Positions 1 to 64,000 of a DNA stretch of 64,000 nucleotides are shown here, one piece after another. The stretch covers positions 7,862-71,861 of the forward strand of contig PKRI02000004.1 in the NCBI GenBank assembly GCA_017577485.2, read 5' to 3'. The number at the start of each line of letters is the position of its first letter. Positions within the stretch are counted from its first letter, which is position 1. This DNA is from Bacillota bacterium (GTDB lineage: Bacteria; Bacillota; Sulfobacillia; Thermaerobacterales; RSA17). The position numbers and the translations under genes are program-made. The notes under the pieces were generated by a model that saw nothing but the letters and a program-made list of their open reading frames with translations, had not been told where the DNA came from and ran no database searches.

Positions 1-196
1 TGATCTCCTCGCCGTCGATGAAGATCCGGCCGGAGGTGGGCCGTTCCAGCAGGTTGAGGCAGCGCAGCAGGGTGCTCTTGCCGCAGCCGCTGGGCCCGAT
101 GATGACCACCACTTCCTGCGGCGCCACCCTCAGGTTGATGCCCCGCAGCACATGCAGGCTGCCGAAATGCTTGTGCAGGCCCTCCACCCGGATCAT
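1..196 (-). CDS. Polar amino-acid ABC transporter ATP-binding subunit (GlnQ/ArtP family), 5' part only; runs off the window edge
   Basis: Manual translation MIRVEGLHKHFGSLHVLRGINL...IIGPSGCGKSTLLRCLNLLE with Walker A motif; ATG overlaps the permease stop (ATGA). Confidence 0.9.
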   Translation of the reverse strand, partial: MIRVEGLHKHFGSLHVLRGINLRVAPQEVVVIIGPSGCGKSTLLRCLNLLERPTSGRIFIDGEEI

Positions 197-870
197 GCCG
201 GCCGGCGCACCCCCCGGGACAGGCGGCGCTCCAACCGCCGCGCCAGGTACGACAGCGGGATCGTCAGCACCAGGTACATGACCCCCAGGAGCGCGTAGGC
301 TTCCACCGGCCGGAAGGTGCGGCTGGCCATCAGGCGCCCGCGGGTGGTCAGCTCGGGGATGCCGATGGCGAACACCAGAGACGAGTCCTTGAGCAGGGTG
401 ATCAACTCGTTGGTCAGGGGCGGCACCACCACCCGGGCCGCCTGGGGCAGCACCACGGCCCGCATGGTCATGGCGTGGGTCATGCCCAGGGAACGGGCCG
501 CTTCCACCTGGCCGTGGTCCACCGATTCGATGCCGGCCCGGAAGATCTGCGAGATGTAGGCGGCGCTGTTCAGGGCCAGGGCGGCGATGCCGTGCACGAA
601 GCGGTTGGGGGTGTAGCCCAGGGCGAAGGGGATGGCGAAGGCGATGAACAGGATCTGCACCATCAGCGGTGTGCCGCGGAAGGCCTCGATGTAGATGCGG
701 GCGGGAGCCTGCAGCCACCGCCGGCCCGACATTTCCATCAGCGCCAGGGCCAGGCCCAGCACGGACCCCAGGACCAGCGCCGCCACCGCCAGCAGCACGG
801 TGATGGGCACGCCGGCCAGAAAGTAGGGGAAGAACTGGGCGACGTACGACCAATCCCACCAGCCCGACAT
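193..870 (-). CDS. Polar amino-acid ABC transporter permease
   Basis: FRGTPLMVQ, SAAYISQIFRAGIES, EAA loop (GQVEAARSLGM) and LLKDSSL; start moved to ATG 870 after a GGGGG SD-like run. Confidence 0.92.
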   Translation of the reverse strand: MSGWWDWSYVAQFFPYFLAGVPITVLLAVAALVLGSVLGLALALMEMSGRRWLQAPARIYIEAFRGTPLMVQILFIAFAIPFALGYTPNRFVHGIAALALNSAAYISQIFRAGIESVDHGQVEAARSLGMTHAMTMRAVVLPQAARVVVPPLTNELITLLKDSSLVFAIGIPELTTRGRLMASRTFRPVEAYALLGVMYLVLTIPLSYLARRLERRLSRGVRRPA

Positions 871-964
871 GGCTACCCCCACAGGCACGGAACCGGGGAG
901 GGGTCAGGCGGCGGGTTTCCCGTCCCCTCCCCGGCCCGCAGGCGGCGGCCCGGCGTCGCCGGGC

Positions 965-1750
965 TCACTCGCCGAAATACTTGTTGTAGATCTCGTCGTA
1001 GCGGCCGCCGGCCTTGACCGCCGCCAGGCCTCGGTTGACGGCCTGCAGCAGGTCGGGCTCGCCGTGGCGCATGGCGATGCCGTAATACTCGACGGTGAAG
1101 TTGCTGCCCACCTGCTTGACCCCGGCCTGGGGGTTGTTCTTGATGAACTCGGCCACCACCGGCAGGTCGGCCACCACCGCCTCGACGGTGCCGGTCAGCA
1201 GCGCGTTGAAGGCGTCGGGCGTGGACTCGAACCTGAGGATGTCGTCCTCGCGGACGCCTTCAATCTTCTCGACGGCGTACTGCCCGGTGGTGTTGGCCTG
1301 GACGCCGACGACGCGGCCCGGAAGGTCCTGGGGACCCTGGATGTCGTCGTTGTCGGAGCGCACCAGGATCACCTGGCCTGCGGTGAAGTAGGGGTCCGAG
1401 AACTGCAGGTTCATGGCCCGCTCGTCGGTGATGGTCATGGCCGAGATGATCAGGTCGACCTGCCCGGCCTGCAGCGCCGGCACCAGGGCGTCCCAGGCCA
1501 GGTTCTGGAACTCGACCCGGAAGCCCGCCTCCTCGGCGATGGCCCGCATCAACTCGATGTCGAAGCCCTCGAACTCCTGGGTCTGCTCGTTGATCATCTC
1601 GAAGGGCGGGTAAGCCGCCTCGGTGCCCACCACGTACAGCGGGCCGTCGTCGCTGCTGCCGCCGCCGGTGCCGCCGCCGGAGCCCCCGCACCCGGCTGCC
1701 AGCAGCGCCGCGCCCAGCAGCAGCGCCAGCCACCGAACTCGCTTCCGCAA
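965..1750 (-). CDS. Basic/polar amino-acid ABC transporter substrate-binding lipoprotein
   Basis: Lipobox LAAGC, YPPFE, GFDIEL, ITDER, FSDPY motifs (SBP family 3); GGAGG SD before the TTG. Confidence 0.93.
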   Translation of the reverse strand: MRKRVRWLALLLGAALLAAGCGGSGGGTGGGSSDDGPLYVVGTEAAYPPFEMINEQTQEFEGFDIELMRAIAEEAGFRVEFQNLAWDALVPALQAGQVDLIISAMTITDERAMNLQFSDPYFTAGQVILVRSDNDDIQGPQDLPGRVVGVQANTTGQYAVEKIEGVREDDILRFESTPDAFNALLTGTVEAVVADLPVVAEFIKNNPQAGVKQVGSNFTVEYYGIAMRHGEPDLLQAVNRGLAAVKAGGRYDEIYNKYFGE

Positions 1751-1907
1751 GATGCATCCCCCTCCAGGGGCCGGCTCCCGCCGGCCGCGGCCCGCGGCCC
1801 GGGCCGTCCCGCAGGAACGACATCGCCCGGCGCCGTCGGGCTTCCGGAAAAATGAAAGTTAGACGCCGGGCGAGGCGATTCCTGTGAATGATGCAGGTTG
1901 CCGGACG

Positions 1908-3350
1908 TTACCGTCGCCTGGGCGGCAGCACGTGAATGGGCTGGCCCAGCGCCGCCTCGGCGGCCTCCATGATGCTTTCCGGCAGGGTCGGGTGGGGATG
2001 GATGGTCAGCGCCAGGTCCTCCAGGCGCGCCGCCATCTCCACGGCCAGGGCGCCCTCGCCGATCAGGTCCGAGGCCCCGTGGCCCACGATGTGCACGCCC
2101 AGCACCACGTGGCTGGACGCGTCGGCCACCACCTTGACGAAGCCCTCGGACTCGCCGGTGGTAAGGGCGCGGCCCGAGGCCGCGAAGGGGAACCGCCCGA
2201 CCATGACCTGGTACCCCTGGGCCTCGGCCTGGGTTTCCGTCAGCCCCACGCTGGCGATCTCGGGGTCGGTGAAGATGACGGCGGGGATGGCCGCCGGCTC
2301 GAAGGCCGCCGGCTCGCCGGCGATGACCTCGGCGGCCACGATGCCCTCGTGGGAGGCCTTGTGGGCCAGCATGGCGCCGCCCACCACGTCGCCGATGGCG
2401 AAGATGTGGGGCGCGCTGGTGCGCATCTGCTGGTCCACGGGGATGAAGCCCCGGTCGTCGACCCGGACGCCGGCGCGGTCCAGGCCCAACCCCTCGCTGT
2501 TGGGGCGCCGGCCCACGCAGACCAGCACCCGGTCGGCATCGACGGTGAAGGTCTCCTCCTGGCCGCCGTCGCCCCGCCGGCTGAGGCGCACCTTGGCCAC
2601 CCGGCCGTCGTCCTCGAATCCCTGGGCCAGGGTGTTCACGTGGACCTCGACCCCCAGGCGCCGCAGCCTGCGGGCCACCACCTGCACCAGTTCCGGGTCG
2701 GTGCCGGGCAGCAGCCGGTCCGCCGCCTCCACCACCGTGACCCGGGAGCCCAGCTTGGCGTAGACGGTGCCCAGTTCCAGCCCGATGTAGCCGCCGCCGA
2801 TCACCAGCAGGTGCCCGGGCAGTTCGGTCAGCGCCAGGGCGTCGGTGGACGACAGGATCCGCCGGCCGTCGAAGGGGAAGGCCGGCAGTTCCACGGGCCT
2901 GGACCCGGTGGCGATGATGGCGTGGTCGAACTTGTAGTGCTCGGCGCCGCCGCCGGCGGTCTCGACGATGATCTGGTTGGGGCCGGTGAAGGTGGCGGTG
3001 CCCATGGTGACCTGGACGTCGTTGCCCTTGAGCAGCTGCCCGACGCCGCCGGTCAGCCGGTCCACCACGCCCTGCTTCCAGGCCTGCAGCTTGTTCAGGT
3101 CGACCCGGGCGCCGCTGACCATAAGCCCCCGCTCGGCTTCCTCCTGCAGGCGGTGGTACAGCGAGGCCACCGAGATCAGCGCTTTGGACGGGATGCAGCC
3201 CACGTTCAGGCAGACGCCGCCCAGGGCCTCCCGCTCCACCAGCAGCACTTCCTTGCCCAGTTGAGCGGCCCGGATGGCGGCCACGTACCCTCCGGGGCCG
3301 CCGCCGATGACCACCACGTCGACGCCGGTGGCGATGTCGCCGACGACCAT
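1908..3350 (-). CDS. lpdA: Dihydrolipoyl dehydrogenase (E3)
   Basis: [20 protein letters not shown] redox disulfide, HPHPTLPE motif. Confidence 0.97.
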
Positions 3351-3351
3351 G

Positions 3352-4722
3352 TCAGACCATCTCCATGAAGAGCAGGTCCGGCTGCTCGAGATAAGCCATG
3401 ACGCGATTCAGGAAGCGGGCGGCGTAAGCGCCGTCGACGATGCGGTGGTCGAAGCTCAGGGCCAGCGGCAGCATGCTCCGCACCACGATCTGCCCGTCGC
3501 GGACCACCGGCTTCTCCTGGATCTTGTGGACGCCCAGGATGGCCACTTCGGGGTGGTTGATGATGGGCGTCGAGAAGATGCCGCCCAGGGCGCCGATGTT
3601 GGTGATGGTAAAGGTGCCGCCCCGCAGGTCCTCCAGGTCGATCTTGCGCTGGCGGGCCTTCTCGGTCAGGTACTGGATCTCGGCGGCGATCTGCAGGATG
3701 CTCTTGCGGTCGGCGTGCTTGACCACCGGCACGATCAGCCCGTCTTCGGTGTCGGTGGCGATACCGATGTTGTAGTAGCGCTTGAGGACGATCTCCTGGC
3801 GCTCGTCGTCGATGGTGGCGTTCAGATAGGGGAACTCCCGCAGCGCGGCGATCAGCGCCTTGGCGATGAAGGGCAGGTAGGTCAGCTTGATCCCCCGGGC
3901 CGCCGCCACTTCCTTCGCCCGCTGCCGCAGGGCCACCAGTTCCGTCACGTCCACCTCGTCCACGTGGGTGACGTGGGGCGCCGTGTACATGGACTTGACC
4001 ATGCGCTCGGCGATGGTGCGCCGCAGGCCCCGCAGGGGGATGCGCTCCTCGGGCGTCTCGGCGTGGACGACCACGGGCTGGAACGCCGGCGCCGGCGCGG
4101 CCGGTGCCGCGGCCGGTTCGGGAGCGGCGGCCGGCGCGGGCGCCGCCGCCGGGGCCGGAGCGCGCCGCCCCTCGGCGAAGGCGCGCACGTCCTCGTCGGT
4201 GACGCGGCCGCCGGGACCGGTGCCCGGCACCTGGTTGATGTCCACGCCCAGTTCCCGGGCCAGGCGCCGGGTGGCCGGCGTGGCCAGGGCGCGGCGCCCG
4301 GGCGCCGGGGCGGGTGCGGCCGCCGGAGCCGCAGGCGCTGCCGGTGCCGGTGCGGCGGGTGCCGGTGCGGCCGGTGCCGCCGGTCCTTCACTGCCGGTCC
4401 GGTGGGCGGCGGCCACGGCCTCCGCCGCCGCGGCCTGGCCGTTGCCGGTGGGCGCCGCCGCCGCGGCGGCACCAGGGGCCTCGCCGTCCGTGCCGATGGT
4501 GATGAACACGCTGCCGACCTCGATGATGTCGCCTTCCTTGTAGTGCAGCTTCAGGACCGGGCCCGCCACGGGGGAGGGGATCTCCACCACGGCCTTGTCG
4601 GTCTGGATTTCCACCAGGGGCTGATCCTCGGTCACATGGTCGCCCTCAGCCACCAGCCAGCGGACGACCTCGGCCTCGTGGATGCCCTCGCCCACGTCGG
4701 GCAGCTTGAACTCGAACGCCAT
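3352..4722 (-). CDS. pdhC: Dihydrolipoamide acyltransferase (E2)
   Basis: Single lipoyl domain (QTDKA), Ala/Pro linkers, E3-binding domain, DHRIVDG catalytic motif. Confidence 0.93.
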
Positions 4723-4740
4723 CGGGTCGCCTCCCCGAGC

Positions 4741-5721
4741 CTAGAAGGTCATGGCCTTGACGATGCCCCTGACCACCCGCTGGGGGTTGGGCAGGTATTC
4801 CTGCTCCAGGGCCAGCAGCGGCATTACCGTGTCGAATCCGGTGACGCGGACCACCGGCGCCTCGAGATAGAGCAGCGCGTGCTCGTTGATCAGCGCCACC
4901 AGTTCGGCGGCCAGCCCGCACTGCCGCGGCGCCTCGTGGACGATGACGCAGCGGCCGGTCTTCTGCACCGAGCCGACGACCGCATCGCGGTCCAGGGGCG
5001 AGATGGTGCGCAGGTCGATGATCTCGCAGGACCAGCCGTGCTCCTGCTCCACCTGCCGGGCGGCCTGCTCGGCCACGGGCACCATGGCGCCCCAGGCGAT
5101 CAGCGTCACGTCGGTCCCCTCGCGCACCAGGCGGGCCTTGCCGATGGGCACCGTATACTCGCCCTCCGGGACTTCTTCCCGGAAGGCCCGGTAGATGCTC
5201 TTGGGCTCCAGGAACAGGACCGGGTCGGGGTCGCGGATGGCCGAGATCAGCAGCCCTTTGGCGTCGTAGGGCGTGGAGGGGATGACCACCTTGAGCCCCG
5301 GGATGTGAGCGTAGAAGGCCTCCGGGCTTTCCGAGTGATGCTCGGGCGCGTGGATGCCGCCGGCATAGGGCGCCCGGATCACCATGGGCGCCGTGAAGCG
5401 TCCCCGGGACCGGTTCCGGATCCGGGCCACGTGGGAGATGATCTGATCATAAGCCGGGGGAAGGAAGCCGCAGAACTGGATCTCCGGCACCGGCCGCAGG
5501 CCGTAGACGGCCATGCCGAAGGCGGTGCCGATGATGGCCGACTCCGCCAGCGGGGTGTCGATGACGCGGTCGGGGCCGAACTCCTCGATCAGGCCCTCGG
5601 TGGCCCGGAAGACGCCGCCGTTGACGCCCACGTCCTCGCCCAGGACCACCACCCGGTCGTCCCGGCGCATCTCCACCCGCAGCGCGTCGGTGATGGCCTG
5701 CACCAGGGTCAGGCGCGGCAT
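4741..5721 (-). CDS. pdhB: Pyruvate/2-oxoacid dehydrogenase E1 beta
   Basis: GEDVGVNGGVFRAT, DTPLAE, PEHHSES motifs. Confidence 0.93.
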   Translation of the reverse strand: MPRLTLVQAITDALRVEMRRDDRVVVLGEDVGVNGGVFRATEGLIEEFGPDRVIDTPLAESAIIGTAFGMAVYGLRPVPEIQFCGFLPPAYDQIISHVARIRNRSRGRFTAPMVIRAPYAGGIHAPEHHSESPEAFYAHIPGLKVVIPSTPYDAKGLLISAIRDPDPVLFLEPKSIYRAFREEVPEGEYTVPIGKARLVREGTDVTLIAWGAMVPVAEQAARQVEQEHGWSCEIIDLRTISPLDRDAVVGSVQKTGRCVIVHEAPRQCGLAAELVALINEHALLYLEAPVVRVTGFDTVMPLLALEQEYLPNPQRVVRGIVKAMTF

Positions 5722-5723
5722 GT

Positions 5724-6863
5724 TCAGCGCGCCTCCCCGCGCTCTGCCAGCTCCTGCAGCAGCGCCTCCCGCTGCTCCTTCAGATTCCAGGGCAGTTCAG
5801 CGTACATGTAGTCGAACATGTTGGTGGGCTCGGGCTTCGGGTAATTCTCGGCCTTCCGCACCACCTCGGCCGCCCTCTCGCGCAGGCGCTCCTGCAGTTC
5901 TTCCTCCTGGGCCTCCGACCAGAGCCCCCGGCTCTCCAGGAAGCGGCGGAAGCGCATGATGGGATCGCGCCGTTCCTGCCACTCCTTCACCTCGTCGGCG
6001 GTGCGGTACCGGGTGGGGTCATCGGCGGTGGTGTGGGGGCCGTAGCGGTAGGTCACCGCTTCGATCAGGGTCGGCCCTTCGCCCCGGCGCGCGCGCTCCA
6101 CCGCTTCCCTGGTGACGGCGTAGACCGCCAGCACGTCGTTGCCGTCCACGCGCACGCCCGGGAAGCCGTAGGCTACGGCCTTCTGGGCGATGGTCCGGGA
6201 CGCCGTCTGGCGCTCCAGGGGCACGCTGATGGCGTAGTGGTTGTTCTGGCAGAACAAAACCACCGGCGCCTTGAAGACGCCGGCGAAGTTGGCCCCCTCG
6301 TGGAAGTCGCCCTCCGAGGTGCCGCCGTCGCCGAAGTAGACCAGGAACGCCTTCTTCTCGCCGCGGAGCCGCGCCGCCCACGCGGCCCCCACCGCATGGG
6401 GAACCTGGGTGGCGATGGGAATGGAGATGGTGAACACGTTGACGCCCTCAGGCGCCGCGGCGCCCTCCTCGCGGCCCATCCAGTACAGGAAGGTCAATTC
6501 CGGCGGCATGCCGTGGACCATCATGGCCGCCGATTCACGGTACGAAGGAAACAACCAGTCCTCTTTCTCCAGAGCGTAGGCGCTGCCGACCTGTGCCGCT
6601 TCCTGCCCGCCCACCGGAGGGTAGGTGCCCATGCGGCCCTGGCGCTGCATGTTCAGGGCCCGCTGGTCCAGGATGCGGGCGAAGACCATCCATTCATAGA
6701 GCTCTTTCATCTGGTCGTCGGTGAGGTCGGGCAGTGAGGCTTCATCGTAGGAACCGTCGTCCCGCAGGATCTGGATGGTTTCAAATTCCGGCTCGACGGG
6801 CTTGATCCAGCCCTCGACCCGCCGGCTGGCGGTGCGGGTCCTCTTGCCGCGCGTCTGCGCCAT
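5724..6863 (-). CDS. pdhA: Pyruvate/2-oxoacid dehydrogenase E1 alpha
   Basis: TPP motif GDGGTSEGDFHEG...QNN and HTTADDPTRYR; start moved to ATG 6863 after a GGAGG SD. Substrate (pyruvate or branched-chain) not determinable by eye. Confidence 0.9.
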   Translation of the reverse strand: MAQTRGKRTRTASRRVEGWIKPVEPEFETIQILRDDGSYDEASLPDLTDDQMKELYEWMVFARILDQRALNMQRQGRMGTYPPVGGQEAAQVGSAYALEKEDWLFPSYRESAAMMVHGMPPELTFLYWMGREEGAAAPEGVNVFTISIPIATQVPHAVGAAWAARLRGEKKAFLVYFGDGGTSEGDFHEGANFAGVFKAPVVLFCQNNHYAISVPLERQTASRTIAQKAVAYGFPGVRVDGNDVLAVYAVTREAVERARRGEGPTLIEAVTYRYGPHTTADDPTRYRTADEVKEWQERRDPIMRFRRFLESRGLWSEAQEEELQERLRERAAEVVRKAENYPKPEPTNMFDYMYAELPWNLKEQREALLQELAERGEAR

Positions 6864-6958
6864 CACCAGGCCTCCTTGTCCGCTGGTGCCGTTGTGGAAA
6901 ACGGAACTGTCGGCTCCTGCGCACACGGCTGGACGGGGGCCAGGACGGACCCTATGCT

Positions 6959-6987
6959 ATTGTAGTGTATAGGAAGGCCCCGTGCAA
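6959..6987 (-). promoter_or_regulatory. SigA-type promoter for the pdh operon
   Basis: Minus strand TTGCAC-17nt-TACAAT. Confidence 0.7.
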
Positions 6988-7045
6988 AGCAGACTGTCTG
7001 TGCCTCCGTCGGCGTTTCCTGCCTGCCCTTCCGGCATCCCACAGG

Positions 7046-7074
7046 TTGGACCTTTCCCGCCCAGCGGCTACCAT
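7046..7074 (+). promoter_or_regulatory. Possible SigA-type promoter for the LysM hydrolase
   Basis: TTGGAC-17nt-TACCAT. Confidence 0.45.
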
Positions 7075-7123
7075 GGCCGTGTGCGGCCCGAGCCGTCCAT
7101 CTTGAAGAAGGGGGAGATCGGCG

Positions 7124-7717
7124 ATCAAGCCTGACTTCAAGCGCCTGGCGGCCGGCCTCACGGCAGCGCTGCTGCTCCTGGCGGCGGCGGTGCCGCCCGC
7201 CGCGGCAGCCGTGCAGCACCGGGTCGTGCGCGGCGAGTCCCTGTGGCTCATCGCCAATCGCTACAACACCAGCGTGGCCGCGCTGCAGCAGGCCAACGGC
7301 CTGAGCGGCACCGAGATCTACCCGGGTCAGATCCTGGTGATCCCCAACGCGCGGCGCGCCCTGTCGGCGGCGGATTTCGACCTGCTGGCCCGCATGGTCC
7401 ACGCCGAGGCCGAGGGCGAGCCCTATGCCGGGCAGGTGGCCGTGGCGGCGGTGATCCTGAACCGCCTGGACAGCCCGCTGTTTCCCGACACGGTCCGGGG
7501 CGTGATCTATCAGCCCTACCAGTTCGAGCCGGTGCTGAACGGGCGCATCAACCTGCCGGCGGGTCCCCTGGCCTACCGGGCGGTCCAGGACGCCCTGAAC
7601 GGCTGGGACCCCAGCTACGGGGCCCTGTACTTCTTCAACCCCGGCAAGACCCGCAACGCGTTCCTGTGGTCCCGGCCCCACACCGTCACCATCGGCAACC
7701 ACCGCTTCGCCCGCTGA
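7124..7717 (+). CDS. Secreted LysM + SleB/Hydrolase_2 cell-wall hydrolase (probable ATC start)
   Basis: LysM (HRVVRGESLWLIANRYNTSV) and SleB catalytic motif LARMVHAEAEGEPYAGQVAVAAVILNR...QFEPV...DPSYGALYFFNP...IGNHRF. A complete signal peptide needs the in-frame ATC at 7124 after SD AAGGGGGAG; first canonical start is GTG 7190. Confidence 0.88.
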   Translation: MKPDFKRLAAGLTAALLLLAAAVPPAAAAVQHRVVRGESLWLIANRYNTSVAALQQANGLSGTEIYPGQILVIPNARRALSAADFDLLARMVHAEAEGEPYAGQVAVAAVILNRLDSPLFPDTVRGVIYQPYQFEPVLNGRINLPAGPLAYRAVQDALNGWDPSYGALYFFNPGKTRNAFLWSRPHTVTIGNHRFAR

Positions 7718-7795
7718 GGCGCCGCCGCCCCCGGTGCGGGCAGCGGCCGTCGCGTCCAGGTCGCCGTCCGGGGACGGAATGCCGGTGGGCGCCCG

Positions 7796-8038
7796 TCACA
7801 GGTGGGCGCCCACCAGTTCCGCGGCCTCGCCGGGGTTCGGGAACCGGCCGGTGGCCTTCTTGTCGTAGACCAGACGGTCGCCGACGTAGATCTGGAAGAT
7901 GCCGCCGCTGCCCGGCTGCAGCACCAGCGCCGAGACCTGGGCGGCGTACAGTTCAAGGATTTCGCCGGCCGCACGGGCGGCGTGACCGGCGTAGCCTCAA
8001 GCCACGCAGAAGATGATGGTCACCTGGGGTCCCTGCAT
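7796..8038 (-). CDS. Rdx/SelW/SelT-family selenoprotein (CxxU, UGA at codon 14)
   Basis: Manual translation MQGPQVTIIFCVAUGYAGHAARAAGEILELYAAQVSALVLQPGSGGIFQIYVGDRLVYDKKATGRFPNPGEAAELVGAHL; GGAGGG SD; Rdx signature motifs; hairpin just 3' of the UGA. Confidence 0.85.
7964..7990 (-). promoter_or_regulatory. Candidate bacterial SECIS hairpin
   Basis: GCCGGU-CACG-CCGCC-CGUG-CG-GCCGGC stem-loop beginning 6 nt 3' of the in-frame UGA. Confidence 0.6.
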
Positions 8039-8155
8039 GGACAGCCCTCCCGCGTCCGGCCAGGCCGGGGACCCGGCCTGGCATGCTTACACTCTTGTTA
8101 TAACCCGGCGGGGACCGGCGGTCCTGCCGGGCGCCGGCGGCGCACTGCCCGCGGC

Positions 8156-8185
8156 TTGACGCTCCGCGGCGCCGCCGCTTACGAT
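8156..8185 (+). promoter_or_regulatory. SigA-type promoter for rpsD
   Basis: TTGACG-18nt-TACGAT. Confidence 0.65.
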
Positions 8186-8190
8186 TAGAA

Positions 8191-8232
8191 ACGGCTGCTG
8201 GCACGTGGTTGAAACCAACCACGTGACGGAGG
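8191..8232 (+). promoter_or_regulatory. rpsD leader hairpin (possible S4 autoregulatory site)
   Basis: GGCTGCTG followed by the perfect 10-bp stem CACGTGGTTG-AAAC-CAACCACGTG immediately before the SD. Confidence 0.45.
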
Positions 8233-8242
8233 TTTGACGGAT

Positions 8243-8851
8243 TTGGCGAGGTACACCGGACCCAAGCACAAGATGTGCCGCCGCGTCGGCGAGCCCCTGT
8301 GCGGATCGCCCAAGTGCCCGGCCCTGAAGCGCAGCTACCCGCCGGGCCAGCACGGGCCCAACCTGCGGCAGCGCAAGCTCAGCGAGTACGGCGTGCGGCT
8401 GCAGGAGAAGCAGAAGGCCCGCTACATCTACGGCCTGCTGGAGCGGCAGTTCCGCCGTTATTTCCAGCGAGCGGCCAGGGCCCGCGGCAAGACCGGCGAG
8501 ATGCTGCTGCGCCTGTTGGAGACGCGGCTGGACAGCCTGGTTTACCGCATGCAGCTGGCCCGCAGCATGCGCCAGGCCCGGCAGCTGGTCACCCACGGCC
8601 ACTTTACCGTCAACGGCCGCAAGGTGAACATCCCCTCCTACCAGGTGCGGCCCGGCGACGTCATCGCTGTGCGGGAGAAGAGCCGGAACCTGCAGGTCAT
8701 TCGCGAGAACGCCGAAACGGCCAACCCCAACCTGCCCTACATCGAGGTGGATCCGGAACGCCTGGAGGGCAAGTTGCTGCGGTGGCCCGAGCGGGACGAG
8801 ATCCCCGTCAACATCGACGAGACGCTGATCGTCGAGTTCTATTCCCGCTGA
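8243..8851 (+). CDS. rpsD: 30S ribosomal protein S4
   Basis: MARYTGP...YPPGQHG...SEYG..L.EKQK...ARQLVTHGH...IVEFYSR; TTG 8243 fits SD spacing. Confidence 0.98.
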   Translation: MARYTGPKHKMCRRVGEPLCGSPKCPALKRSYPPGQHGPNLRQRKLSEYGVRLQEKQKARYIYGLLERQFRRYFQRAARARGKTGEMLLRLLETRLDSLVYRMQLARSMRQARQLVTHGHFTVNGRKVNIPSYQVRPGDVIAVREKSRNLQVIRENAETANPNLPYIEVDPERLEGKLLRWPERDEIPVNIDETLIVEFYSR

Positions 8852-8893
8852 GATCCGCCTCCGGGCGGGGAACGAGCGGCAAGGCCCTGCGCG

Positions 8894-9376
8894 TCAACCG
8901 CGCAGGGCCTCTTTGATTTCGGGGCTGGCGTGGCGCCAAAATTCCAGGCCGCGGCCCTTGAGCTCCGCCGCCAGGGCGGTGCGGCCCTCCGGCGGCAGCC
9001 CTTCGACGTTGACGTGGCCGTCCAGCGCCGCCTTCATGGCGTTGACGTGGGTGGGCATGTGCTTGTAGCCCACCATGGCGTCGCGGTCGATGAGCATCTC
9101 GCACACCGTCAGGCCCCGGTAGCCGCGGCGGCCGTCGGGTCCCCGTCCCAGGGTGACCCAGGCCACCCAGTACCGGCGGCCGTTGGGCACCTCGGACGGG
9201 TCCTTCACCCAGCGCACGCCCTGTTCCACCGGGCTGCGGCCGTGCAGGGCGCCGGGAGCCACGTAGGCATGGGTTCCCTCGATGATCACCGCCGACAGGT
9301 TGCCCAGGGACTGGGCCTGGTCGTCGGCCACGGGGATGATGCGCAGCACTTCATCTTCCGGCTCCAGGGGCGCCAC
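8894..9376 (-). CDS. YwhD-family protein
   Basis: GALHGRSPVE, VPNGRRYWVAWV, CEMLID, GYK.MP.HVN resemble B. subtilis YwhD (recognised from memory); GTG after GGAGG. Confidence 0.75.
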   Translation of the reverse strand: MAPLEPEDEVLRIIPVADDQAQSLGNLSAVIIEGTHAYVAPGALHGRSPVEQGVRWVKDPSEVPNGRRYWVAWVTLGRGPDGRRGYRGLTVCEMLIDRDAMVGYKHMPTHVNAMKAALDGHVNVEGLPPEGRTALAAELKGRGLEFWRHASPEIKEALRG

Positions 9377-9419
9377 GGAATCCAGCCTCCTCCGCTCGGC
9401 AGGGTTGCGGGGGCGGGCC

Positions 9420-10589
9420 TCAGCGGGCCCTGCCGCCCAGTTTCTCCAGCAGGGCCGCCAGCAGGCCGCGGCCGGGCGCGTGGTCGCCGCCCCCGTCGCG
9501 CTCCTCACCTTCGCCGCCGCCGGGAGCGCCGGCCGGCTCTGGGGCGGCCAGGGCTCCCCGCTGCCAGTCCAGGAACAGCCGGTAGGCCAGCGCCGTCACC
9601 GGCGCCGCCAGGAAGGCGCCCACCAGGCCGGCCACCTCCAGGCCCGCCAGCAGGGCCAGCAGCGCGGCCAGCGGGTGCAGCCCCACGGCCTGGCCGGTGA
9701 TGCGCGGCACCAGCAGGTGGTTTTCCAGCTGGGCCACCACCACCAGGAAGACGGCCACGTAGAGCACGGTGGGGAAGGGCTGGGCCAGCGCCAGGGCCAG
9801 CGGCAGGATGCTGCCCAGCAGCGCGCCCACCGAGGGGATCAACTCGAAGAGCCCGGCCTGCAGACCCACCAGCGCCGGGTAGGGCAGGCCGAAGAGGCGG
9901 GCGCCGGCGCCCACCGTCACGCCGATGATCAGGCCTAGCAGCAGCTGCCCCCGCAGGTAGCCGCCGAACACGTCGGCGGCGTTCCGCTCCACGTGGGCGA
10001 CCCCGCGCCGCCAGGGCTCGGGCAGCGCCTGGTAGAAGCGGTCCCGCAGGCGGGGGCCGTCCAGCAGCAGGTAAAGGGCGATGACCACCGCCGCCAGCGC
10101 CCCGGCCAGCACGGCGCCGATGCGGCCGGTGATGACCGCGGCGCTGCTCAGCAGGGAGCCCACCGCCGCCTGCAGGCGGCCCGCGGCCTGGCGAACCAGG
10201 TCGGCCTCGTCAAACTGGATACCCCGGGACTGCAGCCACCGGCGCAGGCCGGCCAGGGCGTCCACGGCGCGCTGCTGCCACCGGGGCAGGTCCTCCAGCA
10301 CGTCCCGCAGGTCGGCTGCCAGGGGCCCGGCCACCAGCGCCAGGAAGGCGGCGGTGGCGGCCAGGCAGCCCACGGCGGTCACGGCCACCGCCAGGCCCCG
10401 GCGGCGCAGGAGGCGGGACAGCCGGTCCACCAGCGGCCGGGCGACGAAAGCCAGGGCGGCGCCCAGAGCGAAGACCGCCAGCGTCTGCAGGAAGCGGCCC
10501 AGCACGATCCCGATCAACGCCAGGACCCCCGCCAGGCTCAGCAGGGCCAGGCAGACGATCAGGACCCGCGTCCAGTCAATCCGGGGCAC
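9420..10589 (-). CDS. AI-2E (PerM/YdiK) family membrane transporter
   Basis: Multiple TM segments, LLDG, GYLRGQ, IP.VG, LENHLLVPRITGQAVGLHP; start ATG 10595 or GTG 10589. Confidence 0.88.
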   Translation of the reverse strand: MPRIDWTRVLIVCLALLSLAGVLALIGIVLGRFLQTLAVFALGAALAFVARPLVDRLSRLLRRRGLAVAVTAVGCLAATAAFLALVAGPLAADLRDVLEDLPRWQQRAVDALAGLRRWLQSRGIQFDEADLVRQAAGRLQAAVGSLLSSAAVITGRIGAVLAGALAAVVIALYLLLDGPRLRDRFYQALPEPWRRGVAHVERNAADVFGGYLRGQLLLGLIIGVTVGAGARLFGLPYPALVGLQAGLFELIPSVGALLGSILPLALALAQPFPTVLYVAVFLVVVAQLENHLLVPRITGQAVGLHPLAALLALLAGLEVAGLVGAFLAAPVTALAYRLFLDWQRGALAAPEPAGAPGGGEGEERDGGGDHAPGRGLLAALLEKLGGRAR

Positions 10590-10649
10590 GGCCATCCCCC
10601 GCGCTTCCAGTAGGCGGCCGGCGGCGCCGGGGCCTGAAGCCGGCTCGGT

Positions 10650-11534
10650 TCAGGCGAACTCCGCCAGGATCTTCGCCCACTCCGCCGGGTCGCGCTGCAG
10701 TTCCTGCGCCGCGATGGGTTCCGGCCGGTAGCCCGGCAGCAGTTCTTCATAGGTAGGCACGTCGGTGGCCCGGTAGATGAGGCCGGTGACCAGGTCGTCC
10801 TTGTCGATGACCGTGTTCAGCGCGGCCTGCCAGTTGCCGGGATCGTAGGATTCGTCGTCGTCCAGGTTGACCAGCCGTTCCTTGTACCAGTCGTAGGTGT
10901 TGATCTTGTTGTAGGTGACGCAGGGGCTGTACACGTTGACCAGGGCGAAGCCCTTATGCTGGATGGCGCCCTTGATCAACCGGGCCAGGTGCTTGGGGTC
11001 GCCCGAGAACCCCTGGGCCAGGTAGGTCACCCCGGCCACCAGCGCCATCCGCAGCGGCGTGATGGGCCGGTCGATGGCTCCCGTGGGCGCCGACGTGGTC
11101 CGGGATCCCAGGTGGGTGGTGGGCGACGTCTGGCCCTTGGTCAGCCCGTAAACCTTGTTGTCCATGACGATGTAGGTGATGTCGACGTTGCGGCGGGCGG
11201 CGTGGATGAAGTGGTTGAGGCCGATGCCGTACCCGTCGCCGTCACCGCCGGCGGCGATGACGGTCAGGTCCCGGTTGGCCAGCTTGATGCCGGTGGCCAC
11301 GGGCATGGTCCGGCCGTGCACCACGTGCACGCTGTAGGAGCGGAAGTAGTCGCCGATCTTGCCCGAGCAGCCGATGCCGGCCACCAGCACCGTCCGCGCC
11401 GGGTCCAGGTTCAGGTCGGCCGCCGCCATCTGCAGGGCGCGCAGCACCGCGAAGTCGCCGCATCCGGGGCACCACCACGGCGCCGCGTCGGTGGCGTAAT
11501 CCTTGGGCGAACGCCGGTCGATCACCGTGGCCAT
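10650..11534 (-). CDS. 2-oxoacid:ferredoxin oxidoreductase beta subunit
   Basis: WCPGCGD, GIGCS, GGDGD, YGLTKGQTSPT, SPCVTYN. Confidence 0.95.
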   Translation of the reverse strand: MATVIDRRSPKDYATDAAPWWCPGCGDFAVLRALQMAAADLNLDPARTVLVAGIGCSGKIGDYFRSYSVHVVHGRTMPVATGIKLANRDLTVIAAGGDGDGYGIGLNHFIHAARRNVDITYIVMDNKVYGLTKGQTSPTTHLGSRTTSAPTGAIDRPITPLRMALVAGVTYLAQGFSGDPKHLARLIKGAIQHKGFALVNVYSPCVTYNKINTYDWYKERLVNLDDDESYDPGNWQAALNTVIDKDDLVTGLIYRATDVPTYEELLPGYRPEPIAAQELQRDPAEWAKILAEFA

Positions 11535-13279
11535 CACAGCATCGCCTCGCATTCCCGCATGATCTCGCTGGGCAAGAACGGCGTGCCGTCGTACTTGAGG
11601 ACGGAATGCAGCCGGTCCTTGTCGGCGGTCCCGATCTCCTGGCGCAGCAGCCGGGCCAGCTGGCCGCGGGCATTGTTCTCGACCACCACCACCCGCCGTG
11701 CCTGGGCGATCCGCGACGCCAGGACGCCGGCGGGCAGCGGCTCCAGCAGCCGGATGTGGCCGTGGGCCACTGACGCGCCCTGCCGCTCCAGCCGTTCCCG
11801 GGCCTCCGCCAGGGGCCCGTAGGTGGAGCCCCAGCCCAGCAGCAGCAGGTCCGGCGCTTCCGGCCCGTCAAAGGTGACCGGCGGGATGGCGTCGTTCAGT
11901 TCCACCGATTGAAACTTGCGCAGCCGCTTGTCGGTCATGCGCACGCGGTTGCGGCGGTCTTCGGTGATGTGGCCCGTCTCGTCGTGCTCGAGGCCGGTGG
12001 CCAGGTGCAGGCCGCCGGGCATGCCGGGCAGGGACCGGGGCGAGATGCCGCTGTCGGTGAAGCGATAGCGCTTGAAGTCGGCATCTTCGGGCCCCAGCTC
12101 CTCCGGAGCGGCCACCAGGCCGCGGTCGATCTTCACCCGGCTGAAGTCCAGGTCGTCGACGGTCTGGATGGCCAGGCCCACGGCCAGGTCCATGGCCAGG
12201 ATCACGGGCGTCTGGTAGCGCTCGGCCAGGTTGAAGGCCTCGGCCGCGCCGTAGAAGCATTCCTCGGCGGTGGCCGGCGCCAGCACGATCCGGGGCAGGT
12301 CGCCGTGGGAGCCGTACAGCATCTCGAAGAGATCCGACTGCTCGTGCTTGGTGGGCATGCCGGTGCTGGGCCCGGCCCGCTGCACGTCCACGATGACCAC
12401 CGGCGCCTCGATCATGCCCGCGTAACCCAGGGCTTCCATCATCAGCGAGAACCCTGGGCCCGAGGTGGCGGTCATGGCCCGGACGCCGGCGTAGCCGGCA
12501 CCCACCGCCAGGGTGATGGCGGCGATCTCGTCTTCGGTCTGCACCACCACCCCGCCGAACTGGGGCAGTTTCGGGACCAGCCAGTGCATGATGTCGCTGG
12601 CCGGGGTGATGGGGTACGCGGCGATCAGCCGGCACCCGCCCACCAGCGCGCCGAAACCGGCGGCGTCGTCACCGGTCATGGTGTAGCGCCGCCGGCCGTC
12701 GCCTGCCTCCAGGCGCAGGTCGCTGCAGGCGGCCTGGCCGGCGAGCCGCTCGTAGCCGGCCCGGAAGGCCCGGCGGTTGGCCTCGACCACCTTCTCACCC
12801 TTGCTGCCGAACCGCTCGGCGATCAGATCGTCGAAGGCGTCCACCGGCAGTCCCAGCAGCGCCGCCGAAGCGCCGGCGCCCACCATGTTCTTCATGATGA
12901 CGCCGCCCACATCGCGGGCGATGCCGGTCAGGGGCACGCCCAACACCCGAACGCCGTCGCCTGCTTCGGGCAGTTGGGGATGGGCCTCCTCATCGTCGAT
13001 GACGACCACGGCTCCCGGGGTCAGCTGCGCGGCATTGCGCCGGACGCTGTCGCGGTCGAAGGCGATCAGCACGTCCACGTGGTCGCTGTTGGCCAGAACA
13101 CGGCGGGTGGCGATCCGGATCCGAAAGTTGGTGTGGCCGCCCTTGATCCGTGAAGAAAACGTTCGGTAACCGTAAATGTGGTAGCCCAGGCGATTGAGCC
13201 CGGCCGAGAGCACGTAACCCGTGCTCTCGATGCCCTCGCCCTGCTGCCCGCCGACCATCCAGGTGAGCTCCGACCGCAT
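11534..13279 (-). CDS. 2-oxoacid:ferredoxin oxidoreductase alpha subunit (gamma-alpha fusion)
   Basis: GGQQGEG, YPITP, EDE, ATSGPG, QRAGPSTGMPT; start moved to ATG 13279; TGATG overlap with beta. Confidence 0.95.
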   Translation of the reverse strand: MRSELTWMVGGQQGEGIESTGYVLSAGLNRLGYHIYGYRTFSSRIKGGHTNFRIRIATRRVLANSDHVDVLIAFDRDSVRRNAAQLTPGAVVVIDDEEAHPQLPEAGDGVRVLGVPLTGIARDVGGVIMKNMVGAGASAALLGLPVDAFDDLIAERFGSKGEKVVEANRRAFRAGYERLAGQAACSDLRLEAGDGRRRYTMTGDDAAGFGALVGGCRLIAAYPITPASDIMHWLVPKLPQFGGVVVQTEDEIAAITLAVGAGYAGVRAMTATSGPGFSLMMEALGYAGMIEAPVVIVDVQRAGPSTGMPTKHEQSDLFEMLYGSHGDLPRIVLAPATAEECFYGAAEAFNLAERYQTPVILAMDLAVGLAIQTVDDLDFSRVKIDRGLVAAPEELGPEDADFKRYRFTDSGISPRSLPGMPGGLHLATGLEHDETGHITEDRRNRVRMTDKRLRKFQSVELNDAIPPVTFDGPEAPDLLLLGWGSTYGPLAEARERLERQGASVAHGHIRLLEPLPAGVLASRIAQARRVVVVENNARGQLARLLRQEIGTADKDRLHSVLKYDGTPFLPSEIMRECEAML

Positions 13280-13368
13280 CGCCGACTCCCCTAAAACGAT
13301 GGACCGGACCGCCGGCCCAGTCCCTGTGATGTCACCGTACTCGCCAGGGCGTCTCACTGGCGTGCTTA

Positions 13369-13377
13369 ATTGTAGCA
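13369..13377 (-). promoter_or_regulatory. Extended -10 promoter for the oxidoreductase operon
   Basis: Minus strand TGcTACAAT in the divergent intergenic region. Confidence 0.45.
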
Positions 13378-13457
13378 CAATACAGCACGGCCGGGGCACG
13401 GCGGGCCCGGCAGGCGCTGGACCGCTTTCCGCCAAAGTAGGCGGCGGGAGGATGGCG

Positions 13458-14168
13458 ATGGCTCCCACCGATGTGTCACGGCTCCTGGACGACCTGCCCC
13501 CGGACTTCGACCGCCAGCGCTTCGCCGCGGTGTACGCCGAGGCGGCAGGCGCCGCGGCGGCGGCGCGGACCCCGGGCCGCGAGCCGGGCTACCGGCTGCT
13601 GCACGGCCACCGCGTGGCACGCCTGGGCCTGGAGCTCTTGGACCAGCCCGATGTGGCTGCCGCCGGTCCCGGACCCCACGCTCGCATCGTGGTCTGGCTG
13701 GCCGGCCTGATCCACGACCTGTTCAAGGAAACCCTCGGCGCCGACCCGCCCGGCACCGACCATGCCGACCTGGCCGCCCGCTGGGCCGAGGCGCGCCTGC
13801 CCGGCCATTTCGGCGGGGAGGTCGGCCGGCAGGTGGCCGAGGCATGCTATCTCCACAACAAGCGTCACCTGCCGGCGCCGGTGGAGGCGCAGGTCCTGCA
13901 GGACGCCGACCTGCTGGACCACTTCGGCGCCCAGGAGGTGTGGCTGGCCGCCTACTACAGCGGCGCCCGGAACCAGGGCCTGGACGACGGCCTGGCCTAC
14001 CTGACCGGACCGCGCAACGCCGGGTGGCGGCGCTACGCCCTCGACCACGTCCGCTTCGACAGCGCCCGGGCGTCCCTCCAGGAACGGCTGCGGTACGCCG
14101 ACGCCCTGGTCCGCCGCCTGGAGGCCGAAAGCCGGGGCCGGCTCTGGCCGTCGGGGGACGTGTGGTAG
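13458..14168 (+). CDS. HD-superfamily metal-dependent phosphohydrolase
   Basis: H(LLHGHRV)...IHDL...DHA...LHN...QDADLLD; GGGAGG SD. Confidence 0.82.
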   Translation: MAPTDVSRLLDDLPPDFDRQRFAAVYAEAAGAAAAARTPGREPGYRLLHGHRVARLGLELLDQPDVAAAGPGPHARIVVWLAGLIHDLFKETLGADPPGTDHADLAARWAEARLPGHFGGEVGRQVAEACYLHNKRHLPAPVEAQVLQDADLLDHFGAQEVWLAAYYSGARNQGLDDGLAYLTGPRNAGWRRYALDHVRFDSARASLQERLRYADALVRRLEAESRGRLWPSGDVW

Positions 14169-14199
14169 AATCTTCACACAGGCCAGGGAGGTGTGGATC

Positions 14200-15171
14200 G
14201 TGGCAGCGGTCGAGAACGTCGTCATCATCGGCTCCGGACCTGCAGGTCTCACGGCCGCGCTGTACGCCGCCCGTGCGGGCCTGGAACCCCTGGTGGTCGC
14301 CGGCTTCCAGGCCGGCGGGCAGTTGATGCTGACCACCGAGGTGGAGAACTTCCCCGGTTTTCCCGACGGCATCATGGGCCCGGAACTGATGACGCGGATG
14401 CGCCAGCAGGCCCAGCGCTTCGGGACCCGCTTCATCGACGCCGACGCCGACGAGGTGGACTTCTCCGGTCACCCGCTGCGGGTCAAGGCCCAGGGATGCT
14501 GGATCGACGCCCGGGCCGTGATCATCGCCACCGGCGCCTCGGCCAGGTGGCTGGGGGTGCCGGGCGAGGAGCGGCTGCGCGGGCACGGCGTCTCTTCGTG
14601 CGCCACCTGCGACGGCTTCTTTTTCCGGGAGCGCGACGTGGTGGTGGTGGGCGGCGGCGACTCCGCCATGGAGGAAGCCCTGTTCCTGGCCAATCTGTGC
14701 CGCAGCGTGACGGTGGTACACCGCCGCCGGGAACTGCGGGCCAGCAGGATCATGCAGGAGCGCGCCCTGAACCACCCGCGCATCCGGTTCATCTGGGACA
14801 CCGTGGTCGAGGAGATCCTGGGCGACGACCGCGTGACGGGCGTGCGCCTGCGCAACGTGCAGACCGGCGAGACCCGGGACCTGGCCTGCGACGCCGTCTT
14901 CGTGGCCATCGGCCACCAGCCCAACACCGCCATCTTCCGCGGCCAGGTGGAACTGGACCAGGACGGGTACGTGCGCATGTACCCCGGGATGCGCACCAGC
15001 CGCGAGGGCGTCTTCGTGGCCGGCGACGCCGAGGACCGGCGCTACCGCCAGGCCATCACCGCCGCGGCCGCGGGCTGCAAGGCGGCCATGGAAGTGGAAC
15101 GCTGGCTGGCCGAGCAGCCGCTGGAGCCGACCGCCCCGGCCGACGCAGCGGCCGCCCGGGACGGCCGCTGA
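14200..15171 (+). CDS. trxB: Thioredoxin-disulfide reductase
   Basis: GSGPAG, ENFPGF, CATCDG, GGGDSA, YRQAITAA. Confidence 0.96.
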   Translation: MAAVENVVIIGSGPAGLTAALYAARAGLEPLVVAGFQAGGQLMLTTEVENFPGFPDGIMGPELMTRMRQQAQRFGTRFIDADADEVDFSGHPLRVKAQGCWIDARAVIIATGASARWLGVPGEERLRGHGVSSCATCDGFFFRERDVVVVGGGDSAMEEALFLANLCRSVTVVHRRRELRASRIMQERALNHPRIRFIWDTVVEEILGDDRVTGVRLRNVQTGETRDLACDAVFVAIGHQPNTAIFRGQVELDQDGYVRMYPGMRTSREGVFVAGDAEDRRYRQAITAAAAGCKAAMEVERWLAEQPLEPTAPADAAAARDGR

Positions 15172-15187
15172 GCGACGGGAACCGCCG

Positions 15188-16552
15188 GTGAGCCGGGCGC
15201 GGACGGTCTACATCTGCCAGGAGTGCGCCTACCGCTCGCCCCGCTGGCTGGGGCGCTGCCCGGGCTGCGGCGGCTGGAACACCATGGCCGAGGAGCGCCA
15301 ACCCCATGCGCCCGCCGGCCGCCGCGACGCCGCCGGCCGGCCCGTTTCTCCCGTGCTGCTCACCGACGCCGTCGAGCCCCACCCCCACCGCCTGTCCACC
15401 GGCAGCGGGGAACTGGACCGGGTACTGGGCGGCGGCATCGTGCCGGGCTCCCTGGTCCTCATCGGCGGCGACCCCGGGATCGGCAAGTCGACGCTGCTGC
15501 TGCAGGTGGCCGCCCACGTGGCCGCTTCTCAGGGAAACTTCCTTTATATATCTGGCGAGGAATCGGCCGCTCAGGTGGCCATGCGCGGCCGGCGGCTGGG
15601 CATCGACGCCGGCCGCCTTTACTTGCTGGCGGAAACGGACATAAGGATGATGGAGCAGGCTTTCGACGAGGTGCGCCCGGTGGCGGCAGTGATCGACTCG
15701 ATCCAGACGGTTTACGACCCGGAACTGGGCAGCGCCCCGGGCAGCGTCACCCAGGTGCGGGAGTGCGCCGCCCAGTTCCTGAGGCTGGCCAAGACCCGGG
15801 GCACCGCGGTATTCCTGGTGGGCCACGTGACCAAGGGCGGCGACCTGGCCGGTCCCCGTACCCTGGAGCACATCGTCGACGCCGTGCTGTATTTCGAGGG
15901 CGACCGCCATCACGTGTACCGCATCCTGCGGGCGGTCAAGAACCGCTTCGGCGCCACCAACGAGGTGGGCCTGTTTGAGATGACCGCCGCCGGCCTGCGG
16001 GAGGTGCCCAGCCCGTCGGAAGCGCTGCTGGCCGAGCGCCCGCAGCAGGCTTCGGGGTCCGTGGTGGTGGCCGGCATCGAGGGCACCCGCCCGCTGCTGG
16101 TGGAGGTCCAGGCTCTGCTGGCGGCCTCGCCCTTCGGCCATCCCCGGCGCACGGTCAGCGGCCTGGACGCCAACCGGGTGGCCTTCATCCTGGCGGTGCT
16201 GGAGAAGCGCGGCGGCCTGCGGGTGGGCACCCACGACGCCTACCTCAAGGTATCGGGCGGCCTGCGGCTGTCGGAGCCCGCCGCGGATCTGGGCATCGCC
16301 GTGGCGGTGGCGTCGTCCTTCCTGGACCGTCCCGCCGCCGCCGACACGGCGGTGTTCGGTGAGGTAGGCCTGAGCGGCGAGGTCCGGGCGGTGACCCGGG
16401 TGGAGCCGCGGCTGCAGGAGGCGGCGCGGATGGGGCTCACACGGTGCGTGCTGCCGGCCGGCAACCTGCGGGGGGCGCCGGCGGCGCCCGGCGGCATCCA
16501 ACTGGTTGGGGTGACCACCGTCAGCGAGGCGCTCGAGGTGATGCTGGGCTGA
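15188..16552 (+). CDS. radA: DNA repair protein RadA/Sms
   Basis: CQECAY...CPGC Zn finger, GDPGIGKST, KNRFG. Confidence 0.97.
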   Translation: MSRARTVYICQECAYRSPRWLGRCPGCGGWNTMAEERQPHAPAGRRDAAGRPVSPVLLTDAVEPHPHRLSTGSGELDRVLGGGIVPGSLVLIGGDPGIGKSTLLLQVAAHVAASQGNFLYISGEESAAQVAMRGRRLGIDAGRLYLLAETDIRMMEQAFDEVRPVAAVIDSIQTVYDPELGSAPGSVTQVRECAAQFLRLAKTRGTAVFLVGHVTKGGDLAGPRTLEHIVDAVLYFEGDRHHVYRILRAVKNRFGATNEVGLFEMTAAGLREVPSPSEALLAERPQQASGSVVVAGIEGTRPLLVEVQALLAASPFGHPRRTVSGLDANRVAFILAVLEKRGGLRVGTHDAYLKVSGGLRLSEPAADLGIAVAVASSFLDRPAAADTAVFGEVGLSGEVRAVTRVEPRLQEAARMGLTRCVLPAGNLRGAPAAPGGIQLVGVTTVSEALEVMLG

Positions 16553-16557
16553 CCCTG

Positions 16558-17628
16558 GTGCGCGCGCGGAAGCAGCAGCGGGCCGAACTGGCCGCCATCC
16601 TCTCGCGCCTGGCCCCGGGCACGGCGCTGCGGGAAGGGCTGGACCACATCATGCGGGCCCGGACCGGCGCCCTGCTGATGTTCTCCGACGCCGAGGACCT
16701 GTCGGGCATCATCAACGGCGGCTTCCCCCTGGACGTGGAGATGACGCCGGACCTGCTTTACGAGCTGGCCAAGATGGACGGGGCCATCGTCCTCAGTGCC
16801 GACGGCCGCCGCGTCCGCTACGCCAATGTGCAGCTGGTGCCTGACCCGTCCATCCCCTCCGACGAGACCGGCATCCGCCACCGCTCGGCCGAGCGGGCCG
16901 CCCGGCAGACCGGTGACCTGGTCATCGCCATTTCCCAGCGCCGCGACGTCATCACCCTCTACCGCGGCACCCTCAAGTACCCCATGCAGGACCTGGTGCT
17001 GGTCATGGCCCGGGCCAACCAGGCCCTGCAGACCCTGGAGAAATACGCCGGCGTGCTGCGGGAGTCGCTGGGCAACCTGACCGCCCTGGAGTTCCAGGAC
17101 CTGGTCACCCTGCACGACGTGGCCGTCGTGCTGCGGCGCATCGAACTGGTATTGCGGCTCTCCGACGAGATCGCCTTCTACGAGGTGGAACTGGGCGTCG
17201 AGGGACGCCTGCTGCGCCTGCAGCGGCTGGAACTGGTGGGCGACGTGGAGCAGCAGGGACTGCTGGTGGTGAAGGACTACGCCGCCCGGGACGTGGACCC
17301 CGAGGAGGCCTTCCAGCGCCTGCACGAACTGGACCTGGACCGGTCCCAGTTGAGCGACATCGCCCGGCTGCTGGGCCACGGCGCGGCGCCCGAAGGGCTG
17401 GACGCCTTCGTGACGCCCCGGGGTTACCGCACCCTGAGCCGGGTGCCCCGGCTTCCGGCGGCCGTCATCGACAAGGTGGTGCGGCGCTTCGGCAGCCTGC
17501 AGCGGATCCTGTCCGCCTCGCCGGAGGAACTGGATCAGGTGGAAGGGGTGGGAGCGGTCCGCTCCCGGGCCATCAGGGACGGCCTCAGCATGCAGCAGGA
17601 TCAGCTTTACCTGCCGCGGCGGCTGTAG
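16558..17628 (+). CDS. disA: DNA integrity scanning diadenylate cyclase DisA
   Basis: APGT.LR, ELAKMDGA and GIRHRSAER DAC motifs, C-terminal HhH; follows radA; start approximate. Confidence 0.95.
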   Translation: MRARKQQRAELAAILSRLAPGTALREGLDHIMRARTGALLMFSDAEDLSGIINGGFPLDVEMTPDLLYELAKMDGAIVLSADGRRVRYANVQLVPDPSIPSDETGIRHRSAERAARQTGDLVIAISQRRDVITLYRGTLKYPMQDLVLVMARANQALQTLEKYAGVLRESLGNLTALEFQDLVTLHDVAVVLRRIELVLRLSDEIAFYEVELGVEGRLLRLQRLELVGDVEQQGLLVVKDYAARDVDPEEAFQRLHELDLDRSQLSDIARLLGHGAAPEGLDAFVTPRGYRTLSRVPRLPAAVIDKVVRRFGSLQRILSASPEELDQVEGVGAVRSRAIRDGLSMQQDQLYLPRRL

Positions 17629-17631
17629 GCT

Positions 17632-18027
17632 CTAGGTCAGGCTGTACTGGCCCAGGGTGGAAACCTTCTTGTGTTCCTTGATCAGGATGTCGTACAGGTT
17701 GAGGTCCAGGGCGTTGCAGAGCCCGGCCAGGTAGAACAGCAGCTTGCCGACCTCGTCCTCGACCACCTCGCGGCAGTGCTCGCAGACCTGGCCCCGGAGA
17801 TGGGAGTCCATGTACTTGCGCAGCTCGCCCAGGGTGATGTCGGGCGGGATCTGGGCCTTGCGAGCCTCGATGGAAACGCACCCGCACGAGGTGACCGCCT
17901 TCAGCACCGCGCGGTTGACCCGGGCCCCGGCTTCCTGAAACTTGGAGATCACGTCCAGAATGCTCCGGTGGCGGATGAGGCACTGGCTGACGGTGTCCTG
18001 AAACTCATCCCAGAGGAGATCCTTCAT
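17632..18027 (-). CDS. Conserved Cys-rich hypothetical protein, possible MazG/NTP-pyrophosphatase-like fold
   Basis: MKDLLWDEFQ...RHRSILD...TSCGC...CEHCRE..EDEVGKLLFY; GAGGAG SD; own consensus promoter. Confidence 0.75.
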   Translation of the reverse strand: MKDLLWDEFQDTVSQCLIRHRSILDVISKFQEAGARVNRAVLKAVTSCGCVSIEARKAQIPPDITLGELRKYMDSHLRGQVCEHCREVVEDEVGKLLFYLAGLCNALDLNLYDILIKEHKKVSTLGQYSLT

Positions 18028-18117
18028 ACCTTCACTCCTCGTCGCTGCCGGCACGCCGGATGCGGCCGGCTGTCGGACGGCGGGCGGTTTGAGTCGACCG
18101 GGCTGGATGCTGTCGCA

Positions 18118-18147
18118 ATTATACTGACGCCATCTCCGGGGTGTCAA
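18118..18147 (-). promoter_or_regulatory. Consensus SigA promoter for the 17632-18027 gene
   Basis: Minus strand TTGACA-18nt-TATAAT. Confidence 0.8.
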
Positions 18148-18201
18148 CGAAAGGCAGCGGCCGCGAGCCTTGCGGGACGCGCGCCTCCAGGCACACTGGC
18201 A

Positions 18202-18271
18202 TTGACTTACAGCCTCTTCCTGTGGTAAAATCCCAAATTCCTTGACAGGAGGCGGCGGGGCGTGGTATCCT
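18202..18271 (+). promoter_or_regulatory. Tandem SigA promoters for carD
   Basis: TTGACT-18-TAAAAT (18202-18231) and TTGACA-18-TATCCT (18242-18271), both with extended -10 TG. Confidence 0.65.
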
Positions 18272-18313
18272 AATTTCAGGAAGTTTGGCAAGTTTGACGA
18301 AGGAGGCTGAGGA

Positions 18314-18823
18314 TTGTTCAAAGTCGGTGACAAGGTCGTGTACCCGATGCACGGCGCCGGCGTCATCGAAGCCATCGAAGAGAAAGAAGTCCTCGGCGAG
18401 CGGAAGACTTACTACATCATGCGCCTCCCCATCGGCGACATGACCGTGATGATCCCCACCGACGGCGCCGAGGAGATCGGCATCCGGGAAGTCGTCGACG
18501 AGGAACAGCTCGAACGGGTTTTCTCCATCCTGCGGGCCGGCCGCAGCCACATGTCCTCCAACTGGAACCGCCGCTACCGCGCCAATACCGAGAAGCTGAA
18601 GACGGGCGACATCTACGAGGTGGCCGAGGTGGTCCGCAACCTCTCCATCCGCGATCAGGAGAAAGGGCTTTCCACCGGGGAACGAAAGATGCTGGACAAC
18701 GCCAGGCAGATCCTGATCAGCGAACTGGTCCTGGCCCGGGGACTCAGCGAGGACGATGCCCAGCGGCTCCTGGACGAAGTGCTGAGCCGCCACAGCGCCC
18801 AGGCCCAGGACGAGGCCCCCTGA
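18314..18823 (+). CDS. carD: CarD/CdnL-family RNA polymerase-binding regulator
   Basis: FKVGDKVVYPMHGAG, NWNRRYRAN, LSTGERKML. Confidence 0.95.
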   Translation: MFKVGDKVVYPMHGAGVIEAIEEKEVLGERKTYYIMRLPIGDMTVMIPTDGAEEIGIREVVDEEQLERVFSILRAGRSHMSSNWNRRYRANTEKLKTGDIYEVAEVVRNLSIRDQEKGLSTGERKMLDNARQILISELVLARGLSEDDAQRLLDEVLSRHSAQAQDEAP

Positions 18824-18910
18824 GGCGGCGGTATCCGTCGCGGGCCGGGCCTGCCGGCCCTCCCTTCTTGTATAATTGCCCTGATGCCGGCACGGAAAGG
18901 CAGTGAACCA

Positions 18911-19993
18911 GTGTCGCCGCGGCTGACACGGGCCATTTCCGCCGCCGCCGGCGTGGTCGGCGGCCTGGCCGTAGCCTACTATTTCCTGCCCTTTCTGCGG
19001 GTACTGCCCTATTTCGAGGCCTGGGTGCCCGTCACCGTCATGGTGGTGGTGCCCCTGCTCAGCGGCCTGGTGCTGTACCTGGTGAGCCCCGCGGCGGTCC
19101 GCGCCGTGGCCCAGTTGACCGCGTGGCTGGAAGGCCGGCTCAGCACCGCGCCCCTCAGCGACGTGGTGCTGGGCGCCCTGGGGCTGATCGTGGGCCTGCT
19201 GATCGCCAGCCTCCTGAGCGGCGCCCTGGGCCGCATCCCCGTGGTGGGGGCGGTGCTGCCCACGGCCGTGTCGGTGCTGCTGGGCTACCTGGGCTGGCGG
19301 GTGGCCGTGCGCCATCGCGACGACATTCTCTCCCTGGGCCCCCTGGCGCGGCTGGCGGGCCGCACGGCGGCGGGACCGGTGGGCAGCGCCGCCAAGGTGC
19401 TGGATACCAGCGCCATCATCGACGGCCGCATCGCCGAGATCTACGAGGCGGGCTTCCTGGAAGGCCCGCTGCTGATCCCGCAGTTCGTGCTGGACGAACT
19501 GCGGCACATCGCCGATTCCGCCGATCCCCTGCGGCGCAACCGCGGCCGCCGGGGGCTGGATGTGCTGGCGCGGCTGCAGAAGGAACTGGGCGCCGACGTG
19601 CGCATCCTGGCCGATTCCGAAGGCTCCGGCGAGGTGGACAGCCGCCTGGTGCGCCTGGCCCAGCGCCTGGGCGCCCGCATCGTCACCACCGACTTCAACC
19701 TCAACAAGGTGGCGGGGCTGCAGGGCGTGCGGGTGCTCAACATCAACGACCTGGCCAACGCCCTGAAGCCCGTGGTGCTGCCCGGCGAGGACATGGAAGT
19801 CCAGATCATGCGCGAGGGCAAGGAGCCGGGCCAGGGCGTGGGCTACCTGGACGACGGCACCATGATCGTGGTGGAGGACGGTAAGCCCCACATCGGCTCC
19901 ACCATCCAGGTCATCGTCACCAGCGTCCTGCAAACCTCGGCGGGCAGGATGATTTTCGCGCGGCCCAAGGGCGTGGCGCAGCGGGCGCTCTGA
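18911..19993 (+). CDS. Membrane PIN/TRAM-domain protein (YacL family)
   Basis: N-terminal TMs, LDTSAIIDGRI PIN, GKEPGQGVGYLDDGTM TRAM; standard position before ispD. Confidence 0.93.
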   Translation: MSPRLTRAISAAAGVVGGLAVAYYFLPFLRVLPYFEAWVPVTVMVVVPLLSGLVLYLVSPAAVRAVAQLTAWLEGRLSTAPLSDVVLGALGLIVGLLIASLLSGALGRIPVVGAVLPTAVSVLLGYLGWRVAVRHRDDILSLGPLARLAGRTAAGPVGSAAKVLDTSAIIDGRIAEIYEAGFLEGPLLIPQFVLDELRHIADSADPLRRNRGRRGLDVLARLQKELGADVRILADSEGSGEVDSRLVRLAQRLGARIVTTDFNLNKVAGLQGVRVLNINDLANALKPVVLPGEDMEVQIMREGKEPGQGVGYLDDGTMIVVEDGKPHIGSTIQVIVTSVLQTSAGRMIFARPKGVAQRAL

Positions 19994-20012
19994 GGAGGCG
20001 GCGTCCATCGTG

Positions 20013-20714
20013 ATGGAGGTGGCGGCGGTGGTCCCCGCGGCCGGTGCTGCGCGCCGCATGGGCGCCGCCGGAGACAAGCTCTACCTGCCGCTGGCGGGCC
20101 GGCCGGTGCTGGCCCACACCCTGCGGGCGCTGCAGGCCGCCGCCGACCTGGGCATCGGCCGCATCGTGGCGGCGGTGGCCCCGGGAGCGCTGGCGCGCTT
20201 TGAGGCCGAGATCCGCCCCCACTTGCTCCCGTCCCCGCCGGTGCTGGCGGTGGCCGGCGGCGCCACCCGCCAGGAGTCGGTGTGCCGGGGCCTGCAGGCT
20301 GCCGCCGGCGCGCGGTGGGTGCTGGTCCACGACGGGGCGCGGCCGCTGCTGTCCCGGGAGCTGCTGGCCCGCTGCATCGACAGCGCCCGGGCCGGGCGCT
20401 GCGCCGTGGCCGGCCTGCCCCTCAAGGACACCGTCAAGGAAGTGGACGACGGCGGGAGGGTGGTGGCCACGCCGGACCGCCGCCGGCTCTGGGCCGTGCA
20501 GACGCCCCAGGTGTTCCCGCTGGAGGTGCTGGTGCAGGCCCACCGGCAGGCGGCCCGCGACGGCTTCGACGGCACCGACGACGCCGTGCTGGTGGAACGC
20601 CTGGGAATGGAAGTCTACGTGGTCCCGGGCGACGAGGCCAACCTGAAGATCACCACGCCCCACGACCTGCGGGTGGCCGAGATGCTGCTGGGGGCAGGGG
20701 GTGCGTCGTGGTGA
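20013..20714 (+). CDS. ispD: 2-C-methyl-D-erythritol 4-phosphate cytidylyltransferase
   Basis: PAAG..RM, GGATRQES, VHDGARP, QTPQ, NLKITTP. Confidence 0.95.
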   Translation: MEVAAVVPAAGAARRMGAAGDKLYLPLAGRPVLAHTLRALQAAADLGIGRIVAAVAPGALARFEAEIRPHLLPSPPVLAVAGGATRQESVCRGLQAAAGARWVLVHDGARPLLSRELLARCIDSARAGRCAVAGLPLKDTVKEVDDGGRVVATPDRRRLWAVQTPQVFPLEVLVQAHRQAARDGFDGTDDAVLVERLGMEVYVVPGDEANLKITTPHDLRVAEMLLGAGGASW

Positions 20715-21214
20715 ACGGGCTGGGCGAAACCCTGCGCGTAGGCTTCGGTTTCGACGTGCACCGCTTCGCCGCCGGGCGCCCCCTGATCCTGGGCGGCGTG
20801 CGCCTGGAGCACGACCAGGGCCTGGACGGCCACTCCGACGCCGACGTGCTGGCCCACGCCGTCATCGACGCCCTGCTGGGCGCCGCCGGCCTGGGCGACA
20901 TCGGCCGCTGGTTCCCCGACACCGACCCCCGCTACCGCGGTGCCGACAGCCTGGGGCTCCTGGCCCAGGTGGTGGAGCGGCTCCACGCCGAGGGCTGGCG
21001 CGTGGTCAACGTGGACGCTACGGTGGTGGCCGAAGCCCCGCGCCTGGCGCCCCACGCCGGGGCCATGGCCGCCAACCTGGCCCGGATCCTCGAGGTGGAG
21101 GCCGGGCGGGTCAACATCAAGGCCGCCACCTCGGAAGGGATGGGCTTCACCGGCCGCCGCGAGGGCATCGCCGCCTTTGCCGTGTGCCTGCTGGCCCGCA
21201 GCCAGGGCGCCTGA
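20711..21214 (+). CDS. ispF: 2-C-methyl-D-erythritol 2,4-cyclodiphosphate synthase
   Basis: GFDVH, GHSDADV..HA..DA.LGA, GDIG, GF.GR.EGI. Confidence 0.95.
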   Translation: MNGLGETLRVGFGFDVHRFAAGRPLILGGVRLEHDQGLDGHSDADVLAHAVIDALLGAAGLGDIGRWFPDTDPRYRGADSLGLLAQVVERLHAEGWRVVNVDATVVAEAPRLAPHAGAMAANLARILEVEAGRVNIKAATSEGMGFTGRREGIAAFAVCLLARSQGA

Positions 21215-21323
21215 CCGCGGGGTCCCTTTTCCCCCACGCGTACCCGCATTTCACATAGAATGCACGGGATGGGGCCATACTCTCCGACCAGGAAGCGCCT
21301 GGCAATCTCGGGAGGTGGCGCAC

Positions 21324-22108
<785 letters not shown>

Positions 22109-22112
<4 letters not shown>

Positions 22113-22138
22113 CACTCCGGAAAGGCCGTCGCTATAAT
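22109..22138 (+). promoter_or_regulatory. Consensus SigA promoter for the T-box/cysE-cysS operon
   Basis: TTGACA-18nt-TATAAT. Confidence 0.85.
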
Positions 22139-22163
22139 TGCGCCAGAATTGACACGGTTCAGC

Positions 22164-22423
22164 GGCTGTGATCGGGACCTGGCGGTGCGAGGCGCCCCCA
22201 GAGAGGAGCCGCCGTCGGCTGGAAGCGGTTCCGGGAAAGCGCGTACCGCCGCTGCCCCCGGGAGCCGACGGCCGAACGCGCGAACCGGCGCCGTGCGCCG
22301 GCTGCGCCAGTAGGTCGCTCCGGAGCGCCCCGTTAACGGCGTAGAGGGGGCCGGCCTGCCGGGCCGGTCAAGCAGAGTGGGACCGCGGAGCCTTCCGTCT
22401 CTGAGAGACGGGAGGTTTTTTTT
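22164..22423 (+). ncRNA. T-box riboswitch, Cys specifier
   Basis: Stem I with AGAGA and GCTG boxes, TGC specifier at 22253-22255, AGTA and CCGTTA elements, T-box AGAGTGGGACCGCG (22374-22387), terminator hairpin 22391-22415 plus U8. Confidence 0.93.
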
Positions 22424-22461
22424 CAGGCCGACGCGGCGGCCGCCGAAGGGAGGCGGGGACC

Positions 22462-23142
22462 CTGGGCCTCTGGCAAACGCTGCGGGAAGACATCCGCACG
22501 GTCTTCGAGCGCGACCCGGCGGCCAAGAGCACGCTGGAGGTCGTGCTGGCGTATCCCGGGCTTCATGCCATCTGGTTTCACCGCATCGCCCACCGGCTGT
22601 ATCGCTGGCGGCTCTACACCCTGGCGCGGCTGGTTTCCCACATCAGCCGGTTCCTGACCGGCATCGAGATCCACCCGGGCGCCCAGATCGGGCGGCGGTT
22701 CTTCATCGACCACGGGATGGGCGTGGTCATCGGCGAGACCGCGGTGATCGGCGACGACTGCACCCTCTATCAGGGTGTGACGCTGGGCGGCACGGGCAAG
22801 GAGCGGGGCAAGCGCCATCCCACCCTGGGCAACAACGTCCTGGTGGGGGTGGGCGCCAAGGTCCTGGGCAACATCGTCATCGGCGACAACTCCCGCATTG
22901 GGGCCGGTGCCGTGGTGGTCAAGGACGTGCCGCCCAACTGCACCGTTGTGGGGATTCCCGGGCGGGTGGTGATCCGCGACGGCCGGCGGGTGGATCCCCT
23001 GGACCACGGCGACCTGCCCGATCCCGTGCAGGAAGCCCTGGCGGCAATGCGGCGCGACATCAACGCCCTGGCCGCCTCCGTCGCCGAGCTGAACCGCCAG
23101 TACCGGGCGGAACGAGGGGAGGCCGATGCCCATGCCCGTTAA
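22462..23142 (+). CDS. cysE: Serine O-acetyltransferase (probable CTG start)
   Basis: [38 protein letters not shown]; the conserved N-terminus lies upstream of the first canonical start (GTG 22543). Confidence 0.95.
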
Positions 23143-24649
23143 GGTCTACAACACCCTGAGCGGCACCAAGGAAACGGTGCAGCCGCCGCCGGGCGGCCGT
23201 TTCACCATGTACACCTGCGGTCCCACCGTTTACGACAGCACCCACGCCGGCCACCTGATCCCGCCCATCGTCGGCGACGTGGTGAAGCGCTACCTGCGCT
23301 CCCTGGGCTACGAGGTGTACTGGGCCCACAACTTCACGGACGTGGAGGACAAGATCATCCGACGGGCCCAGGAAGAGGGCACGACCCCCGAGGCCATCGC
23401 CGAGCGCTACATCGCCGAGTACCTGGAGGTCCTGGAGGACCTGGGCATCGATACCGTCGACGTGTTCCCGCGGGTCAGCCAGCATATGGACGACATCATC
23501 GCCATGATCCAGGCGCTGGTGGACAAGGGTTACGCGTACGCGGTGGACGGCGACGTCTACTTCGACGTGACCAGGTTTCCGGGCTACGGCAAGCTGTCGC
23601 GCCGCTCCCTGGACGAGCTGGAGGCCGGGGCCCGGGTGCAGGTGGACGAGCGCAAGCGCAACCCGGCCGATTTCGCCCTGTGGAAGAGCGCCAAGCCGGG
23701 CGAACCCTCCTGGCCCAGTCCCTGGGGGCCCGGACGGCCGGGATGGCACATCGAGTGCTCGGTCATGGCCTACAAGCACCTGGGCTACCCGGTGGACTTC
23801 CACGGTGGGGGCATCGACCTGATCTTCCCCCATCACGAGAACGAGATCGCCCAGTCCGAGGCTTTCAACGACGGCAGGCCCTTCGTCCGCTACTGGCTGC
23901 ACAACGGCCTGCTGAAGATGGACGCCGAGAAGATGTCCAAGTCGCTGGGCAACTTCGTCAGCGCCCGGGAGCTGCTGGACCGCTATGGTCCCGCGGTGCT
24001 GCGATTCTACGTGCTGTCCCACCACTACCGCAGCCCGCGGGAGTTCAGCGAGGCGCGCCTGGAAGAGGCGCGGCGGGCACAACGGCGGCTGCAGGCGGCC
24101 TACGACGTCCTGCGCGACGCCCTGGACCGGGCCGCGGCCGCCGGTGACGGGCCGCCCGGCGCCGCCGCGGGGGCCGGCAGCGCCGCCGCCGGTGGGGAGG
24201 TGGCCGCCGCCGGCGGCGACGGCGCCGCCGCCCTGCGGGCCGCCGCCCGCGAAGCCCGCGAGGCCTATCACGCCGCCATGCGGGACGATTTCAACACCGC
24301 CGAGGCCATCGCCGCCCTCTTCGACCTGGCCCACGCCGTCAACACCTGCATCCACCGCGGGGAGGCGTCCGGGCCCGGCGGTGCCGAGGCCCTGCGCGCG
24401 GCGCTGGCGGTGTTCGACGAGGCCGACGCCGTGCTGGGCATCCTGCGCCGAGGGCCGGCGGCCGCGGCCCGCGACGACGGACTGCAGCGCGTGGTGGACG
24501 GGCTGGTGGAACTGCTGCTCCAGGTGCGGGAGGAAGCCCGGCAGGAGCGGGACTGGGTGCGCGCCGACCGCATCCGCGACGGCCTGACCCGGCTGGGCTT
24601 CGTCGTCGAGGACACCCCCGCGGGGCCCCGCTGGCGATGGGAGCCGTGA
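23132..24649 (+). CDS. cysS: Cysteine--tRNA ligase
   Basis: CGPTVY, HAGH (HIGH-type), [25 protein letters not shown]. Confidence 0.97.
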
Positions 24650-25422
24650 AAGAAACCGAGGTCCTGGCCGGCCGCCGCCCCGTGCTGGAGGCGCTGCGGG
24701 GGCCGCGGCCGGTGCGCCGGGTGCTGATCGCCGCCGGGGCCCGCGGGCGGGTGGTGGAGGAACTGGCGGCGGCCGCCGCTGCCCGGCGGGTGCCGGTGGA
24801 GCGCGCCTCCCGCGACGACCTGGACCGCTGGGCCGCCGGCGTCGACCACCAGGGCGTGGTGGCCCTGGCTGCGCCGCTGCCCCTGGCCGAGGTCGACGAC
24901 CTGCTGGACGCCGCCCGCCGCCGCGGGGAGCCGCCGCTGCTCCTGGTGTGCGCCGAGATTCAGGACCCGCAGAACCTGGGATCCCTGATCCGCAGCGCCG
25001 AGGCCGCGGGCTTCCACGGCGTCATCGTGCCCCGCCACCGCTCGGCCGGGCCGACGCCGGCGGTGGCCCGGGCCTCGGCCGGCGCCCTGGAACACCTGCC
25101 CCTGGCCCGGGTCACCAACCTGAGCCGGTGCCTGGACCGGTTGAAGGAGGCCGGCCTCTGGGTCTGCGCCGCCGCAGGCGACGCCGAGCAGGTCTACTGG
25201 GACGCGTCCCTGACCGGACCGCTGGCACTGGTGGTGGGCAGTGAGGGCCGGGGTATCCCGCCGCTGGTGCGGCGCCACTGCGACTTCGCCGTGCGCATCC
25301 CCATGCGCGGCCGCATCCAGGCCCTCAACGCCGCCGTGGCCGGCGCCCTGATCATGTTCGAAATCGCCCGGCAGCGAGCCCTGTCCGCGGCCGGCGGGAC
25401 CGAAGGCGGCGGGCAGGAATAG
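24646..25422 (+). CDS. rlmB: 23S rRNA Gm2251 methyltransferase (SpoU family)
   Basis: HQGVVA, QDPQNLGS.IRSA, GSEGRG, IPMRG...LNAAVA; start GTG 24646 or ATG 24637. Confidence 0.92.
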   Translation: MKETEVLAGRRPVLEALRGPRPVRRVLIAAGARGRVVEELAAAAAARRVPVERASRDDLDRWAAGVDHQGVVALAAPLPLAEVDDLLDAARRRGEPPLLLVCAEIQDPQNLGSLIRSAEAAGFHGVIVPRHRSAGPTPAVARASAGALEHLPLARVTNLSRCLDRLKEAGLWVCAAAGDAEQVYWDASLTGPLALVVGSEGRGIPPLVRRHCDFAVRIPMRGRIQALNAAVAGALIMFEIARQRALSAAGGTEGGGQE

Positions 25423-25630
25423 ACCATGGGCAAGGGCCGGCGCCGCCGCCGGCGGCGTCATCGACGGCAGGCACCGCGCATAGGCATGGAGTCGGAACTT
25501 GTCCCTGGGCCCGTGAGGGACGGGCTTTCCAGACGGGTGCCCGTCAGGTATCATGTGAGACAAGCCTCACACACACGCGCACTGCGGTACGACGACCTGC
25601 TGCCACTCGCTGTGGATGGAGGCGGTGCCG

Positions 25631-26305
25631 GTGAGCCTGAATGTTCAGGCTGATTGGTTGCCCGACGGGTTTGCCGACATGAGCGACGAGGACCTGGTCG
25701 AGATCGCGCGCAACGGCTCCGACGCCGCCCTGGAATACCTGATCAACAAGTACAAGAACTTCGTCCGCGCCAAGGCCCGCTCGTATTTCCTGATCGGAGC
25801 CGACCGCGAGGACATCATTCAGGAAGGCATGATCGGCCTGTACAAGGCCATCCGCGATTTCCGAGCCGACAAGCTGTCGTCGTTCCGGGCTTTCGCGGAA
25901 CTGTGCATCCAGCGCCAGATCATCACGGCCATCAAGACGGCCACCCGGCAGAAGCACATCCCGCTCAACTCTTACGTTTCCCTGAACAAGCCCATCTATG
26001 ACGAGGATTCGGACCGCACGCTGCTGGACGTGATCTCGGGCACCAAGATCACCGATCCCGAGGAACTGATCATCAGCCGCGAAGAGTTCGGCGACATCGA
26101 GCAGAAGATGGGCGAGATCCTCAGCGACCTCGAGTGGAACGTCCTGATGGCCTACCTGGACGGCAAGTCCTACCAGGAGATCGCCGATCAACTGGACCGC
26201 CACGTCAAGTCCATCGACAACGCGCTGCAGCGGGTCAAGCGCAAGCTGGAGCGCTATCTCGAGAACCGCAACAGCCAGTGGGAGAAGATCACCCGGGCCA
26301 CGTGA
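25631..26305 (+). CDS. sigH: RNA polymerase sigma factor SigH
   Basis: KARSYFLIGADREDIIQEGMIGLYKAIRD, RQKHIPLNSY, KSIDNALQRVKRK. Confidence 0.97.
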   Translation: MSLNVQADWLPDGFADMSDEDLVEIARNGSDAALEYLINKYKNFVRAKARSYFLIGADREDIIQEGMIGLYKAIRDFRADKLSSFRAFAELCIQRQIITAIKTATRQKHIPLNSYVSLNKPIYDEDSDRTLLDVISGTKITDPEELIISREEFGDIEQKMGEILSDLEWNVLMAYLDGKSYQEIADQLDRHVKSIDNALQRVKRKLERYLENRNSQWEKITRAT

Positions 26306-26361
26306 CCGGCGCCGCCGCCGGTTCGACCGCGCCGCCGGTCCCCGGGCCGGCGGCGCCGTTG

Positions 26362-26390
26362 TTGAAGGGCCTGTGCGGCTGTGGTATCAT
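26362..26390 (+). promoter_or_regulatory. SigA-type promoter for the tRNA cluster
   Basis: TTGAAG-17nt-TATCAT with extended TG. Confidence 0.6.
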
Positions 26391-26444
26391 TACGCTCGCC
26401 GCGGTCATCCCGGTTGCGTCCGGGCGGCTTCCCTGGTACAATAC

Positions 26445-26520
26445 GCTGGCGTAGCTCAACGGGTAGAGCGGTCGACTTGTAATCGACAGGTTAGCGGTTC
26501 GAGTCCGCTCGCCAGCTCCA
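26445..26520 (+). tRNA. tRNA-Thr(TGT)
   Basis: Cloverleaf, anticodon arm GTCGA-CTTGTAA-TCGAC, GTTCGA, encoded CCA. Confidence 0.97.
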
Positions 26521-26538
26521 GTTTGACCCGGCAATTTT

Positions 26539-26621
26539 GGAGAGGTACCGAAGCGGCCAAACGGGGCAGACTGTAAATCTGCTGGCTCTTGCCTTCGGAG
26601 GTTCGAATCCTCCCCTCTCCA
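26539..26621 (+). tRNA. tRNA-Tyr(GTA)
   Basis: GCAGA-CTGTAAA-TCTGC, long variable arm; CCA not encoded. Confidence 0.96.
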
Positions 26622-26680
26622 CAAGAAGCTTGCGGCCCCGGCGCCGTCGCGGTGTGCGGGGCCGGTCAACCCAGGTTTGA

Positions 26681-26757
<77 letters not shown>

Positions 26758-26808
26758 TTGCACGGCCCGGAGATGAAGGTGATCCCGGATCCGGCCGATT
26801 TTTTTGGC

Positions 26809-26881
26809 GCTGGCGTAGCTCAGTAGGCAGAGCACCTCCATGGTAAGGAGGGGGTCGGCGGTTCGATTCCGCCCGCCAGCT
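26809..26881 (+). tRNA. tRNA-Thr(GGT)
   Basis: CCTCC-ATGGTAA-GGAGG, GTTCGA; CCA not encoded. Confidence 0.96.
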
Positions 26882-26948
26882 CAGGGGCCCGGCGCAGCCG
26901 GGCCTTGCATGTCGGCAGGGCACCGTCCCGCGGTCGGGAGGAAGCGCC

Positions 26949-27110
26949 ATGGCGTCGGAGGTTCGCGTCATCGTCACGCTGGAGTGCACCCAGTGCAAGC
27001 GCCGGAATTACTCGACCACCAAGAACCGGCGCACCATGCAGGGGCGGCTCGAACTGCGCAAGCACTGCCCCCACTGCAACGCCCACACCTTGCACCGCGA
27101 AACGCGGTGA
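26949..27110 (+). CDS. rpmG: 50S ribosomal protein L33 (Zn-binding form)
   Basis: Manual translation [26 protein letters not shown]...[18 protein letters not shown]; GGAGG SD. Confidence 0.96.
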
Positions 27111-27135
27111 GTTAAAATACGGCTGCAGTTTTTCT

Positions 27136-27209
27136 AGGCCCGTAGCTCTAACTGGCAGAGCAGCGGACTCCAAATCCGCGGGTTGGGGGTTCGAATCCCT
27201 CCGGGCCTG
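27136..27209 (+). tRNA. tRNA-Trp(CCA)
   Basis: GCGGA-CTCCAAA-TCCGC, GTTCGAA; 3' CCA not encoded. Confidence 0.95.
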
Positions 27210-27349
27210 CAGGTTCGAGAAAGCGGCCTCAGGAGCGGTCGCAGCGTGGTCAACCGCATATGCCGTAAGGTCTTCTTTTTTTGTGGCGGGCCGGCGGCCG
27301 GCCGGTCCCGACCCAGGCCACGCCGGCGACGGGATGGGACGTGGGCGTC

Positions 27350-27550
27350 GTGAAGTTCTTTCAGCGCATCGGTCGTTTCCTGCGGCAGGTTTGGTCCGAG
27401 CTGCGCAAGGTGGTGTGGCCCACCCGGCGCCAGACCGCCATCTTCACCGGCGTGGTCTTCCTGTCGGTGGTGGTGGTGGCGGTCCTGACCTGGGCCTTCG
27501 ACACCATCTTCAGCGCCCTGCTCTCGCTGGTGATCGATGTTGGATCCTGA
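27350..27550 (+). CDS. secE: Preprotein translocase SecE
   Basis: [16 protein letters not shown] plus one TM; start approximate (GTG 27341 or 27350). Confidence 0.92.
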
Positions 27551-27569
27551 GGCTGGGGGGCGCAAGCCC

Positions 27570-28199
27570 ATGGACCTGGTGAAGGACGACCAGGCGGAAC
27601 TGGAAACCGAGGGCGAAGCCGAGGAGTCCGACGGCGCGGCGTTCGATCCCGCCAGCGAAGCCGAACTGGTCCACCCCGACGCGCGCTGGTACGTGATCCA
27701 CACCTATTCCGGTTACGAGAACAAGGTCAAGGCCAATCTGGAGAAGCGCGTCGAGTCCATGCAGATGGGGGGACAGATCTTCAAGGTCTTCGTCCCGGTG
27801 GAGGAACAGATCGAGGTCAAAGACGGCAAGCGCCGCATCGTTCAGCGCAAGATTTTCCCGGGCTACGTGCTGGTCCAGATGATCATGACCGACGACTCCT
27901 GGTACGTGGTCCGCAACACGCCCGGGGTCACGGGCTTCGTGGGGGCCGGCGGCAAGCCCACGTCGCTGGACCAGGCCGAGGTCGAGCGCATCCTGCGCCA
28001 GATGGGCATCGAGCGGCCGAAGCCCAAGATCGACTTCGAGATCGGCGAGAGCGTCAAGGTGCGGTCGGGCCCCTTCGAGGGGTTCGTGGGCGTCATCGAC
28101 GACATCAACGCCGAGAAGGGCAAGATCAAGGTCCTGGTCTCCATGTTCGGCCGGGAAACGCCCGTGGAACTGGATTTCTCGCAGGTGGAGAAACTCTAG
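27570..28199 (+). CDS. nusG: Transcription factor NusG
   Basis: [43 protein letters not shown]. Confidence 0.97.
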
Positions 28200-28215
28200 G
28201 AGGCTGGTCCGGACC

Positions 28216-28641
28216 ATGGCCAAGAAAGTCATCGGGCAGATCAAGCTGCAGATTCCCGCCGGCAAGGCCACGCCCGCGCCGCCGGTGGGCCCGGCCCTCG
28301 GTCAGTACCAGTTGAACATCATGGGCTTCTGCAAGGAGTTCAATGCCCGCACCCAGGACCAGGCGGGGCTCATCATCCCCGTGGTCATCACCGTTTACGC
28401 CGACCGCTCCTTCACCTTCGTGACCAAGACGCCGCCGGCCCCGGTGCTGCTCAAGCGGGCCGCCGGCCTTGAGAAGGCCTCGTCGGCGCCCAACAAGGAG
28501 AAGGTCGGGCGCGTGACCCGCAAGCAGGTCGAGGAGATCGCCCGCACCAAGCTTCCCGACCTCAACACCACCGACCTGGCTGCGGCCATGCGCATGATCG
28601 AGGGTACGGCGCGCAGCATGGGCATCGAAGTGGTCGACTGA
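28216..28641 (+). CDS. rplK: 50S ribosomal protein L11
   Basis: [16 protein letters not shown]. Confidence 0.98.
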
Positions 28642-28663
28642 GCGGGTTTGGGAGGTCAGCGTC

Positions 28664-29365
28664 ATGGCCAGGCACGGCAAGGCTTACCGGGAAGCGCTGA
28701 GCAAGATTGAACCGGGCCGCCTGTACACGCCCGAGGAGGCCCTGGCCCTGGTCAAGGAGACGGCCCGGGCCAGGTTTGACGAAACGGTGGAAGTGGCGGT
28801 GCGCCTGGGCGTGGACGTGCGCCACGCCGACCAGATGATCCGCGGCACCGTGGTCCTTCCCCACGGCACCGGCCGGGAAGTGCGGGTGGCCGTGTTCGCC
28901 AAGGGCGAGAAGGCCAGGGAGGCCCAGGCGGCCGGGGCCGACGTGGTCGGCGACGAGGACCTGGTCCAGAAGGTGCAGGACGGCTGGCTGGAGTTCGACG
29001 TGGCCATCGCCACCCCGGACATGATGGGCCTGGTGGGCCGGTTGGGCCGGATCCTGGGTCCCCGGGGCCTGATGCCCAACCCCAAGACCGGGACCGTCAC
29101 CTTCGACGTGGCGGAGGCGGTGCGCGAGGCCAAGGCCGGCAAGATCGAGTTCCGCACCGATAAGGCCGGTATCGTCCACGCGCCTCTGGGCAAGGTGTCC
29201 TTCGGCACGGAGCAACTGCTGGAGAATTTCCGGGCCCTGATGGACGCGCTGGTCAAGGCGCGGCCGGCCGCGGCCAAGGGCCAGTACATCCGCAGCGTCA
29301 CGGTGTCGGCCACCATGGGGCCGGGCATCCGCATCAACCCGCTGCGGGCGATGCCGGCGGCCTGA
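28664..29365 (+). CDS. rplA: 50S ribosomal protein L1
   Basis: [20 protein letters not shown]. Confidence 0.98.
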
Positions 29366-29444
29366 GGCCGCCAGGCCCGGCGGGCCTCCGGGCCCGCCGG
29401 CGAGTCCCGGCGCAGCGGTGCCGGGCAAGCGAAAACTTCGTCCA

Positions 29445-29575
29445 CGCCGTAGACCGCAGGTGCGCCAGGGCGCTTAAGTCCCCACCGGGGAGCCTGCCGA
29501 GGCGGGCGACGCGCCGCCGGCCCGGAGCCGGCAACGGCGAGCCCTCCCCTGCTGCTGCGGCAGGGGTTTTTCTTT
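29445..29575 (+). ncRNA. L10 leader (rplJL autoregulatory attenuator)
   Basis: CCGTAGACCGCAGG...TTAA...CCTGCCGAGG core and terminator CCCCTGC/GCAGGGG plus U-tract before the rplJ SD. Confidence 0.85.
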
Positions 29576-29602
29576 CGCGTGGACGCGCGGGGAGGTGAAC
29601 CC

Positions 29603-30133
29603 TTGTCTGCCGCCAGGGAAGAAAAGCAGAAGCAGGTGGCCGAACTGGCCGAGAAACTGGAGCGGGCCCAGGCCGTGATCCTGGTCGACTTCCGGGGCCT
29701 CACCGTCCTCCAGAGCAGTGAACTGCGCAACCGGCTGCGGCCCCACGGCGTCGAGTTCAAGGTGGTCAAGAACACGCTGGCCCGGCGGGCCGCCCAGCAG
29801 GTGGGCCTGGAGGGCGTCGACCAGGTCTTCGAGGGTCCCACGGCCATGGCCTTCGCCTACCACGACCCGGTGGCCCCGGCCCGGGAACTGACCCGGTTCA
29901 ACCGGGAGACCGGCATGCCCCAGATCAAGGGCGGCATCCTGGGCGGGCGCTTCGTGGACGTGGACGAGGTGAACCGGCTGGCCACCATGCCCAGCCGTGA
30001 TGAACTGATCGGCAAGGTGGTGGGCGGCTTCGCGGCGCCGCTCTACGGCCTGGCCGCCGTCACCAGCGGCCTGCTCCGCAACCTGGTCTACGTGGTGGAT
30101 GCCGTGCGTCGAGCGAAGGAAAACGCCGCCTGA
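29603..30133 (+). CDS. rplJ: 50S ribosomal protein L10
   Basis: DFRGLTV, VVKNTL, GPTA; TTG after GGAGGTG. Confidence 0.97.
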
Positions 30134-30166
30134 GCGGTGGCGTGATCAGACGGGAGGGTTCAGCAG

Positions 30167-30556
30167 GTGTCCAAGGTTCAGGAAGTACTGGAGATCGTCA
30201 AGGGCATGACCGTTCTGGAACTGGCGGAACTGGTCAAGGCCTTCGAGCAGGAATTCGGCGTGACGGCCGCGGCGCCGGTGGTGGCTGCGGCTCCCGCGGC
30301 GGCGGCGGCCGGCGCTCCGGCGGCCGAGGCGGCTGCCGAGGAGCAGAGCGAGTTCACGGTGATCCTGGCCTCGGCGGGCGACAAGAAGATCCAGGTGATC
30401 AAGGTGGTCCGCGAGCTGACGGGCCTCGGCCTCAAGGAGGCCAAGGACCTGGTGGACGGGGCGCCCAAGCCCGTCAAGGAAGGCGTCAGCAAGGAAGAGG
30501 CCGAGAACATCAAGGCCAAGCTGGAAGAGGCCGGCGCCACCGTCGAGATCAAGTGA
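30167..30556 (+). CDS. rplL: 50S ribosomal protein L7/L12
   Basis: [23 protein letters not shown]. Confidence 0.98.
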
Positions 30557-30560
30557 CGCG

Positions 30561-30594
30561 CGGGGCGGCCCGCACGGGCCGCCCCGGTTTCTTT
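30561..30594 (+). terminator. Intrinsic terminator after rplL
   Basis: CGGGGCGGCCC-GCAC-GGGCCGCCCCG followed by TTTCTTT. Confidence 0.8.
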
Positions 30595-30700
30595 CGCCTC
30601 CCGGCCGCCCGGCAGGGAGGCGGCGGGCACAGGAGCCAAATTGCCGGAAACACAACGCGGGCGCGTCCCATGGACGCGCCCGCGCCTGCAGCACACCGCG

Positions 30701-30729
30701 TTGACACCTCAGGTGCCTTGTGCTAGGAT
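30701..30729 (+). promoter_or_regulatory. SigA promoter for rpoBC
   Basis: TTGACA-17nt-TAGGAT with extended TG. Confidence 0.75.
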
Positions 30730-30935
30730 ACGATGTCGCCATCTTGTTGGTTGCATGCGGAGCAGGCGGGTGCCCGTGACTTCGAGAAGACAATTCTGCG
30801 CCCGGCGGCATTTCCCCTTCCCACGGCGACCGGACTTCGGCCTTCCGCGCATGGTCTCCTGTCGTCGCCGCGTCCGGGTTTCCCGCTGCGCGTCACTTCG
30901 GCTGACGGCATCACCATTAAAGGAGTGAAGCCTGC

Positions 30936-38239
<7,304 letters not shown>

Positions 38240-38301
38240 CGGTCCCGGGGGCGGCGGCCGCTCCCGCCCGGTCCGGAGCGGCCGCCGCCGGTGGTGTTTC
38301 G

Positions 38302-38330
38302 TTGACACCCCCTGGGCCCGGTGCTAGAAT
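38302..38330 (+). promoter_or_regulatory. SigA promoter for the str operon
   Basis: TTGACA-17nt-TAGAAT with extended TG. Confidence 0.8.
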
Positions 38331-38370
38331 TACAAAGTGTCTGTCGCCGGCCAGGTGGAGGTAACGTGTG

Positions 38371-38661
38371 ATGCCTTTAGAGCGCATACGCGCCGCCCGC
38401 CGGCGGGCAGTGGGCACCAAGCAGACGCTGAAGGCCGCCGTGCGCGGCCTGGCCGCCGAGGTGTTCGTCGCCCGCGACGCCGAGGAGCACGTGGTTCGAG
38501 GCGTGATCCAGGCCTGCCGGGACCGCGGCATCACCATCACCTACGTCGACACCATGGCGGAACTGGGGCGGGCGTGCGGCATCAAGGTCGGAGCCGCGTC
38601 CGCGGCGATCTTGAAGGAAGGAGGTGCGGAGCATGCCGACGATCAGCCAGTTGGTCCGTAA
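38371..38661 (+). CDS. L7Ae-family K-turn-binding protein (YbxF-like)
   Basis: [28 protein letters not shown]; standard position before rpsL. Confidence 0.92.
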
Positions 38662-39007
38662 GGGCCGGCGCCAGCTGCGGAAGAAGACCAAGGCGCCGGC
38701 GCTGCAGAAGAACCCCCAGAAGCGCGGGGTGTGCCTTCAGGTGCGGACCATGACGCCGAAGAAGCCCAACTCCGCCCTTCGGAAGATCGCCCGGGTGCGC
38801 CTGGTGAACGGGGTCGAGGTCACGGCCTACATTCCCGGCGAGGGTCACAACCTGCAGGAGCACTCCATCGTGCTGGTGCACGGGGGTCGCGTCAAGGACC
38901 TGCCGGGTGTGCGCTACCAGATCATCCGCGGCGCGCTGGATGCGGCCGGCGTGGAGAATCGCCGCCAGGGCCGTTCCAAGTACGGGGCCAAGCGGCCGCG
39001 GGAGTAA
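38633..39007 (+). CDS. rpsL: 30S ribosomal protein S12
   Basis: [30 protein letters not shown]. Confidence 0.99.
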
Positions 39008-39214
39008 CGACGCGGCGGCCGGGGCGGGTGCGCGCGGGCGAGCGGCCGGACCCCGGCGCCCGGAACGCAGGGATCGACGGCGAGACAAGCGACGCGCGCC
39101 GCGGCCCGGCGAAGGGTGCGGCGCAGTCCTGGTCCTCGAGCGTATGATGCGAGGATTTTTTACGCCCGGAATCGGTGTACGACGTCGGTGACGTGGGGAA
39201 GGAAGTGAAGCGCT

Positions 39215-39685
39215 TTGCCGAGGCGAGGTCGGGCCGAACGCCGGCGGATCGCTCCTGATCCCGTCTACGGGAGCGAACTGGCGGCGCGGATGATCAACAA
39301 GATCATGCGCGACGGCAAGAAGGCGCTGGCGCAGCGCATCTTCTACCAGGCCATGGACCGGGTCCGGGAGCGCACCGGCCGTGAGCCCATGGAGGTCCTG
39401 GAGCAGGCGGTGCGCAACGCCATGCCCGTGCTGGAGGTCCGGCCGCGCCGGGTGGGCGGCGCCACCTACCAGGTGCCCATGGAAGTGCGCCCGCACCGGC
39501 GGGTGAGCCTGGCCCTGCGCTGGCTGGTCCAGTACGCCAACGAGCGCAACGAGCGCACGGCCGTGGAGCGCCTGGCCAACGAGATCATGGATGCGGCCAA
39601 CAACGGCGGCGGCGCGGTCCGCCGCAAGGAAGAAGTTCACCGGATGGCCGAGGCCAACAAGGCCTTCGCCCACTATCGCTGGTGA
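39215..39685 (+). CDS. rpsG: 30S ribosomal protein S7
   Basis: [24 protein letters not shown]. Confidence 0.99.
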
Positions 39686-39721
39686 CGTTTACGGTCTCGC
39701 GACCGGAAAGGAGGTTGCAGG

Positions 39722-41818
39722 GTGGCAGCCAGGGTGCCTCTGCATAAGGTCCGGAACATCGGGATCGCGGCCCACATCGACGCCGGCAAGACGACCACCA
39801 CGGAACGCATCCTGTTTTATACCGGCCGGGTCCACAGGCTGGGCGAGGTCCACGAGGGCGCCGCGACCATGGACTGGATGCCGCAGGAGCAGGAGCGCGG
39901 CATCACCATCACGTCGGCCGCTACCACCTGCTTCTGGAAAGATCACCGCATCAACATTATAGATACGCCCGGGCACGTGGACTTCACCGTGGAGGTGGAG
40001 CGGTCCCTGCGCGTGCTGGACGGCGTCATCGCCGTCTTCTGCGCCCGCGGCGGCGTGGAGCCCCAGTCGGAGACGGTCTGGCGGCAGGCCGACCGCTACG
40101 GCGTGCCCCGCATCGCCTACGTCAACAAGATGGACATCACCGGGGCCAACTTCCACCGCGTGGTGGAGCAGCTTCGGGAGCGGCTCGGGGCCAACGCGGT
40201 GCCGGTCCAGCTTCCCATCGGGGCCGAGGATACCTTCGAGGGCATCATCGACCTGGTGCGGATGAAGGCCTACTACTACCGCGACGAGTTGGGGAGGCAG
40301 ATCGACGAGCTGCCCATCCCGGACCACCTGGCGGATCTGGCCGCCCAGCACCGGGAGCAGCTGGTGGAGGCCGCGGCCGACCTGGACGAGGAGATCATGG
40401 TCCGGTACCTGGAGGGCGAGGAGATCGACGCCGCCGACCTGCAGCGGGCGATCCGGCAGGGCACCGTCACCGCCCGGATCGTGCCGGTCTTCTGCGGTTC
40501 CTCCTACCGGAACAAGGGCGTGCAGCTGCTGCTGGACGGCGTCGTCGATTACCTGCCGTCGCCGCTGGACATCCCGCCGGCGCGGGGCACCCACCCGGAG
40601 ACGGGCGAGGCCCTGGAGCGCGCGGCCGACCCCGAGGGGCCCTTCGCGGCCCTGGCCTTCAAGGTGGCCACCGACCCGTACGTGGGTAAGCTGGTGTTCT
40701 TCCGGTGCTACTCGGGCACCCTCAAGGCCGGCACGTACGTGTACAACGCCACCACCGGGCGCAAGGAGCGCATCGGGCGCCTGCTGCGGATGCACGCCAA
40801 CCACCGCGAGGAGATCGACGAGGTGGCCGCCGGCGATATCGCCGCCGCGGTGGGCGTGAAGAACACCACCACCGGCGACACGCTGTGCGACGAGAACGCA
40901 CCCATCGTGCTGGAGAAGATGGAGTTCCCGGAGCCGGTCATCGACATCGCCATCGAGCCCAAGACCCAGGCCGACCAGGACAAGATGGGCGAGGCCCTGG
41001 GCAAGCTGGCGGAAGAGGATCCCACCTTCCGGGTGCGGGTGGACCAGGAGACGGGCCAGACCATCATCTCCGGCATGGGCGAACTCCACCTGGAGGTCAT
41101 CGTCGACCGGCTGCTCAGGGAGTTCAAGGTCGAGGCCAACGTGGGGCGGCCCCAGGTGGCCTACCGCGAGACCATCACCGGCCGGGCCGAGAAGGTGGAG
41201 GGCCGCTTCGTGCGGCAGACCGGCGGTCGCGGCCAGTACGGCCACGCCATCATCGACATCGAGCCGCTGGAGCGCGGTCAGGGCTTCGAGTTCGTCAACA
41301 AGATCGTCGGCGGCGTCATCCCCAAGGAGTACATCCCGGCGGTGGAGGCCGGCGTCCGCGAGGCGATGGAGTCAGGCGTGCTGGCGGGCTACCCTGTGGT
41401 CGACGTGCGCGTGACCCTGGTGGACGGCTCCTACCACGAGGTCGACAGCTCGGAGATGGCCTTCAAGATCGCCGGATCCATGGCCTTCAAGGCGGCGGCC
41501 GAGAAGGCGGGGCCCGTGCTGCTGGAGCCCGTCATGAAGGTGGAGGTCATCGTCCCCGACGACTACATGGGTGACGTGATCGGCGACATCAACGCCCGCC
41601 GCGGGCGCCTGGAGGGCATGGAGCCGGCCCCCGGCGGCCAGGCGATCCGGGCGCTGATCCCCCTGGCCGAGATGTTCGGCTACGCCACGGATCTCCGCTC
41701 CCGCACCCAGGGCCGGGGCACGTACACCATGCAGTTCTCCCACTACGAAGAAGTGCCGCAGGGCATTGCCCAGGAAATCATCGACCGCGCCCGCGGTCAG
41801 GTGAAGGCCAAGCGTTAA
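39722..41818 (+). CDS. fusA: Elongation factor G
   Basis: [23 protein letters not shown]. Confidence 0.99.
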
Positions 41819-41833
41819 GGAGGAGGATGGCAG

Positions 41834-43021
<1,188 letters not shown>

Positions 43022-43146
43022 CGGATTCACCGGACCATGCGGGTGGGGGCCGCGGCCGTGAACCGGGCCCCCGCCCGTCCACGCACCGGGCCGCCGGAGC
43101 CGGCGGCCGCTGATCCGGGCGACGAGCGAGGGGGTGTCAGGGGCAG

Positions 43147-43455
43147 ATGGCAGCGCAGAAGATCCGCATCCGGCTGCGGGCTTTTGATCACGGCGTGCTG
43201 GACCAGTCCGCGGAGCGCATCGTCGATACCGCTCGCCGGACCGGCGCCCGGGTTTCCGGGCCGGTGCCCTTGCCGACCGAGAAGACCGTCTACACGGTGC
43301 TGGTGGCGCCCAACGGCGAGAAGGACATCCGCGAGCAGTTCGAGATGCGGACCCACAAGCGCCTGATCGACATCCTCGACCCGACGCCGAAGACGGTCGA
43401 CGCGCTGATGCGTCTCGACCTGCCGGCCGGGGTGGACATCGAGATCAAGCTTTGA
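43147..43455 (+). CDS. rpsJ: 30S ribosomal protein S10
   Basis: [21 protein letters not shown]. Confidence 0.98.
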
Positions 43456-43509
43456 GCGTGGTTTAACCCGCACGCCCGGCCGCGGCAAGGGCGGGGGAGG
43501 TGACGACGC

Positions 43510-44160
43510 ATGGCCACGAAGGGCCTGATCGGACGCAAACTGGGCATGACGCAGCTTTTCGACGAAGAGGGGCGGCTGGTCCCGGTCACGGTCATCGAGG
43601 CGGGACCCTGCCTGGTCGTCCAGCGCCGCACCCCGGAGCGCGACGGCTACGCCGCCATCCAGCTGGGGTTCGGCGAGGTCAAGGAAAAGAAGCTTAACCG
43701 CCCGCTGCGCGGCCACTTCAGCAAGCGCGGCCTGGCGCCGCGCCGGCTGCTGCGGGAGTTCCGGGTGGACGACGTCGACGCCTACGAGGTCGGCCAGGAA
43801 CTCAAGGCGGACGTGTTTACGGCCGGCGAGTACGTGGACGTCACCGGCATCTCCCGCGGGAAGGGCTTCGCGGGCGCCATCAAGCGCCACGGCGCCCAGC
43901 GCGGCCCCATGAGCCACGGTTCCAAGTATCACCGGGGCCCGGGTTCCATGGGCCCGTCCACCTTCCCGGGCCGGGTGTTCAAGGGCAAGAAGCTGCCCGG
44001 CCACATGGGCGGGCGGCGGGTCACCGCCCGGGGCCTGCGGCTGCTGCGGGTGGACCCGGACCGCAACCTGCTGATCGTGGAAGGCTCGGTGCCGGGGGCG
44101 CGGGGGTCGTACGTGCTGGTGCGGTCCACCACCGTGGCCCGGAAGAAAGCGGCGAGGTGA
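43510..44160 (+). CDS. rplC: 50S ribosomal protein L3
   Basis: KLGMTQ, GKGFAG, PGHMG. Confidence 0.98.
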
Positions 44161-44165
44161 CATCC

Positions 44166-44795
44166 ATGCCGAAGGTGCCGGTTTACAACCTGGAGGGGCA
44201 GCAGGTCGACGAGATCGAGCTCAGCGACGCCGTGTTCGCTGCGCCGGTCAACCATGACCTGCTGCACCAGGCGGTGGTCATGTACGAGGCCAACCGCCGC
44301 GTCGGCACGGCGGCCACCAAGACCCGCGGCATGGTTTCGGGCGGCGGCCGCAAGATCTGGCGCCAGAAGGGTCTGGGCCGCGCCCGCCAGGGCAGCATCC
44401 GGGCGCCTCACTGGCGCAAGGGCGGCGTGGTCTTCGGTCCCCAGCCGCGGTCTTACCGCCTGCGCATGCCCAAGAAGATGCGGCGGGCGGCGCTGCGGGC
44501 GGCGCTGTCGGCCAAGCTGCGGGACGGCGAACTGCTGGTGGTGGACCGGCTCACGGTGCCGGCGCCCAGGACCCGCGAGATGCGGGTGGTGCTGGAGAAA
44601 CTGGGCGTGGCCGCCCACAAGCCGCTGCTGGTGCTGGGCGAGACGGACCCGGCGGTGCGGCTGGCCGCCCGCAACCTGGAGGGCGTCGAGGCGGCCCTGG
44701 CCGAGCACCTCAACGCGCGCCAGGTGCTGGTCCACGGGCGGGTGGTCCTGACCCGGGACGCGGTGCGCCGGGTGGAGGAGGTGCTGGCTTCATGA
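44166..44795 (+). CDS. rplD: 50S ribosomal protein L4
   Basis: WRQKGLGRARQGS, GGVVFGP. Confidence 0.98.
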   Translation: MPKVPVYNLEGQQVDEIELSDAVFAAPVNHDLLHQAVVMYEANRRVGTAATKTRGMVSGGGRKIWRQKGLGRARQGSIRAPHWRKGGVVFGPQPRSYRLRMPKKMRRAALRAALSAKLRDGELLVVDRLTVPAPRTREMRVVLEKLGVAAHKPLLVLGETDPAVRLAARNLEGVEAALAEHLNARQVLVHGRVVLTRDAVRRVEEVLAS

Positions 44796-45085
44796 CCTCG
44801 CCTCACGACGTCATCCTGCGCCCGGTGATCACCGAGAAGAGCATGCAGCAGATGGCCCAGGGCAAGTACACCTTCGTGGTCAGCCGCCGGGCCACCAAGC
44901 CGGAGATCCGCCGGGCCGTCGAGGAACTGTTCGATGTCGAGGTCGAGAAGGTCAACACCATGACCGTCCGCGGCAAGACGCGCAGGCTGGGACGGTTCAG
45001 CGGCCGGCGGCCCGACTGGAAGAAGGCCGTGGTCACCCTGAAGGAAGGCCAGCGCATCCGCAAGTTCTTCGACGAACTGGGTTGA
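44792..45085 (+). CDS. rplW: 50S ribosomal protein L23
   Basis: PVITEKS, KVNT, WKKAVVTL. Confidence 0.97.
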   Translation: MTSPHDVILRPVITEKSMQQMAQGKYTFVVSRRATKPEIRRAVEELFDVEVEKVNTMTVRGKTRRLGRFSGRRPDWKKAVVTLKEGQRIRKFFDELG

Positions 45086-45159
45086 TGCCCCGTCCCCGCC
45101 GGGCACCGGCCGACGGCGCCCGGGCGGGGACCGCATGAAGGGAAAGGGGGGCAACGGGG

Positions 45160-45999
45160 ATGGCCATCAAGCATTTCAAGCCGACGTCGCCGGGCCGCCG
45201 GCAGATGACGGTGATCGATTACTCCGTGCTGACCAAGAAGGAGCCGGAGAAGTCGCTGCTGGCACCGCTGAAGAAGGACGCGGGGCGCAACAACCAGGGC
45301 CGCATCACCACCCGGCACCGGGGCGGTGGTCACAAGCGGCTGTACCGGATTATCGATTTCCGCCGCGACAAGGACGGCATCCCGGCCCGGGTGGCGGCCA
45401 TCGAGTACGATCCCAACCGGACCGCTTTCATCGCCCTGCTCCACTACGCCGACGGCGAGAAGCGCTACATCCTGGCGCCGGTGGGCCTGGAGGTGGGCCA
45501 GACGGTCATGTCCGGTCCCGGCGCCGACATCAAGCCCGGCAACGCCATGAAGCTGCGGGATATCCCGCTGGGCACGGTGATCCACGCCATTGAGCTGAAG
45601 CCGGGCAAGGGCGCCCAGATGGCCCGCTCGGCCGGGGCCGAGGCCCAGCTGGTGGCCAAGGAGGGCGACTACGCCCAGATCCGCCTGCCCTCGGGCGAGG
45701 TGCGGATGGTGCACCTGGAGTGCCGGGCCACCATCGGCCAGGTGGGCAACGTGGACCATGAAAACGTCACCATCGGCAAGGCCGGGCGCTCGCGCTGGCT
45801 GGGCCGCAGGCCCGCCACCCGCGGTTCGGTCATGAACCCGGTGGATCACCCCCACGGCGGTGGCGAGGGCAAGGCGCCCATCGGGCGGCACCCGGTCACC
45901 CCCTGGGGCAAGCCCGCCCTGGGCAAGAAGACCCGGAAGAAGAACAAGCAGTCCAACAAGTTCATCGTGCGCGACCGGCGCCAGCGGAAGCAGGGCTGA
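45160..45999 (+). CDS. rplB: 50S ribosomal protein L2
   Basis: [19 protein letters not shown]. Confidence 0.99.
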
Positions 46000-46041
46000 T
46001 GCCGCGCCGGCGCCGCCTGACAGGCGAAAGGAGGTGGCCTG

Positions 46042-46326
46042 ATGGGCAGGTCCTTGAAGAAGGGGCCCTATGTGGACGCCAAGCTGATGAAGCGCATCCA
46101 GGAGTTGAACGAGTCCCGGCAGCGTCGGGTCATCAAGACCTGGGCCAGGGCGTCGACCATCACCCCGGAGATGGTGGGCCACACCATCGCCGTCCATGAC
46201 GGCCGGAAGCACGTGCCCGTTTACATCACCGAGGACATGGTGGGCCACAAGCTGGGCGAGTTCGCCCCGACGCGGACCTTCCGGGGTCACGGCCACCATA
46301 CGGAGCGCTCGACCGCGCTGAAGTGA
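46042..46326 (+). CDS. rpsS: 30S ribosomal protein S19
   Basis: [16 protein letters not shown]. Confidence 0.98.
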
Positions 46327-46339
46327 GGAGGAGCAGGCC

Positions 46340-46717
46340 ATGGAAGCCCGTGCCGTCGCCCGATACGTGCGGCTGTCGCCCCGCAAGGCGCGGCTGGTCA
46401 CCGAGATGATCCGCGGCAAGAGCGTGGACGAAGCCCTGGCCGTCCTCCGCTTCTCACCGCAGAAGGCAAGCCGGGTGGTGGAAAAGGTGCTGCGCTCGGC
46501 CGTGGCCAACGCCACCCACAACCTGGAACTGGACGAGGACAGCCTCTATGTGGCCCGGGCCTATGTGGATCAGGGCCCGGTGCTGAAGCGGTGGAAGGCG
46601 CGGGCGCGGGGCCGGGCCGAGATGCGGCGCCGTCCCCTGGCCCACGTGACGGTGGTCGTCCGCAGCCGGGAGACGCCCGCCGCCGGCGGCAGCGGGCGGT
46701 CCGGCCGCAAGGCCTGA
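46340..46717 (+). CDS. rplV: 50S ribosomal protein L22
   Basis: [21 protein letters not shown]. Confidence 0.97.
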
Positions 46718-46734
46718 GGAAAGGAGGGATCGCC

Positions 46735-47403
46735 GTGGGTCAAAAGGTCCATCCCAAAGGTTTCCGGGTGGGCGTGATCCGCAACTGGGATTCCCGGTGG
46801 TTCGCCCGGGGCTCGGACTACGCCAAGCTGGTCCACGAGGACGAGAAGATCCGCAGTTACATCAAGCAGCACCTTTACGCCGCGGGCGTTTCGACCATCG
46901 AGATCGAGCGGGCCGCCAACCGGGTGAAGGTCACCATCCACACCGCCAAGCCGGGCATCGTCATCGGCCGCGGCGGGACCGGCGTGGACCGGCTGCGTCA
47001 GGAACTGGAACAGCTGACGGGCCGGCAGATCCACATCAACGTGGTGGAGATCAAGGTTCCCGAACTGGACGCCCAGCTGGTGGCCGAGAGCGTGGCCGGC
47101 CAGTTGGAGCGACGGGTTTCCTTCCGGCGCGCCATCAAGCAGGCGGCGGCCAGGGCCATGCGGGCCGGGGCCCAGGGCGTCAAGATCATGGTGGCCGGCC
47201 GCCTGGGCGGCGCCGAGATGTCGCGCCGTGAGTGGACGGCCGAGGGTTCGGTCCCGCTGCATACGCTGCGGGCCGACATCGACTACGGGTTTGCCGAGGC
47301 CTTTACCACCTACGGCCAGATCGGCGTTAAGGTCTGGATCAACCGCGGCGAGGTGCTGCCCGAACGCTCCGAGGCCCAGGCCGAGGCCGGCGTGACGGGC
47401 TGA
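46735..47403 (+). CDS. rpsC: 30S ribosomal protein S3
   Basis: [30 protein letters not shown]. Confidence 0.98.
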
Positions 47404-47419
47404 CGGGAGGCTGATGGCT

Positions 47420-47845
47420 GTGCTGATGCCTCGCAAGGTCAAGTTCCGGAAGCAGCACCGGGGCCGCATGAAGGGTCTGGCCTACCGGGGCTCCACGGTG
47501 CACTACGGCGAGTACGGCCTGCAGGCCATGGAGCCCGGCTGGATCACCGACCGGCAGATCGAGGCCGCCCGCGTCGCCATCAACCGGCGCATCCGCCGCG
47601 GCGGCAAGGTGTGGATCCGGATCTTCCCGCAGAAGCCGGTGACCAAGAAGCCCGCGGAGACCCGGATGGGCGGCGGTAAGGGGTCGCCCGAGTACTGGGT
47701 GGCCGTGGTCAAGCCCGGCACCGTGACGTTCGAGGTGGCGGGCGTGCCCGAGGAACTGGCGCGGGAGGCCCTCTGGCTGGCATCGCAAAAGCTGCCGGTT
47801 CGGTGCCGGTTCGTCAAGCGCCAGGACACCGGTGGTGGTGCGTGA
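47420..47845 (+). CDS. rplP: 50S ribosomal protein L16
   Basis: [21 protein letters not shown]. Confidence 0.98.
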
Positions 47846-48078
47846 TGAAGGCTCAGGAACTGCGCAATCTCAGCGACGCCGAACTGGAGCAGCGCCTCCG
47901 GGACCTGAAGGAAGAGCTGTTCAACCTGCGCTTCCAGAACGCGGCGGGGCAGCTGGACAACCCGCTGCGGCTGCGCCAGGTGCGGCGCGACATCGCGCGG
48001 ATCCGCACCGTCCAGCGGGAGCGGGAACTGCGGGCCGGCGCCGCGGCCCGGGCCGCCGCCCAGGGCCGTGAAGGCTGA
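47845..48078 (+). CDS. rpmC: 50S ribosomal protein L29
   Basis: [23 protein letters not shown]. Confidence 0.96.
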
Positions 48079-48107
48079 AACGGCGGGTCAGGAGGGAGGC
48101 AGGCGCC

Positions 48108-48416
48108 ATGGAACGTGGTCATCGCAAGGTTCGCGTGGGCCGGGTCGTCTCGGACCGCATGGACAAGACGGTGGTCGTCGAGGTGGAACGCCTGACGGCC
48201 CACCCGCTCTACGGGCGGCGCATCCGCCGGACCAAGCGCTACATGGCCCATAACGAGGGCAACCAGGCCAAGCTGGGCGATCTGGTCCGCATCATGGAAA
48301 CCCGCCCCCTGAGCCGCCGCAAGCGCTGGCGGGTCGTCGAGGTGCTGGAGCATTCCGAGGCCAGGGCCCTGGCCGAGCGCGAGCGGGTCGCCGGCGAGGC
48401 GCAGGCTGAGCTTTGA
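48108..48416 (+). CDS. rpsQ: 30S ribosomal protein S17
   Basis: [18 protein letters not shown]. Confidence 0.97.
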
Positions 48417-48460
48417 AGTTCTGAAGATCGGGTTTTGGGTGGAAAGGAGGGCGGTCGGCC

Positions 48461-48829
48461 GTGATCCAGACGCAGACCCGCGTCAACGTCGCCGACAACA
48501 CCGGCGCCAAGGAAATCATGGTCATCAAGGTTCTGGGCGGGTCCCGCCGGCGCTACGCCAACGTGGGCGACATCATCGTCGGCTCGGTCAAGGAAGCCAC
48601 GCCCGGCGGCATGGTCAAGAAGGGCGACGTGGTCAAGGCCGTCATCGTGCGCAGCAAGCACGGCGTGCGCCGGCCCGACGGCACGTACATCCGGTTTGAC
48701 GAGAACGCGGCCGTCGTCATCCGCGACAATCGTGAGCCCCGGGGAACCCGGATTTTCGGCCCCGTGGCCCGCGAGCTGCGCGATCGGGAGTTCATGCGCA
48801 TCATCTCGCTGGCACCCGAGGTGCTTTGA
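48461..48829 (+). CDS. rplN: 50S ribosomal protein L14
   Basis: [26 protein letters not shown]. Confidence 0.98.
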
Positions 48830-48850
48830 GGTTTCGGAGGAGGCGTCCAG

Positions 48851-49180
48851 ATGACCAGGCCCAGGGCGCATGTCAGGAGCGGGGACACGGTGGTGGTGCT
48901 GGCGGGCAAGGACCGCGGCAAGAAGGGGAAGGTGCTGCGGGTGCTGCCCGAAAAGCAGCGCGTCATCGTCGAGGGCGTCAACGTGGTCAAGCGCCACCAG
49001 CGCCCCACCCGCCAGGTGATGCAGGGCGGCATCATCGAGAAAGAGGCCCCGGTGCACCTGTCCAACGTGATGCTGGTCTGCCCTCGCTGCAACACGCCCA
49101 CGCGGACGGCCAGGCGCATCCTGGAGTCGGGCCGCAAGGTCCGGGCCTGCAAGCGGTGCGGCGAGGTCATCGATAAGTAA
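48851..49180 (+). CDS. rplX: 50S ribosomal protein L24
   Basis: [23 protein letters not shown]. Confidence 0.97.
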
Positions 49181-49221
49181 CGCGACTTTTGTGGCGTTGT
49201 TCGGTTGGAGGTAGACGGCTG

Positions 49222-49767
49222 ATGGCGGCTCGTCTCAAGGAGCGGTACCAAAAGGAGATCGTGCCCGCGCTGATGCAGCGCTTCGGGTACCGCAACCCCA
49301 TGCAGGTGCCGCGCGTCGAGAAGATCGTCGTCAACATGGGCGTCGGCGACGCGATCCAGAACCCGAAGCTGCTGGAATCGGCCGTCGAGGAACTGGCCGC
49401 CATCACCGGGCAGCGGCCGGCCATCACCCGTGCGCGCAAGTCCATCAGTTCCTTCAAGCTCCGCGAGGGCATGGCCATCGGCTGCAAGGTCACGCTGCGC
49501 GGCGAGCGGATGTACCACTTCCTCGACCGGCTCATCCATATCGCGCTGCCGCGCGTGCGCGACTTCCGCGGCGTCAACCCCAACGGCTTCGACGGGCGCG
49601 GCAACTACACGCTGGGCCTGAAGGAGCAGCTGGTGTTTCCGGAGATCGACTACGACCGCATCCAGAAGGTGCGGGGCATGGACATCACCATCGTCACCAC
49701 CGCCAGGACCGACGAGGAAGCGCGCGAGTTGCTGAAGCAGCTCGGCATGCCCTTCCGGGAGGGATGA
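49222..49767 (+). CDS. rplE: 50S ribosomal protein L5
   Basis: [20 protein letters not shown]. Confidence 0.98.
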
Positions 49768-49769
49768 GC

Positions 49770-49955
49770 GTGGCCAGGAAGGCCTTGATCGAGAAGGCCA
49801 AGCGGGAGCCGAAGTTCGCGGTGCGGCGCCGCAACCGGTGCAAGCTGTGCGGCCGGCCCCGCGGTTTCATCCGCCAGTTTGAGCTGTGCCGGCACTGCTT
49901 CCGCCGGCTGGCCCACGAAGGCAAGCTGCCCGGGGTCAAGAAGGCCAGCTGGTGA
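49770..49955 (+). CDS. rpsN: 30S ribosomal protein S14 (type Z, Zn-binding)
   Basis: RCKLCGR...[15 protein letters not shown]. Confidence 0.97.
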
Positions 49956-49986
49956 CAGCGGGCCTGGAAAGGAGGTTGAGGACCAG

Positions 49987-50385
49987 GTGTCGATGACGGA
50001 TCCCATTGCCGATCTGCTGACGCGGATCCGCAACGCGTCCATGGCGTACCACGACACCGTGGACATCCCCGCGTCCCGGCTGAAGCGGGATATCGTGCAG
50101 ATTCTCAAGGACGAGGGTTTCATCCAGGATTACCAGTTGATCAAGCAGGATCCCCAGGGCATCCTGCGGGTCTACCTGAAGTACGGGCCCAACAAGGAGC
50201 GCGTCATCACCGGGCTCAAGCGGATCAGCAAGCCAGGTTTGCGGATTTATGCCAAGGCCAACGAGATCCCGCGCGTGCTGGGGGGCCTGGGCGTGGCCAT
50301 CCTGTCCACGTCGCGCGGGGTCATGACCGACCGGCAGGCCCGCCGCGAGGGCGTCGGCGGCGAGGTTATCTGCTACGTCTGGTGA
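49987..50385 (+). CDS. rpsH: 30S ribosomal protein S8
   Basis: [30 protein letters not shown]. Confidence 0.98.
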
Positions 50386-50415
50386 CCCGACACTGCCGTT
50401 TTGAGGTGATCAACC

Positions 50416-50964
50416 GTGTCCCGAGTGGGCAGGCTGCCGATTCCCATCCCTGACGGGGTTCAGGTGGACGTCGACGGCAGCACCGTGACAGTCAAGGGTC
50501 CCAAGGGCCAGCTTGTGCGCGACGTCCACCCGGACCTGCGCGTCCGGGTCGAGGACGGCACGCTGCGGGTGGAGCGCCCCAGCGACGAGCGGCACCACCG
50601 CGCCCTGCACGGCCTGACCCGGACGCTGCTGGCCAACATGGTCCAGGGCGTCACCCAGGGGTACGAAAAGACCCTGATCCTTCAGGGTGTCGGCTACCGC
50701 GCCGCCAAGCAGGGCAGCAAGCTGGTGCTGAGCCTGGGGTACTCGCACCCGGTGGAGTTCGAGCCGCCGGCGGGGATCGAGATCGACGTGCCCCAGCCCA
50801 ACACCGTGGTGGTGCGCGGCATCGACAAGGAACTGGTGGGCAACGTGGCCGCCACCATCCGGTCCAAGCGGCCGCTGTCCCGGTACCGCTACGCCGACGG
50901 CCCTAGGGGCATCCACTACGCCGACGAGCGGATCTCGCTGAAGCCGGTCAAGTCCGGCAAGTAG
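50416..50964 (+). CDS. rplF: 50S ribosomal protein L6
   Basis: SRVGR.PI, GVGYRA, LGYSHP; atypical C-terminus. Confidence 0.97.
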
Positions 50965-50977
50965 GGGGTGTGAGATC

Positions 50978-51349
50978 GTGGCGACGCGCCCGAAGACCCG
51001 GCACGAAGCCCGCCAGCGGCGCCACCGCCGGGTCCGCAAAAAGGTGATCGGCACCGCGGAGCGCCCGCGCCTGGCGGTGTTCCGCAGCCTGAAGCACATC
51101 TACGCCCAGATCATCCGCGACGACACCGGCGAGACCCTGGTCGCCGCGTCGACCCTCGATCCGCAGCTCCGCGGCCGGCTGGCCAAGACCGGCAACGTGG
51201 ACGCGGCGCGGGAAGTGGGCCGGCTCATCGGCCAGCGGGCCCTGGAGGCCGGCATCAGCAAGATCGTCTTCGACCGGGGCGGCTACCTGTACCACGGCCG
51301 GGTCAAGGCTCTGGCCGACGGCGCCCGCGAGGCGGGCCTTGAATTTTGA
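50978..51349 (+). CDS. rplR: 50S ribosomal protein L18
   Basis: [21 protein letters not shown]. Confidence 0.98.
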
Positions 51350-51385
51350 TCGGGTGAAGCCGGCGGGAAAGGAGGGTGATGGGCG

Positions 51386-51895
51386 ATGGCTCGTCGTGAG
51401 CGCCGCCAGCAAGAGGAACGCGAGTTTGACGAGAAGGTCGTGACCATCAACCGCGTGGCCAAGGTGGTCAAGGGCGGTCGGAGGTTCAATTTTACCGCCC
51501 TGGTGGTGGTGGGCGACCGCAAGAACCGGGTGGGCGCGGCTCAGGGCAAGGCGCCCGAGATCCCCGACGCCATCCGCAAGGCCATTTACCAGGCCAAGAA
51601 GAGCCTGGTGGACGTGCCCGTGGTGGGCACCACCATTCCCCACGAGGTGATCGGTTCCTTCGGCGCGGCCCGCGTGCTGCTGAAGCCGGCGGCCCCCGGG
51701 ACCGGCGTCATCGCCGGCGGCCCCGTGCGCGCCGTGCTGGAACTGGCGGGCATCCAGGACGTGCTCAGCAAGTCCCTGGGCTCGTCCAACGCCCTGAACA
51801 TCGTCTTCGCCACGCTGGACGCGCTGCGGAACCTGCGCAGGGCGGAAGACGTGGCCCGGCTGCGGGGCAAGACGGTGGAGGAGTTGTTCGCGTAG
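51386..51895 (+). CDS. rpsE: 30S ribosomal protein S5
   Basis: [19 protein letters not shown]. Confidence 0.98.
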
Positions 51896-51908
51896 GAGGA
51901 TTGGACCA

Positions 51909-52355
51909 ATGGCGGGATTGCATGACCTGAAGCCCAGCCCGGGCAGCCGGCGCCGGCCCCGCAGGGTAGGCCGCGGCATCGGTTCCGGCCACGGCAAGAC
52001 CGCCGGGCGCGGCCACAAAGGCCAGAAGGCCCGGTCCGGCGGCACCGTCCGGCCGGGGTTCGAGGGCGGCCAGACGCCGCTGCAGCGGCGTCTGCCCAAG
52101 CGCGGCTTCACCAACGCGCCCTTCAAGCGGGTGCTGGCCGAGGTCAACGTCGAGGCCCTCAACCGCTTCGACGACGACACCGAAGTGACGCCCGACCTGC
52201 TGCGGGAGCACGGGCTGGTCAAGGGCCGCTGGGACGGCGTCAAGGTACTGGGTCGCGGCGAGCTGAGCCGGCGCCTGGTGGTGCGCGCCGACGCCTTCAG
52301 CCGCTCGGCGGTGGAGAAGATTCAGGCGGCCGGCGGCAGGGCCGAGGTGATCTGA
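51909..52355 (+). CDS. rplO: 50S ribosomal protein L15
   Basis: [26 protein letters not shown]. Confidence 0.98.
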
Positions 52356-52356
52356 G

Positions 52357-53622
52357 GTGCTGGCCACCCTCACCCGCGCCCTGAAGGTTGGGGACCTGCG
52401 GCGCCGCATCCTCTTCACCCTGGGGATGTTCGTCATCTTCCGCATCGGGGTGCACATCCCGGCCCCGGGCGTGGACGCTGCGGTGATCCAGCGCCTCTTC
52501 CAGGAAGGGACCATCTTCGGGCTGCTGGACCTGTTCGCGGGCGGTGCTCTCAGCGCGTTTTCGATCTTCGCCATGAGCATCACGCCCTACATCAACGCGT
52601 CCATCATCATGCAGCTCTTGACCGTGGTCATCCCCAAGTTCGAGGAATGGTCGCGGGAGGGTGAAGAAGGCCGCAAGAAGCTGACCCAGCTGACCCGCTA
52701 CGGGACGGTGGTCCTGGGCCTGATCCAGGCCTACGGCACCGCGTATTTCCTGTCCCGCAGCGGGGCCCTGGAGACGCCGGGCTTCTTCTCCATGTCGCTG
52801 CTGGCCCTGACCCTGACGGCGGGCACCGCCTTCCTGATGTGGCTGGGCGAGCAGATCACCGAGCACGGCATCGGCAACGGCATCTCGCTGCTGATCTTTG
52901 CCGGCATCGTGTCGCGCCTGCCCGCCGGTTTGATGAACCTCATCGACCTGGTGCGGGTGGGCGCCGTGAACATCTTCAACATCCTGGTGCTGGTGGTGCT
53001 GGGTACAGCGGTAATCGTGGGTGTGGTCCTCATGAACGAGGGCCAGCGGCGCATCCCGGTCCAGTACTCCAAGCGCGTGGTGGGCCGGCGCATGTACGGC
53101 GGGCAGACCACCCACATCCCCATGCGCATCAACATGGCCGGCGTGATCCCGGTGATCTTCGCCTCGTCGATCCTGGCGCTGCCGCCCACCCTCGCCCAGT
53201 TCATCCCGGCGGACTGGGCCCAGCGCTTCGCCGCCTGGTTCAACACCGGCTCGTGGCTGTACACGACCATCTACGCGCTGCTGATCATCTTCTTCACCTA
53301 TTTCTATACGGCGATCCAGTTCAACCCGGCCGACGTGGCGGACAACCTGCGCAAGTACGGCGGCTACATCCCGGGCATTCGCCCGGGCCGTCCCACCGCC
53401 GAGTACCTGGACCGGGTGCTGGTGCGGCTGACGCTGGCGGGCGCGCTGTTCCTGGCCTTCATCTCGGTGCTGCCGGTGTTCTTCACCGAGTTGACCAACA
53501 TCCCCAACCTGTACTTCGGCGGCACCGCGCTGCTGATCGTGGTGGGCGTGGCGTTGGAAACCATGAAGCAGATCGAGGCGCACCTGATCATGCGCCAGTA
53601 CGAGGGGTTCATTCGCAAGTGA
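52357..53622 (+). CDS. secY: Preprotein translocase SecY
   Basis: ITPYINASII, GIGNGISL, IPGIRPG, GGT.LLI.V. Confidence 0.98.
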   Translation: MLATLTRALKVGDLRRRILFTLGMFVIFRIGVHIPAPGVDAAVIQRLFQEGTIFGLLDLFAGGALSAFSIFAMSITPYINASIIMQLLTVVIPKFEEWSREGEEGRKKLTQLTRYGTVVLGLIQAYGTAYFLSRSGALETPGFFSMSLLALTLTAGTAFLMWLGEQITEHGIGNGISLLIFAGIVSRLPAGLMNLIDLVRVGAVNIFNILVLVVLGTAVIVGVVLMNEGQRRIPVQYSKRVVGRRMYGGQTTHIPMRINMAGVIPVIFASSILALPPTLAQFIPADWAQRFAAWFNTGSWLYTTIYALLIIFFTYFYTAIQFNPADVADNLRKYGGYIPGIRPGRPTAEYLDRVLVRLTLAGALFLAFISVLPVFFTELTNIPNLYFGGTALLIVVGVALETMKQIEAHLIMRQYEGFIRK

Positions 53623-54284
53623 GCGGCCTCTGCCTGATCTTTCTCGGACCTCCCGGCGTCGGCAAGGGAACCCAGGCCGGGCTTCTGGCCCAGCGCAGGG
53701 GTATCCCCCACATCTCCACGGGGGACATGTTCCGCCGCGCCATCCGCGAGCGCACGCCCATGGGCGAGAAAGCGCGGCCGTATGTGGAAAGCGGCGGGTA
53801 CGTGCCCGACGACATCGTCAACGGCATCGTGGCCGAGCGCCTGGCCGAGCCCGACTGCGGCCCCGGCTTCATCCTGGACGGGTTCCCCCGCACCATCGGC
53901 CAGGCCCAGGCCCTGGACGAGATCCTGGCGGGCCAGGGCCGGCGCCTGGATGCCGCCGTCTACGTGGAGGTGCCCGATGCGGTGATCCTGCGGCGGCTGA
54001 CCGGCCGGCGCCAGTGCACCCAGTGCGGCGCCGTGTACCACGTCGAGTTCGACCCGCCGTCGCAGGAGGGCGTGTGCGACCGCTGCGGCAGCCCCCTGAT
54101 CCAGCGGGACGACGACAACGACGAGACCGTGCGGCGCCGCCTGGAGGTCTACCACCAGCAGACGGCGCCGTTGGTGGAGCACTACGCCGCCCGGGGCCTG
54201 CTGGTCCGCATCGACGGCGACGCCCCCGTGGACGAGGTGGCCCGGCGCATCGACGACGCCCTGGCGGCTGTGGGACGGTCGTGA
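53619..54284 (+). CDS. adk: Adenylate kinase (Zn-lid type)
   Basis: GPPGVGKGTQ, STGDMFR, LDGFPRT, CTQC...CDRC; GTGA overlap with the secY stop. Confidence 0.96.
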   Translation: MSGLCLIFLGPPGVGKGTQAGLLAQRRGIPHISTGDMFRRAIRERTPMGEKARPYVESGGYVPDDIVNGIVAERLAEPDCGPGFILDGFPRTIGQAQALDEILAGQGRRLDAAVYVEVPDAVILRRLTGRRQCTQCGAVYHVEFDPPSQEGVCDRCGSPLIQRDDDNDETVRRRLEVYHQQTAPLVEHYAARGLLVRIDGDAPVDEVARRIDDALAAVGRS

Positions 54285-55039
54285 GCGGCGCCGCCGCGGT
54301 GCTGACGCCCGCCGAGGCGGCGGCCATGCGGCGGGCGGGCCGCCTGGCGGCGGCGGTGCTGGAGCGCCTGGCCGCCCACGCCAGGCCCGGGGTCAGCACG
54401 GCCAGGCTGGACGCCCTGGCCGAGGAATGGATCCTGGCCGGCGGCGGCCGGCCGGCGTTCAAGGGCTACCGGGGTTACCCGGCCAGCATCTGCACCTCGA
54501 TCAACGATGAGGTGGTCCACGGCATCCCCGGGCCGCGGGTGCTGGCCGATGGTGATATCATCAGCATTGACGTCGGCGTCGTGGTGGACGGCCTGTACGC
54601 CGACGCCGCCGTTTCCGTGGCGGTGGGCGAGGTTTCGCCCGCGGCGCGCCGCTTGCTGGCGGCGGGCGAGGCGGCGCTGGCGGCCGGCGTTCGGGCGGCC
54701 CGGGCCGGCGCCCGGGCAGGCGACATCGGCCACGCCGTCGAGGAAGCCGCCCGGGCCGCCGGTTTCGCGGTGGTCCGGGACTACATGGGGCACGGCATCG
54801 GGCGGCGCATGCACCAGGCGCCCCACGTGCCCAATTACGGCCCGCCGGGCGTCGGGTCGCCGCTGGTGCCGGGCATGGCCCTGGCCATCGAGCCCATGCT
54901 GGTGGAGGGCTCGCCCGAGACGGCGGTGGCGTCCGACGGCTGGACGGTGGTGACCGTCGACGGCTCCCGGGCGGTGCACTTCGAGCACACGGTGCTGGTC
55001 ACCGACGGCGAGGCCGAAATCTTGACACGACCAGCGTAG
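54281..55039 (+). CDS. map: Type I methionine aminopeptidase
   Basis: CTSINDEVVHGIP, D/D/H/E/E ligands (IDVG, ADAA, GHGIG, IEP, HFEH). Confidence 0.93.
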   Translation: MSGAAAVLTPAEAAAMRRAGRLAAAVLERLAAHARPGVSTARLDALAEEWILAGGGRPAFKGYRGYPASICTSINDEVVHGIPGPRVLADGDIISIDVGVVVDGLYADAAVSVAVGEVSPAARRLLAAGEAALAAGVRAARAGARAGDIGHAVEEAARAAGFAVVRDYMGHGIGRRMHQAPHVPNYGPPGVGSPLVPGMALAIEPMLVEGSPETAVASDGWTVVTVDGSRAVHFEHTVLVTDGEAEILTRPA

Positions 55040-55049
55040 CGCGTGGAGG

Positions 55050-55373
55050 ATGGTGGTCGTGAGCGCGCTGGTACCGCGGCCCGGCCAACTGGTCACGTCC
55101 CGGGCGGGCCGCGACAAGGGCAAGCCGTTCCTGGTGCTGAGGCTGATCGACGGGCGCTATGCCGAGATCGCCGACGGCGACGCCCGCAGCGTGACGAACC
55201 CCAAGCGCAAGAATGTCCGGCACCTCCAGCCCCACACGGTGGTGCATCAGGGACTGGCGGAGATGCTGGCGCAAGGCCGGCTCCCCAGCGACGAGGAACT
55301 CAGGGCCATGCTGGCGGAGGCGCTGGGGACGGCGGCCCGGTCCGGCGGGGCGTCGGAGGCCGGGGGTAGTTGA
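55050..55373 (+). CDS. KOW-domain RNA-binding protein (L14e-like)
   Basis: GQLV.SRAGRDKG, ADGD.R...PKRKN..HL; standard position before infA. Confidence 0.88.
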   Translation: MVVVSALVPRPGQLVTSRAGRDKGKPFLVLRLIDGRYAEIADGDARSVTNPKRKNVRHLQPHTVVHQGLAEMLAQGRLPSDEELRAMLAEALGTAARSGGASEAGGS

Positions 55374-55391
55374 GGGAGGTAGGTCCCCGAG

Positions 55392-55613
55392 GTGCAGAAG
55401 AAGGACGTGATCGAGGTCCAGGGTACGGTGGCTGAGCCGCTGCCCAACGGCATGTTCCGGGTGGAACTGGACAACGGCCACACCATCCTGGCCCACGTCT
55501 CGGGCAAGATCCGCATGCACTTCATTCGGGTCACGCCCGGCGACCGCGTCACGGTGGAACTGTCGCCCTACGACCTGACGCGGGGCCGCATCACCTACCG
55601 TCACCGGGCGTAG
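55392..55613 (+). CDS. infA: Translation initiation factor IF-1
   Basis: [25 protein letters not shown]. Confidence 0.98.
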
Positions 55614-55660
55614 CACCGGGGACCTGGTGTGAAGGTTTCGAGAGGCGAGGAGGCGCAGCG

Positions 55661-55774
55661 ATGAAGGTGCGTCCTTCGGTCAAGCGCATGTGCGACAAGT
55701 GCAAAGTTATCCGCCGCAAGGGCCGGGTCCGCGTCATCTGCGTGAACCCGAAGCACAAGCAGCGGCAGGGTTAG
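55661..55774 (+). CDS. rpmJ: 50S ribosomal protein L36
   Basis: Manual translation [37 protein letters not shown]. Confidence 0.98.
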
Positions 55775-55788
55775 TGAGGTGAAACCGG

Positions 55789-56163
55789 GTGGCTAGAATC
55801 GCCGGTGTCGACCTGCCCCGCGAGAAGCGGATCGAGGCGGCGCTTCCCTATATTTACGGCATCGGTTGGTCCCGGTCCCGGCAGATCCTGCAGGCCACGG
55901 GCGTCAACCCCGACACCCGCGTGCGGGATCTGACCGAGGACGAGGTCAACCGCCTGCGCGAGTACATCGACCGGCATTTCAAGGTCGAGGGCGACCTGCG
56001 CCAGGAAGTGCAGCTCAACATCAAGCGCCTGATCGAGATCGGCAGTTACCGGGGCCTGCGCCACCGCCGCGGCCTGCCGGTGCGGGGCCAGCGCACCAAG
56101 ACCAACGCCCGCACCCGCAAGGGTCCCCGGCGGACCGTCGGCGTGCGCCGCAAGAAGAAGTAA
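55789..56163 (+). CDS. rpsM: 30S ribosomal protein S13
   Basis: [27 protein letters not shown]. Confidence 0.98.
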
Positions 56164-56248
56164 AGCGATTCAACAAGGTCGTTTCTGGTAAGATTTCCTG
56201 ACGGGTGGTCCCGGGCCGGGCCGCCCGGGCCGGAGGAGGGATTCGCAC

Positions 56249-56653
56249 GTGTCCAGCCAGCAGCGCCGCCGACGCGGGCAGCGCCAGCGCAAGCGCGAGC
56301 GCCTGCAGGTGGTTAAGGGCGTGGCCCATATTCGTTCCACCTACAACAACACCATCGTGACCATCACCGATCCCGACGGCAACACCATCGCCTGGGGGTC
56401 GGCCGGCAGCCAGGGCTTCAAGGGTTCCAAGAAGGGTACGCCCTTCGCCGCCCAGATGGCCGCTGAGGCGGCCGCCCGCGAGGCAATGGACCTGGGCCTC
56501 AAGGAAGTGGAGGTCTGGGTGAAGGGTCCTGGATCGGGCCGGGAGGCCGCCATTCGCTCCCTGCAGGGGGCCGGCCTCGAGGTAACCTTGATCAAGGATG
56601 TGACGCCGATCCCGCACAACGGCTGCCGTCCGCCCAAGCGGCGCCGGGTCTGA
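56249..56653 (+). CDS. rpsK: 30S ribosomal protein S11
   Basis: [28 protein letters not shown]. Confidence 0.98.
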
Positions 56654-56674
56654 ACCTGAGGAGGGGAACGGCCT

Positions 56675-57622
56675 GTGATCGAGATCGAAAGGCCGAGGAT
56701 CGAAGCCATCGAGCAGTCCGACGACGAGACGTACGGCTGCTTCGTCGTCGAGCCGCTGGAGCGCGGGTACGGCACCACGCTGGGCAACTCGCTGCGCCGG
56801 ATCCTGCTGTCGTCGCTGCCCGGCGCCGCGGTGACGTCGGTGAAGATCGAAGGCGTCCTCCACGAGTTTTCGACGATTCCGGGCGTGCTGGAGGACACCA
56901 CCGAGATCATTCTCAATCTCAAGGGACTGGCCCTGAAGGTCCACGCCGACGAGCCCCAGACCCTGCGCATCGAGATGGTCGGTCCCGGTGAGGTGCGGGC
57001 CGGCGACATCCAGACCAACGATCAGGTGGAGATCGTCAACCCCGATCTTTACATCTGCACCCTGGAAGACGACGCGCGGCTGGAGATGGAGCTCACCGTG
57101 CGGCGGGGCCGCGGCTATGTGCCCGCCGACCGCAACAAGCAGCCCAACCAGCCCATCGGCGTCATTCCGGTGGACTCCATCTTCACCCCGGTGCGCAAGG
57201 TCAACTTCCGGGTGGAGGACACCCGGGTCGGCCAGGTCACCGACTACGACAAGCTGACGCTGGAGGTCTGGACCAACGGCACCATCACGCCCCGCGAGGC
57301 GGTGAGCCTGGCGGCCAAGATCCTGGCCGAGCACCTGGCCCTGTTCATCGGCCTGACCGAAGACGTCCGCAACGTGGAGATCATGGTCGAGAAGGAAGAC
57401 GACGAGCGCGACCGCCTGCTGGAGATGAGCATCGAGGAACTGGAGTTGTCGGTCCGCTCCTTCAACTGCCTGAAGCGCGCCGGGATCAACACCATCGGCG
57501 AGTTGATCGAGAAGACGCCGGAAGATATGCTGAAGGTCCGGAACCTGGGCAAGAAGTCGCTGGAGGAAGTCGAGGAGAAGCTGGCCCAGTTCGGGCTTTC
57601 GCTGAAGAAGTCCGACGAGTAG
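56675..57622 (+). CDS. rpoA: RNA polymerase alpha subunit
   Basis: [34 protein letters not shown]. Confidence 0.99.
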
Positions 57623-57680
57623 AAGTCCGGAGAGGGAAAGGCTTTTTGCGGCCGTCGTCCCGCGAACGGGGGTGAAGTGC

Positions 57681-58034
57681 ATGCCGCAGTCCAGGCTGTC
57701 GCGGCCCAGCCATCAGCGCCGGGCCCTGCTGCGCAATCTGGTGACCACGCTGCTGGACCATGAGCGGATCACCACCACGGTGCCCCGCGCCAAGAACGCG
57801 GCGCGCATCGCCGAGAAGATGATCACCCTGGCGAAGCGGGGCGACCTCCACGCCCGCCGCCAGGCGGCCGCTTACCTGCTGGACGAGGACGTGGTCAAGA
57901 AGCTGTTCGACGTGCTGGGTCCCCGCTTTGCCGACCGCAACGGCGGGTACACCCGGGTGCTGAAGATGGGGCAGCGCCGCGGCGACGGCGCGCCCATGGC
58001 CGTCGTCGAGCTTGTGACGACGTCCAACTCGTGA
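57681..58034 (+). CDS. rplQ: 50S ribosomal protein L17
   Basis: [22 protein letters not shown]. Confidence 0.97.
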
Positions 58035-58040
58035 CCTGAA

Positions 58041-58886
58041 ATGATCTGCCTGGAGAAGGTGTCGGTCACCTATCACCCCGGCTCGGAGGCCGAGGTCCGC
58101 GCCCTCACCGACGTGGACCTGACCATCGACCGGGGTGAATTCGTGGCGGTGGTCGGGGCCAACGGCTCGGGCAAGAGCACCCTGGCCCAGCTGCTCAACG
58201 CGCTGCTCTTGCCCACGGCCGGCCGCGTGTGGGTGGACGGCATGCTCACGTCGGACCCCCGCTGGCTGTGGGAGATCCGGCGCCGCGTGGGCATGGTGTT
58301 CCAGAACCCCGACAACCAGCTGGTGGCCACCACCGTTGAGGAAGACGTGGCCTTCGGCCCCGAGAACCTGGGCGTCCCACCGGACGAGATCGCCCGCCGC
58401 GTCCAGGAGGCGCTGGCGGCGGTGGGCATGGAAGCGTACCGGCACCGGGCGCCCCATCACCTGTCGGGCGGGCAGAAGCAGCGGGTGGCCATCGCCGGCG
58501 TGCTGGCCATGCGCCCCGACGTCATCGTCCTGGACGAGCCCACGGCCATGCTGGACCCCCGGGGCCGGAAGGACGTGCTGGAGACGGTCCGCCGGCTGCA
58601 CCGGGAAGCGGGCATCACGGTAGTCTACATCACCCATTTCATGGACGAGGCCGCCGCCGCCGACCGCGTGGTGGTGCTGGAGCGCGGGCGGGTGGCGCGG
58701 GACGCCGCGCCCCGGCAGGTGTTCGGCGACCGGGCCCTGCTGGAGCGGGCGGGACTGGAGGAGCCCCCGCTGGTGCGGCTGGCCGGCGCCCTGCGGCGAC
58801 GCGGCGTGCCGGTGCCCGAGGACTTCAGCGGCCCCGACCTGGAAGCGCTGGTGGATCTCCTGTGCCGGTTGCGCTCGAGCGCGTGA
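58041..58886 (+). CDS. ecfA1: ECF transporter ATPase A1
   Basis: GANGSGKST, FQNPDNQ, LSGGQKQR, DEPT. Confidence 0.92.
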   Translation: MICLEKVSVTYHPGSEAEVRALTDVDLTIDRGEFVAVVGANGSGKSTLAQLLNALLLPTAGRVWVDGMLTSDPRWLWEIRRRVGMVFQNPDNQLVATTVEEDVAFGPENLGVPPDEIARRVQEALAAVGMEAYRHRAPHHLSGGQKQRVAIAGVLAMRPDVIVLDEPTAMLDPRGRKDVLETVRRLHREAGITVVYITHFMDEAAAADRVVVLERGRVARDAAPRQVFGDRALLERAGLEEPPLVRLAGALRRRGVPVPEDFSGPDLEALVDLLCRLRSSA

Positions 58887-59749
58887 CCTACACCTACCAG
58901 GCCGGCGCCCCCTGGGCGGTGACGGCCCTGGAGGACGTCAGCCTGACCATCCAAGACGGCGAGGCCGTGGGGCTGATCGGCCCCACCGGCTCCGGCAAGT
59001 CGACGCTGGTCCAGCACCTGGCCGGCCTTCTCAAGCCCACCTCGGGCCGGGTGCTCATCGACGGCCGGGACCTCTGGGCCGCCGGCGCCGACCGCCGCGC
59101 CCTGCGGCAGCGCATCGGCCTGGTGTTCCAGTATCCGGAGCACCAGTTGTTCGAGGAAACGGTGCGGGCCGACATCGCCTACGGCCCCCGCAACCTGGGG
59201 CTTTCTTCCCAGGAGGTGGAGCGCCGGGTGCTGCGCGCCCTGCGCCGGGTGGGCCTGGACGACAGCATCCTGGACCGGTCGCCCTTCGAGTTGTCCGGCG
59301 GGCAGATGCGGCGGGTGGCCATCGCCGGCGTGCTGGCCATGGAGCCGCGGGTGCTGATCCTGGACGAGCCGACGGCGGGCCTGGACCCCCGGGGCCGCGA
59401 CGAGATCCTGGGCTTCGTCGCCGACCTGCACCGCCGTGAGGGGCTGACGGTGGTCATCGTTTCCCACCACATGGACGAGGTGGCCCGCCTGGCCCGGCGG
59501 GTGGTGGTCATGGACGGCGGGCGCATCGTGCTGGACGGCCCCACGGCGGCGGTATACGCCCGCGTGGAAGAACTGGAGCGGCTGCACCTGGAAGCGCCGC
59601 TGGCCGCCCGCCTGGCGGCGCGCCTGGCCCAGCGGGGCTGGCCCATCGCCCGCGACCTGCTGGACATCGAGGCCGTGGCCGACGCCGTGGCCCGCTGCCT
59701 CGGGTCCGGCGGCCGGGACGCCGCGGTGGGGGATGCGCCCGGTGTTTAG
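58862..59749 (+). CDS. ecfA2: ECF transporter ATPase A2
   Basis: GPTGSGKST, FQYPEHQLFEET, SPFELSGGQMRR. Confidence 0.92.
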   Translation: MPVALERVTYTYQAGAPWAVTALEDVSLTIQDGEAVGLIGPTGSGKSTLVQHLAGLLKPTSGRVLIDGRDLWAAGADRRALRQRIGLVFQYPEHQLFEETVRADIAYGPRNLGLSSQEVERRVLRALRRVGLDDSILDRSPFELSGGQMRRVAIAGVLAMEPRVLILDEPTAGLDPRGRDEILGFVADLHRREGLTVVIVSHHMDEVARLARRVVVMDGGRIVLDGPTAAVYARVEELERLHLEAPLAARLAARLAQRGWPIARDLLDIEAVADAVARCLGSGGRDAAVGDAPGV

Positions 59750-60542
59750 GGACCTGCTCATCGGCCAGTACTACGCCGTTTCCTCGCCGGTGCACCGCCT
59801 GGACCCCCGCAGCAAGATCCTGATCAGCCTGCTGCTGATCACAGTGCTCTTCGTGATCACCGACTTCTACGGCTACGCGGCGGCGGCGGCGGCCGTGGCC
59901 GGCGCCGCGCTGCTGGGCCGGGTGCCGCTGCGGCTGCTGCTGCGGGGCCTCAGGCCGGTGCTGTTCCTGCTGGTGCTGACGGTGGTGCTGCACGCCCTGA
60001 TGAGCGGCCGGGAGGGCCACGTGCTGGCGGCGCTGGGCCCGCTGGTGGTGACCGACGAGGGCCTGCTGCTGGGCCTGCGCATGGGCCTTCGCCTGGCGCT
60101 GCTGATCCTGGTGTCGTCGCTGCTGACGCTGACCACGTCGCCCATCGAGTTGACCGACGGCCTGGAGCGGCTGCTCGGGCCGGCCAACCGCATCGGCGTG
60201 CCGGTCCACGACCTGGCCATGATGATGACCATCGCCCTGCGCTTTATCCCGACGCTGATGGAAGAGGCCGACCGCATCATCAAGGCCCAGACCGCCCGCG
60301 GCGCCGATTTCCAGCAGGGTGGGCCGCTGCAGCGGGTGCGGTCCCTGGTGCCGGTGCTGGTTCCCCTGTTCGTCAGCGCCTTCCGGCGGGCCGACGACCT
60401 GGCGCTGGCCATGGAGGCCCGGGGCTACCGGGGCGGCGAGGGGCGCACCCGCTTCAAGCAGCTGCGCCTGGGCCCCCGCGACGCGGCGGCGGCGGTGGCG
60501 GCGCTGTCGGCGGCGGCCGTCATCATCTGGCTGGGGCGCTAG
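59733..60542 (+). CDS. ecfT: ECF transporter T component
   Basis: HRLDPRSK, IALRFIP, AQTARG and AMEARGY motifs. Confidence 0.93.
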   Translation: MRPVFRDLLIGQYYAVSSPVHRLDPRSKILISLLLITVLFVITDFYGYAAAAAAVAGAALLGRVPLRLLLRGLRPVLFLLVLTVVLHALMSGREGHVLAALGPLVVTDEGLLLGLRMGLRLALLILVSSLLTLTTSPIELTDGLERLLGPANRIGVPVHDLAMMMTIALRFIPTLMEEADRIIKAQTARGADFQQGGPLQRVRSLVPVLVPLFVSAFRRADDLALAMEARGYRGGEGRTRFKQLRLGPRDAAAAVAALSAAAVIIWLGR

Positions 60543-60557
60543 GCGGGAGGCGATGGC

Positions 60558-61355
60558 GTGGCACGGGCCCGGCGGCTCAAGCTGACGCTGGCGTACGACG
60601 GCACCGCCTTCCACGGGTTTCAGATCCAGGGCGACCGGCCCACGGTGCAGCTTTACCTCGAACAGGCGCTGAGCAGGGTGGCCGGCCACCCGGTGCGCGT
60701 CACCGCCGCCGGCCGCACCGACGCCGGGGTCCACGCGGCGGGGCAGGTGGTCCACGCCGACATCCGCGGCCGCATCCCCACCGAGCGCATCCCGGAGGCC
60801 GTCAACAGCCTGCTGCCCCCGGACATCGTGGTCTACCGCTGCGAGGAGGCGCCGCCGGATTTTCACGCCCGTTACAGCGCCACCGGCAAGGTGTACCGCT
60901 ACTCGGTGCTGGAAGCGCCCCACGACTGGCCCTTCATCCGGCGGTACGTGCTGCACAGCCCCCTGCGCCGCGACTGGGACCTGATCGCCCTGTGCATCCC
61001 CTACCTGAAGGGCCGGCGGGACTTCGCCGCATTCCAGTCGTCAGGCCGGCGCGCCCGGTCCACGGTGCGCAACCTGCGGCGCATCGAGATCACCCGGCAG
61101 GAGATGGGTTGGGGCACCATCCATCACCTGACCTTTGAGGCCGACGGTTTCCTTTACAATATGGTCCGCAACATCGTCGGCACGCTGCTGGAGGTGGGCG
61201 CCGGGCGGCGGCCGCCGTCCTGGGTGGCCGAGGTGCTGGAGTCCCGCGACCGGCGCCGGGCGGGCCCCACGGCGCCGCCCCAAGGCCTGACGCTGGTGGA
61301 GGTTCGTTACGACGGTCCGGCGGCGCCCGGCGGCGAGCCGGGAAGCCGCGCTTGA
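60558..61355 (+). CDS. truA: tRNA pseudouridine(38-40) synthase
   Basis: YDGT.FHGFQ, AGRTDAGVHA, FLYNMVR, TAPPQGL. Confidence 0.96.
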   Translation: MARARRLKLTLAYDGTAFHGFQIQGDRPTVQLYLEQALSRVAGHPVRVTAAGRTDAGVHAAGQVVHADIRGRIPTERIPEAVNSLLPPDIVVYRCEEAPPDFHARYSATGKVYRYSVLEAPHDWPFIRRYVLHSPLRRDWDLIALCIPYLKGRRDFAAFQSSGRRARSTVRNLRRIEITRQEMGWGTIHHLTFEADGFLYNMVRNIVGTLLEVGAGRRPPSWVAEVLESRDRRRAGPTAPPQGLTLVEVRYDGPAAPGGEPGSRA

Positions 61356-61381
61356 CAGGGTCCCGCTTTGTTGCCTACAAT
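61352..61381 (+). promoter_or_regulatory. SigA promoter for rplM-rpsI
   Basis: TTGACA-18nt-TACAAT overlapping the truA stop. Confidence 0.75.
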
Positions 61382-61420
61382 GCCGCTTGGCTCTTTGTTG
61401 CCTGTCAGGAGTGAAGACCG

Positions 61421-61852
61421 ATGCGCACCACCTACATGGCCAGGCCCGGCGACGTGCAGCGCCGGTGGTACGTCATCGACGCCGAAGGGAAGACCCTCGG
61501 CCGTCTCGCCACCCGCGTGGCCAGCGTCCTGCGCGGCAAGCACAAGCCGGAGTACACGCCCCACGTCGACACCGGCGATTTCGTCATCGTGGTCAACGCC
61601 GGCAAGGTGGCGCTGACCGGGACCAAGCTCGACAAGAAGAAGTATTACCGGCACAGCGGGCATCCGGGCGGGCTCAAGGAGTTCACCGCCCGCCAGCTGC
61701 TCCAGCGCGACCCGACCCGCCTGATCAAGCGGGCCGTCTGGGGCATGCTGCCCAAGGGACCGCTGGGCCGCCGGCAGTTCCGGAAGCTGAAGGTGTATGC
61801 GGGTCCGGAACACCCGCACCAGGCCCAGAAGCCCGAGGAACTGTCCCTCTGA
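61421..61852 (+). CDS. rplM: 50S ribosomal protein L13
   Basis: [29 protein letters not shown]. Confidence 0.98.
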
Positions 61853-61878
61853 ATCCCGTTTGACGGCAGGTGACGGTT

Positions 61879-62274
61879 TTGGCCATCTCGCTGCAGTACC
61901 AAGCCACGGGACGCCGCAAGGAAGCGGTGGCGCGGGTTCGCCTGGTCCCCGGCACCGGCCGCATCCTGGTCAACGGCCGGCCCTATGAGGAGTACTTCAC
62001 GTCGGTGACCCAGCGCCATCAGGTCATCGAGCCCCTGCAGCTGGCCGGCGCCCTGGACAAGTACGACGTGCTGGCCAACGTCTCGGGCGGTGGGCTTTCG
62101 GGCCAGGCCGGCGCCATCCGGCACGCGGTGGCCCGGGCCCTCACCGAGGCCGACGGCGCGCTGCGGCGGCCCTTGAAGAAGGCGGGCATGCTCACCCGCG
62201 ACCCGCGCATGAAGGAGCGCCGCAAGTACGGCCTGAAGAAGGCCCGCAAGGCGCCGCAGTTCAGCAAGCGCTGA
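61879..62274 (+). CDS. rpsI: 30S ribosomal protein S9
   Basis: [25 protein letters not shown]. Confidence 0.98.
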
Positions 62275-62373
62275 CGCCGGCGGCAGCCTGGCGCGGCGTG
62301 CGCCGGCGGAGCGGCCCCATCCCACGACTGTAACCCGGCAGCCCGGCATAGGTTGTCGCTGGGAGGCGACACC

Positions 62374-63132
62374 TTGGCGGGCTTTTTCGTCGTCGGGCCG
62401 GTGCGCCGCCGGCGGGCGGCGGCGCTGGCCCTGGTGCTGCTGCTGGCGCCGGCGGCGGCAGGCTGGCGCTGGCTGGAGGCGCGGGCGGCCGCGGACCAGC
62501 AGGCCCTGGCCTCGTTCCTGGCGGGACGGGTGGTGGTCATCGACCCCGGGCACGGTGGGCCGGATCCCGGCGCCTCGTCGGCGGACGGCCTCCTGGAGAA
62601 AGACGTGGTGCTGGCGGTGGCGCTGGAACTGCAGCGGCTGCTGGCGGCGGCCGGGGCGCAGGCCCACCTCACCCGGGATGCCGACATCGACCTCAGCGGC
62701 ATGCCGGATGCCAGCCTGCGGGAGCGCTGGCGGGCCGCCCACCGGCGCAGGGTGGAGATCGCCCGGGAGCGCGGCGCCGAGATCGTGGTCAGCGTCCACG
62801 CCAATGCGGTGCCGTCGCCGCGATGGTACGGCGCCCAGGTGTTCCACCGCCCCGGGGCCGACGAGGCCACCCGCAGCCTGGCCGCCCACATCCAGCGGGA
62901 ACTGCGCCACATCACCGCCGGCACCGACCGGCAGGTCAGCGACCATGTGGACCACTACCTGCTGAACAACGTCACGGTCCCCGCCGTCACCGTGGAGTTG
63001 GGGTTCCTGAGCAATCCCCGGGAGGCCCGGCTGCTGGCCCGGGAGGACTACCAGCGGAAACTGGCCTGGGCCATCTTCGTGGGCATCGCCCACTACTTCG
63101 CCGAGACCGGGCGGCCCGGGCTCAGGCCGTGA
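62374..63132 (+). CDS. cwlD: N-acetylmuramoyl-L-alanine amidase, CwlD-like (spore cortex)
   Basis: N-terminal [33 protein letters not shown]; position after rpsI as in Bacillota. Confidence 0.8.
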
Positions 63133-64000
63133 CGCCCAGCACCTGATCTTCCAGCCAGCGGGTGTGGATGCGGCCTGCGATGAAGTCGGGATGCTCCAGC
63201 AGGCGGCGGTGCAGCCCGGCGGTGGTCTTGACGCCTTCGATGCGCAGCTCGCTCAGGGCCCGCAGCATCCGCCGCCGCGCCTCCTCGCGGTCGCGGCCCC
63301 AGGCCACCAGTTTGGCGATCAGCGAGTCGTAATAGGGCTGCACCGCCACGCCGGCCCGTACGCCCTCGTCCAGGCGGACGCCCGGGCCCGTGGGCGGTAC
63401 GAAGGCCGTGATGGTGCCCGGCGACGGCATGAAGCGGTTGTCGGGGTCCTCGGCGTTGATGCGGCACTCGATGGCCCAGCCCTGGAAGGTGACGTCGTCC
63501 TGGTGGAAGGGCAGCGGCTCGCCGGCTGCCACGGCGATCTGGGCCTTCACCAGGTCGATGCCGGTGACCAGCTCGGTGACCGGGTGTTCCACCTGGATGC
63601 GGGTGTTCATCTCGATGAAGTAGAAGTTGCCGTGGCGGTCCACCAGGAACTCGACCGTGCCGGCGTTGACGTAGTTGACGGCCTGGGCGGCCCGGACGGC
63701 GGCCTCGGTGATGCGGCGGCGCAGGTCGGGGCTCACGGCCGGCGAGGGCGACTCCTCCAAAAGTTTCTGGCGGCGGCGCTGCACCGAACACTCCCGCTCG
63801 CCGAGATGGATGACGTTGCCCTCGGCGTCGGCCAGCACCTGCACCTCCACGTGGCGCGGCTCCTCCAGGAACTTCTCCAGGTACAGGTCGCCGCTGCCGA
63901 AGGCGGCGGCTGCCTCGCGTCCCGCCGCCGCCAGCGCCTCCCGCAGTTCCGCCTCGTCGTGGGCCACGCGGATGCCGCGCCCGCCGCCGCCCGCCGCCGC
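63122..64000 (-). CDS. accC: Biotin carboxylase (3' part; gene starts beyond the window edge)
   Basis: GGGGRG at the edge, [39 protein letters not shown]. Confidence 0.92.

Follow-up and report, generated by a model that had tools for sequence, protein, structure and literature searches.

The window, by which we mean the whole 64,000-nucleotide stretch of DNA analysed here, has a G+C content of 69.8% and belongs to a bacterial genome assembled to 2.01 Mb in 101 contigs (97.6% complete, 1.7% contaminated). On its minus strand lies a short reading frame that is interrupted at its fourteenth codon by an in-frame UGA, and that very probably encodes a small selenoprotein. The features of this gene and of its surroundings that are relevant to the discussion below are as follows.

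1908-6926, minus strand: 2-oxoacid dehydrogenase operon (E3, E2, E1 beta, E1 alpha)
7190-7717, plus strand: cell-wall hydrolase with LysM and Hydrolase_2 (SleB-type) domains, convergent to the SelW-like gene
7796-8038, minus strand: coding sequence of the putative SelW-like (Rdx family) selenoprotein, 80 sense codons plus a terminal TGA at 7798-7796
7963-7991, minus strand: putative SECIS hairpin of the source genome, beginning 5 nt past the UGA, with an 8-bp lower and a 3-bp upper stem closed by a 5-nt loop (CGCCC); present in the minimum-energy and centroid folds
7966-7980, minus strand: site of the SECIS hairpin conserved across the family (5-6 bp), from alignment A1 and pair counts
7999-7997, minus strand: in-frame UGA at codon 14, predicted to be read as the selenocysteine (Sec) of a CxxU motif on the basis of a conserved TGA column and of Sec machinery in the genome
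8008-8006, minus strand: TGC codon of Cys11, the predicted resolving partner in the CxxU motif; an invariant alignment column, placed by the structural model where strand beta1 ends
8038-8036, minus strand: ATG start codon of the SelW-like gene, read from the sequence
8050-8045, minus strand: Shine-Dalgarno sequence GGAGGG, with a 6-nt spacer to the ATG, read from the sequence
8059-8082, no strand assigned: perfect palindrome whose 11-bp arms flank a 2-nt spacer, located 20 nt ahead of the SelW-like ATG
8234-8851, plus strand: rpsD, divergent from the SelW-like gene
8894-9508, minus strand: YwhD
9420-10595, minus strand: AI-2E transporter
10650-13468, minus strand: 2-oxoacid:ferredoxin oxidoreductase, two subunits
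13221-14168, plus strand: possible HD-domain gene
14191-15171, plus strand: TrxB (TIGR01292, 392 bits against a cut-off of 343.45)
15188-16552, plus strand: RadA
26445-27209, plus strand: cluster of five tRNA genes (Rfam RF00005, 58-72 bits)

A reading frame hidden by its own UGA

The frame opens with the ATG at 8038, which is the earliest ATG, GTG or TTG past the upstream in-frame stop. Ten codons run from the ATG to the TGC of Cys11, two separate this TGC from the TGA, and 66 sense codons follow. An earlier note on this DNA, made from the letters alone, had reported the gene with its coordinates, ribosome binding site and codon count, and every one of these values was re-read from the sequence and agreed. 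The same note had remarked that the gene is absent from the open reading frame track, and indeed a listing under translation table 11 gives just a 42-amino-acid remnant at this locus (7796-7924). The G+C content of the complete frame by codon position is 0.72/0.47/0.86, a pattern like that of confidently identified neighbours such as TrxB (0.72/0.50/0.93) and rpsD (0.65/0.43/0.93).

Two plus-strand open reading frames lie opposite the SelW-like gene, at 7243-8016 (257 amino acids) and at 7802-8188 (128 amino acids). Their G+C contents by codon position, 0.87/0.75/0.50 and 0.82/0.58/0.73, respectively, are the profiles of non-coding shadow frames, and a Pfam scan of the frame at 7243-8016 returned no match. 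A gene caller could report these shadow frames in place of the SelW-like gene.

A promoter and terminator scan of the minus strand at the SelW-like gene detected neither element. The single promoter-like site that was found (8156-8185) is on the plus strand and fits rpsD. The palindrome at 8059-8082 sits in the divergent intergenic region common to the SelW-like gene and rpsD, and is the sole full copy of this sequence in a genome that carries 313 perfect inverted repeats with arms of at least 10 bp in total. It could form a hairpin in the 5' untranslated region or serve as an operator. As a candidate for a conserved regulatory site it was rejected, given that an inverted repeat of at least 7 bp is found upstream of only 2 of 26 other homologues and that the sequences of these repeats are unrelated.

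The SelW-like gene is monocistronic, and little of its surroundings recurs elsewhere. In 20 other genomes, the 20 kb surrounding the homologue was compared with 13 proteins encoded near the gene in the source genome. TrxB was found near the homologue in one of the 20 and a lipoamide-dehydrogenase-like protein in two, one of which is a weak cross-match over the same TrxB region; the other 11 neighbours were found in none. Likewise, Pfam analysis of 90 open reading frames within approximately 2.4 kb of the homologue at 18 of the 20 loci (two loci from the same genus were dropped for size) uncovered no recurring redox partner, and neighbours are held in common only within a genus or family. Within one genus, for instance, an arginase occurs with a MutY-like gene, and two genomes from a single family both carry an enoyl-ACP-reductase-like gene. 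Scattered redox genes, namely FMN_red, OsmC and a DUF255 thioredoxin-like gene, appear once each.

These comparisons bear on a proposal that the protein may be recycled by the TrxB encoded about 6 kb away. The distance stands (6.2 kb), but the recycling link is not supported: at least five genes separate trxB from the SelW-like gene, trxB is on the other strand, and of the 20 other genomes just one encodes a TrxB no more than 10 kb from the homologue. Reduction of a thioredoxin-fold CxxU protein by a thioredoxin system is a reasonable guess on biochemical grounds, and the specific connection to this TrxB has no genomic support.

Two other aspects of the neighbourhood may be of use to readers. 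A complete 2-oxoacid dehydrogenase operon (1908-6926) and a 2-oxoacid:ferredoxin oxidoreductase (10650-13468) lie within 12 kb of each other. In addition, the LysM and Hydrolase_2 (SleB-type) and YwhD families are typical of endospore-forming Firmicutes, and here a gene of each is carried by a genome of 70% G+C and 2.0 Mb; the loci in our phylum sample span 35-76% G+C.

Family membership, predicted fold and conservation of the UGA

The protein obtained by reading through the UGA belongs to the Rdx, or SelW-like, family. The comparison with the Pfam Rdx profile (PF10262) that the earlier note had proposed gave a match of 67.5 bits (E = 1.2e-18, cut-off 22.6) covering profile positions 1-72 of 74, and the NCBIfam model TIGR02174 (CXXU_selWTH) was matched at 55.2 bits, with a cut-off of 34.2. 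The equivalog model NF041051 (SelTWH_Campy) aligned over positions 1-69 of 70, but its score of 63.2 bits falls below the curated cut-off of 88, which keeps the gene out of that equivalog. It is the only Rdx-family gene in the source genome. Three motifs had been put forward as hallmarks of the family in this protein. The CxxU motif is present as described, whereas the element given as 'G.G.FE(I/V)' actually reads GSGGIFQI, with Q rather than E, and the 'GFP-like' element reads GRFP.

An AlphaFold2 model built on 28 homologues has a mean pLDDT of 97 and a pTM of 0.87. Its elements are b1 (5-11), a1 (17-31), b2 (37-43), b3 (48-52), b4 (55-59), a short helix (60-63) and a C-terminal helix (71-79), and the predicted structure therefore presents the thioredoxin-like order b1-a1-b2-b3-b4-a2. 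The CxxU motif, C11-V-A-U14, is placed by the model directly after strand b1 and before a1, and both motif columns are invariant in alignment A2, which holds 28 sequences. A Foldseek search of the PDB returned 2fa8, 2oka, 2obk, 3dex, 2ojl and 2p0g as the top six matches (TMq 0.87-0.94, rmsd 1.0-1.2 A), several of which were deposited as selenoprotein W-related or putative selenoprotein W-related proteins. Mouse SelW (2npb) and MIEN1 (2ljk) come next with TM scores of 0.67-0.68, followed by thioredoxins at approximately 0.6.

Homologues of the gene were collected from two sets of genomes. In a sample of 40 related genomes, a homologue was found in 10, each of which has exactly one in-frame TGA. 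In an even sample of 400 other genomes across the phylum, a homologue was found in 26, and 25 of these have exactly one TGA. Pooling of the two samples and removal of duplicates left 32 sequences, that of the window included, and C-x-x-U is present at the same column in 31 of them. The sequences thus show the family, in this phylum sample, kept almost always in what would be its Sec form. The exception (G287:C12:56949-57131, minus strand) carries CGA (Arg) at the Sec column, a single-base difference from TGA; this homologue, the weakest match of all (E = 9e-4), may be a degenerate or functionally different relative. One of the 25 (G340:C5:83407-83613, plus strand) carries the conserved TGA plus an internal TAG in the conserved ...SKK.TGRFP stretch, and could be a pseudogene or reflect a sequencing error.

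Identity to the protein of the window within alignment A2 is 27-45%, such that the closest homologue found is at most 45% identical. Retention of the TGA in 31 of 32 sequences at this level of divergence is not compatible with a nonsense mutation. Moreover, the source-genome protein keeps every residue that is invariant or nearly so in the family.

Relatives in the public databases are mostly of a different form. A profile search of 1.84 billion representative proteins returned 2997 at E <= 0.001 (655 at E <= 1e-10), and the motif columns were tallied for 179 domains from the best 150 of the 2997. Cysteine occupies both motif columns in 143 of these domains, 18 have C..W, 8 start after the motif and 10 have other arrangements. 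The tryptophan cases (for example P0003, P0007, P0015 and P0017) are probably products of gene callers that translated TGA as Trp, and the domains that start past the motif are probably genes clipped by automatic callers. A word-indexed search of 5.8 billion predicted proteins with the read-through query found no relative of comparable length. Taken with the genome samples, these data answer the question raised in the earlier note of whether homologues have C or U at position 14: they show U, or else C in the CxxC forms.

Selenocysteine machinery and hairpins behind the UGA

Genes for the synthesis and insertion of selenocysteine, which the earlier note had named as a check, were looked for in the genome, and all of them are present above their cut-offs. 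SelA scores 583.8 bits (cut-off 267.9), SelB 375.7 bits over positions 1-577 of 581 (cut-off 242.25) and SelD 397.9 bits (cut-off 125). The tRNA-Sec scores 80.1 bits against a gathering score of 47, and is reported by ARAGORN as tRNA-SeC with anticodon tca. Two further genes of the genome carry an in-frame UGA. One is selD itself (G000:C73:7570-8496, minus strand), whose single TGA falls in ...GGUGCK..., which we take to be the active-site Cys/Sec position of SelD. The other encodes the formate dehydrogenase alpha subunit FdhA (G000:C84:272-2281, minus strand; TIGR01591, 743.6 bits, cut-off 666.25), also with one TGA. Each of these UGAs is followed by an 8-bp G+C-rich hairpin, which starts 10 nt after the UGA in selD and 13 nt after it in the FdhA gene. 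The presence of UGA-bearing SelD and FdhA genes argues that Sec decoding is in use in this organism, and along with the machinery it lends support to the proposal of the earlier note that the organism would decode Sec.

When the genome was scanned crudely for TGA codons with coding signal on either side, 41 candidates emerged, which were judged by eye. FdhA was the sole one recognised, and most of the others resemble adjacent genes in the same frame. Given that the scan missed both the SelW-like gene and SelD, it does not constitute a census of the selenoproteome, and further selenoproteins may exist. TGA otherwise behaves as a stop codon at this locus: it ends 11 of 13 local genes, the SelW-like gene included, and is found inside none of the other 12. 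Trp is encoded by TGG.

Comparative evidence for a SECIS element was sought in an alignment (A1) of 30 of the 32 pooled sequences, which is ungapped from the UGA onward. The homologue that lacks the TGA (G287) and one sequence identical to another (G004, the same as G002) were dropped. RNAalifold and manual inspection yield a hairpin with its stem beginning 16 nt beyond the UGA. Across its six pairs (180 cells), 90.6% of cells are paired, compared with 81.4 +/- 1.2 in shuffled alignments (reached by 0 of 500) and 25.0-65.0% in six slid registers. Cells changed on both sides number 16, compared with 3.8 +/- 1.6 in shuffles (again reached by 0 of 500), and the covariation score is 0.341, compared with 0.171 +/- 0.020 for shuffled alignments and 0.066-0.178 for slid registers. 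The slid registers are the more telling control, because related sequences can outperform shuffles without any structure. Two other measures are not distinctive, namely the number of pairs with a double change (3, reached by 199 of 500 shuffles) and the number of further pair types (8, reached by 141 of 500).

The most variable pair of columns, 24/36, is occupied by CG in 17 sequences, UA in 5, AU in 2, GC in 2 and UG in 1, and is unpaired in 3. These columns are synonymous sites, the third positions of two codons that mostly specify Ala. Complementarity that is kept at such sites argues for selection acting on the RNA. Searches with Rfam at gathering thresholds recognised only the five tRNAs in the window, and a permissive scan of 7700-8250 produced no more than noise below threshold.

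The source genome departs from the family hairpin at precisely this pair, where it has a C-C mismatch that weakens the family register. The fold in that register has an energy of -3.0 kcal/mol, whereas -8.8 kcal/mol is reached by a fold of 5 bp that is offset by one to two bases. For the 45 nt that follow the UGA, the fold of lowest energy (-22.2 kcal/mol) contains instead the longer hairpin at 7963-7991, which resembles the post-UGA hairpins of the SelD and FdhA genes of the same genome in size and distance. Its two strands fall in codons that have diverged from those of most relatives (YAGH versus YLP(R/K), and AAG versus VAE). The folding of this single sequence is not exceptional: the 76-nt fold has a z-score of -0.42 and is equalled by 56 of 200 shuffles, and 8.2% of 2000 random 45-mers from the window fold as well as the 45 nt after the UGA. 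Because single-sequence folding is not significant in this DNA of 70% G+C, we used the comparative data as evidence for the SECIS. Both hairpins are in accord with the published description of bacterial SECIS elements, in that the family hairpin covaries, and that of the source genome, with its 5-nt loop, begins 5 nt past the UGA.

Since the family register is mismatched and weak here, recognition by SelB in this organism would depend on a lineage-specific fold that lacks comparative support. One possible account is that the SECIS was rebuilt in place in this lineage, in which the family hairpin was broken and a stem of 11 bp located 5 nt after the UGA was substituted for it through amino-acid replacements on both flanks. 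We offer this account tentatively and regard it as somewhat doubtful. If true, it would provide a natural example of a protein helix co-evolving with an RNA element inside it, and the register at which this SelB reads its signal may have shifted too.

Interpretation and relation to known systems

Our confidence is high that the locus carries a monocistronic gene for an 80-residue SelW-like selenoprotein, in which the UGA at codon 14 specifies Sec by way of a SECIS element and SelB, and whose product is likely a thiol/selenol oxidoreductase. This is in essence the reading that the earlier note had advanced, namely a hidden Rdx/SelW gene with a CxxU motif, and the profile match, the U or C at the corresponding column of homologues and the Sec machinery all favour it. 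In the mechanism we envisage, the ribosome would read the UGA at codon 14 as selenocysteine, with an mRNA stem-loop right behind it, a bacterial SECIS, recruiting SelB that carries Sec-tRNA(Sec). No such hairpin follows the second UGA, at codon 81, and this codon would terminate translation. Cys11-x-x-Sec14 would be positioned between beta1 and alpha1 of what is most likely a small thiol/selenol oxidoreductase, and would cycle between a reduced form and an intramolecular selenenylsulfide. What the analysis shows is the structure of the gene, its family, the predicted fold, the conserved UGA, the covarying SECIS of the family and the Sec machinery; we infer both the actual insertion of Sec at codon 14 and this redox cycle.

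Among other explanations, the one that deserves the most attention accepts the gene as real and supposes that its UGA is decoded poorly or not at all, such that the family SECIS has decayed, the gene is being lost and the main product is a 13-residue peptide. Several observations point in this direction, including the C-C mismatch at the pair that covaries most in the family hairpin, with its register at -3.0 kcal/mol, the failure of the alternative hairpin to stand out from background, and the fact that the sole genome of the same family in our sample (G001, 97% complete) is without a homologue. Against it, every invariant or nearly invariant residue of the family is kept, a coding signature extends across the whole frame (G+C of 0.86 at third positions), and a stronger hairpin of 8 + 3 bp is found at the same place, similar to those of SelD and FdhA in size and distance. 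We consider this explanation improbable. A pseudogene of a former CxxC protein, disrupted by a nonsense mutation, would account for a table 11 frame that is broken at codon 14, and CxxC forms do dominate the wider family (143 of the 179 domains from the best 150 proteins). Yet the TGA occupies the same column in 31 of 32 homologues that, in alignment A2, are 27-45% identical to the source-genome protein, a covarying hairpin is found behind it, and the genome holds complete Sec machinery along with two other UGA-bearing selenoprotein genes. The pseudogene reading is therefore very improbable, and is refuted as far as sequence can show.

It is still less credible that a standard amino acid is inserted at the UGA, be it Trp or Gly as codes 4 and 25 would have it, or that the codon is passed by plain read-through. 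Some annotation pipelines have probably translated relatives with Trp, as suggested by the W at the Sec column in 18 of 179 public predicted domains. Against this stand the use of TGA to end 11 of 13 local genes, its absence inside the other 12 and the encoding of Trp by TGG, as well as the alignment of the Sec column with the redox Cys of CxxC homologues and the presence of a tRNA-Sec with anticodon tca. Finally, the plus-strand frames at 7243-8016 (257 amino acids) and 7802-8188 (128 amino acids) are the longest table 11 open frames over the region, and one of them might be taken for the true gene. Both have shadow-frame G+C profiles, and the longer one lacks a Pfam match and overlaps the confidently identified LysM/Hydrolase_2 gene (7190-7717) in another frame, such that we assign a negligible chance to this possibility.

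With the selenoprotein reading preferred, the practical value of the locus is one of annotation. The gene vanishes under the standard code, and shadow frames on the opposite strand could be called instead. The 18 tryptophan-bearing and 8 truncated domains among the 179 suggest that Sec forms of this family are routinely mistranslated or clipped. For the small 2.0-Mb source genome, the gene would add one more selenoprotein to the Sec-containing SelD and FdhA. It opens no new question about bacterial SelW-like proteins, and the sole feature beyond the routine is the apparently rebuilt SECIS hairpin of this lineage.

Mammalian SelW (2npb) and MIEN1 (2ljk) have the thioredoxin-like Rdx fold and the position of the CxxU/CxxC motif in common with the protein described here. 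Their similarity to it (TM 0.67-0.68) is much lower than that of the bacterial SelW-related proteins, and for this reason their partners are not transferable. SelW has been reported to interact with glutathione, and eukaryotic SECIS elements are located in the 3' untranslated region (both as stated in passages of PMC1088965). A limited literature search for the function of any bacterial Rdx member returned mostly eukaryotic papers and none on this subject, a result that does not establish that such work is absent.

Much closer are the six bacterial proteins of solved structure, from Agrobacterium (2fa8), Pseudomonas aeruginosa (2oka), P. fluorescens (2obk), Streptomyces avermitilis (3dex), Bordetella (2ojl) and Vibrio (2p0g), which have the same full-length fold at 23-34% identity. 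These are structural-genomics targets to which no function has been assigned, and given the dominance of CxxC among public relatives they are presumably Cys forms.

The earlier note had regarded the family as already known, and bacterial SelW-like selenoproteins with CxxU have in fact been published by Zhang, Gladyshev and co-workers (PMC1088965, 2005; PMC1794560, 2006). Passages of the 2005 paper describe 'SelW-like' as the most abundant selenoprotein family in the Sargasso Sea data, with 48 Sec forms that carry CXXU, and call its function 'unclear' while suggesting a redox role. Passages of the 2006 paper list SelW-like for Symbiobacterium thermophilum, Alkaliphilus metalliredigenes and Desulfotomaculum reducens, among others. 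The gene reported here is thus a new member of a well-described bacterial selenoprotein family that has been in print since 2005. As far as those passages describe them, the published proteins share with it a length of approximately 80 residues, an N-terminal CxxU and a SECIS right after the UGA. The copy in the window differs in sharing no more than 45% identity with the closest homologue found, and in the stem behind its UGA, which is longer and specific to its lineage, whereas that of the family is a short hairpin.
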